Shown: piece after piece, positions 1-64,000 of the stretch | Numbering within the stretch: the stretch's first letter is position 1 | Layout: each line of letters begins with the position of its first letter | Assembly (NCBI GenBank): GCA_963765495.1 | Contig: CAVXWP010000008.1 | Location: 64,001-128,000 of the forward strand | Length of the DNA stretch: 64,000 bases | DNA from: Blastocatellia bacterium | GTDB taxonomy: Bacteria; Acidobacteriota; Blastocatellia; UBA7656 | Reading direction: 5' to 3' | Notes under the pieces: model-generated | What the model was told of the DNA's origin: nothing | The model's database searches: none | The model's input: the letters and a program-made list of their open reading frames with translations, nothing else | Program-made: the position numbers and the translations under genes

Positions 1-2
1 CG

Positions 3-92
3 CCGAGAATAGATCATCAGGCCGTCGGAGACCTCTTGAAGAAAGCGAATCTGGAGGGATTCTTAAAAGCCGTCGGCGTCTGGAGCGAATGA
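3..92 (+). CDS. 3' end of an unknown gene (truncated by window edge)
   Basis: Open frame PRIDHQAVGDLLKKANLEGFLKAVGVWSE* ending in TGA at 90-92, which is also the first TGATACG repeat unit. Confidence 0.5.
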   Translation, partial: PRIDHQAVGDLLKKANLEGFLKAVGVWSE

Positions 93-198
93 TACGTGAT
101 ACGTGATACGTGATACGTGATACGTGGCTCATAGTTGGATTGCCTGTAATGGTCAATTTGTTAGTCTGGTTAATCACGAATCACGTATCACGTATCAC
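90..198. repeat. Palindromic element family A (TGAT[A/T]CG arms, 45-bp core), copy 1
   Basis: (TGATACG)x5, 45-bp core, then inverted (A/T)ATCACG x4. Confidence 0.9.
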
Positions 199-201
199 TG
201 T

Positions 202-1059
202 TTAGAGTTCGCCGTTAAGCACTATGTTATCTATCAGCCGCGTATCGCCGATGAATACGGCTATTGAAACGAGCGTGGGTTTATCAGGCGGGATCGTCTC
301 GACCGGGTTGAGATTGATCGTATCGGTTATGGCCGCATAATCGAGCCGGGCTAACGGCTCGGACTCGATCACCGACCGCATCGAAGACAGGAGCTTCGCG
401 CTGTCGCGTTCTCCGCTGTTGTAAAGAGTCCGGCATCGGTCAAGGGCGCGGCGCAAGACGGTAGCGGCCTTGCGCCCCTCGGTAGAGAGATATGCGTTGC
501 GCGATGAAAGCGCCAGCCCATCTTCTTCGCGTACGGTCGGACCTACGACTATTTCCACATTCATAGCCAGATCGGCGACCATGCGTTTTAATATTATGAC
601 CTGCTGCGCGTCTTTTCGCCCAAAGAAGGCGAAGTGAGGATGGACTATGTTGAAGAGTTTATTGACCACGGTCGTCACGCCGCGAAAATGGCCCGCTCGG
701 CTCGCGCCTTCGAGTTTTTCGCTCAACCTTTCCACATAGACATAGGTTGAAAAACCTTCGGGGTAAATATCTTCGAGCGTAGGCGCGAAGATGAAATCCA
801 CCCCCTGGGTAAAGGCGAGTTCGGCGTCTGCGGCGAGGTCACGCGGGTATTTATCGAAATCTTCATTGGGGCCAAACTGCGCCGGATTGACAAAGACCGA
901 GGCCACAACGATATCGCACATATCGCGCGCCCGACCCATCAGCGACAGGTGACCTTCGTGCAGCGAGCCCATCGTCGGCACAAGCCCTATCTTTTGATTC
1001 TCGCCGCGAATCTCGCGCGCAATTGATGTCATCTTTGGGATGCGATTGATGATTTCCAT
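202..1059 (-). CDS. panC: Pantoate--beta-alanine ligase
   Basis: VPTMGSLHEGH, SVFVNPAQF, GHFRGV, FGRKDAQQ, REEDGLALSSRN and RLIDN motifs; adjacent to panB. Confidence 0.97.
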   Translation of the reverse strand: MEIINRIPKMTSIAREIRGENQKIGLVPTMGSLHEGHLSLMGRARDMCDIVVASVFVNPAQFGPNEDFDKYPRDLAADAELAFTQGVDFIFAPTLEDIYPEGFSTYVYVERLSEKLEGASRAGHFRGVTTVVNKLFNIVHPHFAFFGRKDAQQVIILKRMVADLAMNVEIVVGPTVREEDGLALSSRNAYLSTEGRKAATVLRRALDRCRTLYNSGERDSAKLLSSMRSVIESEPLARLDYAAITDTINLNPVETIPPDKPTLVSIAVFIGDTRLIDNIVLNGEL

Positions 1060-1062
1060 AAA

Positions 1063-1160
1063 CGTGATACGTGATTCGTGATACGTGATTCGTGCCTGTC
1101 AGGCAGATTGCTTGTTAAAGATAATTTTCGAGTCTGGTAAATCACGCATCACGTATCACT
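1063..1160. repeat. Palindromic element family A, copy 2
   Basis: CGTGAT(A/T) x4 arm, 45-bp core, AATCACG-type inverted arm abutting the panB stop codon. Confidence 0.9.
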
Positions 1161-2054
1161 CTAATTGATCGGTCCAAGCGGCGGCATGGATTGTGAATGT
1201 TCTTCGTTTATCTCTACAACCGTGCCTTCGGGCAGGTGGTAGCTCTCCTCTTCGGCAGGGAAGCGGCGAGTATTTACATCATCTCGATAGCTCTTTAATG
1301 CGTCGGCTATGACGGTTTTTACATCGGCATACTTGCGCACGAACTTGGCCGTATGACCGAAGGTGAGTCCGACAAGATCGCTAAAGACAAGTATCTGTCC
1401 GTCGCAGCAGATCCCCGCGCCTATTCCAATTGTAGGCACGCTGACGCGATCCGTAATGAGCCGTGAAATTTCTGCCGGGATGCCTTCAAGCACGATGGCA
1501 AAAGCTCCGGCGCGATCCAGGGCTAACGCGTCTTCAATCAATTCGCGGGCCGCATCGAGCGTCTTCCCCTGAACGCGGTAGCCACCCATTCGCAAGACCG
1601 ATTGAGGTGTGAGGCCGATGTGTCCCATCACAGGGATTTCAGAATCCACTATGGCCTTGACTACGTGAGCGCGGCGCGCGCCGCCTTCGATCTTGATAGC
1701 CTCAGCCCCGCCTTCCTTGACGAATCTGATAGCCGACTCAAGGGCGCGTTCCGAATTCTCTGTGTAAGTGCCGAAAGGCATATCGCCGACTATGAGCGCG
1801 TGATGCGCTCCGCGCCTTACGGCCCGTGTAGCGGCTATCATCTCGTCGAGCGTGACCGGCAGCGTCGTATCATAACCGAGTACGGTTTGTGCCAGACTGT
1901 CACCCACCAGTATGAAATCGAATCCCGCTTCGTCGACGAGTCGCGCGCTTGGATAGTCATATGCCGTAAGCGCAACTATCGGCGCTCCGCCTTTGCGGGC
2001 GCGAATCATTGGAGCCGTAATTTTCTTGGGTTTGTTTTCGGTGATATGACTCAT
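1161..2054 (-). CDS. panB: 3-methyl-2-oxobutanoate hydroxymethyltransferase
   Basis: LTAYD, ILVGDSL, DMPFG, KIEGG, GHIGLTPQS and TIGIGAG..CDGQILV motifs. Confidence 0.97.
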   Translation of the reverse strand: MSHITENKPKKITAPMIRARKGGAPIVALTAYDYPSARLVDEAGFDFILVGDSLAQTVLGYDTTLPVTLDEMIAATRAVRRGAHHALIVGDMPFGTYTENSERALESAIRFVKEGGAEAIKIEGGARRAHVVKAIVDSEIPVMGHIGLTPQSVLRMGGYRVQGKTLDAARELIEDALALDRAGAFAIVLEGIPAEISRLITDRVSVPTIGIGAGICCDGQILVFSDLVGLTFGHTAKFVRKYADVKTVIADALKSYRDDVNTRRFPAEEESYHLPEGTVVEINEEHSQSMPPLGPIN

Positions 2055-2130
2055 CGGAAAGTGTCCTCCTGCTCACCGTATCGTTCCAGAATACGGCTTG
2101 ATTATAGGCCATTCGATGAGGTTTGCAACA

Positions 2131-2312
2131 GGGGGCCGGGGTTCGGGGGCCAGGGGCCGGTGATGCTAAAGCGAACATGAGATTGATTTGGACAAACCAT
2201 CTACACGCCGCATTCGCCTCAGTTGTGCTTTTCTATCCCCTGATAATGTAGTCGAATTTAACCGACGATAGACTTGACCAGACCGGTCCCTGACCCCCGA
2301 ACCCCGGCCCCT
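2131..2312. repeat. Palindromic element with GGGGCC(G/A)-type heptamer arms
   Basis: gggggccggggttcgggggccaggggccgg at about 2131-2160 and inverted ccggtccctgacccccgaaccccggcccct at about 2283-2312; a half copy lies at about 8556-8579. Confidence 0.7.
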
Positions 2313-2318
2313 GCTTTG

Positions 2319-2873
2319 TTATTTCTTCGTTCCGGTTCGCGCTGCTGACGCCTGTTTGCCTGCCGTCATCTCGATGATGTTCAGGCAGAATACAGGGAGA
2401 TCGTCTGGCTTGCGCGAGGTGATAAAGTTTTTATCAATTACGCAGGCTTCGTCTGTCCATTCGGCACCTGCGTTTATCACATCGTCTTTTATTGAGTGCC
2501 ACGATGTCATGTGTCTGTCCTTGCAGAGACCCGCCGAAACCAGCACCCACGGCGCATGGCATATGGCGGCAACGGGTTTGCCCGCTTTGGCCATCTCGCG
2601 CACAAGACGCAGTACGTTTTTGTCGGTCCTCAAATGATCCGGGCCGTACCCTCCGGGGATGACAACGGCGTCAAAATCATCCGCCTTGCACTTGTCTACG
2701 GTCTTGTCGGGTTCGGCCGGCAATCCGTGTTTGCCGTATACGGTCTCGTCGGACAATCCCGCAAGCGTCACTTCCGCCCCCTCACCCTGCAAGGTGAGAC
2801 GCGGGAAATGTAACTCCATGTCCTCGAAACCCTCTGCTGCAAACATCAATATCTTTTTGCCTTTTAATCTCAT
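2319..2873 (-). CDS. PfpI/DJ-1 family type 1 glutamine amidotransferase-like protein
   Basis: GFEDME, DAVVIPGG..PD.LR, AAICHAP (nucleophile Cys) and ITSRKPDDL motifs. Confidence 0.92.
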   Translation of the reverse strand: MRLKGKKILMFAAEGFEDMELHFPRLTLQGEGAEVTLAGLSDETVYGKHGLPAEPDKTVDKCKADDFDAVVIPGGYGPDHLRTDKNVLRLVREMAKAGKPVAAICHAPWVLVSAGLCKDRHMTSWHSIKDDVINAGAEWTDEACVIDKNFITSRKPDDLPVFCLNIIEMTAGKQASAARTGTKK

Positions 2874-3001
2874 TCTGTTCTCCTTTCAAGTTGCATTTGT
2901 TCATGTTTCAAACACACGGCTCTTTGACCGTATGGACTTCACACGGTCAAAACAAGTTATTCGCTTGTAGGAGTCGTGATGCTTCAACGGGGTTAATAAA
3001 A

Positions 3002-3017
3002 AGCAAAAAGCGTGCCT
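3002..3017 (-). promoter_or_regulatory. Putative sigma54 -24/-12 promoter for the pfpI-like gene
   Basis: Minus strand AGGCACGCTTTTTGCT matches TGGCAC-N5-TTGCW except at the first base. Confidence 0.6.
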
Positions 3018-3107
3018 GTAATGATTGAGCAGGAAAGAGTTACCGTTCTTCGAAGGTTTTCGCGGCAGCTCCCGGCGTCAGGCGGGTGTAAAAAGAAAAA
3101 GTTCGGC

Positions 3108-4397
3108 TCATCCGAAGAAACCCAGGTTTGGATACTGCCCCCCAAGCACCGCTCGGGAATCGGAGTCGAGCCAGTCGTCGAGGATTGTGGCATACACTTC
3201 GCGGAAATCCACCGTAAATCCCGGGTTTCCCGCATCGTCCAGGTTTGCCTCGGCAAGCGAAGGTTGCTCGCCATAGATTCCACCCTTCACGCCGTTTCCG
3301 ATTATGAACATAACTCCGGCGGTTCCGTGGTCGGTTCCGAACGAGGCGTTTTCGCCCGGTCGCCTGCCAAACTCGGACCATTGCATCATCACGAGATTGT
3401 CGGCCAGCCCGTGTTCGGCTATGTCGTCGTAGAAGGCTTTTACGGCCTCGGAAAACCAGTTGAGAAGCAATGCATGGTCGCCGCTCGTCTTGTCGGGAGT
3501 GCCGTCGGTGTGAGCTATCTGGTCGGCGTGATTATCGAATCCGCCCATCTCGACGTAGAGCAGATTTGCCGAAGGCAGGGTTGTGATTATCTGGGCAGCC
3601 ATACGCAGAGTGTAGGCCAGAGGGTTGTCGGGATATGCGATTGTTGAGTTGTAGCTGCCGACAGCCGCCTGCACCTGACCTGCGCCCTGTACCGCGTCAA
3701 ATCCCGTGCCGGTTATCGCGTCTGCGAATGTCGAATCGTTGAAGCTTCGGGTGTAGAGCGAATTGAACGCGTTTAGCTGATTGGTGTAATCGCCCGGGTA
3801 CGCCCCGTCGGTCAGGAAATTGTAGAGATCGAAATTCAGGATGTTTGGCACGACCACCTTTTTGGAACTGAGCGTTTTCGGCAACTCGCCGGTAAAGGAG
3901 GCGGCCGGGAATCCCGGTTTTCCTAGAAGGGCGAGGTTTGCATATTTGCCGAGCCAGCCTTCGCCCGCAAGCCCGCTCAAATCGGCCGTGTGCCAGATGT
4001 CCATCGAGAGGAAATGCGATAGATTCGGATCGGGGTATCCAGCGCCTCGCACTATCGCGACCCGGCCAGCGTCGTAAAGGTCCTTGATTTCGCTCAGACC
4101 GGGGTGCAATCCGTGTTCATTCGATATTATCATCGAGCGCCCGCGATCATCTTTGAGTTCCGTGTCTTTGAATGCAAGCATTGGCCGCAGGTTGAAATAG
4201 TTGGAATCGGTGTAAGGCACGAGCGTGTTTATGGCATCGTTGCCGCCCGAAAACTGAATGACTACGAATATCTTGCGGCTTGCCGCGGGAGGGTTTGATT
4301 GAGCGCGCGCCGATGAGAGCCATAGCTTCGGCGCGATGAGCCCGAGCGTTGCCATCCCAGCGCCCTGTTTTATAAATCGTCTTCTGCTGATCGCCAT
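3108..4397 (-). CDS. DUF1501 family protein, Tat-exported
   Basis: SRRRFIK Tat motif, GGND..N, SHF, GGFDNH, SEFGRR...N...GTDHG motifs; paired with DUF1800. Confidence 0.9.
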   Translation of the reverse strand: MAISRRRFIKQGAGMATLGLIAPKLWLSSARAQSNPPAASRKIFVVIQFSGGNDAINTLVPYTDSNYFNLRPMLAFKDTELKDDRGRSMIISNEHGLHPGLSEIKDLYDAGRVAIVRGAGYPDPNLSHFLSMDIWHTADLSGLAGEGWLGKYANLALLGKPGFPAASFTGELPKTLSSKKVVVPNILNFDLYNFLTDGAYPGDYTNQLNAFNSLYTRSFNDSTFADAITGTGFDAVQGAGQVQAAVGSYNSTIAYPDNPLAYTLRMAAQIITTLPSANLLYVEMGGFDNHADQIAHTDGTPDKTSGDHALLLNWFSEAVKAFYDDIAEHGLADNLVMMQWSEFGRRPGENASFGTDHGTAGVMFIIGNGVKGGIYGEQPSLAEANLDDAGNPGFTVDFREVYATILDDWLDSDSRAVLGGQYPNLGFFG

Positions 4398-4410
4398 AGC
4401 CACACTCCTT

Positions 4411-5838
4411 CTAATTTAACTGGAACTCTGTCGAGCACATCAAAAGGTGAATCAAACCGCGCATCTTTTTGTCTATGGTCAGGTCATCACGGATGAACTT
4501 GACCGGATTCCCCGCGTCGTCTCTCTCAAGGTAATCGCCGAGCGTAGCCAGTCCCGCTTCATCCATTTCGAGAGGCCCGAGTTTTGACAAAAGTTTTTTG
4601 AGCGTCTTGGCGGTCTTCTTCTTGGCGAACTTCTTCAGTTGCCCCTGAGAGAAAAAGACGCCCGGTTGATTTCGTCTGTCAGATCGGTTGATCGTGAGAT
4701 AATCGGCGAAGGTGAAACGGTTGAGCAGCGAAGCCGTGTTTACCCATCCAAGATTGAGATGCCAGCCCGCCACATCGGGCGGGCGGAAGAGTTCCTGTCC
4801 CAGAAAGGTAGAGAAGAAGCCGAGCGGATTTTCGCCCTGCTTGAATGTCCCCGGAACATACTGAGCGCCCGACATGCGAATCGCGCCTACGATGTACTCG
4901 ACCGGAGATTTTACGAGGCCGAAACGCGCCCTTGCGCTGAAGAACTCATCTGAAACGAATATGGCGCGGGCCAGTTCCCTGATCGAATGGTTTTTACTCA
5001 GATAAACGTTTGCAAACTTCTCGATGGTCGCGCTGTCTTCCGGCGTCTGGAGCGGATAGACGAAAAACTCGAAGAACTTCTTCACCACGAAACGCGAGGT
5101 CGCCGGGCGAGCCGCAATTACGGTAATAACGTCATCGCCGTTGAAGTTTGCCGTCTGCCCGTAAATTGTCTTCGATGCGCTGTCGTGAAGATCGGGATTG
5201 ACTGTGAAGTTCCACTTGAAAAAATCCCCCCTCGTGGGGAATATCTGCCATCCCGTAAAGGCCCTGGCTATCTCTTTGACATCCTGCTCGGTGTAATTCG
5301 ACTCGCCCGTGACGACATCGGTGATGCCCATCGAGAAGAGTTCCTGAAGCTCGCGGGCAAAGTTTTCGTTTGGCATCCCCCGGAAACTCGTGATCCCGTC
5401 AAGCCAGATGAGCATGGCCGGGTCACGAGCTACTTCCAGCATCAGATCGTCAAAGCGGTCGAGGCCGTGTTTTCTGAGCGTCAGATTCTGGATATACATG
5501 AAAAGCTCGGGCACTTTTGTCACCGAGGTAGCAAAATGGTTATGCCAGAACAGCGTTATCTTCTCTTCAAACTGCCGCCGGGTAAAGACCATCCGGGTAA
5601 ACCACCATCGTTGCAGCTCGGACAGATTGAAACGGGGAAAGTCAGTCGGGTCGGAAAAATCGAAACTCTGTTCGAGTATGCTTTCCATCTGGCTGTTGTC
5701 AATCTGGGTATAGCCGAGAAGGTAATCGACAGCTCCTTCGCGGCCCCGCGCTACAAGATCATTTATCTCGCCCGGGGTTCCGCCAAAACCACAGCGGCGG
5801 AGCAAGTGAGCCGCTTCGTTAAAGGTGATGCTTGCCAT
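4411..5838 (-). CDS. DUF1800 family protein
   Basis: HLLRR.GFG, EK.TLFWHNHFAT, PAML.WLD, PNENFARELQELF and ARAFTGW motifs. Confidence 0.92.
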   Translation of the reverse strand: MASITFNEAAHLLRRCGFGGTPGEINDLVARGREGAVDYLLGYTQIDNSQMESILEQSFDFSDPTDFPRFNLSELQRWWFTRMVFTRRQFEEKITLFWHNHFATSVTKVPELFMYIQNLTLRKHGLDRFDDLMLEVARDPAMLIWLDGITSFRGMPNENFARELQELFSMGITDVVTGESNYTEQDVKEIARAFTGWQIFPTRGDFFKWNFTVNPDLHDSASKTIYGQTANFNGDDVITVIAARPATSRFVVKKFFEFFVYPLQTPEDSATIEKFANVYLSKNHSIRELARAIFVSDEFFSARARFGLVKSPVEYIVGAIRMSGAQYVPGTFKQGENPLGFFSTFLGQELFRPPDVAGWHLNLGWVNTASLLNRFTFADYLTINRSDRRNQPGVFFSQGQLKKFAKKKTAKTLKKLLSKLGPLEMDEAGLATLGDYLERDDAGNPVKFIRDDLTIDKKMRGLIHLLMCSTEFQLN

Positions 5839-6158
5839 AACAATGTCTCCCGAAGATGAGAGGCCGCCGGCACGAGCGAGCGCCGGGGTGTTCCGTTACA
5901 TTATCCCCTAGCAATTACGCCCGTCAGTATACTACAGGTTGCAATTAAAAGCAGGTTGACATTCCCTGGCAGTTTGAGTAGGCTCAATCTGTTTGAACCA
6001 TCTCATACTTTGGCCGGGGTGCCCTCCCTATCGCAGGACGGCCTTTTTTTCAAGCCCTGCAAATACTTCAAGATCTTTCTATCTGATGGACCGAATCCGG
6101 GATCACTGATTCCGGCCCATCTGAGATCTTATATCTCAAATCTCAAATCCGAAGCCTT

Positions 6159-8552
6159 CTAGACCCTTTCGAGCGCGGCATATTTGGCTACGAACTTCTT
6201 CTTTCCGTACCCGGGAAAACTCACCGTAAGTTTGGCCTCCGGGCCTGCGCCTTCGACCTGTAAGACGACGCCCGCCCCGTATCGAGCGTGTCGCACGCGT
6301 GAACCTGTGCGGAATTCGCCCGAATCGGCACGATTTGCCAGACCTCGACTGGAAGCCTCTTCGCCCGACCGGGGACCAGAGGATGTTGGATTTCCCGAAG
6401 CGCGGCTCTTGAAAAATTCGCGCACGCTATCGGCGGAATTATAAGTCTTACCGCTGTAATTCGAGGTCCGTTTGACGTGATGCGCGCCCCCGCCTCGCAA
6501 GGCCTCGGCGGCTTCCCGGTTGTGGCGCGTATCATTGCTGTCGGCAAAGCCGAGCCACGAGGGGCCGAGCGACATATCCCGCATCAATTCAAGCGGGACC
6601 TCGTTTAGAAAACGTGAGGGGACGGCGTGCATCTCTTCGCCAAAAGTTCGCCGCCTCATTGCGTGTGTCAGGTAAAGATGTTCCTGGGCGCGTGTGATGG
6701 CTACATAACAGAGCCGCCGCTCTTCTTCCAGATCGTCTTCGCTTGCGGCAGACCGCGAATGCGGGAAGAGCCCTTCTTCGAGCCCCGCGATAAATACTAC
6801 AGGGAATTCAAGCCCTTTTGCCGCGTGCATGGTCATAAGCGTGACCCGCGCATCGGCCTTGTATTGATCGGTATCGCTTGCGAGCGCCGCGTGGTCGATA
6901 AAATCGCGCAGCGACTCTTCCTGCTCCTCGGCTTCCACGGCTGCCGTGACAAGCTCTTCGATGTTGAGCAAACGCCCTTCGGCCTCTTCGGTCTTTTCTT
7001 CTTCGAGCGAGCGCACATAACCGGTTTCGATGGCCGCCGCTTTCACGATTTCAGACAGAGGGTGAGATTTTTCCACCCGCTCGCCAAGCGAGATTATTAT
7101 CTGGCGAAACACATCGAGCGAAGCCGAAGCGCGGGGCGTGATCTGTCGCTCCTCAATAGCGAGGGCGAGGGTTTCCCACATTGAAACGCCCAGGTCTTTC
7201 TGCCTGCGATGCAGGGTGTCAATCGTGGTCTTTCCAATACCGCGAGGCGGAGTGTTTACGACGCGCTCAAGCGCCACGTCATCCATCGGGTTCATCGCGA
7301 GTTTGAGATAGGCGATTATGTCTTTTACTTCTGCGCGCTCATAAAACGAGAACCCGCCTACTATGTTGTATGCGATGCCGCGCCGCCTCAGAGACTCTTC
7401 AAACAGACGCGATTGCGAGTTTGTGCGGTAAAGGACGGCGCACCTTGTTTGGGGATCTCGCTTGAGATGGTCTTGAATCTTTTCGCCAACAAAGCTGGCT
7501 TCGCCTTCGCCGTCATACGATTGGTAATAGCTGATCTTCTCGCCCTGTCCGAGTTCTTCTGTCGCGTAAAGTGTCTTGGGCAGACGCCGGGCGTTGCGCT
7601 CGATCACGCGGTTTGCGGCCTCGAGAATCGTTTGAGTAGAACGATAGTTCTGCTCAAGCTTTATCATCCTCGTGCCCTCGAAATCGTGCTGGAACCCGAG
7701 GATGATATTGAAATCAGACCCGCGAAATGCGTAGATGGACTGGTCTACATCGCCAACTACGCAGAGGCTGCGGTCCTGCCATAGTTTTTCTGAGTCGATG
7801 CGCCCGCGTTCGATTTTCGTAGACCCTACGGCTATCAACCGTGCAAGCTCGTATTGAATTCCGTTTGTGTCCTGAAATTCGTCTATCATCACGTGGCGGA
7901 ATCGCTCGTGATAATACTCGCGGACTTCGGCGACCGTGCGCAGCAACTGGACCGCCTTTATCAAAAGGTCGTCGAAATCGAGCGCGTTTGATTGTTGGAG
8001 CCGTTGCTCGTAATTCCTATAGATGGCGGCGATCTTTTCCGTGCGGTCGCTTACGTATTCGGCTTGATTGGCATATGCCGCAGGCGACATCCCGCGATTC
8101 TTGGCTCCGCTTATGGCCGAAAGCGCCTGTCTTGCTGTAAAGGATTTATCGTCGAGGCTAAGGTCTTTCATTATCGCTCTAACTACCCTTGCCTGGTCGT
8201 CCGTGTCATAGATTGTAAAGTTGCGAGTGTAGCCCGCCTGCATCCGCTCGATGTCTCGGCGGAGCAGCCGTACGCATAACGAGTGAAAGGTTGAGATCAG
8301 AGGAGAAGCCGTGCGCGGGCCTTTGCCGATGAGCGACTCGACACGCGATTTCATCTCCTGGGCGGCCTTGTTTGTAAAGGTCACAGCCATTATCTGCTGT
8401 GGCGGCACGCTCGCTCGCTCTATCAGATAAACGATTCGATAGGTGATGACGCGCGTCTTGCCCGAGCCTGCGCCCGCAAGCACAAGCATCGGCCCGCAAA
8501 CGGCCTCTACGGCTTCGCGTTGCTGAGGGTTGAGTTTTTCTAGAAAATCCAT
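6159..8552 (-). CDS. uvrD: ATP-dependent DNA helicase UvrD/PcrA
   Basis: LAGAGSGKT, TFTNKAA, DEFQDTN, VGDVDQSIY.FRG, LEQNYRS, HAAKGLEF and EERRLCYVAITRA motifs; C-terminal Tudor-like domain. Confidence 0.96.
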   Translation of the reverse strand: MDFLEKLNPQQREAVEAVCGPMLVLAGAGSGKTRVITYRIVYLIERASVPPQQIMAVTFTNKAAQEMKSRVESLIGKGPRTASPLISTFHSLCVRLLRRDIERMQAGYTRNFTIYDTDDQARVVRAIMKDLSLDDKSFTARQALSAISGAKNRGMSPAAYANQAEYVSDRTEKIAAIYRNYEQRLQQSNALDFDDLLIKAVQLLRTVAEVREYYHERFRHVMIDEFQDTNGIQYELARLIAVGSTKIERGRIDSEKLWQDRSLCVVGDVDQSIYAFRGSDFNIILGFQHDFEGTRMIKLEQNYRSTQTILEAANRVIERNARRLPKTLYATEELGQGEKISYYQSYDGEGEASFVGEKIQDHLKRDPQTRCAVLYRTNSQSRLFEESLRRRGIAYNIVGGFSFYERAEVKDIIAYLKLAMNPMDDVALERVVNTPPRGIGKTTIDTLHRRQKDLGVSMWETLALAIEERQITPRASASLDVFRQIIISLGERVEKSHPLSEIVKAAAIETGYVRSLEEEKTEEAEGRLLNIEELVTAAVEAEEQEESLRDFIDHAALASDTDQYKADARVTLMTMHAAKGLEFPVVFIAGLEEGLFPHSRSAASEDDLEEERRLCYVAITRAQEHLYLTHAMRRRTFGEEMHAVPSRFLNEVPLELMRDMSLGPSWLGFADSNDTRHNREAAEALRGGGAHHVKRTSNYSGKTYNSADSVREFFKSRASGNPTSSGPRSGEEASSRGLANRADSGEFRTGSRVRHARYGAGVVLQVEGAGPEAKLTVSFPGYGKKKFVAKYAALERV

Positions 8553-8620
8553 AATGGGGATCAGGGGCCGGGGGCCGGGAAGAATCCAAACAAATTCCGG
8601 CAGTTCTCAGCCGCCGGTCT

Positions 8621-9178
8621 CTATTTTATCAAGTTCTGGACGGCTTTGAATTGTGGAGAATCTGCCGTACGCATCATCTCAAACAGGGCCATCTCAAGGT
8701 TGGAAGGAACGGCTCCGGCCTGTGTCAAACGGGCAAGCGCCACTTCTTTGCTCTCGCGTTTGCGTGAGGTGATGCAATCAACCAGCAGATGTACCTCGTG
8801 CCCGCGCGCGAGCAGGTCGAGCACCGTCTGGGTGACGCAAATATGCGCTTCGATGCCGCATACAATCACCTGTTTTATGTTGCGGTTTGTGATCTGCGAA
8901 TAAAAATCGTCAACCCCGCAGGAGCTAAAGCAAAACTTCTCAATCGCTTTGGTCTCCGAGGGTAAGTGGGGGATGATCTCATCGGCTGTGTGTTTCAATC
9001 CTTTTGGGTACTGTTCGGTGACGATGACTGGAATTTCCAGCAACCGCGCGCCCTCGACGGCCTTGGCTATCCGCGTAGCGACTTCGCCAAAGTCGGGAAT
9101 GACCGGGCGGAAAGCTTCCTGCATATCAATGACCGCAAGCGCAGCCTCTTCGCGTGAAAGTTTGCTTATCTGGTTCAT
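8621..9178 (-). CDS. Isochorismatase-family cysteine hydrolase
   Basis: VIDMQE, TEQYPKGL..T, EK..FS and GIEAHICV motifs. Confidence 0.9.
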   Translation of the reverse strand: MNQISKLSREEAALAVIDMQEAFRPVIPDFGEVATRIAKAVEGARLLEIPVIVTEQYPKGLKHTADEIIPHLPSETKAIEKFCFSSCGVDDFYSQITNRNIKQVIVCGIEAHICVTQTVLDLLARGHEVHLLVDCITSRKRESKEVALARLTQAGAVPSNLEMALFEMMRTADSPQFKAVQNLIK

Positions 9179-9269
9179 AGTCTTATCCTATAGATTGGTC
9201 TAATAATATTCGGCCTTATGAATATATCAGTATGCTCATGACAGAGACAACCTTGCTGGTAATAGTTCA

Positions 9270-9338
9270 GACCAGCCACAGAGACACAGGGAAAAAGATT
9301 ATAGAAATCTCTGTGCCTTTGTGTCTCTGTGGCTGGTC
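9270..9338. repeat. Intergenic palindrome of the CCACAGAGACACAG type
   Basis: gaccagccacagagacacag ... ctttgtgtctctgtggctggtc inverted repeat. Confidence 0.75.
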
Positions 9339-9436
9339 GTTTCCCTTGCAGCACGCGGTCAGGTGTGCGAAAGCTTGTGGCGGTTGGTATACTTTCGGAG
9401 AGTGGACTTGATGAATTTCCTTAAAGCGGAGCGAAG

Positions 9437-9877
9437 ATGGACTGGCGTGAAAACCTGATCGAAAGCGGCAAAGAGACAAGAGAGTTGCTCAAACAGATCA
9501 ACCGGGTAGCGGTGCTTGGTATCAAGACCGAGCGCGAATCCTTTCAACCGGCCTTTTACGTGCCCGAATACCTTGTCTCGGTCGGGCTGGAGGTCGTCCC
9601 CGTCCCGGTTTATTACCCCGATGTCGAAGAGATTCTCGGAGAGAAGGTTTATCGCAGGCTTGTAGACATACCGGGTGAAATTGATCTGGTCGATGTGTTT
9701 CGCCGCCCAGAACACATCAACCAGCATCTCGATGATATGATCGAGAAGCGGCCTGCAATCGTCTGGTTTCAATCGGGCATTCGCAATGACGAGGTGGCAG
9801 AAAAGCTGGCAAAGACCGGCATCAAGGTAATTCAAGACAGATGTCTGATGGTCGAATACCGTTGGGTTGTCGGGTAG
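9437..9877 (+). CDS. CoA-binding protein (YccU-like)
   Basis: VAVLG, IDLVDVFR, WFQSGI and QDRCLMVE motifs. Confidence 0.9.
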   Translation: MDWRENLIESGKETRELLKQINRVAVLGIKTERESFQPAFYVPEYLVSVGLEVVPVPVYYPDVEEILGEKVYRRLVDIPGEIDLVDVFRRPEHINQHLDDMIEKRPAIVWFQSGIRNDEVAEKLAKTGIKVIQDRCLMVEYRWVVG

Positions 9878-9900
9878 CGATAACGCGATCAACGAGACAA

Positions 9901-10281
9901 TCAACGTGACAGCGAGACGGGATCAATTTCGATATACCTCGCCCAGTTGCGGTCGTGTCCGGCCCTGTATCTGACCTTGGCCTTTATCCCCGAAGCAAGC
10001 TGCGCAGGCACTATCACCTGACCCTGCTGAATAATCGCGGTCCTGTCGTCAAACTCAAGGATAACGGTCTGGCCTCCATCAATCAGGATCAACCTTCCCG
10101 CCACGGGGTCAACCGTTTCGATCTCGCCTTCGGCCGTCAGCATCTCGCTTTTCTGATTCTGATCAATTGTTTCCTGTCTGGGCGCGACCATGGTACGGCC
10201 CAGGCGAAGCCTGAATACAACCAGGCTCGCCAGGATGAAAGCTATGATGATGATGATGATGATTCTCAATAGCCTGTTCAT
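9901..10281 (-). CDS. Hypothetical membrane-anchored protein with an OB-fold-like periplasmic domain
   Basis: N-terminal hydrophobic anchor, then a beta-rich G.I..VD...G.K..V.Y pattern. Confidence 0.6.
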   Translation of the reverse strand: MNRLLRIIIIIIIAFILASLVVFRLRLGRTMVAPRQETIDQNQKSEMLTAEGEIETVDPVAGRLILIDGGQTVILEFDDRTAIIQQGQVIVPAQLASGIKAKVRYRAGHDRNWARYIEIDPVSLSR

Positions 10282-10296
10282 TGCCGTACCATTTCG

Positions 10297-10458
10297 GGCA
10301 GTAGGCAGTAGGCAGTAAGCAGTAGGCAGTTTTTAGAGCCGGAGAAGGGAACCACCTGTTCATATCTATCCCCGTTCCCTGCTGACTTCGGCCCCTTAGC
10401 ATTGGTCTTGAACGTCATCTTACTGCCTACTGCTCACTGCTTACTGCCTACTGACTGC
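10297..10458. repeat. Palindromic element family B (TAGGCAG arms), about 90-bp core
   Basis: (GGCAGTA)n ... (TACTGCC)n; core is the reverse-orientation homologue of the 41640 copy. Confidence 0.85.
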
Positions 10459-12048
10459 TCATCGCGGTTCCACTACGAGAAATACCGTATTGCCGCCACG
10501 GTTGACAAGCAGCAGGACGGATTGTTTCCCCGCCTGATTTAAATCGTTCTCGAAATCAGAGACGCTGGTAACAGGTTTGTGATTAACCTGTTGAATGACA
10601 TCGCGAGGTCTGATGCCCGCTTCTGCCGCTGCGCTTCCCGACTGAACATCTGTCACAACAACACCGCGAGTCTGGGGCGACAGTTTCAATTGCTGGGCGA
10701 TCTGCGGCGTAAGCTCATCGACCTGCAATCCTTCGAGAGCCTTGCTCGGACGGCTTTGCTGACCCACGGCCTGATTATCGGAAGGCAGTTCGCCGAGCGT
10801 CACCGTGACATCGCGGGTGCTGCCGTCTCTGAATACCTTTAATTTCACGGACGTACCCGGTGCCAGCCCACCTATCTTGAGTTTGAGCGCGCGGCTATCG
10901 GTGATCGGCTCGCCGTTGACCTCCAGTATGATATCGCCCTTTTGGAGACCCGCGCCCGCGCCCGGTCCGTCGGGTGTCACGTCGCCCACGAGCGCGCCCT
11001 TAGGCTGATCGGCTCCGAATGCTTTTGCGAGTTGAGGAGTTACATCCTGAATAACTACGCCGAGGTATCCGCGAATCACCTTGCCGTTTTTAAGTATCTG
11101 CTCCATAACCTGACGGGCCATGTTTATCGGAACGGCAAAGCCTACGCCCTGATTCCCCTGCGCGCCGTTTGAGAGGATTGCCGTATTTATGCCTATCAAT
11201 GCCCCGGCAGAGTTTATGAGCGCGCCGCCGGAATTACCGGGATTGATAGCCGCGTCGGTTTGGATGAAATCTTCATAATCTTCGATATTCAGATTGCCGC
11301 GCCCGGTCGCGCTCACGATCCCCATAGTCACCGTCTGCCCGATTCCGAAGGGATTGCCGATGGCCAGAGCTATGTCGCCTACCTGAACCTGAGACGAATC
11401 GCCCAGCGAAAGCGAGGGCAAATTGCCTGCTTCTATCTTGAGCACGGCGATGTCGGTCTTTGGATCGGTCCCAATGACCTTGGCTTTGTATTCGGTTTTG
11501 TCGGAAAGAGAAACCTTTATGTCGCTGGCCTGATCTACTACGTGGTTGTTCGTCAGGATATAGCCGTCCGGGCTTACGATGACGCCCGAGCCGAGACTTT
11601 GTTCGCGTCTCTCTTTCGGCACCTGGAGATTTGGCCCATCTCCGCCGAAGAACTGTCGAAAGAACGGATCGTTCAGGAAGGGGTTTCTCATCTCGTTATC
11701 GGAATTGCTTACCACCTTTGTAGATGCGATATTGACGACCGTCGGCAGCACCGATTTTACAACGGGTGCAAAGCTGCCTCCGGGTACAGAGAGCCCGGCC
11801 GAATTGGGCTCACTGTTAGATATAAACATCGGCACGGCTTTCCCCTGTCCGAAAGGGGACTTGCCAGTCTTTACAGTTAGAAACGACCCGGCCAGCCCGC
11901 CTACGATCAGAACTACTATCAGCCCTATGGCTCCTGCGATGTAGCGGGCGCGCAATCCTCCTTTTCCGTCAGGTTGTTTTGCGGTTTCCACTGGCGCGGT
12001 TTCAATCCCCGTCTTATCCATTGGCTCGAAATATGAATCCTGCATCAT
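10459..12048 (-). CDS. degP: Do/DegP (HtrA) serine endoprotease with two PDZ domains
   Basis: GSGVI, TNNHV, DIAVLKI and QTDAAINPGNSGG motifs; two PDZ domains; N-terminal TM helix. Start chosen after AGAGGAG. Confidence 0.93.
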   Translation of the reverse strand: MMQDSYFEPMDKTGIETAPVETAKQPDGKGGLRARYIAGAIGLIVVLIVGGLAGSFLTVKTGKSPFGQGKAVPMFISNSEPNSAGLSVPGGSFAPVVKSVLPTVVNIASTKVVSNSDNEMRNPFLNDPFFRQFFGGDGPNLQVPKERREQSLGSGVIVSPDGYILTNNHVVDQASDIKVSLSDKTEYKAKVIGTDPKTDIAVLKIEAGNLPSLSLGDSSQVQVGDIALAIGNPFGIGQTVTMGIVSATGRGNLNIEDYEDFIQTDAAINPGNSGGALINSAGALIGINTAILSNGAQGNQGVGFAVPINMARQVMEQILKNGKVIRGYLGVVIQDVTPQLAKAFGADQPKGALVGDVTPDGPGAGAGLQKGDIILEVNGEPITDSRALKLKIGGLAPGTSVKLKVFRDGSTRDVTVTLGELPSDNQAVGQQSRPSKALEGLQVDELTPQIAQQLKLSPQTRGVVVTDVQSGSAAAEAGIRPRDVIQQVNHKPVTSVSDFENDLNQAGKQSVLLLVNRGGNTVFLVVEPR

Positions 12049-12239
12049 GCTGTCTCCTCTTTTCATTTGGCCCGGTTGCAATAACGGCACTCGCCTTCAA
12101 CCGGGCGGTTGCTTGTGTTCTATTTCCTACCTCTTAAGAGGAATTTTGGTGAGGCGCGATTCGGTGAGGGGAAAGAATACTTGCTCCACTTCAGGCGCTT
12201 CCTTCCGAGCGATCCCGCGCGCCTCACACCGTTATGCAG

Positions 12240-12255
12240 GGCAAAGACCGTTCCA
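12240..12255 (-). promoter_or_regulatory. Putative sigma54 promoter for degP
   Basis: Minus strand TGGAACGGTCTTTGCC (GG-N10-GC). Confidence 0.65.
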
Positions 12256-12372
12256 CTCGCGTAAATCTCCCTTTGAATAAAAAAAGGAGAAAAAACCAGC
12301 CTAAACTGTGATTTCATTGATCCGTTATCGAGTTCGAATCAGTCGCCTGTTAGGAGGTCGGTGGCTAGCACG

Positions 12373-12408
12373 TGTGGCACTCTTGATTTTGCTCGCAAAT
12401 CCGCCACA
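12373..12408. promoter_or_regulatory. Putative enhancer (UAS) for a sigma54 activator
   Basis: TGTGGC-N24-GCCACA, about 118 bp upstream of the degP sigma54 motif; same ends and length as 13079-13114. Confidence 0.5.
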
Positions 12409-12411
12409 AAG

Positions 12412-12572
12412 CAGTGATCAGTGATCAGTGGTCAGTGATGAGTTTGGTAAAGTATTTGACAAAATCGAGATGTGTGAAATATTAAACGGAAATAAGGGGC
12501 GTGAATCCGAAGAATTTGTATGTATCAGCGATGTCTTTTATGTAACTGACCACTGACCATTGATCACTGACC
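12412..12572. repeat. Palindromic element with CAGTGAT/CAGTGGT heptamer arms
   Basis: cagtgatcagtgatcagtggtcagtgat ... actgaccactgaccattgatcactgacc. Confidence 0.75.
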
Positions 12573-12583
12573 CTCGGCCCCAT

Positions 12584-12624
12584 AAAAAAATGGCGGGTCG
12601 ACTCAGGAGCGAGATCGACCCGCG
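12584..12624 (-). terminator. Rho-independent terminator after the small secreted peptide gene
   Basis: Minus strand gcgggtcga...tcgacccgc followed by caTTTTTTT. Confidence 0.7.
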
Positions 12625-12658
12625 CTCGAAGGAGACTGCTTGCTCAGAGAATCTGTAA

Positions 12659-12874
12659 CTACTTACCGGTGCCTTTTGATTTGCTCGCGCTTGGTTTCTT
12701 ATGTTTCTTCTTGTGATGCTTCTTTTTTGCCATCGGCTTTGCGGCAGTGCGGGTGCTTGATGCCGCCGGTTTGGCTGTTTTAGACGCGCCCCCTTGTCCA
12801 TTAGTTGACGCGGCAAATGCCGATGACGCGGCCAGAGCCAATGCTAAACTACCTGCTAGAATCAATTTCTTCAT
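12659..12874 (-). CDS. Small secreted Lys/His-rich peptide resembling Asr acid-shock proteins (71 aa)
   Basis: MKKLILAGSLALALAASSAFA signal peptide, Ala/Thr/Lys-rich body, KKKHHKKKHKK; RBS GGAGA, sigma54 motif and terminator. Confidence 0.75.
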   Translation of the reverse strand: MKKLILAGSLALALAASSAFAASTNGQGGASKTAKPAASSTRTAAKPMAKKKHHKKKHKKPSASKSKGTGK

Positions 12875-12967
12875 CTTAAATATCTCCATTGTAAAATCTT
12901 TCTTCCTGCCTGTTTCCGCGGCCCTGCCGCGAGACTTGCTAACCTGAGCAGGACGTAATTCTGATAT

Positions 12968-12983
12968 AGCAAAGCCGGTGCCA
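12968..12983 (-). promoter_or_regulatory. sigma54 -24/-12 promoter for the Asr-like gene
   Basis: Minus strand TGGCACCGGCTTTGCT matches TGGCAC-N5-TTGCW. Confidence 0.8.
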
Positions 12984-13078
12984 TAGCAGACCAAAGCGCG
13001 ATGTCTGAGATAAATGCCGGATTAGCTTGATTTGCCGGGGGGGCGGTGTTTGAGAATCGGGAAATACACAAAATACTT

Positions 13079-13114
13079 TGTGGCCGTTTTGTTTCGCAAG
13101 ACAAAACGGCCACA
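13079..13114. promoter_or_regulatory. Perfect inverted repeat: putative activator UAS and/or terminator
   Basis: TGTGGCCGTTTTGT-ttcgcaag-ACAAAACGGCCACA, about 96 bp upstream of the sigma54 motif and just after the amidase stop. Confidence 0.6.
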
Positions 13115-13118
13115 AGGG

Positions 13119-13718
13119 TTAAACCTCTCGCGCGAGTATTTCTTCTTTCAAGGCTCTGACCTCGGCTCGCAACTCTTCCAGGCGATCCATTATGCGTCCG
13201 GGGCAGAGCGTATGCCCTTCGAGGACTTCCGTGTGACCGATTATCCGGGCTGCGTCAAAGCGGCCCCAGACCGACAGCCACGCGCATAAGTCTATGAGTG
13301 AATTCCATTGCTGTTTGGTCACGTGACAGGCATCCAGATTGACGCCTTCAATCTCGATTCCAAACCATCGAGTGTTATAGCGAACCACACTTGAAGCGTG
13401 TGCGCCTCTGACTACCTCCCCTTCGCGGGCCGCGACAAGTGTACCGTGTCTGCCTTCGAGTATGAGGCCGCCACGGCTTATCGTAAAATGCTCTCCCGTG
13501 TCGGCCCACATCCTATCGGGGCTGTCCATGTGATGGTTCTGTATGCGGCGCGCCAGATTGAACGCTTCATCAATCTCACGGTCGCCTTCTTCGGGCAAGC
13601 GGTTAGGGTCAGCCGTGTGATGCACGACGATGCCTTCGGCCTCGTGTCTTGCGAATCCCCCGCCTCTGGGTGGGCGAGCGCCCCATTCAACCGTGGTATA
13701 AATTTTCGGTTCATCCAT
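13119..13718 (-). CDS. N-acetylmuramoyl-L-alanine amidase (Amidase_2/PGRP-like)
   Basis: EWGA, IVVHHTA, IQ.HHM, W.D.G.HF.I, GAHA, GIEIEG and IIGH......T.CPG Zn-amidase motifs. Confidence 0.85.
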   Translation of the reverse strand: MDEPKIYTTVEWGARPPRGGGFARHEAEGIVVHHTADPNRLPEEGDREIDEAFNLARRIQNHHMDSPDRMWADTGEHFTISRGGLILEGRHGTLVAAREGEVVRGAHASSVVRYNTRWFGIEIEGVNLDACHVTKQQWNSLIDLCAWLSVWGRFDAARIIGHTEVLEGHTLCPGRIMDRLEELRAEVRALKEEILAREV

Positions 13719-13754
13719 CTTCTGTCCGCCCCGCTCAATACTGTTCAATGCTGC

Positions 13755-15125
13755 TTAATCGCTCTTTTCTTTGAGCTTGATATCGAAACGTTCCGCCATT
13801 CGATAAAGCGTTCGGCGATCAATTCCCAGCACTTCGGCAGCGCGGGTGCGGCTACCTCCGACCTCCTGCAACACGTAAATCAAATACCGCCTCTCGATTT
13901 CGTCGAGAGGCGGTAAATCTTCAAACATTGAATTGATACGGGTCTCGCGGTCGTATTCTTTGCTGTGAATAAGGATCTTTTCGGGCAGGTCTTCGGGCAT
14001 GATGGCCGAACCACGCGCATAAAGCGCCGCGTGCTCTATGGTGTTTTCAAGCTCGCGAACATTGCCCGGCCAGTTGTATTGCTCAAGCAATGTGAGCGCC
14101 TGCTCTGAGATCGTATGCGCTCCCGCCCCTGCCTCCTTTGCACGCTTGAGCGCGTGCGCGGCAAGGAGGGCTATGTCTTCGCGCCGCTCGCGGAGTGGCG
14201 GAACCCTGAACGTCACTACGCTCAGGCGATAAAACAGGTCTTCGCGGAAGCGGCCTTCCTTGACCTCCAGTTCGAGATTGCGATTGGTCGCGGCCAGCAC
14301 TCGGGCATCAACCTTTATGGCGCGGGCGCTGCCCACGCGGCGGATCTCGGATTCCTGTAAGACCCTGAGAAGCTTCACCTGCAAGCCGGGGCTGGTCTCG
14401 CCGATTTCGTCCAGAAGAATCGTGCCCTGATCAGCCTCTTCAAACAGGCCGCGCTTATCGCTGACAGCGCCAGTAAAACTGCCTCTGACGTGGCCGAACA
14501 ATTCCGACTCAAGCAGAGTCTCGGTAAGCGCGCCGCAATTAACGGCTACGAACGGCCCCGATGCCCTTGAACTGTTGCGATACAATGCGCGGGCTACCAG
14601 TTCCTTTCCAACCCCCGATTCGCCTGTGATAAGCACGGTCGAACGCGAAGGTGCAACCATAGCTATCTCTTTGTAGAGGTCGATCATTTTCGGGCTGTGA
14701 CCGATGATACCCGTTACCTCGCCGTGCTCCTTCAACAACACGGCGGCAGGCTCTCCGCCGTCGCGCCCCTTGAGCGCCCGCCTCGCCGTCGCAATAACTT
14801 CGTTTACATTAAAGGGCTTGCTGACGTAATCGAATGCGCCTTCACGCACGGCTTCGACCGCCGTCTCAAGCGTGCCGAACCCGCTTATGAGTATCACCTC
14901 AGATGACGGCGCAAGCTGTTTGAACTCTTTGAGCAGCGCGACCCCGTTGACCCGCCCGCCCAGGTTTATGTCGCTCACGATAAGATCAAAGCGCCCGGGC
15001 TCGACTTCGTTTCGAGCCGATTCGGCCGTCTGGCTCGTAGAAACTTCCCACCCTTCCTCAGAGAAAATCTCAGATAGAAAGTTGCAGGTTTCAAGGTCAT
15101 CATCTATTACGAGTATCTTCTTCAT
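13755..15125 (-). CDS. sigma54-dependent response regulator (NtrC/ZraR/AtoC family)
   Basis: Receiver domain, GESGVGKE, ESELFGH.RGSFTGA, WPGNVREL and Fis-type HTH. Confidence 0.95.
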   Translation of the reverse strand: MKKILVIDDDLETCNFLSEIFSEEGWEVSTSQTAESARNEVEPGRFDLIVSDINLGGRVNGVALLKEFKQLAPSSEVILISGFGTLETAVEAVREGAFDYVSKPFNVNEVIATARRALKGRDGGEPAAVLLKEHGEVTGIIGHSPKMIDLYKEIAMVAPSRSTVLITGESGVGKELVARALYRNSSRASGPFVAVNCGALTETLLESELFGHVRGSFTGAVSDKRGLFEEADQGTILLDEIGETSPGLQVKLLRVLQESEIRRVGSARAIKVDARVLAATNRNLELEVKEGRFREDLFYRLSVVTFRVPPLRERREDIALLAAHALKRAKEAGAGAHTISEQALTLLEQYNWPGNVRELENTIEHAALYARGSAIMPEDLPEKILIHSKEYDRETRINSMFEDLPPLDEIERRYLIYVLQEVGGSRTRAAEVLGIDRRTLYRMAERFDIKLKEKSD

Positions 15126-16888
15126 CCTTCTACTTTCAAAGCCTCGGCTTCAATCGATTCATTCACGGCCCCGCCCGCTTCGCTCCCCGCTCCCGCCCGA
15201 TCTGATCGGGCGTCTGAGGCGTGGATATGTGAATCTGCATTTTGAGGCAAACTTATTCGAAAGCATGTTCCTTCGCCCGGTTTGCTTTCGACATCTATGC
15301 TCCCGCCGTGCTCAAGTATAATCTGTTTTACGATCGTCAGCCCAAGCCCCGTGCCTGCCCTCTGCTTTGTAGTAAACAACGGATCAAAGATCAAGTCTAT
15401 CTCGTCGGCGGCGATCCCCTCGCCGTTATCGGCCATCTCTATGAAGACGCTTTGCGGGCCGGAGGCGGTCGAAACCCTCAACCTTCCGCCGCCGGGCATG
15501 GCATCCAGACCGTTGTTTATCAGATTGATTATTACCTGTTGCAACTGATCCGGGTCGGCTTTGATCGGCAGGATTGTGTCGGACATCTCAGTTTGAAGCT
15601 CTACATTGCGGGCGGCAAGCGTAGGCTGCGCGGCATCGAGTATGCGAGCAAGCAGCGAGTTGATGTCCAGTTCCTCGAGTCTGAGCACGGGCCGTCTCGT
15701 GGAATCGAGCATGGTCCTTACAATGTTTGTAATACGCTCTATCTGTCCGGCGATTATGTCCAGCCGTTTTATTACACGCTCCTGCGAAGCGCGAGCGCGC
15801 AGCAATTGAACGTGGCCCGAAATGAGGTTGAGAGGCGTTCCCACTTCGTGGGCGAACTGCGCGGCCAGTTGCCCGGCGGCGGCCAGTCGTTCGAGCTGGG
15901 TCAGATGGCGTTGCAACTCGAACAAACGAAGGTTTGCGACTTCGAGTTGTTCTTTGCGTTCCGCGATTTCTGCGGTAGCGTCCTGAACGCGGTCTTCCAG
16001 CCGGCGGTGTTCCTGGTTGAGTTGTTCGGTCATCTGACGAATGCGGCCCAGCATTCTATTGAACCGCGCGGTGAGCAATCCTATTTCGTCGGGCGCGAGC
16101 GGGTCTACTTCAACCGTCAGGTCTCCTTCCTCGGCCTTCGACATCGCAAGTAACAGACCGCCGATTGGCTCATAGACGATGTGTCTGAACAGAAAGTATG
16201 TGATCAAAGTAATCGTGATAATGCCCAGAAGCATAACGGGCCAGATCAGGCTGCGGAGCCTCGCCGCATAGCTTGTGGTCTGATCAAAGGCGAGCAGGGC
16301 AGACACGGCCCCGATCTGTTTCGGTTCCTTATCGTCGAGGGCTGCAATCACCGGCCACGTTGCCAGCATATATCGGATATGATCGCGCTCGGGGAGCGTT
16401 GTAATGGAAGCCTTTTCAAGCGCGGGCCGAAGGGTTGGTTCACTCAGACCATAGGGGGTCACTGCATCGCCGACCAGAGTTATCTTTTCATCCCATTTAT
16501 CCGGTCCTGATTTGTAGAATACGCGAGCCACGGCAAGTTGCTGATTGGTTTTGATTATTGTCTCGTAAATCTCGTCCTGGACCTCGGTCCAGTCGGGCAC
16601 AGTACTTGTGACGGGCGGCGTGGACGGGCTCATCTTGTTGCCGCCGTGCTGATTGGAGTGGCGCTCGCGGCGGGTCTCGCGTCTGATGTGATGCTCAACC
16701 GTGTTGGCCACACGAGTGGCCACGAGTTGAGCCGCCTGTTGTTCCTCCTGATTGCTTAAACTTGTGAGCGCAAGATCCGAGAAATAGACTATGACTGCGA
16801 ATATGGCTACCAGCACCGCAGAGACCAGAATCGTAGTCTTTGTGTGTAGCTTGAGCGGGGTCAGCCTCAAAGAAGGAATAAATCGCAT
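15122..16888 (-). CDS. Membrane sensor histidine kinase with HAMP domain
   Basis: Two TM helices around a periplasmic domain, HAMP, AHEVGTPL H-box, N/G1/F/G2 boxes; ATGA overlap with the regulator. Confidence 0.94.
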   Translation of the reverse strand: MRFIPSLRLTPLKLHTKTTILVSAVLVAIFAVIVYFSDLALTSLSNQEEQQAAQLVATRVANTVEHHIRRETRRERHSNQHGGNKMSPSTPPVTSTVPDWTEVQDEIYETIIKTNQQLAVARVFYKSGPDKWDEKITLVGDAVTPYGLSEPTLRPALEKASITTLPERDHIRYMLATWPVIAALDDKEPKQIGAVSALLAFDQTTSYAARLRSLIWPVMLLGIITITLITYFLFRHIVYEPIGGLLLAMSKAEEGDLTVEVDPLAPDEIGLLTARFNRMLGRIRQMTEQLNQEHRRLEDRVQDATAEIAERKEQLEVANLRLFELQRHLTQLERLAAAGQLAAQFAHEVGTPLNLISGHVQLLRARASQERVIKRLDIIAGQIERITNIVRTMLDSTRRPVLRLEELDINSLLARILDAAQPTLAARNVELQTEMSDTILPIKADPDQLQQVIINLINNGLDAMPGGGRLRVSTASGPQSVFIEMADNGEGIAADEIDLIFDPLFTTKQRAGTGLGLTIVKQIILEHGGSIDVESKPGEGTCFRISLPQNADSHIHASDARSDRAGAGSEAGGAVNESIEAEALKVEG

Positions 16889-17070
16889 GGATGAACCTGC
16901 AAAAGACAGAACGGGAGTTTTATCAAGTACGCTTGTCTGAACTCAGTATTTTGCATCAGTCTCAACCGCCAGCGCCATAGACTATCTGAGATTTGAGATG
17001 ATCGGGCGTGAAAGAGATTAGTTATCCGACAGGGCAGAGCATTGCCTGAGATTTCAAATCTCAAATCGGC

Positions 17071-18213
17071 TCACTTGTAGATATAGGCGGTGCTCTTCTT
17101 TTGATTCCATTGGATGGAGTCAATATTATGCGGGTCGCTCGACATTATCTCATCGCTCAACTCGTCCGTACTGAGCAACGGGCTTACGCTCACGCGATAA
17201 CGAATGGTGCCCCATTCGTCCTGCTCGTCAGGGTGATCGACCTTTCTAAGCTCGGCCTGGATTTCGTGTTTCTCGAAGAGTTCTTTCAGGCAGTCATCGG
17301 TCATCTCAATATCGCGCGTCTTTACGGTCAACTCCATTGCGCGGAGAATCTGCTCGGGTTCGTAGTATTCGAGCACCCACAACATCAACATCACAAACAG
17401 TGCAAGTATTACGGCTATGGTCCAGAAACCGACTCCCGTGGCCAGTCCTATGCCGAGGCTAATCAGAAGCACAGTGATCTCTTTGGGGTCGCGGACGGTC
17501 GTGCGGAATCGCACAAGTGATGCGGCAGCGAATATGCCGAAGGCGCGAGCCGCGTTGTCCGACACGATCATCATCAGCGCCGAAGCCACTACGGCCAGCA
17601 GTATCTGAGTCTGCGCCACGTAAGGGTTTCGCTGCGGAACCGGCAAGTCTTTGCGCGGGCGATAAGCAAGCAAGGCGGCAAGCAAGGCGGCAAGCGCGAG
17701 CCTCAACAATATTCTTGCCGACATCTTTAACAGCCCCTCGGCCTGCGGCTGCCCCGGTATTGCTCTGTCCTCACCAAATATGCGCCCGACGATGGAGTCG
17801 TCTGCTGCGGGTTTTTGCTGGCCCTGAGTAGTATCCTGAGTAGTACCCTGAGTAGTACCCTGAGTCGTGCCCTGAGATGGACCTTGAGTCGTGCCCTGAG
17901 TGGGAACCTGGGGGGAAGTGGTCTGTTGCGGCTCGGTCGCCTGCGTCTGTTGTGCGGGGTGATTCGAGGTGCCAAACATCAGAAATACGACCAGCACCAG
18001 AATCAATAACCCGCCGACTATCGCCCCGATCAGGACTACAGGCTGGTTCATCAGCGCCATGACACGATTTCGCGGTTGTTTGTTTCCGCGAGCGTCGGCG
18101 TGGCGTATCGCTTCCTGAGCGCTTGTGCGCACGGCTTCCCATCGGTCTTGCCGGTCGCCCGGCGAAAGCTCTTCATAATTATTGTCGTCGTGATTGCGAT
18201 TTGACTTACTCAT
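17071..18213 (-). CDS. DUF4956/MgtC-SapB-like membrane protein with a QGTT-repeat linker
   Basis: ARAFGIFAAASLVRFRT..RDPKE and GIGLA.G.G motifs; ACT-like C-terminus. Confidence 0.75.
   Translation of the reverse strand: MSKSNRNHDDNNYEELSPGDRQDRWEAVRTSAQEAIRHADARGNKQPRNRVMALMNQPVVLIGAIVGGLLILVLVVFLMFGTSNHPAQQTQATEPQQTTSPQVPTQGTTQGPSQGTTQGTTQGTTQDTTQGQQKPAADDSIVGRIFGEDRAIPGQPQAEGLLKMSARILLRLALAALLAALLAYRPRKDLPVPQRNPYVAQTQILLAVVASALMMIVSDNAARAFGIFAAASLVRFRTTVRDPKEITVLLISLGIGLATGVGFWTIAVILALFVMLMLWVLEYYEPEQILRAMELTVKTRDIEMTDDCLKELFEKHEIQAELRKVDHPDEQDEWGTIRYRVSVSPLLSTDELSDEIMSSDPHNIDSIQWNQKKSTAYIYK
17822..17910 (-). repeat. 12-bp coding tandem repeat (QGTT)n
   Basis: About 7 degenerate copies of ccctgagtagta. 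Confidence 0.85.
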
Positions 18214-18258
18214 CTCTTTTCCTGTGCTCTTTTAGGATAAACAGCGATAAGAACTAAA

Positions 18259-18274
18259 AGCAAACACTATACCT
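18259..18274 (-). promoter_or_regulatory. Possible sigma54 promoter for the DUF4956-like gene
   Basis: Minus strand AGGTATAGTGTTTGCT (GG-N10-GC, TTGCT). Confidence 0.45.
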
Positions 18275-18496
18275 TCCAAACTCAGTAACTGAGCCCTTCC
18301 GATACAGGTTCGGTTAAATGCCTGAAATCAAGAGATTTACGAAAAGAGAATCCGAACCTGCGTCTGAAAGACCTGAAAGTCGGAATCAAGCGGGCGAATG
18401 TATTTAATACTCACGCGGGTAGAGACAGACCGCAAATCAATAGAAAGGTGTAGTGAAACGATGCCTGCCGAGTTTGCTTTTCAGGCTCTTTCACCG

Positions 18497-19615
18497 CTAG
18501 CCTTGAGCCGATAGCTCCATTACGCCTTCCATCGTCTCCTGTATAAGCTGGTCTACCACGGCGTTGAAATCTTTCGTCCGCTCGTAGGTGGCAAGCTGGC
18601 GGTCGGCGCTCGTCCCCGTCTCAAGTATCGTATGGACGTATTCGAGTTCTTTTCGGCTGCCAAGCTCATCGACCACATCGTCTACGAAATCGAGCAACTC
18701 GTGGATCAAATCGCGCGCGGGCACCTCTTTCTTCTTGCCAAAGTCTATGAGCTTGCCGTCGAGCCCCCACCTGACGGCGCGCCACTTGTTCTCCTGTATG
18801 AGTGCGCGACGATATAGCCGGAAACCCATGTTCTTACGATAGAGCTTGTAGAGTTTGGCCGTGATGGCTTGAAACAGCGCGGCTATGGCAATGACTTCGT
18901 CAACGCGAGAAGGTAGATCGCAGATGCGGTATTCGAGGGTAGGGAATTGAGGATGCGGTCGCACATCCCACCAAATCTTCTTGGGCCGGTCGATGCAGCC
19001 GGTCTTGAGCAGCAGATCGACATAGCTTTCGTATTCGGAGTATGAACTGAAGTAGTCGGGAATATCTGTGCGCGGGAATTTCTTGAACAACTCCGAGCGA
19101 TAGCTCTTCAGCCCCGTATTGGTTCCCATCCAGAAGGGTGAACTTGTCGAGAGCGCCAATACGTGCGGCAAGAAATAGCGCGCGGCATTCATCAGGTGTA
19201 TCTGCGCTTCGCGGTCGTCTATGCCTACGTGAACGTGCATGCCGAATATCAAAAGCGACTGCGCAAGTACCTTCATTTCGCTCAGGAGTTTTTCGTAGTG
19301 CTCGCCTTCGGTGATCAGTTGTTGCTTCCAATCTGAGAAAGGATGAGTCGAGGCGGCGGCGACGCGCAGGCCCTTACTCCCGGCCAGCGTGGCTATGGTC
19401 CGGCGGAGTTTTACCAGATCGGCGCGAGCCTCCTGTACGTTGTTGCATATGCCTGTGCCGATCTCGATCATTGACTGATGCATCTCGGGCTTGACCTGCT
19501 CTCCGAGGATCATCCGTCCTTCTTCGATCATCTCGACTATGTGCGAGCGCAACTCTCGCGTTTGAGGGTCTATGATCTGAAATTCCTCTTCGATCCCCAG
19601 TGTGAAATCAGCCAT
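18497..19615 (-). CDS. Carboxylate-amine ligase (YbdK / glutamate--cysteine ligase family 2)
   Basis: FTLGIEEEFQ, GMHVHVG, SSPFW, WWDVRP and TLEYRICD motifs. Confidence 0.92.
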   Translation of the reverse strand: MADFTLGIEEEFQIIDPQTRELRSHIVEMIEEGRMILGEQVKPEMHQSMIEIGTGICNNVQEARADLVKLRRTIATLAGSKGLRVAAASTHPFSDWKQQLITEGEHYEKLLSEMKVLAQSLLIFGMHVHVGIDDREAQIHLMNAARYFLPHVLALSTSSPFWMGTNTGLKSYRSELFKKFPRTDIPDYFSSYSEYESYVDLLLKTGCIDRPKKIWWDVRPHPQFPTLEYRICDLPSRVDEVIAIAALFQAITAKLYKLYRKNMGFRLYRRALIQENKWRAVRWGLDGKLIDFGKKKEVPARDLIHELLDFVDDVVDELGSRKELEYVHTILETGTSADRQLATYERTKDFNAVVDQLIQETMEGVMELSAQG

Positions 19616-19745
19616 CTTGAACTCCTTTCTCAGAACCATTCACCAGGGCAGCAACAGCGGGAACCGTCTGCGGGTCACGCACTGTTGATAACATTGTGTT
19701 GGTGCTTGATGTGATTTATGTGCTTTTAAGCGATAAAAGTCAATC

Positions 19746-21089
19746 TCACTCGATGATCATAGTTGGAACCATTCCTGCGCCCGAAGTTACATTTGCAAGA
19801 GAAGATGAAGAGAGGCGGGTAAACCCGCCCGCGACGCGACCAAAAAATAACAGAGGGTCGATGTCGAGCAACTGCTCGATCATTTCTACGCCGCCGTCGG
19901 TTTGATTCACGTAGGGGAAGACCTCGCGAGAGGTGGTCACGCGTTCCTGAATTAGATAATCTTTGCCGATAGACTTTTCTATCGAATCGTCCCACACGCG
20001 CTCATCCGACTCCCATCCTATGTAAATTCCGTGCCCTCCGTAATCATCGTTAGGTTTTAGAACGAGGCGGTCGCGATTTCGGCGTACATAATCGAGCAGG
20101 TCAACCTCCTGCCCCTGAAAGGTGGTCTTTTCATCATTGAGCTTGCGCGTCCACGGCACGTGAAGGCGGACGGCCTCGCGCTCGCGGTCGGTGAAATAAT
20201 GTTGATGGCGCTCGTCCGTCAGGACTCCGAAAAGCATCTTCTTATGAACATACTTTGTGCGAAAGGAATTGACAAAGACGGCCAGACGCGATTTGTAAGC
20301 CTCGATAAAGGGCTGGCATTCGTCCGCTTTTTCCAGCAACTCGGTTGTGAGCACCCGGCGATAGACCAGGTCTATGGGGAAGTCTCCGTGATAGAGTTTC
20401 CCGTCGCGCAATTCAAGATCGCGCGGGTCGGCAATCGTGGCTGCGTAGCCTTCGCTCTCGAAAAATTCCTTGAATAGCTCGAATTCCCGCTGCGTGGGCA
20501 AGCCCCTGTAATCGACTATCCCTATGTTTGGCCTCTCGCCTTTGCCCCGCACTCGACCGTAAATAGAGAGCATCGCGTCAAGCAAATTATTGCGGCAATA
20601 CATAGGCGTGACGGTGTGCGAGCGGGCGAACCGTCGCATGACGGGAAGCTCCAGAAAAATCCGCGCCGCCACATCCTGATAGGCAATTCCGGCCGGGCAT
20701 TCGGCGTTTAGTTCTACAAACTGGTACTTCTCGTCTGTGAGAAACGAATCGAGCCGGGAAGTGACCGACACATTATCATAGCCGGGATCAACGGCCACGA
20801 GTTCGCGTTCGGCTTCGGTCAAAGAGAGTTGTTCGAGCATTAATGAATCAGAAGGCGCGATCTGTCCGACTTTCTCTATGGCGCTCCAGATGCTTTCGCA
20901 AGCCTCTGTGATGCGTTGCCATTGCCCTCGGGTGACGAAATGCGGGCGCAGATAAGGTGAAAGCGCCCGCCCCCCGAAGATTAGCCCCACATCCTGAAAT
21001 CGTTCGGTCAGAAAAGCGCGCGATTCATCGAGTAACGTGGCGTCCTCTTCCAGCAGCGCGTTGTAGTCGCTTACAGCCTGATTGGCCAT
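19746..21089 (-). CDS. Circularly permuted type 2 ATP-grasp protein
   Basis: RLDSF....FVELNAECPAG, IDLVYRR, VPWT, LVLKP...YGG.G and ANV..G.G motifs. Confidence 0.8.
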   Translation of the reverse strand: MANQAVSDYNALLEEDATLLDESRAFLTERFQDVGLIFGGRALSPYLRPHFVTRGQWQRITEACESIWSAIEKVGQIAPSDSLMLEQLSLTEAERELVAVDPGYDNVSVTSRLDSFLTDEKYQFVELNAECPAGIAYQDVAARIFLELPVMRRFARSHTVTPMYCRNNLLDAMLSIYGRVRGKGERPNIGIVDYRGLPTQREFELFKEFFESEGYAATIADPRDLELRDGKLYHGDFPIDLVYRRVLTTELLEKADECQPFIEAYKSRLAVFVNSFRTKYVHKKMLFGVLTDERHQHYFTDREREAVRLHVPWTRKLNDEKTTFQGQEVDLLDYVRRNRDRLVLKPNDDYGGHGIYIGWESDERVWDDSIEKSIGKDYLIQERVTTSREVFPYVNQTDGGVEMIEQLLDIDPLLFFGRVAGGFTRLSSSSLANVTSGAGMVPTMIIE

Positions 21090-21129
21090 CTATCCCTCAC
21101 TTAGCCCCCATCCGGCCCTCATTCGGCCC

Positions 21130-22089
21130 TCATTCGGGTTGTGCGGATTGTTCTCTTTCCGAGTGCTTTATTTCGCTGTTTATCAACTCGTCCCATCTGT
21201 GAATCTTGCGAGTCTCTTCGCCGTACAGGGCCGTTCTGATCGCAAGGTCGGCCACCTTCTCGACCATCCATTTGAAATAGATCGAGCCTACCGACCACCA
21301 GTCGGCGTCGGGCGCGGGGTTCATGTAGTCAATCGCGTAGGGAACGCCGTCGGCTATAGCGAATTCTACCGTGTTGATGTCGTACCCGAGAGCTTCATTT
21401 ATCTGAATGGCCTCGCGGCGCACGCGCTCTTCCACTTCGGGCGAGAGATAATTATCCACGACCAGATAGCGTTGAAAGATCGGGTCATACGGTATGGGCC
21501 AGACATCTTTTTTGCCTATGGTGTAGCACCTGACGTAATGATCAAAAGGCACGCCCTGCTGCAAGACCATGCAATCGGTCCCGCTTTCGTCGTATTTTTC
21601 CAGCAACTCCTGTTTGGAATTTACCTTTGAGACACCGCGCCACCCGCCCCCGTCGTAGGGCTTGATAAATGCGGGCAGCCCCACGTGGTCAATTATGCCG
21701 TCCCAATCGAGCGGATAGGCCAGATTTCTGAGCGACTCGGCCACAACGCCCTCTTTATACTCTTTCTGGGGCAACAGAATGGTTTTCGGCACCGCAATGC
21801 CCAGATAGGTGGCAAGCGAGTAGTTGAAAAACTTGTCGTCGGCAGCCCACCAGAAAGGGTTATTGATGACCTTGACGCCGGATAAAACCGCACTCTTCAG
21901 ATAAGCCCTGTAAAATGGAACCTCGTGTGAAATGCGGTCAACGATGACCTCGTACGGGCATTTTTCGGCCATGCGCACGCCGCCCAGAGATATGTATTCA
22001 GCCGTCACGCCTGCCTGGCGTCTGTTTATTTCGTTTATCAGGGCCTGCGGAAAAGTGCCTTCGCGGCCTACGAGTATGCCGATCTTCAT
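21130..22089 (-). CDS. ATP-grasp amide ligase (RimK/GshB-like)
   Basis: DRISH, INNPFWW.ADDKF, VPKT, IKP.DGGGW..V and NTVEFA......YAID.MNPAPD motifs; RBS GGAGG. Confidence 0.85.
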   Translation of the reverse strand: MKIGILVGREGTFPQALINEINRRQAGVTAEYISLGGVRMAEKCPYEVIVDRISHEVPFYRAYLKSAVLSGVKVINNPFWWAADDKFFNYSLATYLGIAVPKTILLPQKEYKEGVVAESLRNLAYPLDWDGIIDHVGLPAFIKPYDGGGWRGVSKVNSKQELLEKYDESGTDCMVLQQGVPFDHYVRCYTIGKKDVWPIPYDPIFQRYLVVDNYLSPEVEERVRREAIQINEALGYDINTVEFAIADGVPYAIDYMNPAPDADWWSVGSIYFKWMVEKVADLAIRTALYGEETRKIHRWDELINSEIKHSEREQSAQPE

Positions 22090-22190
22090 TTCTGCCTCCA
22101 TTTTCTTGATGCCGAGCGCAAATTCTATAGCACCGCTCGGAGAGGTTGCAACCAATAACCATGTTGGGAGACGTCAGAAAGGATTTTAGC

Positions 22191-22317
22191 CAGGGCCATT
22201 CAGTTTTCCAGGATATAGGATAGGAAATAGAAATGGGCCGCGGATGACGCGGATCTGACTCTTTATGATCTAATCCGCGAAAATCCGCCGCATCCGCGCC
22301 CGTCCCGGTCTATTCCG
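22191..22317. repeat. Palindromic element family C (GCGGAT / ATCCGC) preceded by CAGGGCCATTCAG
   Basis: ccgcggatgacgcggatctgac..tatgatctaatccgcg..atccgc; homologous to 53340-53460 and 63891-64000. Confidence 0.8.
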
Positions 22318-22529
22318 ACTTGCCTTTCGTTCAAATTTACTTTTGATATGCTTTGGCTCAAAACAGACAGGCAAAAAACTGAATGACTCCACGCATCATA
22401 TTCAGTCCGGCCCTTTCACATGCGAGTGAAAATTGCGGTATGCTACAATCTGTGTTCCAGTCGGTCGAGCCTCTCATCTCTCGGATTGGATCATTAGACT
22501 TGAGCGTTTTTTACGGAGGAAGATTCAAA

Positions 22530-23444
22530 TTGTTTAATTTCATTACCAAACAAGAAGGGCTGGTACCTGTCAGAGTAGTCTTGTCTGCGATACTTGTGAC
22601 GATGCTGACCCTGGTTTCATCCGGGTTTTCTGCCGTCGCGCAAGAGAAAAAAGATGCCCCCCCCGCAAGCAAACAGGATGCAAAGCCGGGTCAGGAACAG
22701 GTAGACGCAGCCAAGCTGACACCCGCCGAAGTTATAGCCGAATATGCCATCTTCGCTTATGGTGGCCGCAAGGCTTTGACCGAGGCCCGCTCAAGCATTC
22801 AGGAGGGAGGGACCATCAGACTCGCCACAGATCAGGGTGACATCACGGGCACTTATAATTTGCGCCAGATGAGGGGAGAGAAATCCTGGCAGGATTTGCT
22901 CCGGGTTGATCTAGATTTGACCCCGCCCGAGGAGGCGCGAAAGGCGGGCGCTCCGCCTTCGATCAAGTACATAGTGGCCTTCAACGGCGCGACTGTATGG
23001 TCGGCTCAAAACAACCAGTATCAGACGCCGAGGCCGGAAGTCGAGGCCGCCTTTCGCGCTCAACTGAGCCACGATTACACAACGCTGCTTCGTTATAAGG
23101 AAGACGGTTCGACGCTTGAAATGGTAGGCCCTGAAACGGTTGTCGGCGTAGAGACAAACGTAATTGATTTGACCACCACAACGGGCGAAAAGACTCGCTT
23201 CTGGATAAGCAAAAAGTTTTACAGGGTGGTTCACATCGAGTACGAAGTGAAATTATCGGATGACCAGCAGCCGGTCAAGTACCGCATCTCGTATTACTAC
23301 ACGCCGTACAAGATTGTCCAAAATACGCTGGTTCCGACCCGCAGAGTTACCCATCAGGATGGCAAGCTGGTTCAGGAAGTGCAGCTTGACAATATAAATT
23401 ATTCTGCCAAATTCGAACCCGATATCTTTCAGCATCTTCCTTAA
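22530..23444 (+). CDS. Secreted hypothetical protein, LolA-like/outer-membrane lipoprotein-sorting-like fold
   Basis: Signal peptide, 'A.GG..AL' and beta-rich C-terminal pattern; start uncertain (TTG after GGAGG). Confidence 0.6.
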   Translation: MFNFITKQEGLVPVRVVLSAILVTMLTLVSSGFSAVAQEKKDAPPASKQDAKPGQEQVDAAKLTPAEVIAEYAIFAYGGRKALTEARSSIQEGGTIRLATDQGDITGTYNLRQMRGEKSWQDLLRVDLDLTPPEEARKAGAPPSIKYIVAFNGATVWSAQNNQYQTPRPEVEAAFRAQLSHDYTTLLRYKEDGSTLEMVGPETVVGVETNVIDLTTTTGEKTRFWISKKFYRVVHIEYEVKLSDDQQPVKYRISYYYTPYKIVQNTLVPTRRVTHQDGKLVQEVQLDNINYSAKFEPDIFQHLP

Positions 23445-23445
23445 C

Positions 23446-23527
23446 TGATGCGTGATGCGTGACTCTCAGGGAGCTTGCCTGTTATAGCCACTTCGCAAGT
23501 CTTGTAAATCACGTATCACTCATCACT
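23446..23527. repeat. Palindromic element family A, copy 3
   Basis: TGATGCG arm, 45-bp core, AATCACG arm, between convergent stop codons. Confidence 0.85.
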
Positions 23528-23529
23528 CT

Positions 23530-23865
23530 TCATTTCAGCCCCAGATATTCATCAATCGTCATACCTACACGCGAATGAAACCTGTCGGAAAGCGATTGAA
23601 TATCATCGACCGTCTCATCCAGATTTACGCGCTCGATACGCCACATAGGCAAAAACATATGGGTCAATCCTATGTTGCGCTCGCCCTTGACGATCATCTG
23701 CGCCCAATCATCAAAAGTGTTCAGATCAATCCCGCGCAGAAAGACTCCGGCAGCCGTCAATTCGAAAAGCACCCCCCAGAGCTTCTCGCGAGGGCTGTGA
23801 AGGTAAGCAATGACGGGCGCGCCCGCGACAATTCCCATGCCTGAAAAATCCATTCTCTCGGCCAT
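23530..23865 (-). CDS. Conserved hypothetical protein
   Basis: LHSPREKLWG, RGIDL..FDDW and F.PM.RIER pattern; follows the thiolase. Confidence 0.7.
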   Translation of the reverse strand: MAERMDFSGMGIVAGAPVIAYLHSPREKLWGVLFELTAAGVFLRGIDLNTFDDWAQMIVKGERNIGLTHMFLPMWRIERVNLDETVDDIQSLSDRFHSRVGMTIDEYLGLK

Positions 23866-23878
23866 TAAATTACCTCAT

Positions 23879-25060
23879 CTATCGCTCTACGATCATGGCT
23901 ATCCCCTGGCCCCCGCCGATGCAGAGTGCCGCGAGCCCGCGTCTGACATTGCGACGGCGCATTTCATAAAGCAAAGTCACAAGCACGCGAGCGCCGCTTG
24001 CGCCTATGGGATGACCGAGCGCAATAGCGCCGCCGTTGACATTAACCCGCGAAGGATCGATGTCGAGCTTTGCGACAACGGCGAGACTCTGAGCGGCAAA
24101 GGCTTCATTCAACTCAAACAATTCGATATCGGAAAGCTTGAGGTCAGCCTTCTCAAGCGCCCTTTCAATAGCGGGCACAGGCCCCAATCCCATATGGCGA
24201 GGGTCTATGCCTGCCGTGGCGTAAGAGATAATCTCGGCCATCGGCGCGAGTTCCATCAGTCTTGCGCGGTCAGAGCTTGCGATCACAAGCGCCGCCGCCC
24301 CGTCATTGATGCCCGAGGCGTTGCCCGCCGTAACGGTTCCGGTTTCCTTTTGAAATGCCGGTCTGAGCTTTGCCAGTTTTTCAGCCGTCGTATCCGCCCG
24401 CACGTATTCGTCGATCTTGAAGGCCAGGGGCTCGCCTTTTTTCTGCTTCACCATTACGGGGACGATCTCTTCTTCGAAGCGGCCCGCCGCGATTGCTTCA
24501 CCGGCTTTGCGCTGGCTTTCGGCTGAAAACTGGTCCTGAGCCTCGCGTGACACGTCGCACAACTGAGCTACGTTTTCAGCCGTGATGCCCATGTGGCAAC
24601 CGGCCATCGCGCAGGTAAGCCCTTCGCTGAGCATCGAATCGATCACTCCGGCGTTGCCCATCCGATAACCCCAGCGAGCCTCGGTCAAGAGGTAAGGGGC
24701 GCGGCTCATGGATTCCGTACCGCCCGCCACTATCAAATCGGCATCGCCCGCCAAGATGGCCTGCGCCGCGAGGGCGACTGATTTCAACCCCGAGCCGCAG
24801 ACCTTGTTGACCGTAAAAGCCGGGACGCTTTCGGGTATCCCAGCTGCGATGGCAGACTGCCGGGCGGCATTCATCCCCACGCCCGCCTGCAAAACATTAC
24901 CGAGGATGACCTCTTCGATATCCTCGCGGTCAACACCCGAGCGATCTATTGCTGCATCAATCGCCACTCGCCCAAGCTCGACAGCCGAAACATCCTTGAG
25001 CGCGCCGCCAAACGCTCCTATCGCCGTCCTCGCGCCGCTTAAAATTACCGCCTTCGACAT
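23879..25060 (-). CDS. Acetyl-CoA C-acetyltransferase (thiolase)
   Basis: [36 protein letters not shown] and LCIGGGQG motifs. Confidence 0.96.
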
Positions 25061-25074
25061 GGTTCCCTCCAATT

Positions 25075-25864
<790 letters not shown>

Positions 25865-25893
25865 GACGTGAAGATTGATTTTGAAGATTGAAC

Positions 25894-26640
25894 TTATCCG
25901 GCCAGTGCGTGAATCGCTGCCGGTTTGAGCGCCCGCAACCGCTCCACATCGGTGAGGCCGGAAGGGTGAGCCTGATAGAGAGTAAACGTCTCGACCTGGA
26001 TGCAGGAGAGAGGGCTTTCGCTGTCCCCGCTCGTATCCATTCCCACGCAACTGCCGTTTATATAAATACCGAAGCGGCGCGTGCGCCCATCCTTTGGCAA
26101 ATAATGCGTAGGCGTATGGCCAAAGAAGCACATTTTGCCGTGATAATTCTTAAAAAAGTCGAGGTCGCGCATCCAGAGCAGAACATCGGGATCGGTCTCC
26201 GAAGGATGTTCTTCCGGGATCAATCCGGCGTGAACATAAATCGCCTGATCGTCTTCGTGATAAAAAGGCAGGCTCCGAATAAATTCCACGTGCTCTTCGG
26301 GGATATGAATTTCGGAAACGTCTTCGAGTTGTGTAAGGTCAATTCCATAAGCTTCTATCGTGGCGAGCCCGCCGTTTTCCGGGATCAACCATTGCAGTTC
26401 TTGATAATCGAGACAATCGAGCAGCATCTGTTCGTGGTTGCCTCGCAATACGACTACGTTTGGATTATTTTCGGAAAGCTCCATTACGCGCTCAAGCACG
26501 CCCGGCGCATCTTCGCCGCGATCAATCAAATCTCCGAGAAAAACGATCTTGTCGTGCTTTATGTCCCACGGGACATCGCGGATAAGCTGATCGAGCAGAT
26601 TCGGTCGCCCGTGTATATCGCCTATGACGTAAGTGGCCAT
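25894..26640 (-). CDS. Metallophosphoesterase (PPP/PrpA-like phosphatase)
   Basis: GDIHG, GDLIDRG, RGNHE, VHAG and FGHTP motifs. Confidence 0.92.
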   Translation of the reverse strand: MATYVIGDIHGRPNLLDQLIRDVPWDIKHDKIVFLGDLIDRGEDAPGVLERVMELSENNPNVVVLRGNHEQMLLDCLDYQELQWLIPENGGLATIEAYGIDLTQLEDVSEIHIPEEHVEFIRSLPFYHEDDQAIYVHAGLIPEEHPSETDPDVLLWMRDLDFFKNYHGKMCFFGHTPTHYLPKDGRTRRFGIYINGSCVGMDTSGDSESPLSCIQVETFTLYQAHPSGLTDVERLRALKPAAIHALAG

Positions 26641-26681
26641 TGTAACCTCAGCCCACATGAAACCCTTTTATGAGCCGCAAA

Positions 26682-27569
26682 TCAAGTCTCTTCTCGCCCG
26701 GGCCCGCGAAAGTCGCTCATAAAAAGGTTCGCCTCAAGGAAAACCTCGCGCAGGGAATTGAAATTTCCGGCTTCCAGATCGAGGTGCGCGGTCTCGATTT
26801 GTCTGATGAGCTCGGCAAGCGCAATTGCTACCATATCGGCGTTGGCGCGAAAAATATCTTCCCAGACTGACCAGCGGCTTTCGGCAAGCCTGAGCATTTC
26901 CGCAATACCCGACCCTGCCAGATCGAGCGCATCCTTATTGCCTTTTCTCGCAAGCGTGACCGCAAGCAGCGACGAAAGCAATTGCGGCGCGTGAGAAACA
27001 ATCGCCACGGCGCGGTCGTGTTGCTCGGGTGTGAGCAACACGGGGCGGCTCCCAATCGCCTTCACAAGCTCGATCACAGGCCGGGCCGCGTCCGTATATT
27101 CTCCATCCGGCTCATCAATCATGATCGCGTAAGGAGCGCCTTGAAACAGTTTCCCGTTTGCAAACTCAACCCCGGTTTTGTGGCTGCCAGCCATAGGGTG
27201 TCCGCCTACGAAATGGACATTTTGAGAGAGCGATTCGCGTGCTGTGCGACAGATTTCGCGTTTGGCGCTTCCGGCGTCGGTCACTATAGCGCCCGGCTTG
27301 ATTGAATTTCCCTGTGTCCGCAAAAACTCGATTATTCCCCCGACAGGCGCGGCCAGATAGATCAGATCGGCATCGCTCGCCTGACCTGAATCAAAGGCAT
27401 TTTCAACGCCGTCAATCATACCGAGACTTTGCGCTGTTTCGAGCGAGGCGGAACTGCCGCCCCATCCCGTGATTCGAGAGGCCGCGCCCGCCTGTTTTGC
27501 GGCGAGAGCAAACGAACCGCCGATGAGCCCGACTCCAACTATGGTTATGTGATTGAAAAGCATCGTCAA
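26682..27569 (-). CDS. tyrA: Prephenate/arogenate dehydrogenase
   Basis: G.GLIGGS, TDAGSAK, GGHPMAGS and HD..VA..SH.P motifs. Confidence 0.9.
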   Translation of the reverse strand: MTMLFNHITIVGVGLIGGSFALAAKQAGAASRITGWGGSSASLETAQSLGMIDGVENAFDSGQASDADLIYLAAPVGGIIEFLRTQGNSIKPGAIVTDAGSAKREICRTARESLSQNVHFVGGHPMAGSHKTGVEFANGKLFQGAPYAIMIDEPDGEYTDAARPVIELVKAIGSRPVLLTPEQHDRAVAIVSHAPQLLSSLLAVTLARKGNKDALDLAGSGIAEMLRLAESRWSVWEDIFRANADMVAIALAELIRQIETAHLDLEAGNFNSLREVFLEANLFMSDFRGPGREET

Positions 27570-27620
27570 ACCAGTTTAGCCGACCCGATGCATTTTGACA
27601 TGAGCTTTGAAGACAGAACC

Positions 27621-27670
27621 TGATCCGCGTAAATCCGCTGCATCCGCGTCATCCGTGGCCTATTTCTACT
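27621..27670. repeat. Half copy of family C repeat
   Basis: gatccgcgtaaatccgctgcatccgcgtcatccgtggcctatttctac, near-identical to 46640-46688. Confidence 0.75.
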
Positions 27671-27692
27671 TGCTATTCGAGCAAATCCAATA

Positions 27693-28733
27693 TCACTGCG
27701 CGACTGGTTCAGCCACGCCGGTTGACATCCGTCGGTCAACGGCTTCGGCGATCAATCGCAATCGGCGCGTCAACTGCTCAAACTGCTCGGGCACAAGCGA
27801 CTCGGCTCCATCCGAAAGAGCATTTTCAGGATCGTTGTGAACCCCTATGATCAATGCGTCCACGCCTGCGGCGACTGCCGCCTGCGCGACCGGCATTACT
27901 TTGTCGCGGCGACCCGTGGCGTGTGTAGGGTCCGCTACTACGGGCAGATGCGAAAGCTTTTTCAGCACCGGGATCGCCGACACATCAAATGTTTTTCTGA
28001 GATAAGGTTCGAATGTGCGTATGCCTCGCTCGCAAATCATCACATCGAAATTTCCGGCGGACATAATATACTCGGCTGCCATCAGAGTCTCTTCGATAGT
28101 AGAGGCAGGCCCGCGATTCAGCATCACGGGCTTTCGGGCGCGGCCCGCTTCGCCGAGCATCTGAAAGCTCTGCATGTTGCCGGGACCGATTTGCAGTATG
28201 TCAACATAGCGGGCAAATAACGGTATCTGTGACGGCTCGGTCACTTCCGATGCTACAAGCAAACCGAATCGGTCCGCCGCCTCGCGCAGGTGTTTCAAAC
28301 CCTGCTCGCCCAACCCTCCAAATGAATAGAGCGAAGTGCCGGGGCGAAATACGCCGCCGCGCAGGACCTTCGCTCCATTGCGCGAAACGATCTCGGCAAT
28401 CGTCATCAACTGATCGCGGCTTTCGACCGCGCCCGGTCCGGCCATCATGACTACTTCCTGCCCGCCGATGACCACATCCTTGATCTTGATCTCTGTTCCT
28501 TCGGGCTTGAAAGCGCGGTTCGCAAGTTTGTATGGAGTGCTGATTCGGAGCACTTCTCTCACGCCTGAAAGCACCTCTATGTCTCGGGTGTCTACGATAC
28601 GGTTTCCGACCACACCAAGCACAAGATGGCTCACGCCCGATATTCTATAAATGTCGAACCCGTGACGCACGAGCCGATCTATGACGCTTGTTACCTGTTC
28701 TTCGGACGAGGATTCTTCCATTACAATGATCAT
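27693..28733 (-). CDS. aroF: DAHP synthase I-beta homologue with N-terminal regulatory domain; active-site motifs degenerate (probable pseudoenzyme)
   Basis: Full-length I-beta architecture (MIIVM N-domain, CERGIRTFE, DP.H..G, ALSDG), but AGPC>AGPG, KPRT>RPGT, GAR>GPG, LKRG>LNRG and EVH>GVH. Confidence 0.85.
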   Translation of the reverse strand: MIIVMEESSSEEQVTSVIDRLVRHGFDIYRISGVSHLVLGVVGNRIVDTRDIEVLSGVREVLRISTPYKLANRAFKPEGTEIKIKDVVIGGQEVVMMAGPGAVESRDQLMTIAEIVSRNGAKVLRGGVFRPGTSLYSFGGLGEQGLKHLREAADRFGLLVASEVTEPSQIPLFARYVDILQIGPGNMQSFQMLGEAGRARKPVMLNRGPASTIEETLMAAEYIMSAGNFDVMICERGIRTFEPYLRKTFDVSAIPVLKKLSHLPVVADPTHATGRRDKVMPVAQAAVAAGVDALIIGVHNDPENALSDGAESLVPEQFEQLTRRLRLIAEAVDRRMSTGVAEPVAQ

Positions 28734-28737
28734 TTAT

Positions 28738-29082
28738 TCACCGCTTGCCTTTCTTACGCTTACGCTTCGAGGCGAGCGCCTTCTCTTTTTGAGCGTGGGC
28801 CTGTTCTTCCAACTCTCTTTCCATCGTGACCCGCTCTATGTGGCGCGATTCGTCTATGATCCGCTCGAAGAGTCTGCGAACGGCATCGGGGCCGAGGGGG
28901 CCGCTATTATGAGCGATGACGTGATTGATGACTTCGGTTTCGCGCGCGGGCAGATACACGGGCAGGTCGCGCTCGCGTTTTATGCGCCCGATTTCGATGG
29001 CGCATTTCGAGCGCCTGTTGAGCAGATCAATCAGATGCTCGTCTATGCGGTCTATCTCGTCTCGCCAGTCTTCGATATCCAA
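28738..29082 (-). CDS. Chorismate mutase (AroQ type)
   Basis: WR.EID.ID..L..LLN.R...A..IG.IK and P.RE..V motifs; TTG start after GGAG. Confidence 0.9.
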   Translation of the reverse strand: MDIEDWRDEIDRIDEHLIDLLNRRSKCAIEIGRIKRERDLPVYLPARETEVINHVIAHNSGPLGPDAVRRLFERIIDESRHIERVTMERELEEQAHAQKEKALASKRKRKKGKR

Positions 29083-29099
29083 AGCTGTCTCCGTCAGCA

Positions 29100-29232
29100 G
29101 TGATGCGTGATGCGTAATTCGTGACTCAAGAGCCGCATTCTTTTTGACAGGATTACAGGATTTCTGAAATGGAATTGAAAAAAGCTCAAAATCCTCTTTG
29201 ACTCTTTCACGAATCACGGTTCACGATTCACG
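29100..29232. repeat. Family A-type element with a longer core
   Basis: GTGATGC arms and TCACG arms around a longer core containing gacaggattacaggatt...aatcct. Confidence 0.75.
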
Positions 29233-29827
29233 TTTGCCTGCGGGCCTCTTCCCAATCCGATTCAAGCTCGCCAAAATCTGTAAAGCTTTTCAGAAATTCC
29301 CGCATATCGGCGGCCCACGCTGTAAGCTCGCGCCAGTGCTCCGGCCCCTCCTGCCACCATTCGAGTCTTATGCCGTGCAGAGGCCCGTATCCTTCCAGAC
29401 CGAATCGCTCGCTGTCAAATCCCAAAGGTTCTTTTACGCCCGCTATCCTGATGTCTAAATCTATGATCTTTTCGAGCAGGTTTTTTAGCTCTTTGACCGG
29501 AAGATATGCGTCTCTGACTTTCAGCGCAGGCTCGTAAAATGTTATCTCTTTTGGGCCGGACGACGAACCGCGCAGCCGTTGCCAGTCAGAGGGTCGGTCC
29601 CAGGTGACTTCTCGAACGCTGGGGCGGGATTCGTCCCGGTCGGGCAGCATCAATACGGATACGGTCCACGATTTATAAGCCGCGTTTGCCGGGTAATGCC
29701 ATAAACGCACCTGGGTCCACAGATGTCTGATGGTTTCGCGCGGCTCTACCTCTTCGCTGTGCTCAAGCGCCCAGAGGGCGCGTTTCTCCAGTTCAGCGAA
29801 CTCGCTTTCTCTCCTGTCTGTGGTCAT
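29228..29827 (-). CDS. Hypothetical protein between trpA and chorismate mutase
   Basis: 199-aa ORF starting immediately after the trpA stop, RBS AAGGAGG. Confidence 0.7.
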   Translation of the reverse strand: MTTDRRESEFAELEKRALWALEHSEEVEPRETIRHLWTQVRLWHYPANAAYKSWTVSVLMLPDRDESRPSVREVTWDRPSDWQRLRGSSSGPKEITFYEPALKVRDAYLPVKELKNLLEKIIDLDIRIAGVKEPLGFDSERFGLEGYGPLHGIRLEWWQEGPEHWRELTAWAADMREFLKSFTDFGELESDWEEARRQT

Positions 29828-30616
29828 CTATCCTCCTTTAAGCTCGCGAACGAGTGCGCCTACCCGCTCGATCAGGTGCGGGTCTGTGGCCCGCTCTTCT
29901 ATTTCAGAAACAATGCGGCTACCGACGACCGCCGCATCCGCGTGCTGCCAAACCGCTTTTACATGCTCGTGCGTTGAGACCCCAAATCCGACGGCCACCG
30001 GCAAATCGCTGAACCTGCGCACGCGCTCGACAAGGCTCGCGCTCGCTTCGGAAAGATTCTGCCTCACACCCGTGATCCCTGTGCGCGACACGGCATAGAT
30101 GAATCCGGTGCTTGCTTTAGCGACCAGCCTGATTCTTTCATCCGTGCTCGTAGGCGCGACCAGGAAAATAGTGTTGATCCCGGCCTCCTTCATGATCGCC
30201 GTGAACTCATCTGCCTCTTCCGGCACGAGGTCTGTCCCGAGAACGCCGTCAATACCTGCGCTTTTCAGTTGCTCGCCAAGCGATTCCAGCCCGAGCGCAA
30301 GCATCGGGTTGAGATAGCTGAACAGCATTATAGGCACGTCGCTCGATTTGCGGATTTCACTGACGAGATCGAGACAATCGCGCGCGCTGACTCTGTTTGC
30401 AAGAGCGCGCTCGGATGCACGCTGTATAACGGGGCCGTCGGCCACCGGATCAGAGAACGGCACGCCAAGCTCGATGATGTCTGCGCCGCTTCGTTCGAGT
30501 TCGAGAATGAGTCGCCCGCTCGTTTCAAGATCGGGGTCGCCCGCAGTGATGTACGGGATAAATGCCTTGCGCCCTTCGCGCCTCAGATCATTGAGCTTCG
30601 ATTCTATCCGGGTCAT
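29828..30616 (-). CDS. trpA: Tryptophan synthase alpha subunit
   Basis: YITAGDP, ELGVPFSDPVADGPVIQ, SRTGITG and VGFGV motifs. Confidence 0.97.
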   Translation of the reverse strand: MTRIESKLNDLRREGRKAFIPYITAGDPDLETSGRLILELERSGADIIELGVPFSDPVADGPVIQRASERALANRVSARDCLDLVSEIRKSSDVPIMLFSYLNPMLALGLESLGEQLKSAGIDGVLGTDLVPEEADEFTAIMKEAGINTIFLVAPTSTDERIRLVAKASTGFIYAVSRTGITGVRQNLSEASASLVERVRRFSDLPVAVGFGVSTHEHVKAVWQHADAAVVGSRIVSEIEERATDPHLIERVGALVRELKGG

Positions 30617-30629
30617 AGGCTATGGGATT

Positions 30630-31856
30630 TCAGGTTTGAGATTTGAGATTTGAAATCAATTCGGCGGCCGTGTTGACATCCTTGTCGCCCCGGCCCGAAA
30701 GATTCACGATAACCACCTGATCGGGTTTCATCCGGGGCGCAATCTTCACAACCTCCGCTATCGCGTGCGCGCTTTCAAGCGCGGGGATGATGCCTTCCAG
30801 TCGCGAGAGCATCTGAAAGGCTTCCATCGCTTCCTCATCCGTCGCAGAAGAGTAACTGATGCGGCCCGCGTCTTTCAAATAGGCGTGCTCCGGTCCTATG
30901 GCCGAGTAATCAAGCCCGGCTGAGATCGAATGCGTAGTCGAAATCTGCCCGTTCATATCCTGCAAAATGTAGCTGCGGGTTCCTTGAAGGACTCCCGGGC
31001 TTCCCCCACCGAAGCGAGCCGCGTGCTCGCCCAATGCCGTTCCTCTGCCGCCCGCCTCAACCCCTGTCATGCTGACATCCGAATCATTGAGGAAATCAAA
31101 AAAGAGCCCTATGGAATTGCTGCCGCCGCCAACACAGGCGATCAACAGATCAGGCATTCGGCCTTCGAGTTCCATTATCTGCGCGCGGGCTTCCTTGCCG
31201 ATTATCGCCTGAAAATCGCGCACCATCGCCGGATAAGGATGCGGACCCATCACCGAACCGAGCAGATAGTATGTGTCTTCGACGTTTGTGACCCAATCTC
31301 TGAGCGCTTCATTGATGGCATCCTTCAGAGTGCGGCTACCCGCGTTTACTCCCGCCACTTCCGCTCCGAGCAACCGCATACGAAACACATTCAATTCCTG
31401 TCGCCGCATGTCCTCGGTGCCCATATAGACTCTGCACTTGAGATTCATCAGCGCGCAAACGGTAGCCGTAGCCACTCCGTGCTGCCCCGCTCCGGTCTCG
31501 GCGATGATGCGCGATTTCGACATGCGCCGGGCAAGCAAAGCCTGTCCCACGGCGTTGTTGATTTTGTGCGCGCCCGTGTGGCAGAGGTCTTCTCGCTTCA
31601 GATAAATCCGAGCGCCCCCCAGATGCCGGGTCAATCGGGATGCAAACATTAACGGCGTTGGCCGTCCCACATAATGCAGAAGCAACTCATCAAGCTCGCG
31701 TTTGAATGCGGGATCGCTTCGCGCCTGCTCGTACCCGGCAGTCAACTCTTCAAGAGGATGCATCAACGTCTCAGGCACAAACCTTCCGCCGTATGGCCCG
31801 AAATGACCTCTTGAATCCGGCATATTGTAATCTTGTTTTCCCTCAACCTTGCTCAT
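30630..31856 (-). CDS. trpB: Tryptophan synthase beta subunit
   Basis: [38 protein letters not shown] and NLSGRGDKD motifs. Confidence 0.98.
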
Positions 31857-31873
31857 CAAATCGTCTCCTCGGA

Positions 31874-31998
31874 GCAGTATGCAGTAGGCAGTTGATTCTG
31901 AACTGACGAATTTTGCTAAAGAGGGTAAGGCGTATGCATAAGAATAGGTGGTACCCATCTCCGGTACTGCCTACTGCATACTGCTTACTGCCTACTGC
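31874..31998. repeat. Palindromic element family B, 73-bp core
   Basis: GCAGTA(G/T) arms; its arm encodes the trpF C-terminus SSRQ* and stop. Confidence 0.88.
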
Positions 31999-32614
31999 TC
32001 CGAGCCACTTCGGCCATAAACCTCGTCAGTTTGTCCAGATCTTTGCGGCCCGGTTCGGCTTCGACTCCGCTGCAAACATCAATCGCCATTGGGGCCACCT
32101 GTTTGATTGCCTCCGCGACGTTTTCAATTGTGATCCCGCCCGCAAGAATTATCGGAGCATGTCGCTTTGCTTGAAGGGCTGCGCTCCAATCAAATCGCTC
32201 TCCGGTCCCGCCGTAAGAGCCTTTTATTTTTGTGTCGAGCAACACCGCGCTGACCGGGTACTCTTTAACCAGATCACAATCAAAGTCATCGCCGACTCTT
32301 AGCGCCTTTATGATTTTGATCTCGCCAAGACTCAGGCAAAACTCGGGCGATTCGTCGCCGTGAAGCTGAACCCCGCTCAATCCTACCCGTGATGCGATGT
32401 CAATTATCCGCTCGCGGTCCTCATTGACAAAGACGCCTATCGAGGAGACCAGAGGCGGGAGGCCGCAGATAATCTCCCTCGCCTTTTTGGGCGCTATGTA
32501 ACGCGAACTGCCCGGCCAGAAATTGAATCCGAGCGCGTCCGCACCGCACGCGAGCGCCGCGTGAGCTTCTTCGACCGTTCGCACGCCGCAAATCTTAACC
32601 CGCACTCTTCGCAT
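31985..32614 (-). CDS. trpF: Phosphoribosylanthranilate isomerase
   Basis: VKICG, QLHGDE, GGTG..FDW, LAGG and D..SGVE motifs. Confidence 0.96.
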   Translation of the reverse strand: MRRVRVKICGVRTVEEAHAALACGADALGFNFWPGSSRYIAPKKAREIICGLPPLVSSIGVFVNEDRERIIDIASRVGLSGVQLHGDESPEFCLSLGEIKIIKALRVGDDFDCDLVKEYPVSAVLLDTKIKGSYGGTGERFDWSAALQAKRHAPIILAGGITIENVAEAIKQVAPMAIDVCSGVEAEPGRKDLDKLTRFMAEVARSSRQ

Positions 32615-33428
32615 CTTTATCAGCTTCGGCAATCAATTCTGCAAGCGCCTCTCCCGGTCGTGGAGCGCGCATCAGATGCTCTCCTACGAGAAAACCCTGA
32701 AACCCTGCCGCTTGCAATCGCTTTATGTCTTCTTGCGTGCGAATACCGCTTTCGCTTACGAGAATCGTTTCGGAAGAGGCCAGCCCGCAAAGCCCTACCG
32801 ATGTTTCAAGCTCGACTTTGAAAGTAGTCAAATCGCGATTATTCACGCCAAGGATTCGAGCGCCCGCCCGTGTTGCTCGAAGTAATTCCTGTTTGGTGTG
32901 GACTTCGACCAGCGCGTCGAGTCCCAGCTCGCCTGAGACCGCTATCAACCGCCAAAGCAACTCATCATCAAGTATAGCCGTTATCAGCAAAATCGCATCG
33001 GCCCCGGCCTCAACCGCCTCAAATACCTGATATGTATCAAAGATGAAATCTTTTCTGAGCAAGGGCAAACCTATGCGCTTTCTGATGTCGCGGAGATAGT
33101 CGAGCGATCCGCCGAAGAAGTCCTCTTCCGTGAGAATCGAAAGCGCAGCCGCGCCTGCCCGGCTGTACTCTTCTGCGATGGCGACCGGGTCAAAGTCTTC
33201 GCGAATTATTCCCTTCGAAGGAGATCGATATTTGACCTCGGCTATGATATTCGTTCGATCTGTGCGGCTCAAAGCCGCGGCCAGCGAAAGCGGGTGTCGA
33301 AGACTTGCGCGCTCGCGCAGGTCTTCGATTGAGCGCAGGCGCTTCGCCTCTTCCACGCGCACGCGCCTGGCCCTGACTATCTGATCGAGAATGCCTGTGA
33401 CTTTCAGTAAGCCTTCGCCCGCCGTCAT
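32595..33428 (-). CDS. trpC: Indole-3-glycerol-phosphate synthase
   Basis: IAEVK..SPSKG, LRKDFI, LVEVH, GVNNRDL and SESGI motifs. Confidence 0.96.
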   Translation of the reverse strand: MTAGEGLLKVTGILDQIVRARRVRVEEAKRLRSIEDLRERASLRHPLSLAAALSRTDRTNIIAEVKYRSPSKGIIREDFDPVAIAEEYSRAGAAALSILTEEDFFGGSLDYLRDIRKRIGLPLLRKDFIFDTYQVFEAVEAGADAILLITAILDDELLWRLIAVSGELGLDALVEVHTKQELLRATRAGARILGVNNRDLTTFKVELETSVGLCGLASSETILVSESGIRTQEDIKRLQAAGFQGFLVGEHLMRAPRPGEALAELIAEADKDAKSAG

Positions 33429-33442
33429 CTTAATCTTCTCTT

Positions 33443-34006
33443 TCAAAGTTTCAAGAAATTCTCAAGCAGCAGCTTGCCGTGTTCGCTCATCACCGATTCG
33501 GGATGAAACTGCACTCCTTCGATCTGGTGCTCCCGATGTCTGAGCCCCATAATCACACCATCCGGCGTAGTGGCCGAGACTTCGAGCGCTTCGGGAAGAC
33601 CCTCTTGATCAACTATCAAAGAATGATAGCGGGTAGCGCGGAACCGATACGGCAGCCCTTTGAAAATAGTCTGCGCGTCGTGACAGATTTCCGATGTCTT
33701 GCCGTGCATCAACACAGGCGCGCTTATGACCTTCCCGCCAAATGCCCGCCCTATCGCCTGATGGCCCAGACAGACCCCGAGCATCGGAATCCGCCCGGCA
33801 AATTCGCGTATCGCATCAATAGTAATGCCCGCGTTTTCAGGCACTCCCGGCCCGGGCGAGAATACCAGCCGCTCAGGATTCATCTGCCTTACCTCGTCCA
33901 GCCTTAGCGCGTCGTTACGCGAAACCTTAACCTCTGCGCCCAGTTCTCCAAGATACTGAACCAGGTTGTAAGTGAATGAGTCGTAATTATCTATGACCAG
34001 AATCAT
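33443..34006 (-). CDS. trpG: Anthranilate/aminodeoxychorismate synthase component II
   Basis: [28 protein letters not shown] and GVQFHPES motifs. Confidence 0.93.
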
Positions 34007-34176
34007 CGGCCCAATTCTACAGCTTTGTGCCACTGGAAGAAAACCGCCCCAGAGCAATGTTATCCGCCCAACCCGTTGCCGACACCCTCCTCTAACCGAT
34101 TTCTGCTGATGATCCCTGGCCCGATTCTTGCCGTAAATCTTTCTTCTCCGCTTATCTCGTGAGCAATTCTATTTAT

Positions 34177-34230
34177 TTGACATTGGATGGAACCCACCGC
34201 TACTATCAACGTAGTAAGTGTTTACTTACT
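34177..34230 (+). promoter_or_regulatory. sigma70 promoter and TetR operator for the efflux operon
   Basis: TTGACA (34177)-18 bp-TACTAT (34201), then palindrome AGTAAGT-gttt-ACTTACT (34213-34230). Confidence 0.7.
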
Positions 34231-34266
34231 TAGGATAAAAAAGAGGAGGACCGGAAGCGGCCAAAG

Positions 34267-34941
34267 ATGTCGAGAAGCAATTTGAAAACAGTGGTGACGG
34301 GGATAGAAGAAGGGGGGCGGATGTCCTGCGTAGACCGCCGCCAGCAGCTCATACGAGTAGCGATTAAAGTGTTCTCTCAAAAAGGGTTTAGCGGAGCGAC
34401 CACAAAGGAAATAGCCTCTGCGGCAGGCGTGAGCGAAGCTATCATCTTTCGCCATTTTCCCACAAAGGACGATCTTTACGCGGCGATTCTCGATCACAAG
34501 GCAAGCGAATCGAGCGTCGATGTCTGGCTAAAGGAGTTGAGCGAGTATGCCGAGCGCCGCGATGATGAGGGGCTCTTTCAGGTGCTGGCCGCAAGGATTG
34601 TGGAGCATCACCGCAAGGATGTGGATTTCGTGCGCCTGATGTTGTACTCGGCGCTTGAAGGACACGAGCTGGCAAGACAATTCAGAGAGAAACAATTTCT
34701 GCCCATTCACGACTTCCTCCGGGATTATATAGCCGCTCGGCAGAAAGAAGGCGCATTCCGCGACTGCAACCCGAGAATGGCCGTCCGCGCCTTTGTCGGC
34801 ATGCCGTTTTATCACTCTATTATGAACTGGTTGTTCGAGTTTAATGTTGTGGAGATCAGCGATAAAAAGGCCACAGAAGCATTCACCAACCTGATACTGA
34901 GCGGGCTTCGCGCCGAGGCCGCTTCCGCCGCCGAGGAGTAA
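34267..34941 (+). CDS. TetR/AcrR family transcriptional regulator
   Basis: A..VF..KGF..ATTKEIA..AGVSEA.IFRHF.TK HTH. Confidence 0.93.
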   Translation: MSRSNLKTVVTGIEEGGRMSCVDRRQQLIRVAIKVFSQKGFSGATTKEIASAAGVSEAIIFRHFPTKDDLYAAILDHKASESSVDVWLKELSEYAERRDDEGLFQVLAARIVEHHRKDVDFVRLMLYSALEGHELARQFREKQFLPIHDFLRDYIAARQKEGAFRDCNPRMAVRAFVGMPFYHSIMNWLFEFNVVEISDKKATEAFTNLILSGLRAEAASAAEE

Positions 34942-34950
34942 TACTTCACT

Positions 34951-36282
34951 ATGACATCACCATTTCGCATTAGGGGAAAATACATATTGGCATGTCTTTG
35001 CGTGGTGCTTGCCGGGGCGCTGTTTTTATCCGCCTGCGGACGATCAAAAGCGACCACGGAAAACAACGATTCAAATGCTTCGACGGCCGAAGCCGCAGAG
35101 CTTCACCCCGTTGAGGTAACGACATCCGAGGCTACTTCGGAAGAAGTCCCGGCCTTTATTCAGGCGACCGGCAGTTTTGACGCCGATGAGACATCGGATG
35201 TGGCCGCGCAAACAAGCGGGCAGGTAGCGCAAACGCCTATAGACGTGGGCGCATTCGTAAAAAAGGGCGCGGTTATTGCAGTGCTTGATGCCAGGGACGC
35301 CCGGTTGAGATTCCAGCAAGCGCTCGCCGCAGAGCGACAAAATGAGGCTGCGCTCAGACAGGCAGAGGCCAAAATAGGGCTTCTCGAAGGAGGGACGTTT
35401 TCCGCCTCGGAAGTGCCCGAAGTTCGAGCCGCCAGCCAGAATTACGAGTCGGCCAGAGCACAGGCGGAACTCGCCGAGACGAATGCCCGCCGCTACGAAA
35501 ATCTGGTTGAAACCGGCGATGTCTCAAGGATGATTTACGACCAGGCGAAGACTCAGGCCGAAACGGCTCGCGCTCAGGCCAATGCGGCCCGCCAGCAGTT
35601 GGAAGTGGTTATAAACGTCGCCAAGCAGAACAATCAGGCCATAGCGCAGGCTCAGGCAAATCTGGATGCCGCGCGTTCGGCAACCGCGCTTGCGAGAAAG
35701 ACCGTCGATGATACAAACATAAGAGCGCCGTTTTCCGGCTATGTCAGCGACCGCCCCGTAGCTCCGGGCGAGTATATAACGCCCGCCTCGAAAGTGGTGA
35801 CCCTGCTCAGGACCGACCCGATAAAGTTGAAGCTCCAACTGCCCGAAGCCGACGCGGGCCGGGCACATCCCGGAATGACCGTAGTCGCTACGGTGACTGC
35901 TTTTCCTGATCGGGAATTTACAGGTAAGGTGACGATAATAAATCCTTCGATTGACCCGGTTTCGCGCACCGTGACGGTAGAGGCATATTTTGACAATCCC
36001 GGTAATGCGCTCAGACCGAATATGTTCGCAAGCGCGCGCATACTGCTCCCGGAAGGCGAGCAGGGAATCTTCATACCGAAATCTGCGATCATCACCGACT
36101 CGACCACGGCATCATCGCGTGTCTATGTGATAGACGGTACGGTCGCCCGGTTGCGCGTAGTGCAGACCGGACCCGAGATGGAGAACCGCGTGCAAGTGTT
36201 ATCGGGAGTAACGACGGGTGAAAAGGTCGCCACAAGCAACCTCGACCAGCTTTTCGACGGCGCGCAGGTGGTGCCTAAATGA
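34951..36282 (+). CDS. RND efflux periplasmic adaptor (MFP), lipoprotein
   Basis: LSAC lipobox, lipoyl halves, coiled-coil hairpin, IRAPFSG and LRPNMFA. Confidence 0.93.
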   Translation: MTSPFRIRGKYILACLCVVLAGALFLSACGRSKATTENNDSNASTAEAAELHPVEVTTSEATSEEVPAFIQATGSFDADETSDVAAQTSGQVAQTPIDVGAFVKKGAVIAVLDARDARLRFQQALAAERQNEAALRQAEAKIGLLEGGTFSASEVPEVRAASQNYESARAQAELAETNARRYENLVETGDVSRMIYDQAKTQAETARAQANAARQQLEVVINVAKQNNQAIAQAQANLDAARSATALARKTVDDTNIRAPFSGYVSDRPVAPGEYITPASKVVTLLRTDPIKLKLQLPEADAGRAHPGMTVVATVTAFPDREFTGKVTIINPSIDPVSRTVTVEAYFDNPGNALRPNMFASARILLPEGEQGIFIPKSAIITDSTTASSRVYVIDGTVARLRVVQTGPEMENRVQVLSGVTTGEKVATSNLDQLFDGAQVVPK

Positions 36283-36352
36283 TGAACCCGCTCGGTTGTT
36301 TGCTGTCAGTTGCAACTGACAGCCTGGGACTGACAACGGACAGAGGACAATC

Positions 36353-39300
36353 ATGCAGAAGTTAGCTGAGATATGTGTTCGCCGCCCCGTTTTTGCTACG
36401 GTACTGATACTAGCTCTTACCGTGGTGGGCATCTTTTCTTTCAACTCGCTCGGCGTAGACCTGTTCCCAAAGATTGATCTTCCGACTGTAACCGTCACGG
36501 TGGTCAATCCGGGCGCTTCGCCCCAGGAGATTGAAACCGAAGTCACCGACAAGATCGAAGGCGCTATCAATACCGTCAGCGGGATTGACGAATTGCGCTC
36601 GACTTCGGTCGAAGGCGTATCGCAGGTATTTGTCACATTTATTCTGGAAAAGAACCCCGACGTGGCCACGCAAGAGATTCGCGATAAGGTGAATCTGATC
36701 GTCGGCGACCTGCCGGAAACCGCCGAAGACCCTATCATTCAAAAGCTCAACACCGATGCCACGCCCGTTCTTCAGATAGCCGTTTCAGCGCCCGGCTCGC
36801 TACGCGATGTCACCTATGTTGCAGATAACCAGATCAAGCAGCGAATCGAGAGCATAAACGGCGTAGGCGAGGTGCAGATAGTCGGTCGCCAGCAGCGCGA
36901 GATTCACGTCTTTGTCGATCCAGATAAACTGCGCGCCTATAACGTCACTGTAGCCGAGGTAGCAAACGCCGTCCGCGAGCAGAATATGGAGGTGCCGGGC
37001 GGTCGCGTCGATCAGGGCACGCGTGAACTGACGGTCCGCACTATGGGGAAAGTAATCGACCCCAAACGGTTCAACGACATAGTCGTCGCCGTTCGCGGGT
37101 CGTATCCGGTCAAGGTCAGCGACATCGGCCACGCCGAAGACGGAACCGAAGAGCAGAGAACGGCGGCCCTGCTCAACGGGCAGCCCGCCGTCACGCTGGT
37201 TGTCTCGAAGCAATCGGGGCAAAACACAGTGGCGGTGGCCGAGGCTGTAAAACAACGCCTCGCCGAAATCAAACCGACTCTGCCACCCGACTATCGCGTA
37301 GAGGTGGTTGGCGATCAATCAATATTTATCAAGGCGTCGGTTGATGCGATCAAGACACACCTTGTCGAAGGCGGATTGCTTGCCGCGCTCGTGGTCTTTA
37401 TCTTCCTGTGGAATTTCCGCTCTACGATCATCGCGGCGGTCGCCATTCCTACCTCGATCATCGCGACATTCGGTTTGATGGCGGCGATGGGTTACACGCT
37501 GAATAAGATCACAATGCTCGCGCTCACGCTGATGGTCGGTATAGTTATTGACGACGCGATAGTTGTGCTCGAAAACATCTATCGCTACATCGAAGAAAAA
37601 GGCATGGCTCCGTTTCAGGCAGCCATCGAAGGAACACGCGAAATCGGTCTCGCTGTAATGGCGACTACGCTTTCGCTGCTGGCCGTCTTTATCCCCGTAG
37701 GTTTTATGGGCGGGATTGTAGGCCGTTTCATGTCCTCATTCGGTTTGACATCCGCATTCGCAATCGCGGTATCGCTTCTGGTGTCGTTTACCTTGACCCC
37801 AATGCTTGCGGCAAGGCTCATAAAGCGGCGCGAGACGACGATGGCTATCGCGAGCGGCGAGGCTGATGATGAAGCCCTGTCCGAGCGGGAAGCCGGTCCT
37901 GTGAAGGCGGATGTGGAGTCAAAGGAATCGCGTTTCTACAGACCCATTGATCGCACCTACACGATGTTATTGCACTGGTCGCTCGATCACAGGTGGGCGA
38001 TAGTTGGATTGTGCGGCCTCGTGATTTTGAGCATCGTCCCGCTCTTCATGTTTGTAGGTAAGAACTTTCTACCCGTAGACGATCAGGCGCAGTTCGAGGT
38101 ATCGGTTCGCGCGCCGGAAGGCTCGTCGCTCGCCGCTACATCGAGCATCGTTGAGCGAATCGCCACGGAAATTCGCAAGTTCCCGGGCGTACTTGAAACC
38201 CTGACGACGATTGGAGGCGGGCAGCAGCAACAGGTAAACAGCGCCTCGGTTTACGTCAAGCTCACGCCGATCGAACAACGCCACGTGTCTCAGCAGGAAT
38301 TGATGACGCGCGCGCGCGCGCTGCTCAAGCAATACCCGCAGGAACTGAGAACAAGCGTGCAGGATGTGGCGGCGGTTTCGGGTGGAGGTCAGCGCAACGC
38401 CGACATTCAATATGTGGTGAGCGGCCCCGATCTGCAAAAACTCACGGAGTATTCAGCCGTGCTGCTTGAAAAGATGAAATCAATCCCCGATGTGGTTGAC
38501 GCCGATTCGTCACTGGTTTCGGGTAAGCCGGAATTGCGCATCGTAATCGACCGCGCGCGCGCCGGTGATCTGGGCGTGAAGGTAGCCGATATAGCTCAGG
38601 CGCTCAACACGCTCGTAGCCGGGCAAAAGGTCTCGACCTTCAATGAAGGCAAGGACCAGTATGATGTGGTCGTACGGTCTACGGGGCAGTACCGCGCCAG
38701 CGCCGAGGGGCTTCAAAGGATGATCGTCACGTCGAGCAAAGCGGGATGGGTCAGCCTCGATAATCTCGTCAAGATTGATCCCGGCACAGGCCCGTCGAGC
38801 ATTGATCGCCTGAACCGTCAGCGACAGGTTACGCTTTCGGCAAACGTCAAACCGGGCGGCTCGCAGGCGGCTGTCATCAGCAAGATGAATCAGTTTGTAA
38901 AAGAGATGAAGATTGATCCGGGCTATCAGACGGGAACGGCAGGACGCTCGAAAGAGCTTGCGAAATCGGGCTACTACTTCCTGCTCGCATTCGCGCTGTC
39001 GTTTATCTTCATGTATCTGGTGCTTGCAGCGCAATTCGAATCTTTCATACATCCGGTGACGATTCTGCTCACGCTGCCACTTGCCATCCCATTCGGCATA
39101 CTGTCGCTTTTGCTGACCGGTCAGACCGTGAATATATTTTCCGGCCTCGGACTGCTCTTGCTGTTTGGCGTGGTAAAGAAAAACGCGATCTTGCAGATAG
39201 ATCATACGAACGGATTGCGCGCGCTTGGCATGACGCGCCAGGATGCGATCATTCAGGCAAACCGCGACCGGCTTCGCCCGATACTGATGACAACCATCGC

Positions 39301-39622
39301 GCTCGTTGCAGGCATGATTCCGCTGGTCGTTTCAAGCGGCCCGGGGTCGGGCACGAACAGATCAATCGGCGTGCTCGTAGTCGGCGGCCAATCGCTTTGC
39401 CTGCTGCTCACGCTGCTTGCCGTCCCGGTCTTTTACTCGTTGTTTGAAGACCTGGGCGAGTTGCGGATGTGGGGCTACATAGCCGAGCGGTACAAGATAG
39501 TCGCGGCCTATGCGAGTCGCCGATTTGCGCAAGCCGGATCATTGGCCGCAGGCATCTTCTCTCGCAAAGCAGGAAAGGAGAGTTACAAAGACAGATATGT
39601 TGACCATACATCAGGCGATTAA
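36353..39622 (+). CDS. RND efflux permease (AcrB/AcrD/AcrF family)
   Basis: RRPVFA, VIDDAIVVLEN, VKKNAIL and RLRPILMTT motifs; 1089 aa. Confidence 0.96.
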   Translation: MQKLAEICVRRPVFATVLILALTVVGIFSFNSLGVDLFPKIDLPTVTVTVVNPGASPQEIETEVTDKIEGAINTVSGIDELRSTSVEGVSQVFVTFILEKNPDVATQEIRDKVNLIVGDLPETAEDPIIQKLNTDATPVLQIAVSAPGSLRDVTYVADNQIKQRIESINGVGEVQIVGRQQREIHVFVDPDKLRAYNVTVAEVANAVREQNMEVPGGRVDQGTRELTVRTMGKVIDPKRFNDIVVAVRGSYPVKVSDIGHAEDGTEEQRTAALLNGQPAVTLVVSKQSGQNTVAVAEAVKQRLAEIKPTLPPDYRVEVVGDQSIFIKASVDAIKTHLVEGGLLAALVVFIFLWNFRSTIIAAVAIPTSIIATFGLMAAMGYTLNKITMLALTLMVGIVIDDAIVVLENIYRYIEEKGMAPFQAAIEGTREIGLAVMATTLSLLAVFIPVGFMGGIVGRFMSSFGLTSAFAIAVSLLVSFTLTPMLAARLIKRRETTMAIASGEADDEALSEREAGPVKADVESKESRFYRPIDRTYTMLLHWSLDHRWAIVGLCGLVILSIVPLFMFVGKNFLPVDDQAQFEVSVRAPEGSSLAATSSIVERIATEIRKFPGVLETLTTIGGGQQQQVNSASVYVKLTPIEQRHVSQQELMTRARALLKQYPQELRTSVQDVAAVSGGGQRNADIQYVVSGPDLQKLTEYSAVLLEKMKSIPDVVDADSSLVSGKPELRIVIDRARAGDLGVKVADIAQALNTLVAGQKVSTFNEGKDQYDVVVRSTGQYRASAEGLQRMIVTSSKAGWVSLDNLVKIDPGTGPSSIDRLNRQRQVTLSANVKPGGSQAAVISKMNQFVKEMKIDPGYQTGTAGRSKELAKSGYYFLLAFALSFIFMYLVLAAQFESFIHPVTILLTLPLAIPFGILSLLLTGQTVNIFSGLGLLLLFGVVKKNAILQIDHTNGLRALGMTRQDAIIQANRDRLRPILMTTIALVAGMIPLVVSSGPGSGTNRSIGVLVVGGQSLCLLLTLLAVPVFYSLFEDLGELRMWGYIAERYKIVAAYASRRFAQAGSLAAGIFSRKAGKESYKDRYVDHTSGD

Positions 39623-41639
39623 AAAATTGTGGTCGGCCCGCAGCTCGCTTGCGCGACTCTTTGCGATGAGTCTCGTTGCGTCACTCGTAGCGGGAACGCT
39701 GCTGCCTTCAATGGTTGCGGCGCAATCCGGCCAGCAACAGCAACAACCGCAGCAACAGCAGACGCCTCCCACTGGGCAGCCGTCTGATCCTGCTCGGCAG
39801 AGCCCGCAGCCTGCGCCGCAGCCCGCGCCTACCCAGCAACAGACTCAACCGCAGCCGCAGCAGGGTCAGCAGGGTCAGCCATCCCAACAGGGGCAGCCGT
39901 CCGCGCCGGGCGGATTACAGCAGGTGCCCGCTACACCGGGGCAGGGCGTAGGCGATTCCGGCGTGATAATTCCGCCGCAAATGCCAAAGGAGCCGCCTCC
40001 CGTAGCGCCCGATTATCAGGCCCCGCTCCGGTCGCTACCCTCTGCCGAAAGAGTCGGCGTGGAACAAACCGAGCCTGCCTCGCTTACCTTGAGCGAGGCG
40101 ATAGCGCTTGCGCTTGCAAACAATAACGACATCAGCACCTCGCGCATAGATATAGAGATGGCCCGCTTTGACTTGAAAGCGGCTAAAGGCGCTTATGATC
40201 CGCAACTCTCTTCGGAAGCCTATTATGAAAAGCGCGAAACGCCGGTCGCCTCGTTTATCGGCGGCGGCCCAAACGGTAAGGTAACTACGTCCGATCTTAC
40301 CGGAAGCGTGAAACTGGCGGGATTGTCGCCCTGGTTTGGCGGGAATTATCAGGTTGATTACTCTTCGAGCCGCACGACTACGGATAACCTTTTCACTTCG
40401 CTCAATCCGCAATATCCGACCTCGCTGACCTTTACATATTCGCAGCCGCTGCTGCGCAATCTGACGATAGACGACAATCGCCGCCGCATCGAGATTGCCA
40501 AAAAGAACCTGACGCTTTCGGATTCCCAGTTTCGCCAGCGCGCAATCGAAACCATAACCCGCGTTCAGCAGGCTTACTGGGACCTGGCCTTCGCGCTTAG
40601 GAATTTGCAGGTTCAGATTGACGCGGTCAAACAGGCGCGCACTCAGGTAGAGAGCAATCGCCGACAGGTAGAGCAGGGAACCCTTGCGCCCATAGATATA
40701 GTCGCAGCCGAAACTCAGGTATCGACATTCGAGCAAAACGTCTACACCGCGCAGGAAGCCGTCACGCGAGCCGAAAATACGCTGAAGACGCTTATCCTGC
40801 CCACTCGCACCGCGCAACTCTGGAACAAGGCTATTCTGCCCGTAAGCCCTGTGACGCTTGAGCCGCCGGTTGTGCCGCTTGATGAAGCGGTCAATGCGGC
40901 GCTTGCAAACCGGCCTGAGATCGAGCAGGTTGAAACGAGCGCAGAGATCAATAAGATCAACACACGTTTCTTCAACAACCAGACAAAGCCGCAAATTGAT
41001 CTGGTAGGAGTCTTCAGCACGGTCGGGCTTGCGGGGACGATTGCCAATAACGGCGTCAATCCGCTATCAGCCGGAAACGTGGCGCTCACCGCGCGCGTCA
41101 ATGCGCTGTCTGAGTTGGCCGGGCTGCCGCCTCTGCCGCCCACTTCGACCGGGTCATTGCCTGATCTATTGATCGGAGGCCCTAGCCAATCATTCACAAA
41201 CCTTTTTGGATTCAATTATCCGGCAGCGCGCATAGGGCTTCGGTTCTCGTTTCCGGTGGGCAATCGCACGGCCGAAGCAAATCTGGGAAAATCGCTTGCC
41301 GAAGGGCGCCGCATCGGCAACCAGCGCGAGCAATTGAAACAGGTGATCGAATCAGAGGTGCGCAATGATTTACAGGCGGTGAAATCGGCTCAGGCAAGAC
41401 TCGCCGCCGCCGCGTCTGCTCGCTCTTCGGCGGAGCAGCAATACGAAAGCGAGCAGCGTAGATTTCAGGCCGGGCTTTCTACCGTGTTTCTCGTTCTTCA
41501 ACGGCAGACCGAATTGATAGCCGCTCGCGGAAGAGAGCTTCAGGCCCAGACGGATTTGAACAAGGCCATAGCCGAATTTTATCGCGCGACCGGCTCTACA
41601 TTGCAGATCAACAACGTCACGGTTCGCACCGATACAGAT

Positions 41640-41651
<12 letters not shown>
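39597..41651 (+). CDS. TolC family outer-membrane efflux protein with a Gln/Pro-rich N-terminal extension
   Basis: LTL.EAI..AL.NN, AYW.L, A...AL.NRPE and P.IDL motifs; start uncertain. Confidence 0.88.
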
Positions 41652-42548
<897 letters not shown>

Positions 42549-42851
42549 TGCCGAATCACCTCCTGTTTATTGATCCTGGGATAGCCATAGTCTATGTCAA
42601 AGCGCGCTAATATCAAACAAGGTTTGACATTTCGCTCAAAAACCCCGTCGTCATTTCGACAAATGCGGGCAACGCGATTGGGGGCTGTTGCTTTCAAACC
42701 TTACGGATGATAAGTATGGGTAGGTTACGACGCTCTATCAAGTGAGCATGCTTACTTATATGAAAAACCAGGAGGAAAAATAAACCTGCTTGCAACGAGG
42801 TGCGGCGGCTCTCCCCTTAACCAACCGCCGAATCAAACAAGGAGAAAACCG

Positions 42852-43739
42852 ATGAATAGAATAAGATTTGTGGCAGTAATCCTAACGGTGATTTCGCTCA
42901 TGGGGATGGGCGTGGCCGCTCAGGCAGCACAGCGAGGCTACCGCCCTAATGAAAGACAGTTCAGAAGCCTTGTCTCAAGAATCGAGACCGGCGCTGATCG
43001 TTTTCGCTCAAGCCTGGATGCGGCGCTCGACCGCAGCCCTATCGACGGCACGAGAGAGGAAGACAACATAAACCAGTTTGTCAAAGATTTCGAACAGGCA
43101 ACCAATCGTCTCAAGGATCGCTATAATGACAATCGAGCCGTCAACGACGATGCGGAAGAGGTCCTCAGACGCGGGGCGGTCATTGATAGTTTTATGCGTC
43201 GTCACAGGCTTGCGGGGCGGGCCGAAAGCGATTGGGCTTACTTGCGGAGGAACCTCGATAGTCTGGCGAGGCTCTACAGGATTTCGTGGAACTGGGATGA
43301 GCGATATAATCGCCGCAATCGAGATGACAATGGTTCGTATCGCGACAATGATCGGTCGAATGGTTCAAGTCGGCGCGCTTATTATGTAAGCGAAGGGCAG
43401 TTAAGGTCTTTGATAAGCCGCATAGAGAACGAGGCTGACCGTTTTCGCTCAAGCGTGGACTCCTCGCTCGACCGCAGTCGTATCAACGGTTCAAGACGAG
43501 AGGACAACATAAACCAGTTTGTCAAAGATTTCGAACAAGCGACCAACGATCTCAAGAACCACTTCAATGATGGTCGGTCAACAACCGGCGATGCCGAAGA
43601 AGTGCTTAGACGCGGAAAGGCTATTGATAGCTTTATGCGCCGCGCCCGGCTTTCGAGCCGAGCCGAAAATGACTGGCGCTCATTGCGCAGAGACCTCGAT
43701 ACCCTGGCCCGGTATTACAGGGTTTCCTGGCGCTGGTAA
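42852..43739 (+). CDS. Secreted protein with two tandem copies of an approximately 115-aa helical domain
   Basis: Signal peptide; duplicated RIE..ADRFRSS.D..LDRS.I.G..REDNINQFVKDFEQATN...W..LRR.LD.LAR.Y..SW.W. Confidence 0.85.
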   Translation: MNRIRFVAVILTVISLMGMGVAAQAAQRGYRPNERQFRSLVSRIETGADRFRSSLDAALDRSPIDGTREEDNINQFVKDFEQATNRLKDRYNDNRAVNDDAEEVLRRGAVIDSFMRRHRLAGRAESDWAYLRRNLDSLARLYRISWNWDERYNRRNRDDNGSYRDNDRSNGSSRRAYYVSEGQLRSLISRIENEADRFRSSVDSSLDRSRINGSRREDNINQFVKDFEQATNDLKNHFNDGRSTTGDAEEVLRRGKAIDSFMRRARLSSRAENDWRSLRRDLDTLARYYRVSWRW

Positions 43740-43801
43740 CGATCTGAGATTTGAGAAATTTGAAATTTCAGATATGTGCGAGTGAAAAGAATAAGCCCTG
43801 C

Positions 43802-43842
43802 CACAAAGTCACAGAGTTTCGATTAAGCTCTGTGACTTTGTG
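43802..43842. terminator. Stem-loop after the repeat-protein gene (terminator or repeat)
   Basis: cacaaagtcacagag...ctctgtgactttgtg. Confidence 0.55.
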
Positions 43843-43958
43843 ATTTTCCAGCCGTCCTGATCCTTACTTGATCTCCTCGATATATGCGAAGCCCGTTTTG
43901 CCGGTTATACTTATTTTTGGGTTTTGAAATCCAGGAATCTCAAATTTCATATGAGTAG

Positions 43959-44630
43959 TTGGGAATGAAGCCTTTCAATATGATTAAATCGCCGGAAATT
44001 CCTTATCTGTTGATGGGGGTCTGCGCTTTGCTGATCTTCTGTTTATTGATTGCGACATCAGCCTGCCGGTCATCGAATGAGAGCGATCAGCCCGCCGATT
44101 TGATGGCAGTCAAATCGCCCGTTACGGGTGAGGTGAGGCGAATTCTTGTAGGTGAGGGATTGCCCGTAAACGAAGGCGCGGCAATCCTTGAAATCGCGGT
44201 CAAAGAAGTGACCGATAATACCGGGCAAGGCCAGGCGGGCGCGGAAGCGAGCGCCCGCTCGGCTCTTGCCGCTGCGCAAAAAGAGATAGCCGATGCCGAA
44301 TCCGACAGCGCGCGGGCAGCGGTCGAAGTCCAGCGAGTGCAATCGCTTGTGGCTACGGGGGCCGCGCCTCAGTCGCAGCTTGATGCGGCAAACGCTCAGT
44401 ACCAGCAGGCGCAGGAGCGTCTGCAACGAGTTCGAGAACGCGCTCAGAGCGCGCAGCGGGTACTGACGACTCGTGAGGGAAGCCCCGCAAATCAACCTCC
44501 CCCGGCTCAGGAAAAAATCATCGAGGTGCGCGTGCCCTCTTCGGGAGTATTGCGAGTGCTAAACGCTCGCGTAGGCCAGCGAGTCACCGCCGGACAGACC
44601 ATTGCCACGCTCTCTAAAAATAACCCTTAA
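43959..44630 (+). CDS. Short HlyD/biotin-lipoyl-like lipoprotein
   Basis: TSAC lipobox, SPVTG.V...LV.EG lipoyl half, coiled coil and second lipoyl half; start uncertain. Confidence 0.7.
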   Translation: MGMKPFNMIKSPEIPYLLMGVCALLIFCLLIATSACRSSNESDQPADLMAVKSPVTGEVRRILVGEGLPVNEGAAILEIAVKEVTDNTGQGQAGAEASARSALAAAQKEIADAESDSARAAVEVQRVQSLVATGAAPQSQLDAANAQYQQAQERLQRVRERAQSAQRVLTTREGSPANQPPPAQEKIIEVRVPSSGVLRVLNARVGQRVTAGQTIATLSKNNP

Positions 44631-44691
44631 ACGTGAACGCTTGACAGATATCTTCATCATCGGTTCGAACGATGATCAACGGAGAAACTAA

Positions 44692-45723
44692 ATGAAATAC
44701 AATCGTCTTGGAAATACCGGCCTGAAAGTTTCTGAACTATGCCTCGGCACCATGACCTTTGGCTCGAACTTTTACAACATAGGCACGCTGGGGCAAGAAG
44801 ACTCTACCCGCATGGTAGCCCGCGCTCGCGATGCGGGGATAAATTTCTTTGACACGGCGGATATGTATTCGTTCGGCGAGTCGGAGAAGATACTCGGGCA
44901 GGCCGTAAAGGATATTGGCGCGACGAGGGAATCGGTAGTCATCGCGACCAAGGTCCGCTCGCCTATGAGCGAAGCCGCGTGGAAAGGTACGGGCGACTTT
45001 AACAACGTCGGTCTTTCGCGTAAGCATATTTTCGAAGCGTGCGAGGCGAGTCTGAAACGGCTTGACATGGATTACATTGATCTTTATCAGGTGCACGGCT
45101 GGGATGTGGTTACGCCTGTAGAAGAGACCTTACGCGCGCTTGATGATCTTGTGCGGGCGGGCAAGGTGCGCTATCTGGGATGCTCTAACTGGACGGCGCG
45201 CCATCTGGCGAAGGGGCTTGGTCTGGCGGGTGCGCACGATTGGAGCGGGTTCGTCTCTTTGCAGGCATACTATTCGCTGGTGGGTCGTGACCTCGAGCAC
45301 GAGCTTCTCCCGCTTTGCGTAGAGGAGGGGCTTGGAGTGCTGCCGTGGTCGCCGCTTGCCGGGGGCTTTCTTTCGGGCAAATACCGCCGCGACAGTGAGC
45401 CGCCGGAAGGCTCGCGCAGGGTTGATTTCGATTTTCCGCCGATTGACCGCGAGCGCGGCTATGATGCAGTAGAGGCGCTCGATCAGATAGCGAAAGTGAA
45501 GGACGCATCCGTGGCTCAGGTTGCGCTTGCGTGGCTGCTCGCTCAGGAGGGAGTGACATCGGTCATCATCGGCGCGAGCAAGATGTCTCAACTCGAAGAC
45601 AACCTGAAGGCTGTGGATGTGGAATTGACCGATGAGGAAGTGGCGCGAATTTCTGCGACGACAGCGCCTGAAAAGCTCTACCCCGCGTGGATGGTCGAGC
45701 GCCAGAACGAGGGAAGAAGATAA
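44692..45723 (+). CDS. Aldo/keto reductase
   Basis: LGTMTFG, FFDTADMY, IATK, DYIDLYQVH, G.SN and PWSPLAGG motifs. Confidence 0.95.
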   Translation: MKYNRLGNTGLKVSELCLGTMTFGSNFYNIGTLGQEDSTRMVARARDAGINFFDTADMYSFGESEKILGQAVKDIGATRESVVIATKVRSPMSEAAWKGTGDFNNVGLSRKHIFEACEASLKRLDMDYIDLYQVHGWDVVTPVEETLRALDDLVRAGKVRYLGCSNWTARHLAKGLGLAGAHDWSGFVSLQAYYSLVGRDLEHELLPLCVEEGLGVLPWSPLAGGFLSGKYRRDSEPPEGSRRVDFDFPPIDRERGYDAVEALDQIAKVKDASVAQVALAWLLAQEGVTSVIIGASKMSQLEDNLKAVDVELTDEEVARISATTAPEKLYPAWMVERQNEGRR

Positions 45724-45728
45724 AAGGT

Positions 45729-46121
45729 ATGAAAGCAGAAAGCGGGACGGCTGATTCGATAGAAATCAGGCAGGCGATCAACATCGGGCCACGGGAACGA
45801 ATAAAGCGGCGCGTACTCGGCATAGTGTCTCTGATGGTCGGGGCCGGGCTGGCATTCGCGCTTGTGGCCTATCACGCGCCGGTGTTTGTGCGCCTGCTTG
45901 TTTTCTTCCCCTTGTGGATGGCCGGACTTGGGCTCTTTCAGGCGCGGGAAAAGACCTGAATCGCAATGGCGGCGCGTGGGACGCGCAATATGGACGCGGG
46001 CGAAGAGCCTGTTGAAGATGAGAAATTACTTGCGCGGCTCAGATTGCAGGCCCGTCGTATCCATCGGCGGGCTCTCATCGTAGCCGTTGTGCTGACGCTT
46101 TTGATCTTACTGATTCCCTGA
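45729..46121 (+). CDS. Small membrane protein with an in-frame UGA at codon 77; candidate selenoprotein (130 aa on readthrough)
   Basis: Frame continues ...FQAREKT-TGA(45957-45959)-IAMAARGTRNMD...LLILLIP*; SECIS-like hairpin right after the UGA. Confidence 0.65.
45960..45991 (+). other. Putative bacterial SECIS hairpin
   Basis: GCGCG(T)-GGG-(A)CGCGC at 45972-45986; G-containing apical loop about 17 nt 3' of the UGA. Confidence 0.55.
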
Positions 46122-46154
46122 TGTGGGTGTAATTGTATGGCAGGAGGTAGAAAA

Positions 46155-46601
46155 ATGTTTAGAGTATCGCGCCGAATACTGGTTCTTGTGATCTGTATAA
46201 TAATCGGCATCATAGCAATTGAGCGCCGCGATAAACCGGCTGTGGCGGCTGATTCACTGGCCGCGCAGGATATATCGAGCCTTGACCGGCGCATCAACTC
46301 TGTCGAGCAACGGATATACTCGATAGAATCGAGCATAAATCAACTTCGCCAGCAAATGATAGATGCCAGGCGTTCGTCATCGTCCCTGTCGTCGGATAAC
46401 CGCGACCCCGAAACAGAACGGCTGCGCCTGGAAGTCGATATGTTGCAGAGGCGTATCGTCGAGATCGAATGCGGACTTGTAAAACTCGACCAGCGGACCC
46501 TGCCTGAGAGCGCCCGTACCGCAAGCAAAGGCGCTGCGGCGGCAAAAGACCCTTGCCGCCAGCAGCCCAATACTCCCGTCCAGCTTTCCAGTAGGCAGTA
46601 A
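46155..46601 (+). CDS. Hypothetical exported coiled-coil protein with two Cys
   Basis: RBS AGGAGG, N-terminal hydrophobic stretch, coiled coil, ECG...DPC. Confidence 0.7.
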   Translation: MFRVSRRILVLVICIIIGIIAIERRDKPAVAADSLAAQDISSLDRRINSVEQRIYSIESSINQLRQQMIDARRSSSSLSSDNRDPETERLRLEVDMLQRRIVEIECGLVKLDQRTLPESARTASKGAAAAKDPCRQQPNTPVQLSSRQ

Positions 46602-46747
46602 GCAGTAGGCAGTAGGCAGTTATTTTGAAACTGTGATCAGATCCGCGTAAATCCGCCTGCATCCGCGTCATCCGTGGTCTATTTCTACTCTCCCAATTAT
46701 GCAGTGGCCTTTGGACAAATAACCGGCCCTCCTCAACTGCCTACTGC
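46589..46747. repeat. Family B element with a family C half-repeat nested inside
   Basis: CAGTAGG arm, internal gatccgcgtaaatccgcc...ggtctatttctac, ACTGCCT arm. Confidence 0.8.
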
Positions 46748-46836
46748 TCTCATTGTATCGCTAACACGCCTCTGATATATTGCTTCGGCTCGCAAGGCGA
46801 TCTTTATTTTCACCACATCGGCGGAGAGGTCGAGCG

Positions 46837-47517
46837 ATGGCCATCAGGCTCACCCTAGTATTAATCGCATACCTGGCAGGCTCGATACCGTTTGGTTATT
46901 TGCTTGTAAAATTCGTATTCACGAGCGGCGAAGATGTCCGGCGGGTTGGATCGGGTGGGACCGGCGCGACCAATGTGACCCGTCGCGCAGGAAAGGCGGC
47001 CGGGCTGCTTACTCTCCTGCTCGATCTGGCAAAGGGGCTGCTGGTCGTCTTGTTGATGAAACAGGTGGCCCCGGATGATTATCTGTGGATAGGCGCTACC
47101 GGCGTTGCCGTGATGATCGGCCATATCTTTCCCCTCTTTCTCCGATTTCGCGGCGGCAAAGGCGTAGCAACAGGGCTAGGCGTCTTTCTCGCCGTTGCGC
47201 CTTATTCCGTGCTCGGCGCGCTCGCAATCTGGGCCATCGTTGTTTTCCTAACCCGTTACGTATCGCTTGGCTCTATAGCCGCAGCGGCCACGCTGCCACT
47301 GTGGACATGGATTTTTTATGGATTGATACAACCTGGCCCTGATGTCTGGAATCGCTTTATCATCACGCTGATTTGTGGCGCGCTCGTCATAGCCAAACAT
47401 CACGAGAATATCAATCGTCTGATTCACGGAAAGGAAAGCAGGTTTGGCTTTGGATCGGGTTCTGCCAAACAGACGGAGTCGAGCAACAGGGCGGTGAGCG
47501 GGGAAACAGGACGATGA
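46837..47517 (+). CDS. plsY: Glycerol-3-phosphate 1-O-acyltransferase
   Basis: GSIPFG, GSG.TGATNV.R, D..KG, GH.FP.F..F.GGKGVAT, YVSLGS and H..NI.RL..G.E motifs. Confidence 0.95.
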   Translation: MAIRLTLVLIAYLAGSIPFGYLLVKFVFTSGEDVRRVGSGGTGATNVTRRAGKAAGLLTLLLDLAKGLLVVLLMKQVAPDDYLWIGATGVAVMIGHIFPLFLRFRGGKGVATGLGVFLAVAPYSVLGALAIWAIVVFLTRYVSLGSIAAAATLPLWTWIFYGLIQPGPDVWNRFIITLICGALVIAKHHENINRLIHGKESRFGFGSGSAKQTESSNRAVSGETGR

Positions 47518-48539
47518 ATGATCGACGGGCTTCACACGGTTCGAAGCGAGTGGCCGTCATCGGCGCGGGAAGCTGGGGCACGGCGCTGGCAATGGCGGCA
47601 AGCCGTAACCGGCACGAAGTCCGCCTCTGGGCGCGTGAACCTGATATCGCGCGGGGAATTGAAATCTCGCATAGGAACCCGTTCTATCTTTCGGATTTCG
47701 AACTCCCGGAAAACATCAGCGCAACCACCTCGCTCGAAGAGGCGCTTGAGGGGGCCGCCGTCGCGTTGATCGTGATTCCGTCACATGCCATGCGCGAGAT
47801 GGTCGGGCGAATCAGTGACCACCTCGCCCCTGAGACAATAATTGTGAGCGCGGCAAAGGGAGTTGAAAACGGCACACTCATGCGGATGTCGGAAGTCATC
47901 GCCGACGCATTCGAAGGAAAGGCTGCGCCCGAACCCGTCATCCTCTCCGGGCCGAGCTTTGCCCGCGAAGTGGCGCAGGGAGACCCGACGGCGATAGTCG
48001 CGGCAAGCAGCAATCCCGCTTTGAGTGAATCGCTGCAACGCGACCTCAGTTCCAATCTCTTCCGCGTATACACAAACGACGACGTGGTAGGGGTGGAGAT
48101 GGGCGGGGCAGTGAAGAATGTTGTAGCCATTGCCTCGGGCGTCGTGCGCGGACTGGGGTTCGGCACAAACTCGGTTGCGGCTATAATCACTCGCGGGCTT
48201 GCCGAGATGACGCGACTGGCCCTGGCCAAAGGCGCGCGGGTCGAGACGATGGCAGGGCTCGCCGGTTTAGGAGACCTGGTCCTCACCTGTACGGGCGAAC
48301 TCTCGCGCAACCGCCACGTCGGATTTGAACTGGGGCGGGGTCGCAGGCTCGCCGATATTCTCTCAGAGATGCGTGAAGTCGCCGAAGGGGTGAAGACGAC
48401 GCGCGCAATCTATGAACTGGGTAGCAGACTGAAGGTAGATATGCCGATCACGTCAAGCATTTACGCTTTGCTCTATGAAGACAAGCCCGCCTTCGAAGCA
48501 GCAAACGAGTTGATGGAACGCCCGCTCAAGCATGAGTGA
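47514..48539 (+). CDS. gpsA: NAD(P)H-dependent glycerol-3-phosphate dehydrogenase
   Basis: GAGSWGTALA, SGPSFA.EV, GVE.GGA.KN..AI, GLAG.GDL.LTC...SRN and AEGV motifs. Confidence 0.96.
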   Translation: MNDRRASHGSKRVAVIGAGSWGTALAMAASRNRHEVRLWAREPDIARGIEISHRNPFYLSDFELPENISATTSLEEALEGAAVALIVIPSHAMREMVGRISDHLAPETIIVSAAKGVENGTLMRMSEVIADAFEGKAAPEPVILSGPSFAREVAQGDPTAIVAASSNPALSESLQRDLSSNLFRVYTNDDVVGVEMGGAVKNVVAIASGVVRGLGFGTNSVAAIITRGLAEMTRLALAKGARVETMAGLAGLGDLVLTCTGELSRNRHVGFELGRGRRLADILSEMREVAEGVKTTRAIYELGSRLKVDMPITSSIYALLYEDKPAFEAANELMERPLKHE

Positions 48540-48551
48540 TCTAAGTGAAGA

Positions 48552-48647
48552 GTGATGCATGATTCGTGATCCGTGATGCGTGACTTTCAGGCGGTCCGCA
48601 GGGTTTCGATAATTTGTATGTCTCACGAATCACGAATCACGCATCAC
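48552..48647. repeat. Palindromic element family A, copy 4
   Basis: GTGAT(G/T/C)C arms; 45 bp from the last CGTG to AATCACG. Confidence 0.85.
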
Positions 48648-48677
48648 TCCACACGCATCTGACTCAGAAATGACCAT

Positions 48678-49961
48678 ATGCCAAGACCAAAAGGTAGAAC
48701 GGCTCCATTATTTTCCCCTCAACCGCCGGAACGAAGGTCGCCGTTCTGGTGGGCTCGCTATGTTCCCGCTGTTATCCTCGCAATCCTGACGCTCGACTTC
48801 ATATACGTAGTCGGTAGCGTGGCGCTAGTGCCCGTTCTTGCATCGTTTGCGCTCGCCTATTTGCTGAATCCGCTCGTCAACAGAGGAGTAAAGCGCGGGA
48901 TGTCGCGCCCTGTGGCAACATTGACCGCAATGTTGAGCGTCCTGCTTATCGGCGTTGCCATCCTTATGTTTATAATCCCGAATCTCTGGACCGAGACCAT
49001 CGAAGCGGGGCAAAAACTTCTCTCCTACCTGACGCCTGATAATGCGCGGAGAGTCCGCTCTGCGCTGCGGCGCATCTCACCGATGCTCGACCGCATCGCG
49101 GGCAAGCCCGTTGAAGCATTCTTCAATGACCCGGCCCAGGCGCTTGGCTCAGGTGAGGTTCTTGCGGGCGGAATGACCGGCTTTTTCTCGACCGCTGCGG
49201 CCTCGCTAGACCTGCTGCTTGTGCCGTTCTTTGTCTATTACATACTGGTAGATTTTACAAAGTGGCGCGATTCGATTGAGGATATTATCCCGCCGCGTTT
49301 TCGCGATACCTTTAGCCGCCTGTTTGATGAGGTGGGCCGTATACTCGAAGCCTATGTTCGCGGTCAGTTGTTGATCGCCGTGGTGATGGGCGTGCTTTAC
49401 GCTCTGGGCTTTGCCGCGCTTGGCGTCCCGGCAGGCCCGGGCATTGCGCTGTTGGCGGGGTTCCTAAACACAATTCCCTACGTAGGAACTCTGCTCGGTC
49501 TGCTTATGGCATCGGCATTCACCCTGAGCGAAGGCGGCGGGCTCTGGCGTGTGGGCGGAATCGTCGGCGTCTTTGCAATAGTTCAGAGTATAGAAGGATA
49601 CATCCTGACTCCTCGCATACTTGGCACGCGCCTGAGCCTGCATCCGATGGCCGTGCTTCTTGGGATTTTGATCGGTGGTAAACTTTTTGGGCTTCTTGGA
49701 ATAGTTCTGGCCGTTCCCACGATAGCCGTGGCAAAAGTGTTCATGAAATTCCTGCGAGAGATATACAGAGGGTCGCATTTCTATCACAACGGAGCGATAA
49801 GCGCCGAAGAGGCGCCAAACGAAATCCTCGAAGAGAGGCTTGCCGATGCCGCAGATTCTGTGCTGGCCGAACAGGTTAGCGAAGAGACGGGCGAGGAACT
49901 TCTCGCGACCGATGAAGCGGAGGATGATCGAATCGCCCAGGTGACGCCGAAAAAGATGTGA
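48678..49961 (+). CDS. AI-2E family transporter
   Basis: LAYLL.P.V, YVRGQ, IPYVG, Q..EG....P...G....LHP and G...AVP motifs. Confidence 0.92.
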   Translation: MPRPKGRTAPLFSPQPPERRSPFWWARYVPAVILAILTLDFIYVVGSVALVPVLASFALAYLLNPLVNRGVKRGMSRPVATLTAMLSVLLIGVAILMFIIPNLWTETIEAGQKLLSYLTPDNARRVRSALRRISPMLDRIAGKPVEAFFNDPAQALGSGEVLAGGMTGFFSTAAASLDLLLVPFFVYYILVDFTKWRDSIEDIIPPRFRDTFSRLFDEVGRILEAYVRGQLLIAVVMGVLYALGFAALGVPAGPGIALLAGFLNTIPYVGTLLGLLMASAFTLSEGGGLWRVGGIVGVFAIVQSIEGYILTPRILGTRLSLHPMAVLLGILIGGKLFGLLGIVLAVPTIAVAKVFMKFLREIYRGSHFYHNGAISAEEAPNEILEERLADAADSVLAEQVSEETGEELLATDEAEDDRIAQVTPKKM

Positions 49962-49994
49962 GCTTTATTCAAGCCAGATTGGAGTAACTGCCCG

Positions 49995-51305
49995 GTGCGA
50001 CATTTTTTTAATAGAATCTTTGAAGCCCTCTTCGGGAACTATCGTGACTATACGCTTGAGCATCGTCTGTTCAACACGATAAGCCTGCTCAACGGAGTCA
50101 CGAATATTTTCGGCGCTGTCTATCTGCCTGCATCTCAAACCCACAATTTTCTTCTGCTTCTGCAAACCGGCACGGGAATATTGTTTTTGATCTTTTACTA
50201 TTTCTCTCGCTTTCGGGGCGTGTACCATTTCCTCTACTGGCCTTTTGTCCTGCTCATCCTTGTCTTCCTGTTTGTCAATGCGCTCTCAAACGGGGCCACC
50301 ATGGGCGGAGCGCATTACTACTTTATCCCTGCGCTCGTGATAGCGGTCATTTTGTCAACGAATGCGCGAACCAGATCGATTGCCTTTGCCGTCTTTATCT
50401 CTGCGACCATCGCGCTGCTCTTGATAGAGCGATTTCGCCCGTCGCTCGTAATGCTGCATTTAACACCGGAAGAGAGGTGGTATGATGTTTCGGCAAATTA
50501 CCTGTTTGTAGAGCTTTTTACCGGAATTCTTGTAGTCATACTGATGCGTAACCTGAATCAGGAGCGCAGAAAGTCTGACCGGCTGCTGCTGAATGTATTG
50601 CCTGAGAGCATCGCCAGAGAGCTACAGAAAAATGATCGGGTCAGACCTCAACAATACGACAGCGCGACTGTGCTGTTTTCGGATTTCGTCGGCTTTACCA
50701 AAATAGCCGAATCCCTGACTCCGCAGGAATTGATCGGAGAGCTTGATACCTGCTTTCGAAATTTCGACCGGATTGCCAGAAAGCATAACCTTGAAAAGAT
50801 CAAGACGATAGGCGATGCATACATGGCCGTGGGCGGCATACCCCGGCCCAATCGGACGCACGCAATTGATGCTGTGCTCGTGGCGCTTAAGATCGAAGAG
50901 TTTATGGATGAATTAAAGAAGAAGAAGATGGCCGAAAGCGGCAGGTACTGGCAATTGCGTCTCGGGATACATACGGGTCGGTTGGTGGCTGGTGTGATCG
51001 GGCAGGAAAAGTTTGCATATGATGTCTGGGGAGACACGGTCAATACCGCGAGCCGTCTGGAATCATCCGGCGCACCCGACCGGATAAATATTTCGTGGGC
51101 CACTTACGAGATAGTAAAAGACTTCTTTGATTGCGAATATCGCGGCAAGATTCCAGCAAAAAACAAAGGCGAAATCGACATGTATTTTGTCAACCGCATT
51201 CGGCCCGAATTGTCTGATGATGAAACGGGTACCACGCCAAATCGAAGGTTTCTTGAAATGTATGAATTGATGCGTGATGCGCGAAGAGTGTTACCTGATT
51301 CGTGA
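49995..51305 (+). CDS. Membrane-bound class III adenylate cyclase
   Basis: About 6 TM helices, then TVLFSDFVGFT, EKIKTIGDAYM and YDVWGDTVNTASRLES (K/D residues typical of ATP specificity). Confidence 0.92.
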   Translation: MRHFFNRIFEALFGNYRDYTLEHRLFNTISLLNGVTNIFGAVYLPASQTHNFLLLLQTGTGILFLIFYYFSRFRGVYHFLYWPFVLLILVFLFVNALSNGATMGGAHYYFIPALVIAVILSTNARTRSIAFAVFISATIALLLIERFRPSLVMLHLTPEERWYDVSANYLFVELFTGILVVILMRNLNQERRKSDRLLLNVLPESIARELQKNDRVRPQQYDSATVLFSDFVGFTKIAESLTPQELIGELDTCFRNFDRIARKHNLEKIKTIGDAYMAVGGIPRPNRTHAIDAVLVALKIEEFMDELKKKKMAESGRYWQLRLGIHTGRLVAGVIGQEKFAYDVWGDTVNTASRLESSGAPDRINISWATYEIVKDFFDCEYRGKIPAKNKGEIDMYFVNRIRPELSDDETGTTPNRRFLEMYELMRDARRVLPDS

Positions 51306-51384
51306 CTTTCAGGTAAGGTGCAGGTTTAGAGTAACCTGCATGTCTCACGAATCACGAATCACGAATCACGAATTACGAATCACG
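51296..51384. repeat. Palindromic element family A, copy 5
   Basis: TGATTCGTG arm containing the cyclase stop, 45-bp core, (AATCACG)x5. Confidence 0.85.
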
Positions 51385-51506
51385 CCTCGTTGCTTGCGGT
51401 TGACAAGGCAGAGGCAAAAATAGTATTTCAAGTCTATCCCCTTTGCGCCCGGACAGGACATCCCACAAGTGATGCGGGCAAGAGTTCCACGAAACTGGTT
51501 TTAATT

Positions 51507-52403
51507 ATGAATCACCTCACCCAACGTATGATTTCGCTTTGCGCGGCGTTCGTGCTATTGCTCGTGTGGCCGATCAACACCCGGTCGCAATCGGGATTGC
51601 GGCGCGATGCAAGTTCACGGGTTGTACTTTTTGCCGTAAACTCGCTTGACGAGAAATCCTTCTTCATAGCCCCGATTGTCATTGTGGATAGGGGGCGCTA
51701 CATCCAGCCGCCCCCGGGGACCGACCTGCGCGGGGATCGTGACCCGGCATCGGCTCAGTTTGCCGCCTCTTATTTCAAAACGGGCAGGAAATACCGGCTG
51801 CTTTCGGGCGGGGCCGAAGTGGGAACGGCTACCGTCAAACAGCGAAAAGAGATCGCGTGTGCCTCGCTTGCAAGCATCGTTGAAGTTGAGACCGCAGCCA
51901 AGATAGGCGGCGAAGTGCGGGCGCTGGCTACGGACTCGGCTGCGATCGGGCGCAGACGGCGCTCCCGGCGAATGCCTACGATTGACGAGCGCGCCGCTGT
52001 CTTGAAGCTGGCCGAACAGGCTTACCGTCAAAAGAAGGTTCCCGCTGCGTTGATAAAAGAGATCAAGACTATCAACCTTACGGGGTCTGACCTTGACGGC
52101 AACGGAAAAGCCGAGATGATCGGCAGCTATGTCATAAGAGATAGCGCCATACAATACTCGCTTTTCATCGTAGCCGAGCCGGTCGGAAAAGGCTTCAAGA
52201 CGGCGATGGTCTGGTACAGACGGAGCGCGAAGGAGAGGGACCAGCAGGACCGCCGTCTGGTTGACGTGGTTGACCTCGACCGCGACGGCGTAGCTGAAAT
52301 CATCACCGTGACCGTCTATTTCGAAAGCGCCGACTTCACTATCTACAAAAAGCAAAAAGGGCGATGGCGAAGCGTCTATATAGGGGGCGGATACGGGTGC
52401 TGA
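51507..52403 (+). CDS. Secreted hypothetical protein with FG-GAP-like D.DG.G..E motifs
   Basis: Signal peptide; DLDGNGKAE and DLDRDGVAE; C-terminal GGGYGC. Confidence 0.7.
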   Translation: MNHLTQRMISLCAAFVLLLVWPINTRSQSGLRRDASSRVVLFAVNSLDEKSFFIAPIVIVDRGRYIQPPPGTDLRGDRDPASAQFAASYFKTGRKYRLLSGGAEVGTATVKQRKEIACASLASIVEVETAAKIGGEVRALATDSAAIGRRRRSRRMPTIDERAAVLKLAEQAYRQKKVPAALIKEIKTINLTGSDLDGNGKAEMIGSYVIRDSAIQYSLFIVAEPVGKGFKTAMVWYRRSAKERDQQDRRLVDVVDLDRDGVAEIITVTVYFESADFTIYKKQKGRWRSVYIGGGYGC

Positions 52404-52463
52404 TCGCTTGCGGGCACGCAATCGATTCAGACAGGTTTATTGAGAAGCCTGTTGCTAAAAGGC

Positions 52464-53189
52464 TCAATCAAGCCCTTCTCGTTGTCGGGTCAACCTGCGC
52501 ATAGGGTCGTCGTAGCCTTCAGGGCCGCGTACCCGCCCCGCCGCGTTCTGTCGCTTGAGAGTGTAAAGCGCCACGAAGGTAAGACCGGCATTAAATAGCG
52601 CGCCTATCAGCAACACTACAAAACCGGGGACCGGCCCGACTGCCGCGCGCGTCAGTAACTCGCCGCTGCTCTGCAAGGGAAGCGGATGGATGATGATCTT
52701 TGCGATGTAACTTATTCCGAGTACCGCAAAAATCCAGGCGTAGTTTCGCCTGAGTCGCCTTCCCGTTGCCTCAAGATAACCGATGTGAAAATGCAGATGC
52801 GCCAGATCGCGCGCAAGCGTGTCGTTCCACCCATCGTCTGTTGTGATGCCTTTGCCTCTGAGCATAGGAACATAGAATCCCACTTCAAGCAATCTGACCC
52901 GCGTGCGCCAGATGTCGAAATAGCGGTACCGACGCCCTTCGATTATCAGGAAGACCAGCACCAGTAGCTCTATCAGTATCAGTGGCAACGGAGAGTTTTG
53001 CGGATTACTGAAGGTGACCGATAAAGCTATGCCCGTCGTAGCTACGGCCCAGTTTGTCGTCGTGTCGAGCCGTGTGCGCCAGATTTTACTCCGGTACATC
53101 TCTCCACGGTAGAGGTGCGCAAGCACTCCCATCTCAGCGGGGGAGAACTCGATTTGTGAGTTCTTGCTATCCGACCTGCTCATTCTCAA
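52464..53189 (-). CDS. DUF2270 family membrane protein
   Basis: AHLYRGE..R...WR.RLD.TTNWA, E.RRYRYFD.WR.RVR and RLRRNY motifs. Confidence 0.88.
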   Translation of the reverse strand: MRMSRSDSKNSQIEFSPAEMGVLAHLYRGEMYRSKIWRTRLDTTTNWAVATTGIALSVTFSNPQNSPLPLILIELLVLVFLIIEGRRYRYFDIWRTRVRLLEVGFYVPMLRGKGITTDDGWNDTLARDLAHLHFHIGYLEATGRRLRRNYAWIFAVLGISYIAKIIIHPLPLQSSGELLTRAAVGPVPGFVVLLIGALFNAGLTFVALYTLKRQNAAGRVRGPEGYDDPMRRLTRQREGLD

Positions 53190-53339
53190 TCCTCCTATTT
53201 TTCAGGTGTGAATATTTTGCAAAGACAGGGCTGATACTACTCCGGTAATTCGGGGCGTTCAAATCCCGGGCCATTCAGTTTTTGAGTTTCGGGCATTAGG
53301 CAATGGCCTTGTTGAAGGTTATCTTGAATTAAAGGCGGA

Positions 53340-53460
53340 TGGGAATAGACCGGGACGGACGCGGATCGGGCGGATTTTCGCGGATCTGACTTATTATGAT
53401 CTAATCCGCGTCGATCCGCCCGATCCGTGTCATCCGTGGTCTATTTCTATTATCCTATTC
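53340..53460. repeat. Palindromic element family C, full copy
   Basis: gaatagaccg...cgcggatctgac-ttattatgatct-aatccgcg...ggtctatt; GGGCCATTCAG about 70 bp upstream. Confidence 0.82.
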
Positions 53461-53591
53461 TAGATTTTGGAAGTCTGTGTGGCTTTGATTTTAATTGGCT
53501 TTATTGCGCGCAATGTTAACAAGGGCTCGCTTTCGGCAATAATCACAGCTATAGTTTTGAAAGTTGTTGAGCCATCGTAAATGCGCGCAAT

Positions 53592-55850
53592 GTGTGGAAA
53601 GGAGACCTTCCTGTGGGCCTTTGTGAAGTATATCTGGGCCGTCAGACCTGGGGAGACTATCTCAGCAACCGTAATCTGATCGAATACTTCGAAAGAGCGC
53701 TCCCGATTCAAAGCGGCGACCATCTTCAGCTATCGGCCACGGGCTCCATGCAACTCGGATTGTCTGAGAGCGATTACAATCTGGCCAAGGAATCGGGGCT
53801 TGGGGCGCTTGGGGCCGGGATCAGCCACGCGCTTGACGATCTGCAATACAGCATAGAATTTGGCTTCGAACAACTTGGCGGTGGAATAGATCAACTTAAC
53901 GCCGATTTCAACCTGCTGCTGGGCGACATCATCTGGAAACTTGAGATGCACCAGGAAACGCTCAACACCATCCTGCACGAGATAAGGCTGGCCGAATTCG
54001 AAAGGGAGGCTCGCGCCTATCGAAGCCGCGCCGAACGCGCCTATGCCAACGGCTGGTACGAAGAGGCGCTCGACGACTTCATTCAGGCCGAGAAGCGAAA
54101 CTATCCAGACTTTGCGGTACATCGCTCGATTGCAAGCATATGTTTTTATCACCTGATTGATTTGCCAAAAGCGCTAGAGTATTTCCGAAAAGCCGCCAAG
54201 TATTCTCGCCCAAGTGATCGCCGCCAGTCTGCCGAATCCTTTTACTTCGCCGGGATGGTCTGCGCCACTCAACAGAATTTCAAGGAGGGCTTCGATCACC
54301 TTGCCGAGGCGGTCAAGCTCAACCCGGACCTTTACGAAGCCCACTATCAGATGGCCGCAATGGCCGCGATGCTCGGGGATGGCGAGAGCGTGGCAATCAG
54401 CCTGGAAGCCGCAATCAAAGGCGACCCGCGCTACTACGAACGCGCCAGAAAAGATGACGTGTTTGACTCTGTGCGAGATCACGTACAGGTCTTGCTTGAG
54501 AAGTTGCTCGAACCCGTTCAGGAAAAGCTCGTTCAGGTGAGACAGGATGCCGAAATTTTGAAGGGTTACATCATAGCCAGGCCCGACAAACGCCAGCGGG
54601 TTTCAAGCATCTTTCGCAGCATCGAAGAACAGGTGGAAGCAGCCGGTTCTTATCAGGCAGGTTTGCGATTCCTCGATACTCTGGCTCAATTGCAGATCGA
54701 GTTGCGAGGTATTTATGATCTCTTTTACAAACATTACGAAATCGACACGCGCGATTATGCGCGGTGCATAGCCTTCAGCCCTGACGGAAGACTTGTGGCC
54801 TCGGGCTTTTTGAGTGAAGGGATAAAGGTCTGGGAGGCCGACACAGGGCGACGTCTGCAATCGCTGAAGGGGCACAGTTCAAGCGTGAATTCAGTGGCCT
54901 TCTCCCCTAATAGTTTGTGGCTGGCCTCCGGCAGTCGAGATCGGTCAATAAAGCTCTGGGAGATGGCCACGGGTCAGGAGATCAAGACCCTAAACGGTCA
55001 CGACGGGGAAGTCAGGGCGGTTACTTTCAGCCCTGACGGGCGATGGCTCGCGAGCGCAAGTCACGACCAGACCCTGAAGTTGTGGGGTGCGGTAACTGGG
55101 CGCGAAGTTCAATCTATGACCGGGCATCAGAATCAGGTCACATCGGCCGCCTTCAGCCCCGATGGTCGTCTGCTCGCCTCCGGCAGCATGGATAAAACGG
55201 TGAAGCTTTGGGATGTAGAGACCGGGCGAGAGATTCGCACACTCGAAGGTCACTCGAGAGGCGTCTCTTCGGTAGCCTTCAGCCCCGACGGGCGATGGCT
55301 TGCCTCGGGCGGGGACGACAAGATAGTAAAGGTGTGGGAAACCGATACGGGACGGGATGTGCGCACGCTCACAGGCCACTGCAATGATGTGACCTCCGTG
55401 GCCTTCAGCCCCGACGGGGAACTGCTTGCCGCCGGCAGTCTTGGGCAGACCGTCAGACTGTGGCGGATGTCTACCGGGCGAGTCGTAAAGACGCTCTGGT
55501 ACAGAGAGATAAGCTGGAATCAGGTAGCATTTTCCCCGAGAGGACAGTGGCTTGCGCTTGCGAGTCGAGACCTGCAACTATGGTCAAAGGTGATACTGAC
55601 TCAGGAAGAGTACGCGGAGCTGAAGGCTCGTGAAGAGCATGCCCTGCAATTGAAACAGGAGGCCGAATGGCTTGCCGAAGAACGCGCCGCGACCGACAGA
55701 TTGGAAAGAACTATTCTTGCGGGCAATGAATTGAGAGCGTACCGCCGCGCGGCGGGTCAGTGCGAAATATGCGGCAAACGATTGAAATTCTTTTCGAGAG
55801 TGACGCGCCGTCTCTATTGCAAAGCTCACAGAGTCAGGGTTCTAAGATAG
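53592..55850 (+). CDS. TPR + WD40 repeat protein with a C-terminal CxxC...CxxH motif
   Basis: TPR-like helices, 6-7 GH...V.SVAFSPDG.LASGS.D..VKLW repeats, CEIC...CKAH. Confidence 0.88.
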   Translation: MWKGDLPVGLCEVYLGRQTWGDYLSNRNLIEYFERALPIQSGDHLQLSATGSMQLGLSESDYNLAKESGLGALGAGISHALDDLQYSIEFGFEQLGGGIDQLNADFNLLLGDIIWKLEMHQETLNTILHEIRLAEFEREARAYRSRAERAYANGWYEEALDDFIQAEKRNYPDFAVHRSIASICFYHLIDLPKALEYFRKAAKYSRPSDRRQSAESFYFAGMVCATQQNFKEGFDHLAEAVKLNPDLYEAHYQMAAMAAMLGDGESVAISLEAAIKGDPRYYERARKDDVFDSVRDHVQVLLEKLLEPVQEKLVQVRQDAEILKGYIIARPDKRQRVSSIFRSIEEQVEAAGSYQAGLRFLDTLAQLQIELRGIYDLFYKHYEIDTRDYARCIAFSPDGRLVASGFLSEGIKVWEADTGRRLQSLKGHSSSVNSVAFSPNSLWLASGSRDRSIKLWEMATGQEIKTLNGHDGEVRAVTFSPDGRWLASASHDQTLKLWGAVTGREVQSMTGHQNQVTSAAFSPDGRLLASGSMDKTVKLWDVETGREIRTLEGHSRGVSSVAFSPDGRWLASGGDDKIVKVWETDTGRDVRTLTGHCNDVTSVAFSPDGELLAAGSLGQTVRLWRMSTGRVVKTLWYREISWNQVAFSPRGQWLALASRDLQLWSKVILTQEEYAELKAREEHALQLKQEAEWLAEERAATDRLERTILAGNELRAYRRAAGQCEICGKRLKFFSRVTRRLYCKAHRVRVLR

Positions 55851-56148
55851 CTCACCTTCACCGTGTATGTCCCTCCTCAAATGTCAGCAGCAATGATATA
55901 CGAAATCCAAAACAACCGAAATCCGCAGACCTTCTTTAGTCATTTTGATTGATCGAGCGCGATCTGCTGTCAAAAGAGTCCCAGGATTTCAAAATGTCCG
56001 GTTGGTTAAGGCGTCAATCAAGTCGCCGCCTCAATGTCAATAAACCCGATTAAATTCAATAATAAGAGAATACCGCGACAATCAGAATCTGAGAATTTTT
56101 GGAAAGCTGCCGGCTTATTTAGCCTGTATTTGAAGGCTTCGATTGAGT

Positions 56149-56165
56149 TGGCACGCGTATTGACT
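56149..56165 (+). promoter_or_regulatory. Possible variant sigma54 promoter
   Basis: TGGCACGCGTATTGACT: consensus -24 element, -12 reads TTGA rather than TTGC. Confidence 0.4.
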
Positions 56166-56215
56166 AAGCAAGCGTGGAAGGAAAACATCAAAGTTTTTTA
56201 TAAGGATGGTGACCT

Positions 56216-56992
56216 GTGAAGTATGAGAACTCAAACCGGAACTCCTCGATGCTATTAATGCTGTTGACTCTTGTCCTGACGCTCAACGCTGTGGTTGACC
56301 TCAGCGCTGCTGCGATCTTCCAGGCTTTCTACGCCGGACAGTCGTGGATGCCGATGGTTGTTCTCGTGCTGCTGCTCTCGTCCTTGAAGGCCACACGGTT
56401 GTTGGGAGACAGGACGCGGAGCATGCTTGGCGAAGTGGCCGTCCTGTCCAGCGCCGCCATCTTTGGGCCGGTTGCCGCTGTTATCGCCGCAGCGGCGCAT
56501 CGAGCCAGTCATTATCAGAAAGAGTCAGGCGGATGGAGCAAATACCTCTATAACGTAGCGGCCTGCGTGTCGGCTGCAAACACCGCCGGGTATGCTACGA
56601 AGGCATTAATTCCTTCCTTTGGATTCAGCACCATAGATATTTCTTCATTGGAGATGGTCCTGGCGATGGGAATCTATACCTCCATATATTTCGTTCTTCT
56701 TACGGCGCTGTCTTGCGCTTATGATGCCATTGCAAATCAGGCATCTCTCTTCTCAATGATGAAATCAATATTACTCGGAACCTGGTTGAGATACTTTCTG
56801 GGTGGCGCAAGCGCGCTTGCGGCATTCTTCGTGCTCGCTCAGTTGGACTTTAATTATGCTCTTATGAAAACAATCGAATCCCCCCAGTTTCGTGTAGCAG
56901 CCACGGTAGTGATGATGCTGTTAACCCTCCACCAGATTATCTTCAATAAAGTTCATAGCGCCAATCCTTCCAACCACGCCACGCAACGCTGA
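56216..56992 (+). CDS. Hypothetical polytopic membrane protein
   Basis: About 7-8 hydrophobic segments, FGP.AA and K..YN.A patterns; no cytoplasmic output domain. Confidence 0.65.
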   Translation: MKYENSNRNSSMLLMLLTLVLTLNAVVDLSAAAIFQAFYAGQSWMPMVVLVLLLSSLKATRLLGDRTRSMLGEVAVLSSAAIFGPVAAVIAAAAHRASHYQKESGGWSKYLYNVAACVSAANTAGYATKALIPSFGFSTIDISSLEMVLAMGIYTSIYFVLLTALSCAYDAIANQASLFSMMKSILLGTWLRYFLGGASALAAFFVLAQLDFNYALMKTIESPQFRVAATVVMMLLTLHQIIFNKVHSANPSNHATQR

Positions 56993-57012
56993 TGTGAATC
57001 ATCGCTATCGGT

Positions 57013-57050
57013 AAAAGCCTGAGACACACTCTTGTTTGTCTCAGGCTTTT
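57013..57050. terminator. Bidirectional rho-independent terminator
   Basis: AAAAGCCTGAGACA...TGTCTCAGGCTTTT between convergent genes. Confidence 0.8.
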
Positions 57051-57077
57051 ACATTTGCCCGTTTATAGCTGAACCCA

Positions 57078-57938
57078 TTAAGCAGTCAGGGGGCGAAGAT
57101 AATAAATCTCAGTCAACTGGTTCAGGCTCGTATAAAAAGTCTTCCACTCGATCTCGGCCCCGGGATTCAATTCAATACTCTTGATCAACTGATTAAGTCG
57201 CTCGGCCAGCGCAAGAATTCGCACAACGCGCGGGCGCGTGTCCTGATACAACCTGGTCTTGTCGAAATCGCTTCGCAACCGATCAAGTTCATCTTCGATA
57301 TCATCCATCAGGTCTTCGAGAGACCCCTCTGTTTTTGTCTCGTCAATCGAGGATTTATCCAGCGCCTTATCGAAAACTTTTTCAAATCTGTCGGAGCTTT
57401 TTTCCAGATTGTGTATCAGGGTATCAACCCTGGCTCTTGTTTCCTCAAAGTAGGATGGCCCCCAGCTTAACAGGCGAAAGTGATAAATATCGGCCAGGCG
57501 ATTGAGGTCTGCGCGGACACCATCCCAGATGTGGTCAGCTTCGGCGCTCAACCTGATACTGCGAAAAGCCCCATCAATTGTTTCGGCCTGCGCCAGCACA
57601 TCTGCTACCTGTGGATCAACATCCTCATACTTCTTAGCAATGTTCAGTTGTTCGCTCAGGTCTTTGAGCGTCTGCTTCAAATTCCTGGCCCTCTCATTGA
57701 GACTGGCCTCCTCAGAAGTACCTCCAACAGGGCTTTTGGCTAAAGCCGGATCAAAGAAGCCAGCAAATCGCTCTACGCTTTGGCGGAGCCTGTCGGCCAA
57801 TTGAGCGACCTCTTGCTTTGTATGTTCGTTATGGGCGTTGTCTTTATCCTGATTACGGCCCATTCCCTGTAAAGCCGAAATGGCGATGAGCCAACACAAA
57901 AGCGGCACAGCTATGATTCGGAGTCTGCGCTTGTTCAT
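57078..57938 (-). CDS. Secreted protein with a duplicated helical domain (distant paralogue of 42852-43739)
   Basis: Signal peptide; twice F...FD.AL.KS....T..E ... V...L..A ... W......LN.L..IY. Confidence 0.75.
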   Translation of the reverse strand: MNKRRLRIIAVPLLCWLIAISALQGMGRNQDKDNAHNEHTKQEVAQLADRLRQSVERFAGFFDPALAKSPVGGTSEEASLNERARNLKQTLKDLSEQLNIAKKYEDVDPQVADVLAQAETIDGAFRSIRLSAEADHIWDGVRADLNRLADIYHFRLLSWGPSYFEETRARVDTLIHNLEKSSDRFEKVFDKALDKSSIDETKTEGSLEDLMDDIEDELDRLRSDFDKTRLYQDTRPRVVRILALAERLNQLIKSIELNPGAEIEWKTFYTSLNQLTEIYYLRPLTA

Positions 57939-58049
57939 ATTATTTCCTCTCTTCATGTATCGAATCCTTATACAACAGTACACTTCTACGTGGTTGAACT
58001 GGGAATCCACTCGGATAGCCCCATTCATTCTGATCCTTTTATGATTAAA

Positions 58050-58065
58050 AGCAGACGCCGTGCCA
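58050..58065 (-). promoter_or_regulatory. Putative sigma54 promoter
   Basis: Minus strand TGGCACGGCGTCTGCT. Confidence 0.6.
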
Positions 58066-58133
58066 TGGTTACTGACGGGAAACTGATGTGAGCAGGTTGT
58101 GCTCTAAACATCTCACCAAATAACGAGTTACTG

Positions 58134-58532
58134 TTATACGCCCTGTCCATAGACGCGGCGGATACTCACACGCACGCTTGCACGATCCTTATTCGGATTT
58201 TCGGCAAGCCATAGGGTGGCGCGCTCTTCGCCTAGATACCTCTTTGCGAGCCGCGAGCGCAATTCGGGGTCTGCCGGTTCCACATTCGCAGACCCGCTCA
58301 AGGTCAGATACCGGGGTCCGGCTTCTACAGTGATGGTAATGGCGGGATTGCGGCGCAGATTGCGCGCTTTGACGCTATTTGCCCCTATGCTGAAACGGAT
58401 TTCGTCGCCGTCGAGCAGAAACCATACGACAGTTTGTTGTATGCTGCCGTCGGAGTTTAGCGTGCCTGCAACGGCATAATGAACTTCATTCAGGAATGCT
58501 CTTTGATGTTCGGTCATGGTCTTTTCTATCAT
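58134..58532 (-). CDS. PPOX-class (pyridoxamine 5'-phosphate oxidase-like) split-barrel protein
   Basis: T.N.DGS.Q.T.VWF, K.RNLRRNP and Y.TL.G.A motifs. Confidence 0.85.
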   Translation of the reverse strand: MIEKTMTEHQRAFLNEVHYAVAGTLNSDGSIQQTVVWFLLDGDEIRFSIGANSVKARNLRRNPAITITVEAGPRYLTLSGSANVEPADPELRSRLAKRYLGEERATLWLAENPNKDRASVRVSIRRVYGQGV

Positions 58533-58590
58533 ATTCTTGCCACGCAACCGAATCAAACGAGCAAAGCTTTTTCATAAATCAATCAGTGAT

Positions 58591-58747
58591 CAGGGCCAGG
58601 GCCATTTAATTCTCAGGACAATCTTAGCGAGCTTTGCGTTTTTGCGACTTGCGAAGCCACAGGTAGTTTCAAAGACGCAAAGTCGCAAAGCTCGCTAAGA
58701 GGTTTCATTAAGAAAGTTGCAGTCTTCTTGAGAATTAAATGGCCCTG
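58591..58747. mobile_element. MITE-like element with 19-bp terminal inverted repeats and 9-bp flanking direct repeat
   Basis: CAGGGCCATTTAATTCTCA (58597) / TGAGAATTAAATGGCCCTG (58729-58747); ATCAGTGAT at 58582-58590 and 58748-58756; internal hairpin. Confidence 0.65.
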
Positions 58748-58964
58748 ATCAGTGATTTTTTACCATCTCGGCATGCCTATCCGAGAATTAATGGCCCTGG
58801 TAGGTAAAGCGCAAGAGGCCGCCAACGGCAAGAAGCGATAGAGAAACTCGAATCAATTCAAGATATCTTTCTCGCATTCGCGCCTGTAGGCGGCCTCTTG
58901 TTAAGACCTGCTTTCAAACGATATGGCTTCTACAAAATCAGCGGGGGCTGCTCTGATTTGCCAA

Positions 58965-59594
58965 TCACTTCCGGGTGTAGCTGATTTCTGCGGCTTTATA
59001 CTCGTCTGGTGTTCCTACCAGATCATAGATTTCAAAGACGGACTTGTCTTTGCTGATGATCCTGTTGACGAACTTGACCAGTTTATCGTGCTCGCCGGTC
59101 GTAGGTTCGTCCATCTTGCCGTAAAAGGTCAGCACTTTCCCTGTTTGATCGAGTGATCCTTCGCCGGACACAATTGCCGTGCCCATATTGTCTATATGAA
59201 AGACGACGAACTTTTTCTTGAAGTTGTCATACCCTGTGATATTCATGCTGTTGAAGCTCATGCCCATCATCTGTCCGGCAGACTCTTCATACAAAAAACG
59301 CCCTTCCATGACCCATTTGATCTCAGCCGTCCCTTTTGCTTCGGACGAGGGCTTTGAATCTTTTCCAAACCATGCCCGAGTCACCGTATCCCATTTGCCT
59401 ACGAATTGATTTAGAAACTTGTGATGCTCGCCGGGAGTAGCCGCTTCCATCCATTTCTTCATCATCTCGTCGTCCATGGGCATGGACATTTCGCTCTTCG
59501 TCTTGTCCTGAGCGTTCTGCGCCCGAACATCGGCAGTCATCGACGCCGAGACGAGCATCAGCGCAATTGCAAACAACAGGAGCCGCACTTTCAT
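58965..59594 (-). CDS. DUF1579 family secreted protein
   Basis: Signal peptide; TPGEHH..L....G.W, GRF and GYDN.KKK.V...IDNMGT motifs. Confidence 0.85.
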   Translation of the reverse strand: MKVRLLLFAIALMLVSASMTADVRAQNAQDKTKSEMSMPMDDEMMKKWMEAATPGEHHKFLNQFVGKWDTVTRAWFGKDSKPSSEAKGTAEIKWVMEGRFLYEESAGQMMGMSFNSMNITGYDNFKKKFVVFHIDNMGTAIVSGEGSLDQTGKVLTFYGKMDEPTTGEHDKLVKFVNRIISKDKSVFEIYDLVGTPDEYKAAEISYTRK

Positions 59595-59651
59595 GGCTTC
59601 CTCCTTTCTCTGAGGGTGTCTTCTTTCACCACTTGAGATGAGCCCGCTACT

Positions 59652-60155
59652 TTACGCTCCAGCCGAAGATTGCCCCTTCTCGGCCATCTTGGCGAAGAAC
59701 TCGTGCGAGGCCGCTATCACTTCCTCGTGCGTCAGGTCTTTGACGTGGGTGGAAAAGCTCCAGTGATGGCCAAACGGATCGGTGACTATGCCCCATCTGT
59801 CGCCCCAGAATTGCTCTGCCACAGGCATTACAGATGTGGCCCCGGCCTTTATAGCTCTGTCGTAGGCGGCATCGGCATCTTCGACATACAGATTCAGCGA
59901 AACGGGGCTGCCGTTGAGGCTCTCAGGCGAGTTGTTGCCCATCTCAGGAAATTCGTCGCTGAGAAATAGCATGCTGTTTCCTATTTTTATCTCGGCGTGC
60001 ACTATCTTCTGACCGTCAGGCGTGGTCATGCTGGCGATCACTTCTGCTCCAAGCGCCTCTTTGTAAAACTCTAAGGCCTTGGCGGCTCCTCTGATTACAA
60101 GCCCCGGTGTTAATGTGTGGAATCCTTCCGGTACTGATTTGACTTCATCTGACAT
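59652..60155 (-). CDS. VOC family protein (PhnB-like glyoxalase)
   Basis: PEG.HT.TP.L, HAEI.IG.S, LYV.D.D and FWGDR.G...DPFGH.W motifs. Confidence 0.92.
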   Translation of the reverse strand: MSDEVKSVPEGFHTLTPGLVIRGAAKALEFYKEALGAEVIASMTTPDGQKIVHAEIKIGNSMLFLSDEFPEMGNNSPESLNGSPVSLNLYVEDADAAYDRAIKAGATSVMPVAEQFWGDRWGIVTDPFGHHWSFSTHVKDLTHEEVIAASHEFFAKMAEKGQSSAGA

Positions 60156-60268
60156 AACGATATTCTCCTTTTTTGCCGACATAATGTAGCCCGCCGGGTT
60201 TCCCGGCAGTTTGGTTAACCTGCACCTCGGGGGGCGAGGATATGGATGTCATCGATCAACTATACGGA

Positions 60269-60880
60269 TCAATGACTGTATCTGCGTATGAGGCCGATCA
60301 CTATGCCCTGGATGCTTACGCGATCAGGTGGCTTGATGATAATCGGCTGGTACAAGGGGTTGGCCGCTTCAAGGCGAATTTGATTGGTCTCGCGGTAAAA
60401 TCGCTTTACCGTCGTGTCGCTGCCGTCAATCAGGGCAACGACTGTTTGCCCGTTTTCAGCGGTCTCGCGCGATTCGACTATGACGAAATCACCATCCCTT
60501 ATGTGCTCGTCAATCATCGAATCGCCTTTCACCCTCAGGGCGAAGGTGCGAGTGCGGCCCAACAGGTCGGGCGGGATAGTGACGACTTCCTGGCTCAGTA
60601 TAGCTTCGATTGGCCTACCGGCAGCCACTACGCCAAGTAAGGGTATTTCACAGGCATCGGATTCGCCTGCCTGTTTTACGATTTCGATCCCCCGGCTCGC
60701 GTGAGGTATGCGCTTTATCATGCCTTCACGCTCAAGAGCCGACATCAATTGATGAACCGTCGACGGGGAACTCAATCCGAAATGTTTTCGAATCTCGGCA
60801 ATCGTAGGCGCGAAGCCGTTGGCTTCCTGAAAGCGGCACAGATAATCATATATTTGTTTCTGGCGCGGAGTTAATACCAT
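60269..60880 (-). CDS. lexA: SOS transcriptional repressor LexA
   Basis: LT.RQ, PT..EI, VAAG.P cleavage site, V.GDSM (Ser) and TVKR (Lys). Confidence 0.95.
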   Translation of the reverse strand: MVLTPRQKQIYDYLCRFQEANGFAPTIAEIRKHFGLSSPSTVHQLMSALEREGMIKRIPHASRGIEIVKQAGESDACEIPLLGVVAAGRPIEAILSQEVVTIPPDLLGRTRTFALRVKGDSMIDEHIRDGDFVIVESRETAENGQTVVALIDGSDTTVKRFYRETNQIRLEAANPLYQPIIIKPPDRVSIQGIVIGLIRRYSH

Positions 60881-61121
60881 ATCTCTCCCCTTTTTGCTGT
60901 ATAAGCCAGTCAATGTCATATCCGATCATGCAAGTATTGCCTGTGATAGTGAGAACTTCGGTTCGGTATTTGCCTCGTCTCGTCTGAATTCTTCCTATCT
61001 CTTGCCCGTCGAGCAATACACTGTCGTGACGACACCATCCGCCGAAAGTCCTAACTCTCTGGCCGGGTTTTATTCTGAGCTTTGCCTGTATAGCTTGCTG
61101 AAGAGTCATCTGTTTTAGCAC
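60846..61121 (-). CDS. Possible small hypothetical protein upstream of lexA
   Basis: 91-aa ORF with GTG start after AGGAGATGAGA, downstream of a promoter motif, overlapping the lexA start. Confidence 0.4.
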   Translation of the reverse strand: MLKQMTLQQAIQAKLRIKPGQRVRTFGGWCRHDSVLLDGQEIGRIQTRRGKYRTEVLTITGNTCMIGYDIDWLIQQKGERYGINSAPETNI

Positions 61122-61167
61122 CTCTCATCTCCTAGTGCCTGCCAAAAACGGGGCTCTGAAAATCCAC

Positions 61168-61200
61168 CGAACTTATACGAAATTATACGAAAATTGTCAA
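61168..61200 (-). promoter_or_regulatory. sigma70 promoter overlapped by 10-bp direct repeats (candidate operator)
   Basis: Minus strand TTGACA-17 bp-TATAAG containing TTCGTATAA(T/G) twice plus TTCG. Confidence 0.6.
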
Positions 61201-61271
61201 GTGAAAAGTTTCCACCAAATTCGAAGAATCAAAGAAAAACTTGACTGCTCTCTCTAAGTGTGGAAATGATG

Positions 61272-61389
61272 AGTGATCCGTGATTCGTGATTCGTGATTC
61301 GTGATTCGTGATCCGTGACTTTGATTGAGCCTGACTGTTAAAGCAATATCTCAAGTCCGGCAAATCACGAATCACGAATCACGAATCAC
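61272..61389. repeat. Palindromic element family A, copy 6
   Basis: (GTGATTC)-type x6, 45-bp core, (AATCACG)x4 containing the ornithine cyclodeaminase stop. Confidence 0.9.
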
Positions 61390-62387
61390 TCCAGACGGGT
61401 GCCGCCAAATTCTATTTGAGCGCCTGCGTTTTGCGCTCTGGCTTTCTGGTAGATGTGATGAGCCGAGGCGAGGTCTTCTATTGCGAGCCCCAGAGATTTA
61501 AAAAGTGTTATTTCTTTGTCGGATTGACGGCCTTGGATCTTGCCTGACAGGATATCGCCTATCTCGCCCTGTATATGCGCGCGCGCGACGGCTTCTTCTT
61601 TTTGAGCCAGCAGAAAATCGCCTGCCTCGTTCAGCGTAGACTCCAAGCGGTCTACGAAGAGGCGGGCCCGAGCTACGGCCGGTGTATCGAGTTCCCTTGC
61701 AAAAGGGACGCTCGACCCGACAGCGTTGATATGAGCGCCGGGCGACAACCAGTCCCCCCTCAGGACGGGCTCAAGCGAGGAGGTGACTGTACAGATAATA
61801 TCGGCTCCTGCTACGGCTTCCCGGGCTGTGGCCACAGGCTCGATTAAGATGTTCCATCGTTTTGATTCGCGGACGGAAAAACTCTCGGCGTTTTCAAGAT
61901 TGCGACTCCACACTCGGATCCTTCTTATATTCCGAGTAAGCAACATGGCTTCGAGATGAGTGTGGGCCTGGACGCCTGAGCCAAGTATTGCCAGGTCGCC
62001 TGCTTCGGGTCGGGCAAGCGCGTCGGTGGCAACCGCGCTCACAGCGGCCGTTCGAATTGCCGTGATCGAACTGGCATCCATGATTGCAAGCAAGCTGCCG
62101 TGTTTGGCTTCGAATAACAAGACCGCTCCTTGATGAGAATCGTACCGGGTGCCTTGATTGGATGGATATATTGATATGACCTTCAATCCCATTGCGTCGA
62201 TGTCGCCGGAGTACGCGGGCATGAGACCAAGCCATCCTTTTTCGTCCGGTAATGCCATAACATGTCGAAGCGGGTTGAGGGCCTCGCCCCTGCCCAACGC
62301 CTCAAATGCCTCTCTCATCCGGGTGATGCATTCCTTCATTGGCAACAGCTTTACAACATCGGTTTGATTGACGATGAGAACTTCCAT
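61386..62387 (-). CDS. Ornithine cyclodeaminase/mu-crystallin family protein
   Basis: G.K....P.N, IT.IRTAA.S, G.G.QA..H, ADII.T.T and FKS.G.A.ED motifs. Confidence 0.93.
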   Translation of the reverse strand: MEVLIVNQTDVVKLLPMKECITRMREAFEALGRGEALNPLRHVMALPDEKGWLGLMPAYSGDIDAMGLKVISIYPSNQGTRYDSHQGAVLLFEAKHGSLLAIMDASSITAIRTAAVSAVATDALARPEAGDLAILGSGVQAHTHLEAMLLTRNIRRIRVWSRNLENAESFSVRESKRWNILIEPVATAREAVAGADIICTVTSSLEPVLRGDWLSPGAHINAVGSSVPFARELDTPAVARARLFVDRLESTLNEAGDFLLAQKEEAVARAHIQGEIGDILSGKIQGRQSDKEITLFKSLGLAIEDLASAHHIYQKARAQNAGAQIEFGGTRLE

Positions 62388-62647
62388 CCGAGTAACCCTC
62401 CACTTGCAATTGTTCGCTTGAGCCAATAGCGAAGTTTGCCCAAGGGGTGGCTCTAATCTTTTCGCGCCAATACGATCTTAGATTGACTCAGAATCTACCA
62501 TTTTAGACCGAGTTTAACCAACAGAGAGGATTCAACCTGTTACTTTTCACGAGCCTTTATGCTCTCTTCTTGCGCTCGTCTATGGTCAATCGGCGGTTGC
62601 TGAAGGGCAAATCTCAGAGTGATAGCGCAGACCATTCAAGGGATGAA

Positions 62648-63019
62648 TCAATTGTGGTGCGATTTTCCTGATTCCGAGACCTGGCTCACGCGCAACCAGT
62701 CATCCAGCTTATCAAGCCAATCAGTATTGGCCTCCTCATCCAGGAGACCCTGGCGCACCTGCGCCGCCTTTGCCGCAATCGCCACAAGCGCTTCATAGTT
62801 GATCTCAACTTTTTGCTGGTTCAACAGGCCCGCGATAATCATGACGCCCGTGACATAGCCTTTGTAAAATGATGGATTCTCATCGTCGGGCACATACATA
62901 TCTGTCGCCCCTCGCAGCATGTCCGGCAGTGTATTGAATTGGGCCGCCAGCCTTCCTATCATGTCCTCATTCAATCTGTTAACCATAATAAAACCCCTCC
63001 GAACCTTTTTGTTTGCCAT
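62648..63019 (-). CDS. Hypothetical protein
   Basis: 123-aa ORF (start may be at MVNRL after GGAGG); no motif. Confidence 0.5.
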   Translation of the reverse strand: MANKKVRRGFIMVNRLNEDMIGRLAAQFNTLPDMLRGATDMYVPDDENPSFYKGYVTGVMIIAGLLNQQKVEINYEALVAIAAKAAQVRQGLLDEEANTDWLDKLDDWLRVSQVSESGKSHHN

Positions 63020-63105
63020 TGGTGTTCCACACTCTGCAAACCGTAGGAGTGCAATCGCGGCGCAGACAAAAGGGAAGACATATATCCGTCAAGGCGACTC
63101 AAAAC

Positions 63106-63146
63106 ACAAATCGAGATAGGAATCGGAATTTCCTATCTCGATTTGT
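63106..63146. terminator. 17-bp perfect stem-loop after the GH19 gene
   Basis: ACAAATCGAGATAGGAA-tcggaat-TTCCTATCTCGATTTGT. Confidence 0.65.
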
Positions 63147-63163
63147 CCGAGGCGATTGAGGTT

Positions 63164-63769
63164 TCAAGAGGTAAGACTGTCTTTTAATATCTTTTCGAAG
63201 TTGACGGCATAACCTTTGATTTTTGCCGCCTGATCGAGTCCATTAATGATACGGCGAGCATTTGTATAATCGCAGCCCGCGTCGTTGATGTAGTTGCTGA
63301 GTTTCTTTCCCGTGAATGTGCCGTTGCGCATTCCATAAGAAATGATGCGATAAGCGATACCGGGAGTGAGCGCGTTGTCCGGGCTATCAAGCAGGTTGTT
63401 CTCCTCGCTCAAGGCAAGGGCAGCGCTCAATTTTTGATAGTTAGCCCTGCCCGTGATCTGAACATAACCACGTCCGCGATAAAGATACCCATCGCCTTTG
63501 GCGGTATTGCCGAGTCGCTTTCCTATGCTCGTCCCGGCGTTGTACTTGTCGAAGTACGATTTCGGGCCGCGCTCGGTTATAGGCTGATAAGTATCCGCGC
63601 ATTCGTGCTTGATGGTCGCAAGCATATAGGCCACCCATCTGATGTCGGTTACATCGTTATCCTGCTCGATATATCCGAGCAGGTTGTCGAGGCCGGATAC
63701 CTGAGTTTGATTGAGCTTGCCGTAAATGTCTCGATACCCATTGAAGAAGGTAGTGTGATTGAAATCCAT
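63164..63769 (-). CDS. Glycoside hydrolase family 19-like protein (lysozyme/chitinase-like)
   Basis: AYMLAT..HE, LGN...GDG..YRGRGYVQITGR.NY and ARRIING.D.A motifs; RBS AAGGAG. Confidence 0.88.
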   Translation of the reverse strand: MDFNHTTFFNGYRDIYGKLNQTQVSGLDNLLGYIEQDNDVTDIRWVAYMLATIKHECADTYQPITERGPKSYFDKYNAGTSIGKRLGNTAKGDGYLYRGRGYVQITGRANYQKLSAALALSEENNLLDSPDNALTPGIAYRIISYGMRNGTFTGKKLSNYINDAGCDYTNARRIINGLDQAAKIKGYAVNFEKILKDSLTS

Positions 63770-63890
63770 GATCGGTGTTGTCTCCTTTAAGAATTTGAGA
63801 ATACTGATTTGGCCGTTACGTAAAATACACCCGACCGAAGTTGATTACAAGAATTTGGGGATGCGACGGAATCTGAAGGGTGTTTGAGGC

Positions 63891-64000
63891 CAGGGCCATT
63901 CAGCTTTCTAAAATGTAGCAAAGGAAAAGGGGAATAGACCGCGGATGACGCGGATTGGGCGGATCTACGCGGATCTGACACTATATGATTTAATCCGCGT
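63891..64000. repeat. Family C element (truncated by window end)
   Basis: CAGGGCCATTCAG ... gaatagaccgcggatgacgcggat...gatctgacactatatgatttaatccgcg. Confidence 0.8.

Follow-up and report, generated by a model that had tools for sequence, protein, structure and literature searches.

We propose that the in-frame UGA at positions 45957..45959 of the window (the whole 64,000-nucleotide stretch of Blastocatellia bacterium DNA analysed here) is a selenocysteine codon, and that the gene in which it lies codes for a 130-residue inner-membrane selenoprotein; on the sequence comparisons set out below, we put the probability of this reading at about 0.9. The full coding sequence would occupy 45729..46121 of the forward strand, on which the other features of the window described here also lie, and would comprise 130 codons and a stop, with the selenocysteine (U77) at codon 77, which aligns with an invariant cysteine of the homologues. 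In the canonical bacterial mechanism, SelB with Sec-tRNA(Sec) is recruited by a hairpin 3' of the UGA. In the present case UGA77 would be read as selenocysteine during translation, SelB carrying Sec-tRNA(Sec) being recruited by a short GC-rich hairpin with its stem 12 nt past the UGA and a GG loop, and Sec77 would occupy the position of the single invariant cysteine of a large unnamed family. An earlier note on this DNA had suggested an unannotated membrane selenoprotein of 130 residues with Sec77, and the tests of homology, of the hairpin and of the decoding machinery lend support to that suggestion.

The gene starts at ATG 45729, 5 nt past the TAA (45721-45723) of an aldo/keto reductase gene. 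The peptide GLGLFQAREKT directly precedes the TGA, beyond which the frame stays open for 53 further codons, to a second TGA at 46119-46121; these coordinates, which the earlier note had given, are read directly in the sequence, and translation bears out its remark that the 130-residue read-through protein contains no cysteine. An open run of 53 codons appears unremarkable by itself (its chance, roughly estimated, is about 8%), and it is homology that we regard as decisive, because the downstream part aligns with full-length homologues. Among the sequencing runs listed for this sequence there was none of RNA, and the TGA is covered by one low-depth DNA contig, from a soil metagenome, which spans 45912-46203 with zero differences but is not independent, because it possibly comes from the same sample as the genome assembly. 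With the sole read-level support perhaps derived from the source sample itself, and with TGA only one base away from TGC or TGT, the gene could be viewed as a pseudogene with a nonsense mutation, or the TGA as a sequencing or assembly error for a cysteine codon. The homologues speak strongly against both.

The read-through sequence, searched against a 90%-identity protein collection (cut-off E<=0.01), gave 193 matches, nearly all of them of 118-139 aa and spanning both sides of the TGA; the 76-aa truncated call of the window gene was itself among them. Some full-length homologues, among them P0004, P0013 and P0024 (131 aa), have the same N-terminus, and the source names are those of Blastocatellia and Pyrinomonadaceae (Acidobacteriota). 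A cysteine stands opposite U77 in all 26 aligned homologues. Six-frame searches detected the gene in 8 of 61 related genomes, the window's genome included, with an in-frame TGA in four and TGC in four, and tblastn placed the TGA exactly at the cysteine column in each of the four TGA genomes. A scan of one genome per species contributed 80 more loci, and the 88 loci fetched, less 4 duplicates, left 84 distinct loci. Codon 77 is TGA in 30 of these and TGC or TGT in the other 54, with no other codon found, a ratio biased towards cysteine because one of the two scan patterns contained Cys. The expectation that homologues would align on both sides of the TGA and carry Cys or TGA at this position is thus borne out in 84/84 distinct loci. 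In a phylum-wide sample of 301 genomes the gene was present in four, and two further TGA copies were recovered, one from another family of the class and one from another class. A TGA at the same codon in 30 distinct loci from different assemblies, and again in these two copies, is not what nonsense mutation or error would produce.

Moreover, the sequence past the TGA behaves as coding sequence. In every one of the 30 TGA copies the frame remains open for 52-60 codons past the TGA and closes where that of the cysteine forms does. Pairwise dN/dS was estimated by the Nei-Gojobori method after dropping one row (L052, which has a one-codon deletion). Upstream of codon 77 the value is 0.20 for both the TGA and the Cys copies; it is 0.27 and 0.24, respectively, for codons 78-96, 0.32 and 0.25 for codons 87-128, and 0.40 in the TGA copies for codons 97-128, which were assumed to be free of gaps. 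The downstream frame of the TGA copies is under purifying selection (dN/dS 0.27-0.40), and none of them shows a further disabling change. Frame and motifs are also kept in the TGA copies from another family and from another class of the phylum. A pseudogene or an error is effectively ruled out because TGA copies with as little as 48% identity to the window protein keep the frame and the motifs, and we assign these explanations a probability close to zero.

Cysteine and selenocysteine have replaced each other repeatedly in this lineage. The tree of the 84 sequences requires 14 switches between Sec and Cys in its best version and at least 2 that are forced by well-supported branches, the alignment being short and many forks poorly supported. 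Arg86 is found in 25 of the 30 Sec forms and in 7 of the 54 Cys forms, and Met80 in 15/30 and 0/54, respectively; with no more than 3 phylogenetically independent pairs on branches that have support, no conclusion is drawn from the association of either residue with selenocysteine. In 25 of the 30 Sec forms there is no second cysteine to resolve a selenenylsulfide, a point against the function proposed below. In the wider family, an alignment of 151 rows (the query and 150 cluster representatives at 50% identity) has 141 Cys at this column, with the U of the query counted as C, 7 gaps, and 2 rows in which the script alignment placed a G. Seven representatives have matches that stop at the Cys column, and six of the seven end exactly in REKT.

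The second line of evidence is the SECIS-like hairpin 3' of the UGA. Its core lies at 45972..45986 and is made up of the 5' arm GCGCG (45972-45976), the loop TGGGA (45977-45981) and the 3' arm CGCGC (45982-45986), a GC-rich stem with a G-bearing loop; a possible sixth pair, T45977-A45981, would reduce the loop to GGG. Counted from the final base of the TGA, the stem begins after 12 nt and the loop after 17-18 nt, so that the distance of about 17 nt previously given for the hairpin fits the loop and not the stem. A GC stem at the same distance with a GG-bearing loop is present in 30/30 TGA copies, in which the five core pairs are formed in 148 of 150 cells. The Cys copies retain a weaker palindrome, with 78% of cells paired: pair 25-33 is formed in 31 of 53 Cys copies as against all 30 TGA copies, and pair 24-34 is mostly G-U in the Cys copies. 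At codons 84 and 85 the third base, a synonymous site, is G in 27/30 and 30/30 TGA copies, respectively, and is free to vary in the Cys copies. The 27-nt core folds with -9.6 +/- 1.2 kcal/mol in the TGA copies and -6.6 +/- 1.9 kcal/mol in the Cys copies (Mann-Whitney p 5e-10, relatedness ignored), a p value that overstates the evidence because the sequences compared are relatives within one bacterial family. As an outside control we folded the same 27-nt window at 1,408 TGA codons that terminate long ORFs, drawn from three of the genome's contigs; 3% of these ordinary stops have an equally stable fold, the window gene having -9.3 kcal/mol against a mean of -3.1 kcal/mol. Conservation of the hairpin in TGA-bearing copies, which the earlier note had anticipated, thus extends to all of them, with a stability greater than in the Cys copies.

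The stem is short (5-6 bp) and the loop has 3-5 nt. In two TGA copies, L080 and L142, codon 86 is TGC and its partner is GCA for GCG, an A-U pair replacing a G-C pair. Covariation is without statistical support because the stem hardly varies; changes on both sides occur in only 2 pairs, and shuffles match this in 78 of 500 cases. An Rfam search of 45700-46200 returned chance rows only. We also observe that the peptide A-A-R-G-x-R by itself forces part of the palindrome.

These data also bear on the simplest alternative, in which the UGA is a true stop that yields a 76-residue two-helix product, and the 51-53 codons downstream are either untranslated or belong to a split gene that begins at ATG 45966. 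That ATG is indeed in frame, three codons past the TGA, a methionine occupies this position in 15 of the 30 TGA copies and in none of 54 Cys copies, and the 76-aa form has itself been predicted by gene callers (P0074 and 6 others). However, the other 15 TGA copies have a leucine there and therefore no in-frame start at that place, and no ribosome-binding site is seen before ATG 45966. A true stop would also deprive the family of its one invariant residue, and it has to contend with a TGA that in every case coincides with the invariant Cys codon and is never displaced to a neighbouring one, with a hairpin at SECIS distance that is stronger in the TGA copies, and with a genome that encodes the Sec machinery. 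We consider termination or a split gene very unlikely, and retain decoding of the UGA as selenocysteine.

The capacity of the host to make selenoproteins, which the earlier note had left to be checked because no sel genes lie in the window, is evident from the genome. The selA (467 bits), selB (374 bits) and selD (386 bits) genes were all found with scores above the curated cut-offs, selB on the contig that also contains the window, and Aragorn predicted a tRNA-Sec (anticodon tca) that is the sole UGA-reading tRNA among 49. SelA is present in 61/61 relatives searched, and therefore both the Cys and the Sec forms occur in Sec-competent organisms. The genome also contains a canonical bacterial selenoprotein gene, fdhA (formate dehydrogenase alpha), whose in-frame TGA (contig C10, position 125141) is separated by 11 nt from a 7-bp stem capped by a GGTCT loop. 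The likeness to the window gene is clear: in both, an in-frame UGA stands at the Cys position of the homologues and is followed, 11-12 nt past it, by the start of a hairpin with a G-rich loop, and decoding would depend on selA, selB, selC and selD in the one as in the other. The window gene differs in that its stem has 5-6 bp and its loop is GGG or NGGNA, and in that its product is a small three-helix membrane protein without a cofactor domain or a thioredoxin-like fold.

Read-through of the UGA by a near-cognate or suppressor tRNA (inserting Trp, Cys or Gly), or a reassigned code, would also give a full-length protein, without selenocysteine. One public gene call, P0280, does give W at this codon. 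The same call, however, reads the TGA stop of the adaptor-like gene (see below) as W as well, fusing the two genes, a pattern expected of a code-4-type call on a short contig. Because it translates two TGA codons as W, we also rejected P0280 as a fused or longer form of the family. TGA, moreover, is a working stop in this genome, where it ends the 1,408 long ORFs on three contigs as well as the window gene itself, and the tRNA-Sec is the only one of the 49 tRNAs that would read it. The homologues have neither Trp nor Gly at the position, save for P0280 and the 2 of 151 rows with a script-aligned G. We find insertion of an ordinary amino acid extremely improbable, and selenocysteine remains the residue that we assign to codon 77.

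The predicted structure places this residue next to the membrane. With a mean pLDDT of 86.7 (the other four models, 61-69), the AF2 model shows helices at 21-47, 52-74, 78-83 and 98-127. The first two would be transmembrane, and the end of the last would form a third transmembrane segment; U77 comes directly past the second transmembrane helix and is followed by a short helix and a small beta hairpin. By the positive-inside rule, U77 probably lies at the cytoplasmic face, because the N-terminus is very basic (RERIKRR) and a basic stretch precedes helix 3. A homodimer prediction made with a natural Cys homologue gave a score of 0.00, without controls, and counts neither for nor against a dimer.

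The family to which the protein belongs is large. When 1.84 billion cluster representatives (50% identity) were searched with a profile, at least 1,702 clusters were retrieved with E<=0.001, 482 of them with E<=1e-10. Members with Gemmatales names occur in 1 of the 10 clusters looked up, and therefore the family is not confined to Acidobacteriota. A metagenome scan with a single Gemmatales protein found nothing, and one with a five-sequence alignment found 12 loci. The family motif reads N-I-G-P-x-x-R-x-x-R ... Q-A-x-x-x-T-[C/U]-[VI]-x-L-A-x-x-G-x-x-N-x-D-x-G-E, and N18, I19, G20, R27, G31, R55, F59, P61, Q71, T76, C77, A81, G84, D89, G91 and D97 are strongly conserved among the 151 rows. C77 is the sole conserved cysteine in these rows; a second cysteine is found at position 86 in 30/151 rows, and many members have another one 2-4 residues before N18. 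No fusions were found among 8,000 candidates scored, which is weak evidence of absence because only these were scored. The window protein has no Pfam or NCBIfam match at E<=1, and two Cys homologues have no NCBIfam match at E<=1 except for two chance-level rows. Foldseek gave no match of the AF2 model to the PDB at E<=0.001, a sequence profile search of the PDB returned nothing meaningful (best E 0.067, to a lipoprotein signal peptidase), and the ESM Atlas contributed unnamed clusters only.

The one recurrent lead is to DUF2892 (PF11127), the YgaP-like membrane domain that the earlier note had likened to the protein. When the sequences are compared by eye, the pattern is visible: an N-terminal N/x-x-G-x-x-E/D-R-x-x-R-x-x-x-G motif, two transmembrane helices separated by a short P-x-W loop, an L-x-L-[IF]-Q stretch and a conserved cysteine a few residues further on. 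True PF11127 proteins of relatives read M-T-V-E-R-Y-L-R-L-I-A-G ... S-P-Y-W-F ... L-N-L-I-Q-S-A-F-T-N-W-C-P. Their cysteine thus stands in a W-C-P context, in contrast to T-C-[VI] in the window family, which also adds an acidic loop (R-N-x-D-x-G-E-E-x-I-x-D) and the third transmembrane helix. In searches, the resemblance stays below every threshold. The window protein itself has no match to PF11127 at E<=1 (the gathering score is 25.3 bits), and PF11127, the only recurrent Pfam lead, was hit by 4 of 31 distant members, with E 6e-4 to 0.03 and 15-20 bits, below the gathering score. An hhalign comparison of the 151-row family with 16 PF11127 proteins from relatives gave a probability of 8.6% and E 0.0039, over residues 23-72, an alignment that ends before the cysteine. 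The tests favour the link weakly, and we therefore keep the family apart from PF11127; a remote shared ancestry with the YgaP-like transmembrane domain is possible. A separate, true PF11127 gene is found elsewhere in the genome.

A 2026 review lists 119 selenoprotein families or subfamilies in its Table 1 (PMC13188914). The window protein matches none of those defined there by Pfam, TIGRFAM or NCBIfam models at E<=1, and none of those defined only by CDD or PANTHER identifiers is, going by name, a small membrane protein. A small three-helix membrane family is absent from that table; passages of the deep-Sep paper (PMC12013277) were also consulted. Because there is no Pfam or NCBIfam match, and because it is none of the 119 families listed in the table, we read the window protein as representing a new selenoprotein family, set apart by the model searches and by Table 1 of PMC13188914. 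Membrane or metal-related families do appear in that table, namely the mercuric transport protein PF02411 (putative), YeeE/YedE (PF04143), the SO_0444 family Cu/Zn efflux transporter (NF033936) and the SaoP permease. These four are integral membrane proteins in which Sec takes the place of a Cys with a presumed role in binding or passing on a soft metal or sulfur compound, and like the window protein they are known from sequence alone; they show no sequence relation to it, however, and differ in size, topology and motif. Literature searches found no paper on DUF2892 together with selenocysteine, and no mention of a selenoprotein in the papers listed for Pyrinomonadaceae, Blastocatellia or Acidobacteriota.

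In public annotation the Sec forms are all cut at codon 77, or have the codon read as Trp, so that current catalogues miss a whole selenoprotein family of abundant soil bacteria. Its recognition would add to a rare type, the small integral-membrane selenoprotein. With 30 natural Sec and 54 natural Cys forms from one bacterial family, there is now material with which to ask what advantage selenocysteine has over cysteine, and the same forms should be useful for training predictors of SECIS elements and selenoproteins on Acidobacteriota. Moreover, the invariant Cys/Sec marks the functional residue, which gives experiments a point of entry to a family (at least 1,702 clusters) that is otherwise unstudied.

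Possible clues to function come from the gene neighbourhood. Upstream in the window is an efflux operon (34267..41651) that codes for a TetR regulator (34267-34941), a periplasmic adaptor (34951-36282), an RND permease (36353-39622) and a TolC-like outer-membrane factor (39510-41651). A TolC-like ORF is found upstream in 72 of the 84 loci and the C-terminus of an RND permease in 63/84. Two ORFs without known function and the reductase gene are inserted, in the window, between the efflux operon and the selenoprotein gene; in G012, the closest TGA relative, the gene is directly behind the RND permease. A truncated, periplasmic-adaptor-like lipoprotein with Pfam and NCBIfam matches is encoded at 43959..44630. 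It has 223 aa, an invariant lipobox Cys36 and a lipoyl/barrel-sandwich domain split by a coiled coil, is without the beta-barrel and membrane-proximal domains, and is encoded directly upstream of the family gene in 78-79 of the 84 loci and also in two loci of another family of the class. Between this gene and the selenoprotein gene of the window lies that of the aldo/keto reductase (44692..45723; PF00248, E 2.4e-83). The earlier note had drawn attention to this neighbour, and the spacing of 5 nt holds; a reductase gene is directly upstream in the window's own locus only (1/84), with AKR-like genes elsewhere in 3 other loci, and we rejected it as a conserved partner on this ground.

More distant relatives have other neighbours. 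The TGA copy from another class is flanked by genes for a DoxX-like protein and a divergent TetR, and in another lineage the neighbour is a D-Ala-D-Ala carboxypeptidase. Three metagenome loci of a distant subfamily, which may represent a single lineage, have the gene abutting that of an ABC-3 (Zn/Mn-type) permease, followed by an ArsP or a ZIP permease, and one metagenome locus has an ABC exporter directly upstream. The common thread of the neighbours is membrane transport, partly of metals, a circumstantial link, and within one family the conserved gene order around the efflux operon could reflect no more than common descent. Because the neighbours of the family are transporters in several lineages, we tentatively suggest that the protein may have a role in the transport of metals or reactive compounds, in which its thiolate or selenolate, probably at the cytoplasmic face of the membrane, would be reactive or bind soft metals and act together with envelope transport systems; we offer this as a best guess, with low confidence. 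Taken jointly with the foregoing, the protein would belong to the first recognised Sec branch of a widespread single-Cys three-helix family, itself a distant YgaP-like offshoot, and would act as a metal- or chalcogen-handling subunit of envelope transport, a composite that we put forward as speculation and hold to be slightly more doubtful still. If it were true, the switching between Cys and Sec in soil Pyrinomonadaceae would amount to a natural experiment on the benefit of selenium at a membrane surface.

Small accessory membrane proteins of RND efflux pumps are known, of the AcrZ type. The window protein resembles them in being small, in its location in the membrane and in being encoded at the end of an RND/TolC operon. 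The window protein differs in having three helices and a conserved Cys/Sec loop, and members of the family elsewhere adjoin transporters of other kinds, or none. On its other side, the selenoprotein gene is followed by an ORF for a membrane-anchored coiled-coil protein (46137..46601), for which ATG 46155, past a GGAGG, is the likelier start; a homologue of this protein is encoded directly downstream in 20-21 of the 84 loci.

The Sec and Cys forms of the family differ in more than the residue at codon 77. When codons 80 and 86 of the family gene (window positions 45966-45968 and 45984-45986, respectively) were compared at matching columns across the 84 related loci, position 86 was found to be Arg in 25 of the 30 Sec forms, whereas 47 of the 54 Cys forms carry a second Cys there; likewise, position 80 is Met in half of the Sec forms (15/30) but in none of the Cys forms. 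Two readings fit these few independent contrasts: codons 80 and 86 may be constrained by the SECIS-like hairpin located 3' of the Sec codon, in which CGC pairs better than UGC, or a resolving Cys may be dispensable when Sec is present.

The family gene is not the only predicted selenoprotein gene of this genome. The gene for the alpha subunit of formate dehydrogenase (contig C10, positions 124691-127717) has a single in-frame TGA, at 125141, in the context ARI-U-HS expected for Sec, and a hairpin with a GGTCT loop is found 3' of this codon. On these sequence features, the formate dehydrogenase gene is assigned as a second selenoprotein gene, which annotation would probably split, as it does the family gene. 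A public metagenome gene call, P0280 (341 aa), joins the adaptor-like lipoprotein to a Sec form of the family; Trp is assigned both to the TGA that ends the lipoprotein gene and to the TGA that encodes Sec in the family gene. We reject P0280 as a real fusion; it is an artefact of a short contig called with a code in which TGA specifies Trp.

In a distant subfamily, at three loci on metagenome contigs (L143, L149 and L153), the family gene follows genes for a Ser/Thr kinase and AccA, in that order, and precedes one for an ABC-3 (Zn/Mn-type) permease with an N-terminal extension of 146 aa, after which comes an ArsP or ZIP permease. This arrangement is suggestive of a connection with metal transport. 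Among representatives of the wider family (P0129-P0270), many distant members have a Cys 2-4 residues upstream of the N-I-G-P motif, and in some the N-terminus is extended and gives weak zinc-ribbon-like matches. The extra N-terminal feature may provide a second ligand or redox partner for the invariant Cys.

Between the TolC-like and adaptor-like genes lies an ORF of 295 aa (42852-43739, + strand), without a family match and missing from the 84 related loci; its start resembles a signal peptide, and internally it contains two copies of a roughly 110-residue module (...RFRSSLD..LDRS.I.G..EDNINQFVKDFEQATN.LK...). Directly past the stop of the coiled-coil gene, a tandem run of 4.5 heptamers (CAGTAGG/CAGTAAG; 46589-46620) is followed, about 120 nt further on, by an inverted copy, CTGCCTACTGC (46739-46749). 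Since many unrelated contigs from one soil and one sediment metagenome match the heptamer stretch alone, where their summed depth greatly exceeds that over the flanks, the stretch looks like a widespread short repeat.
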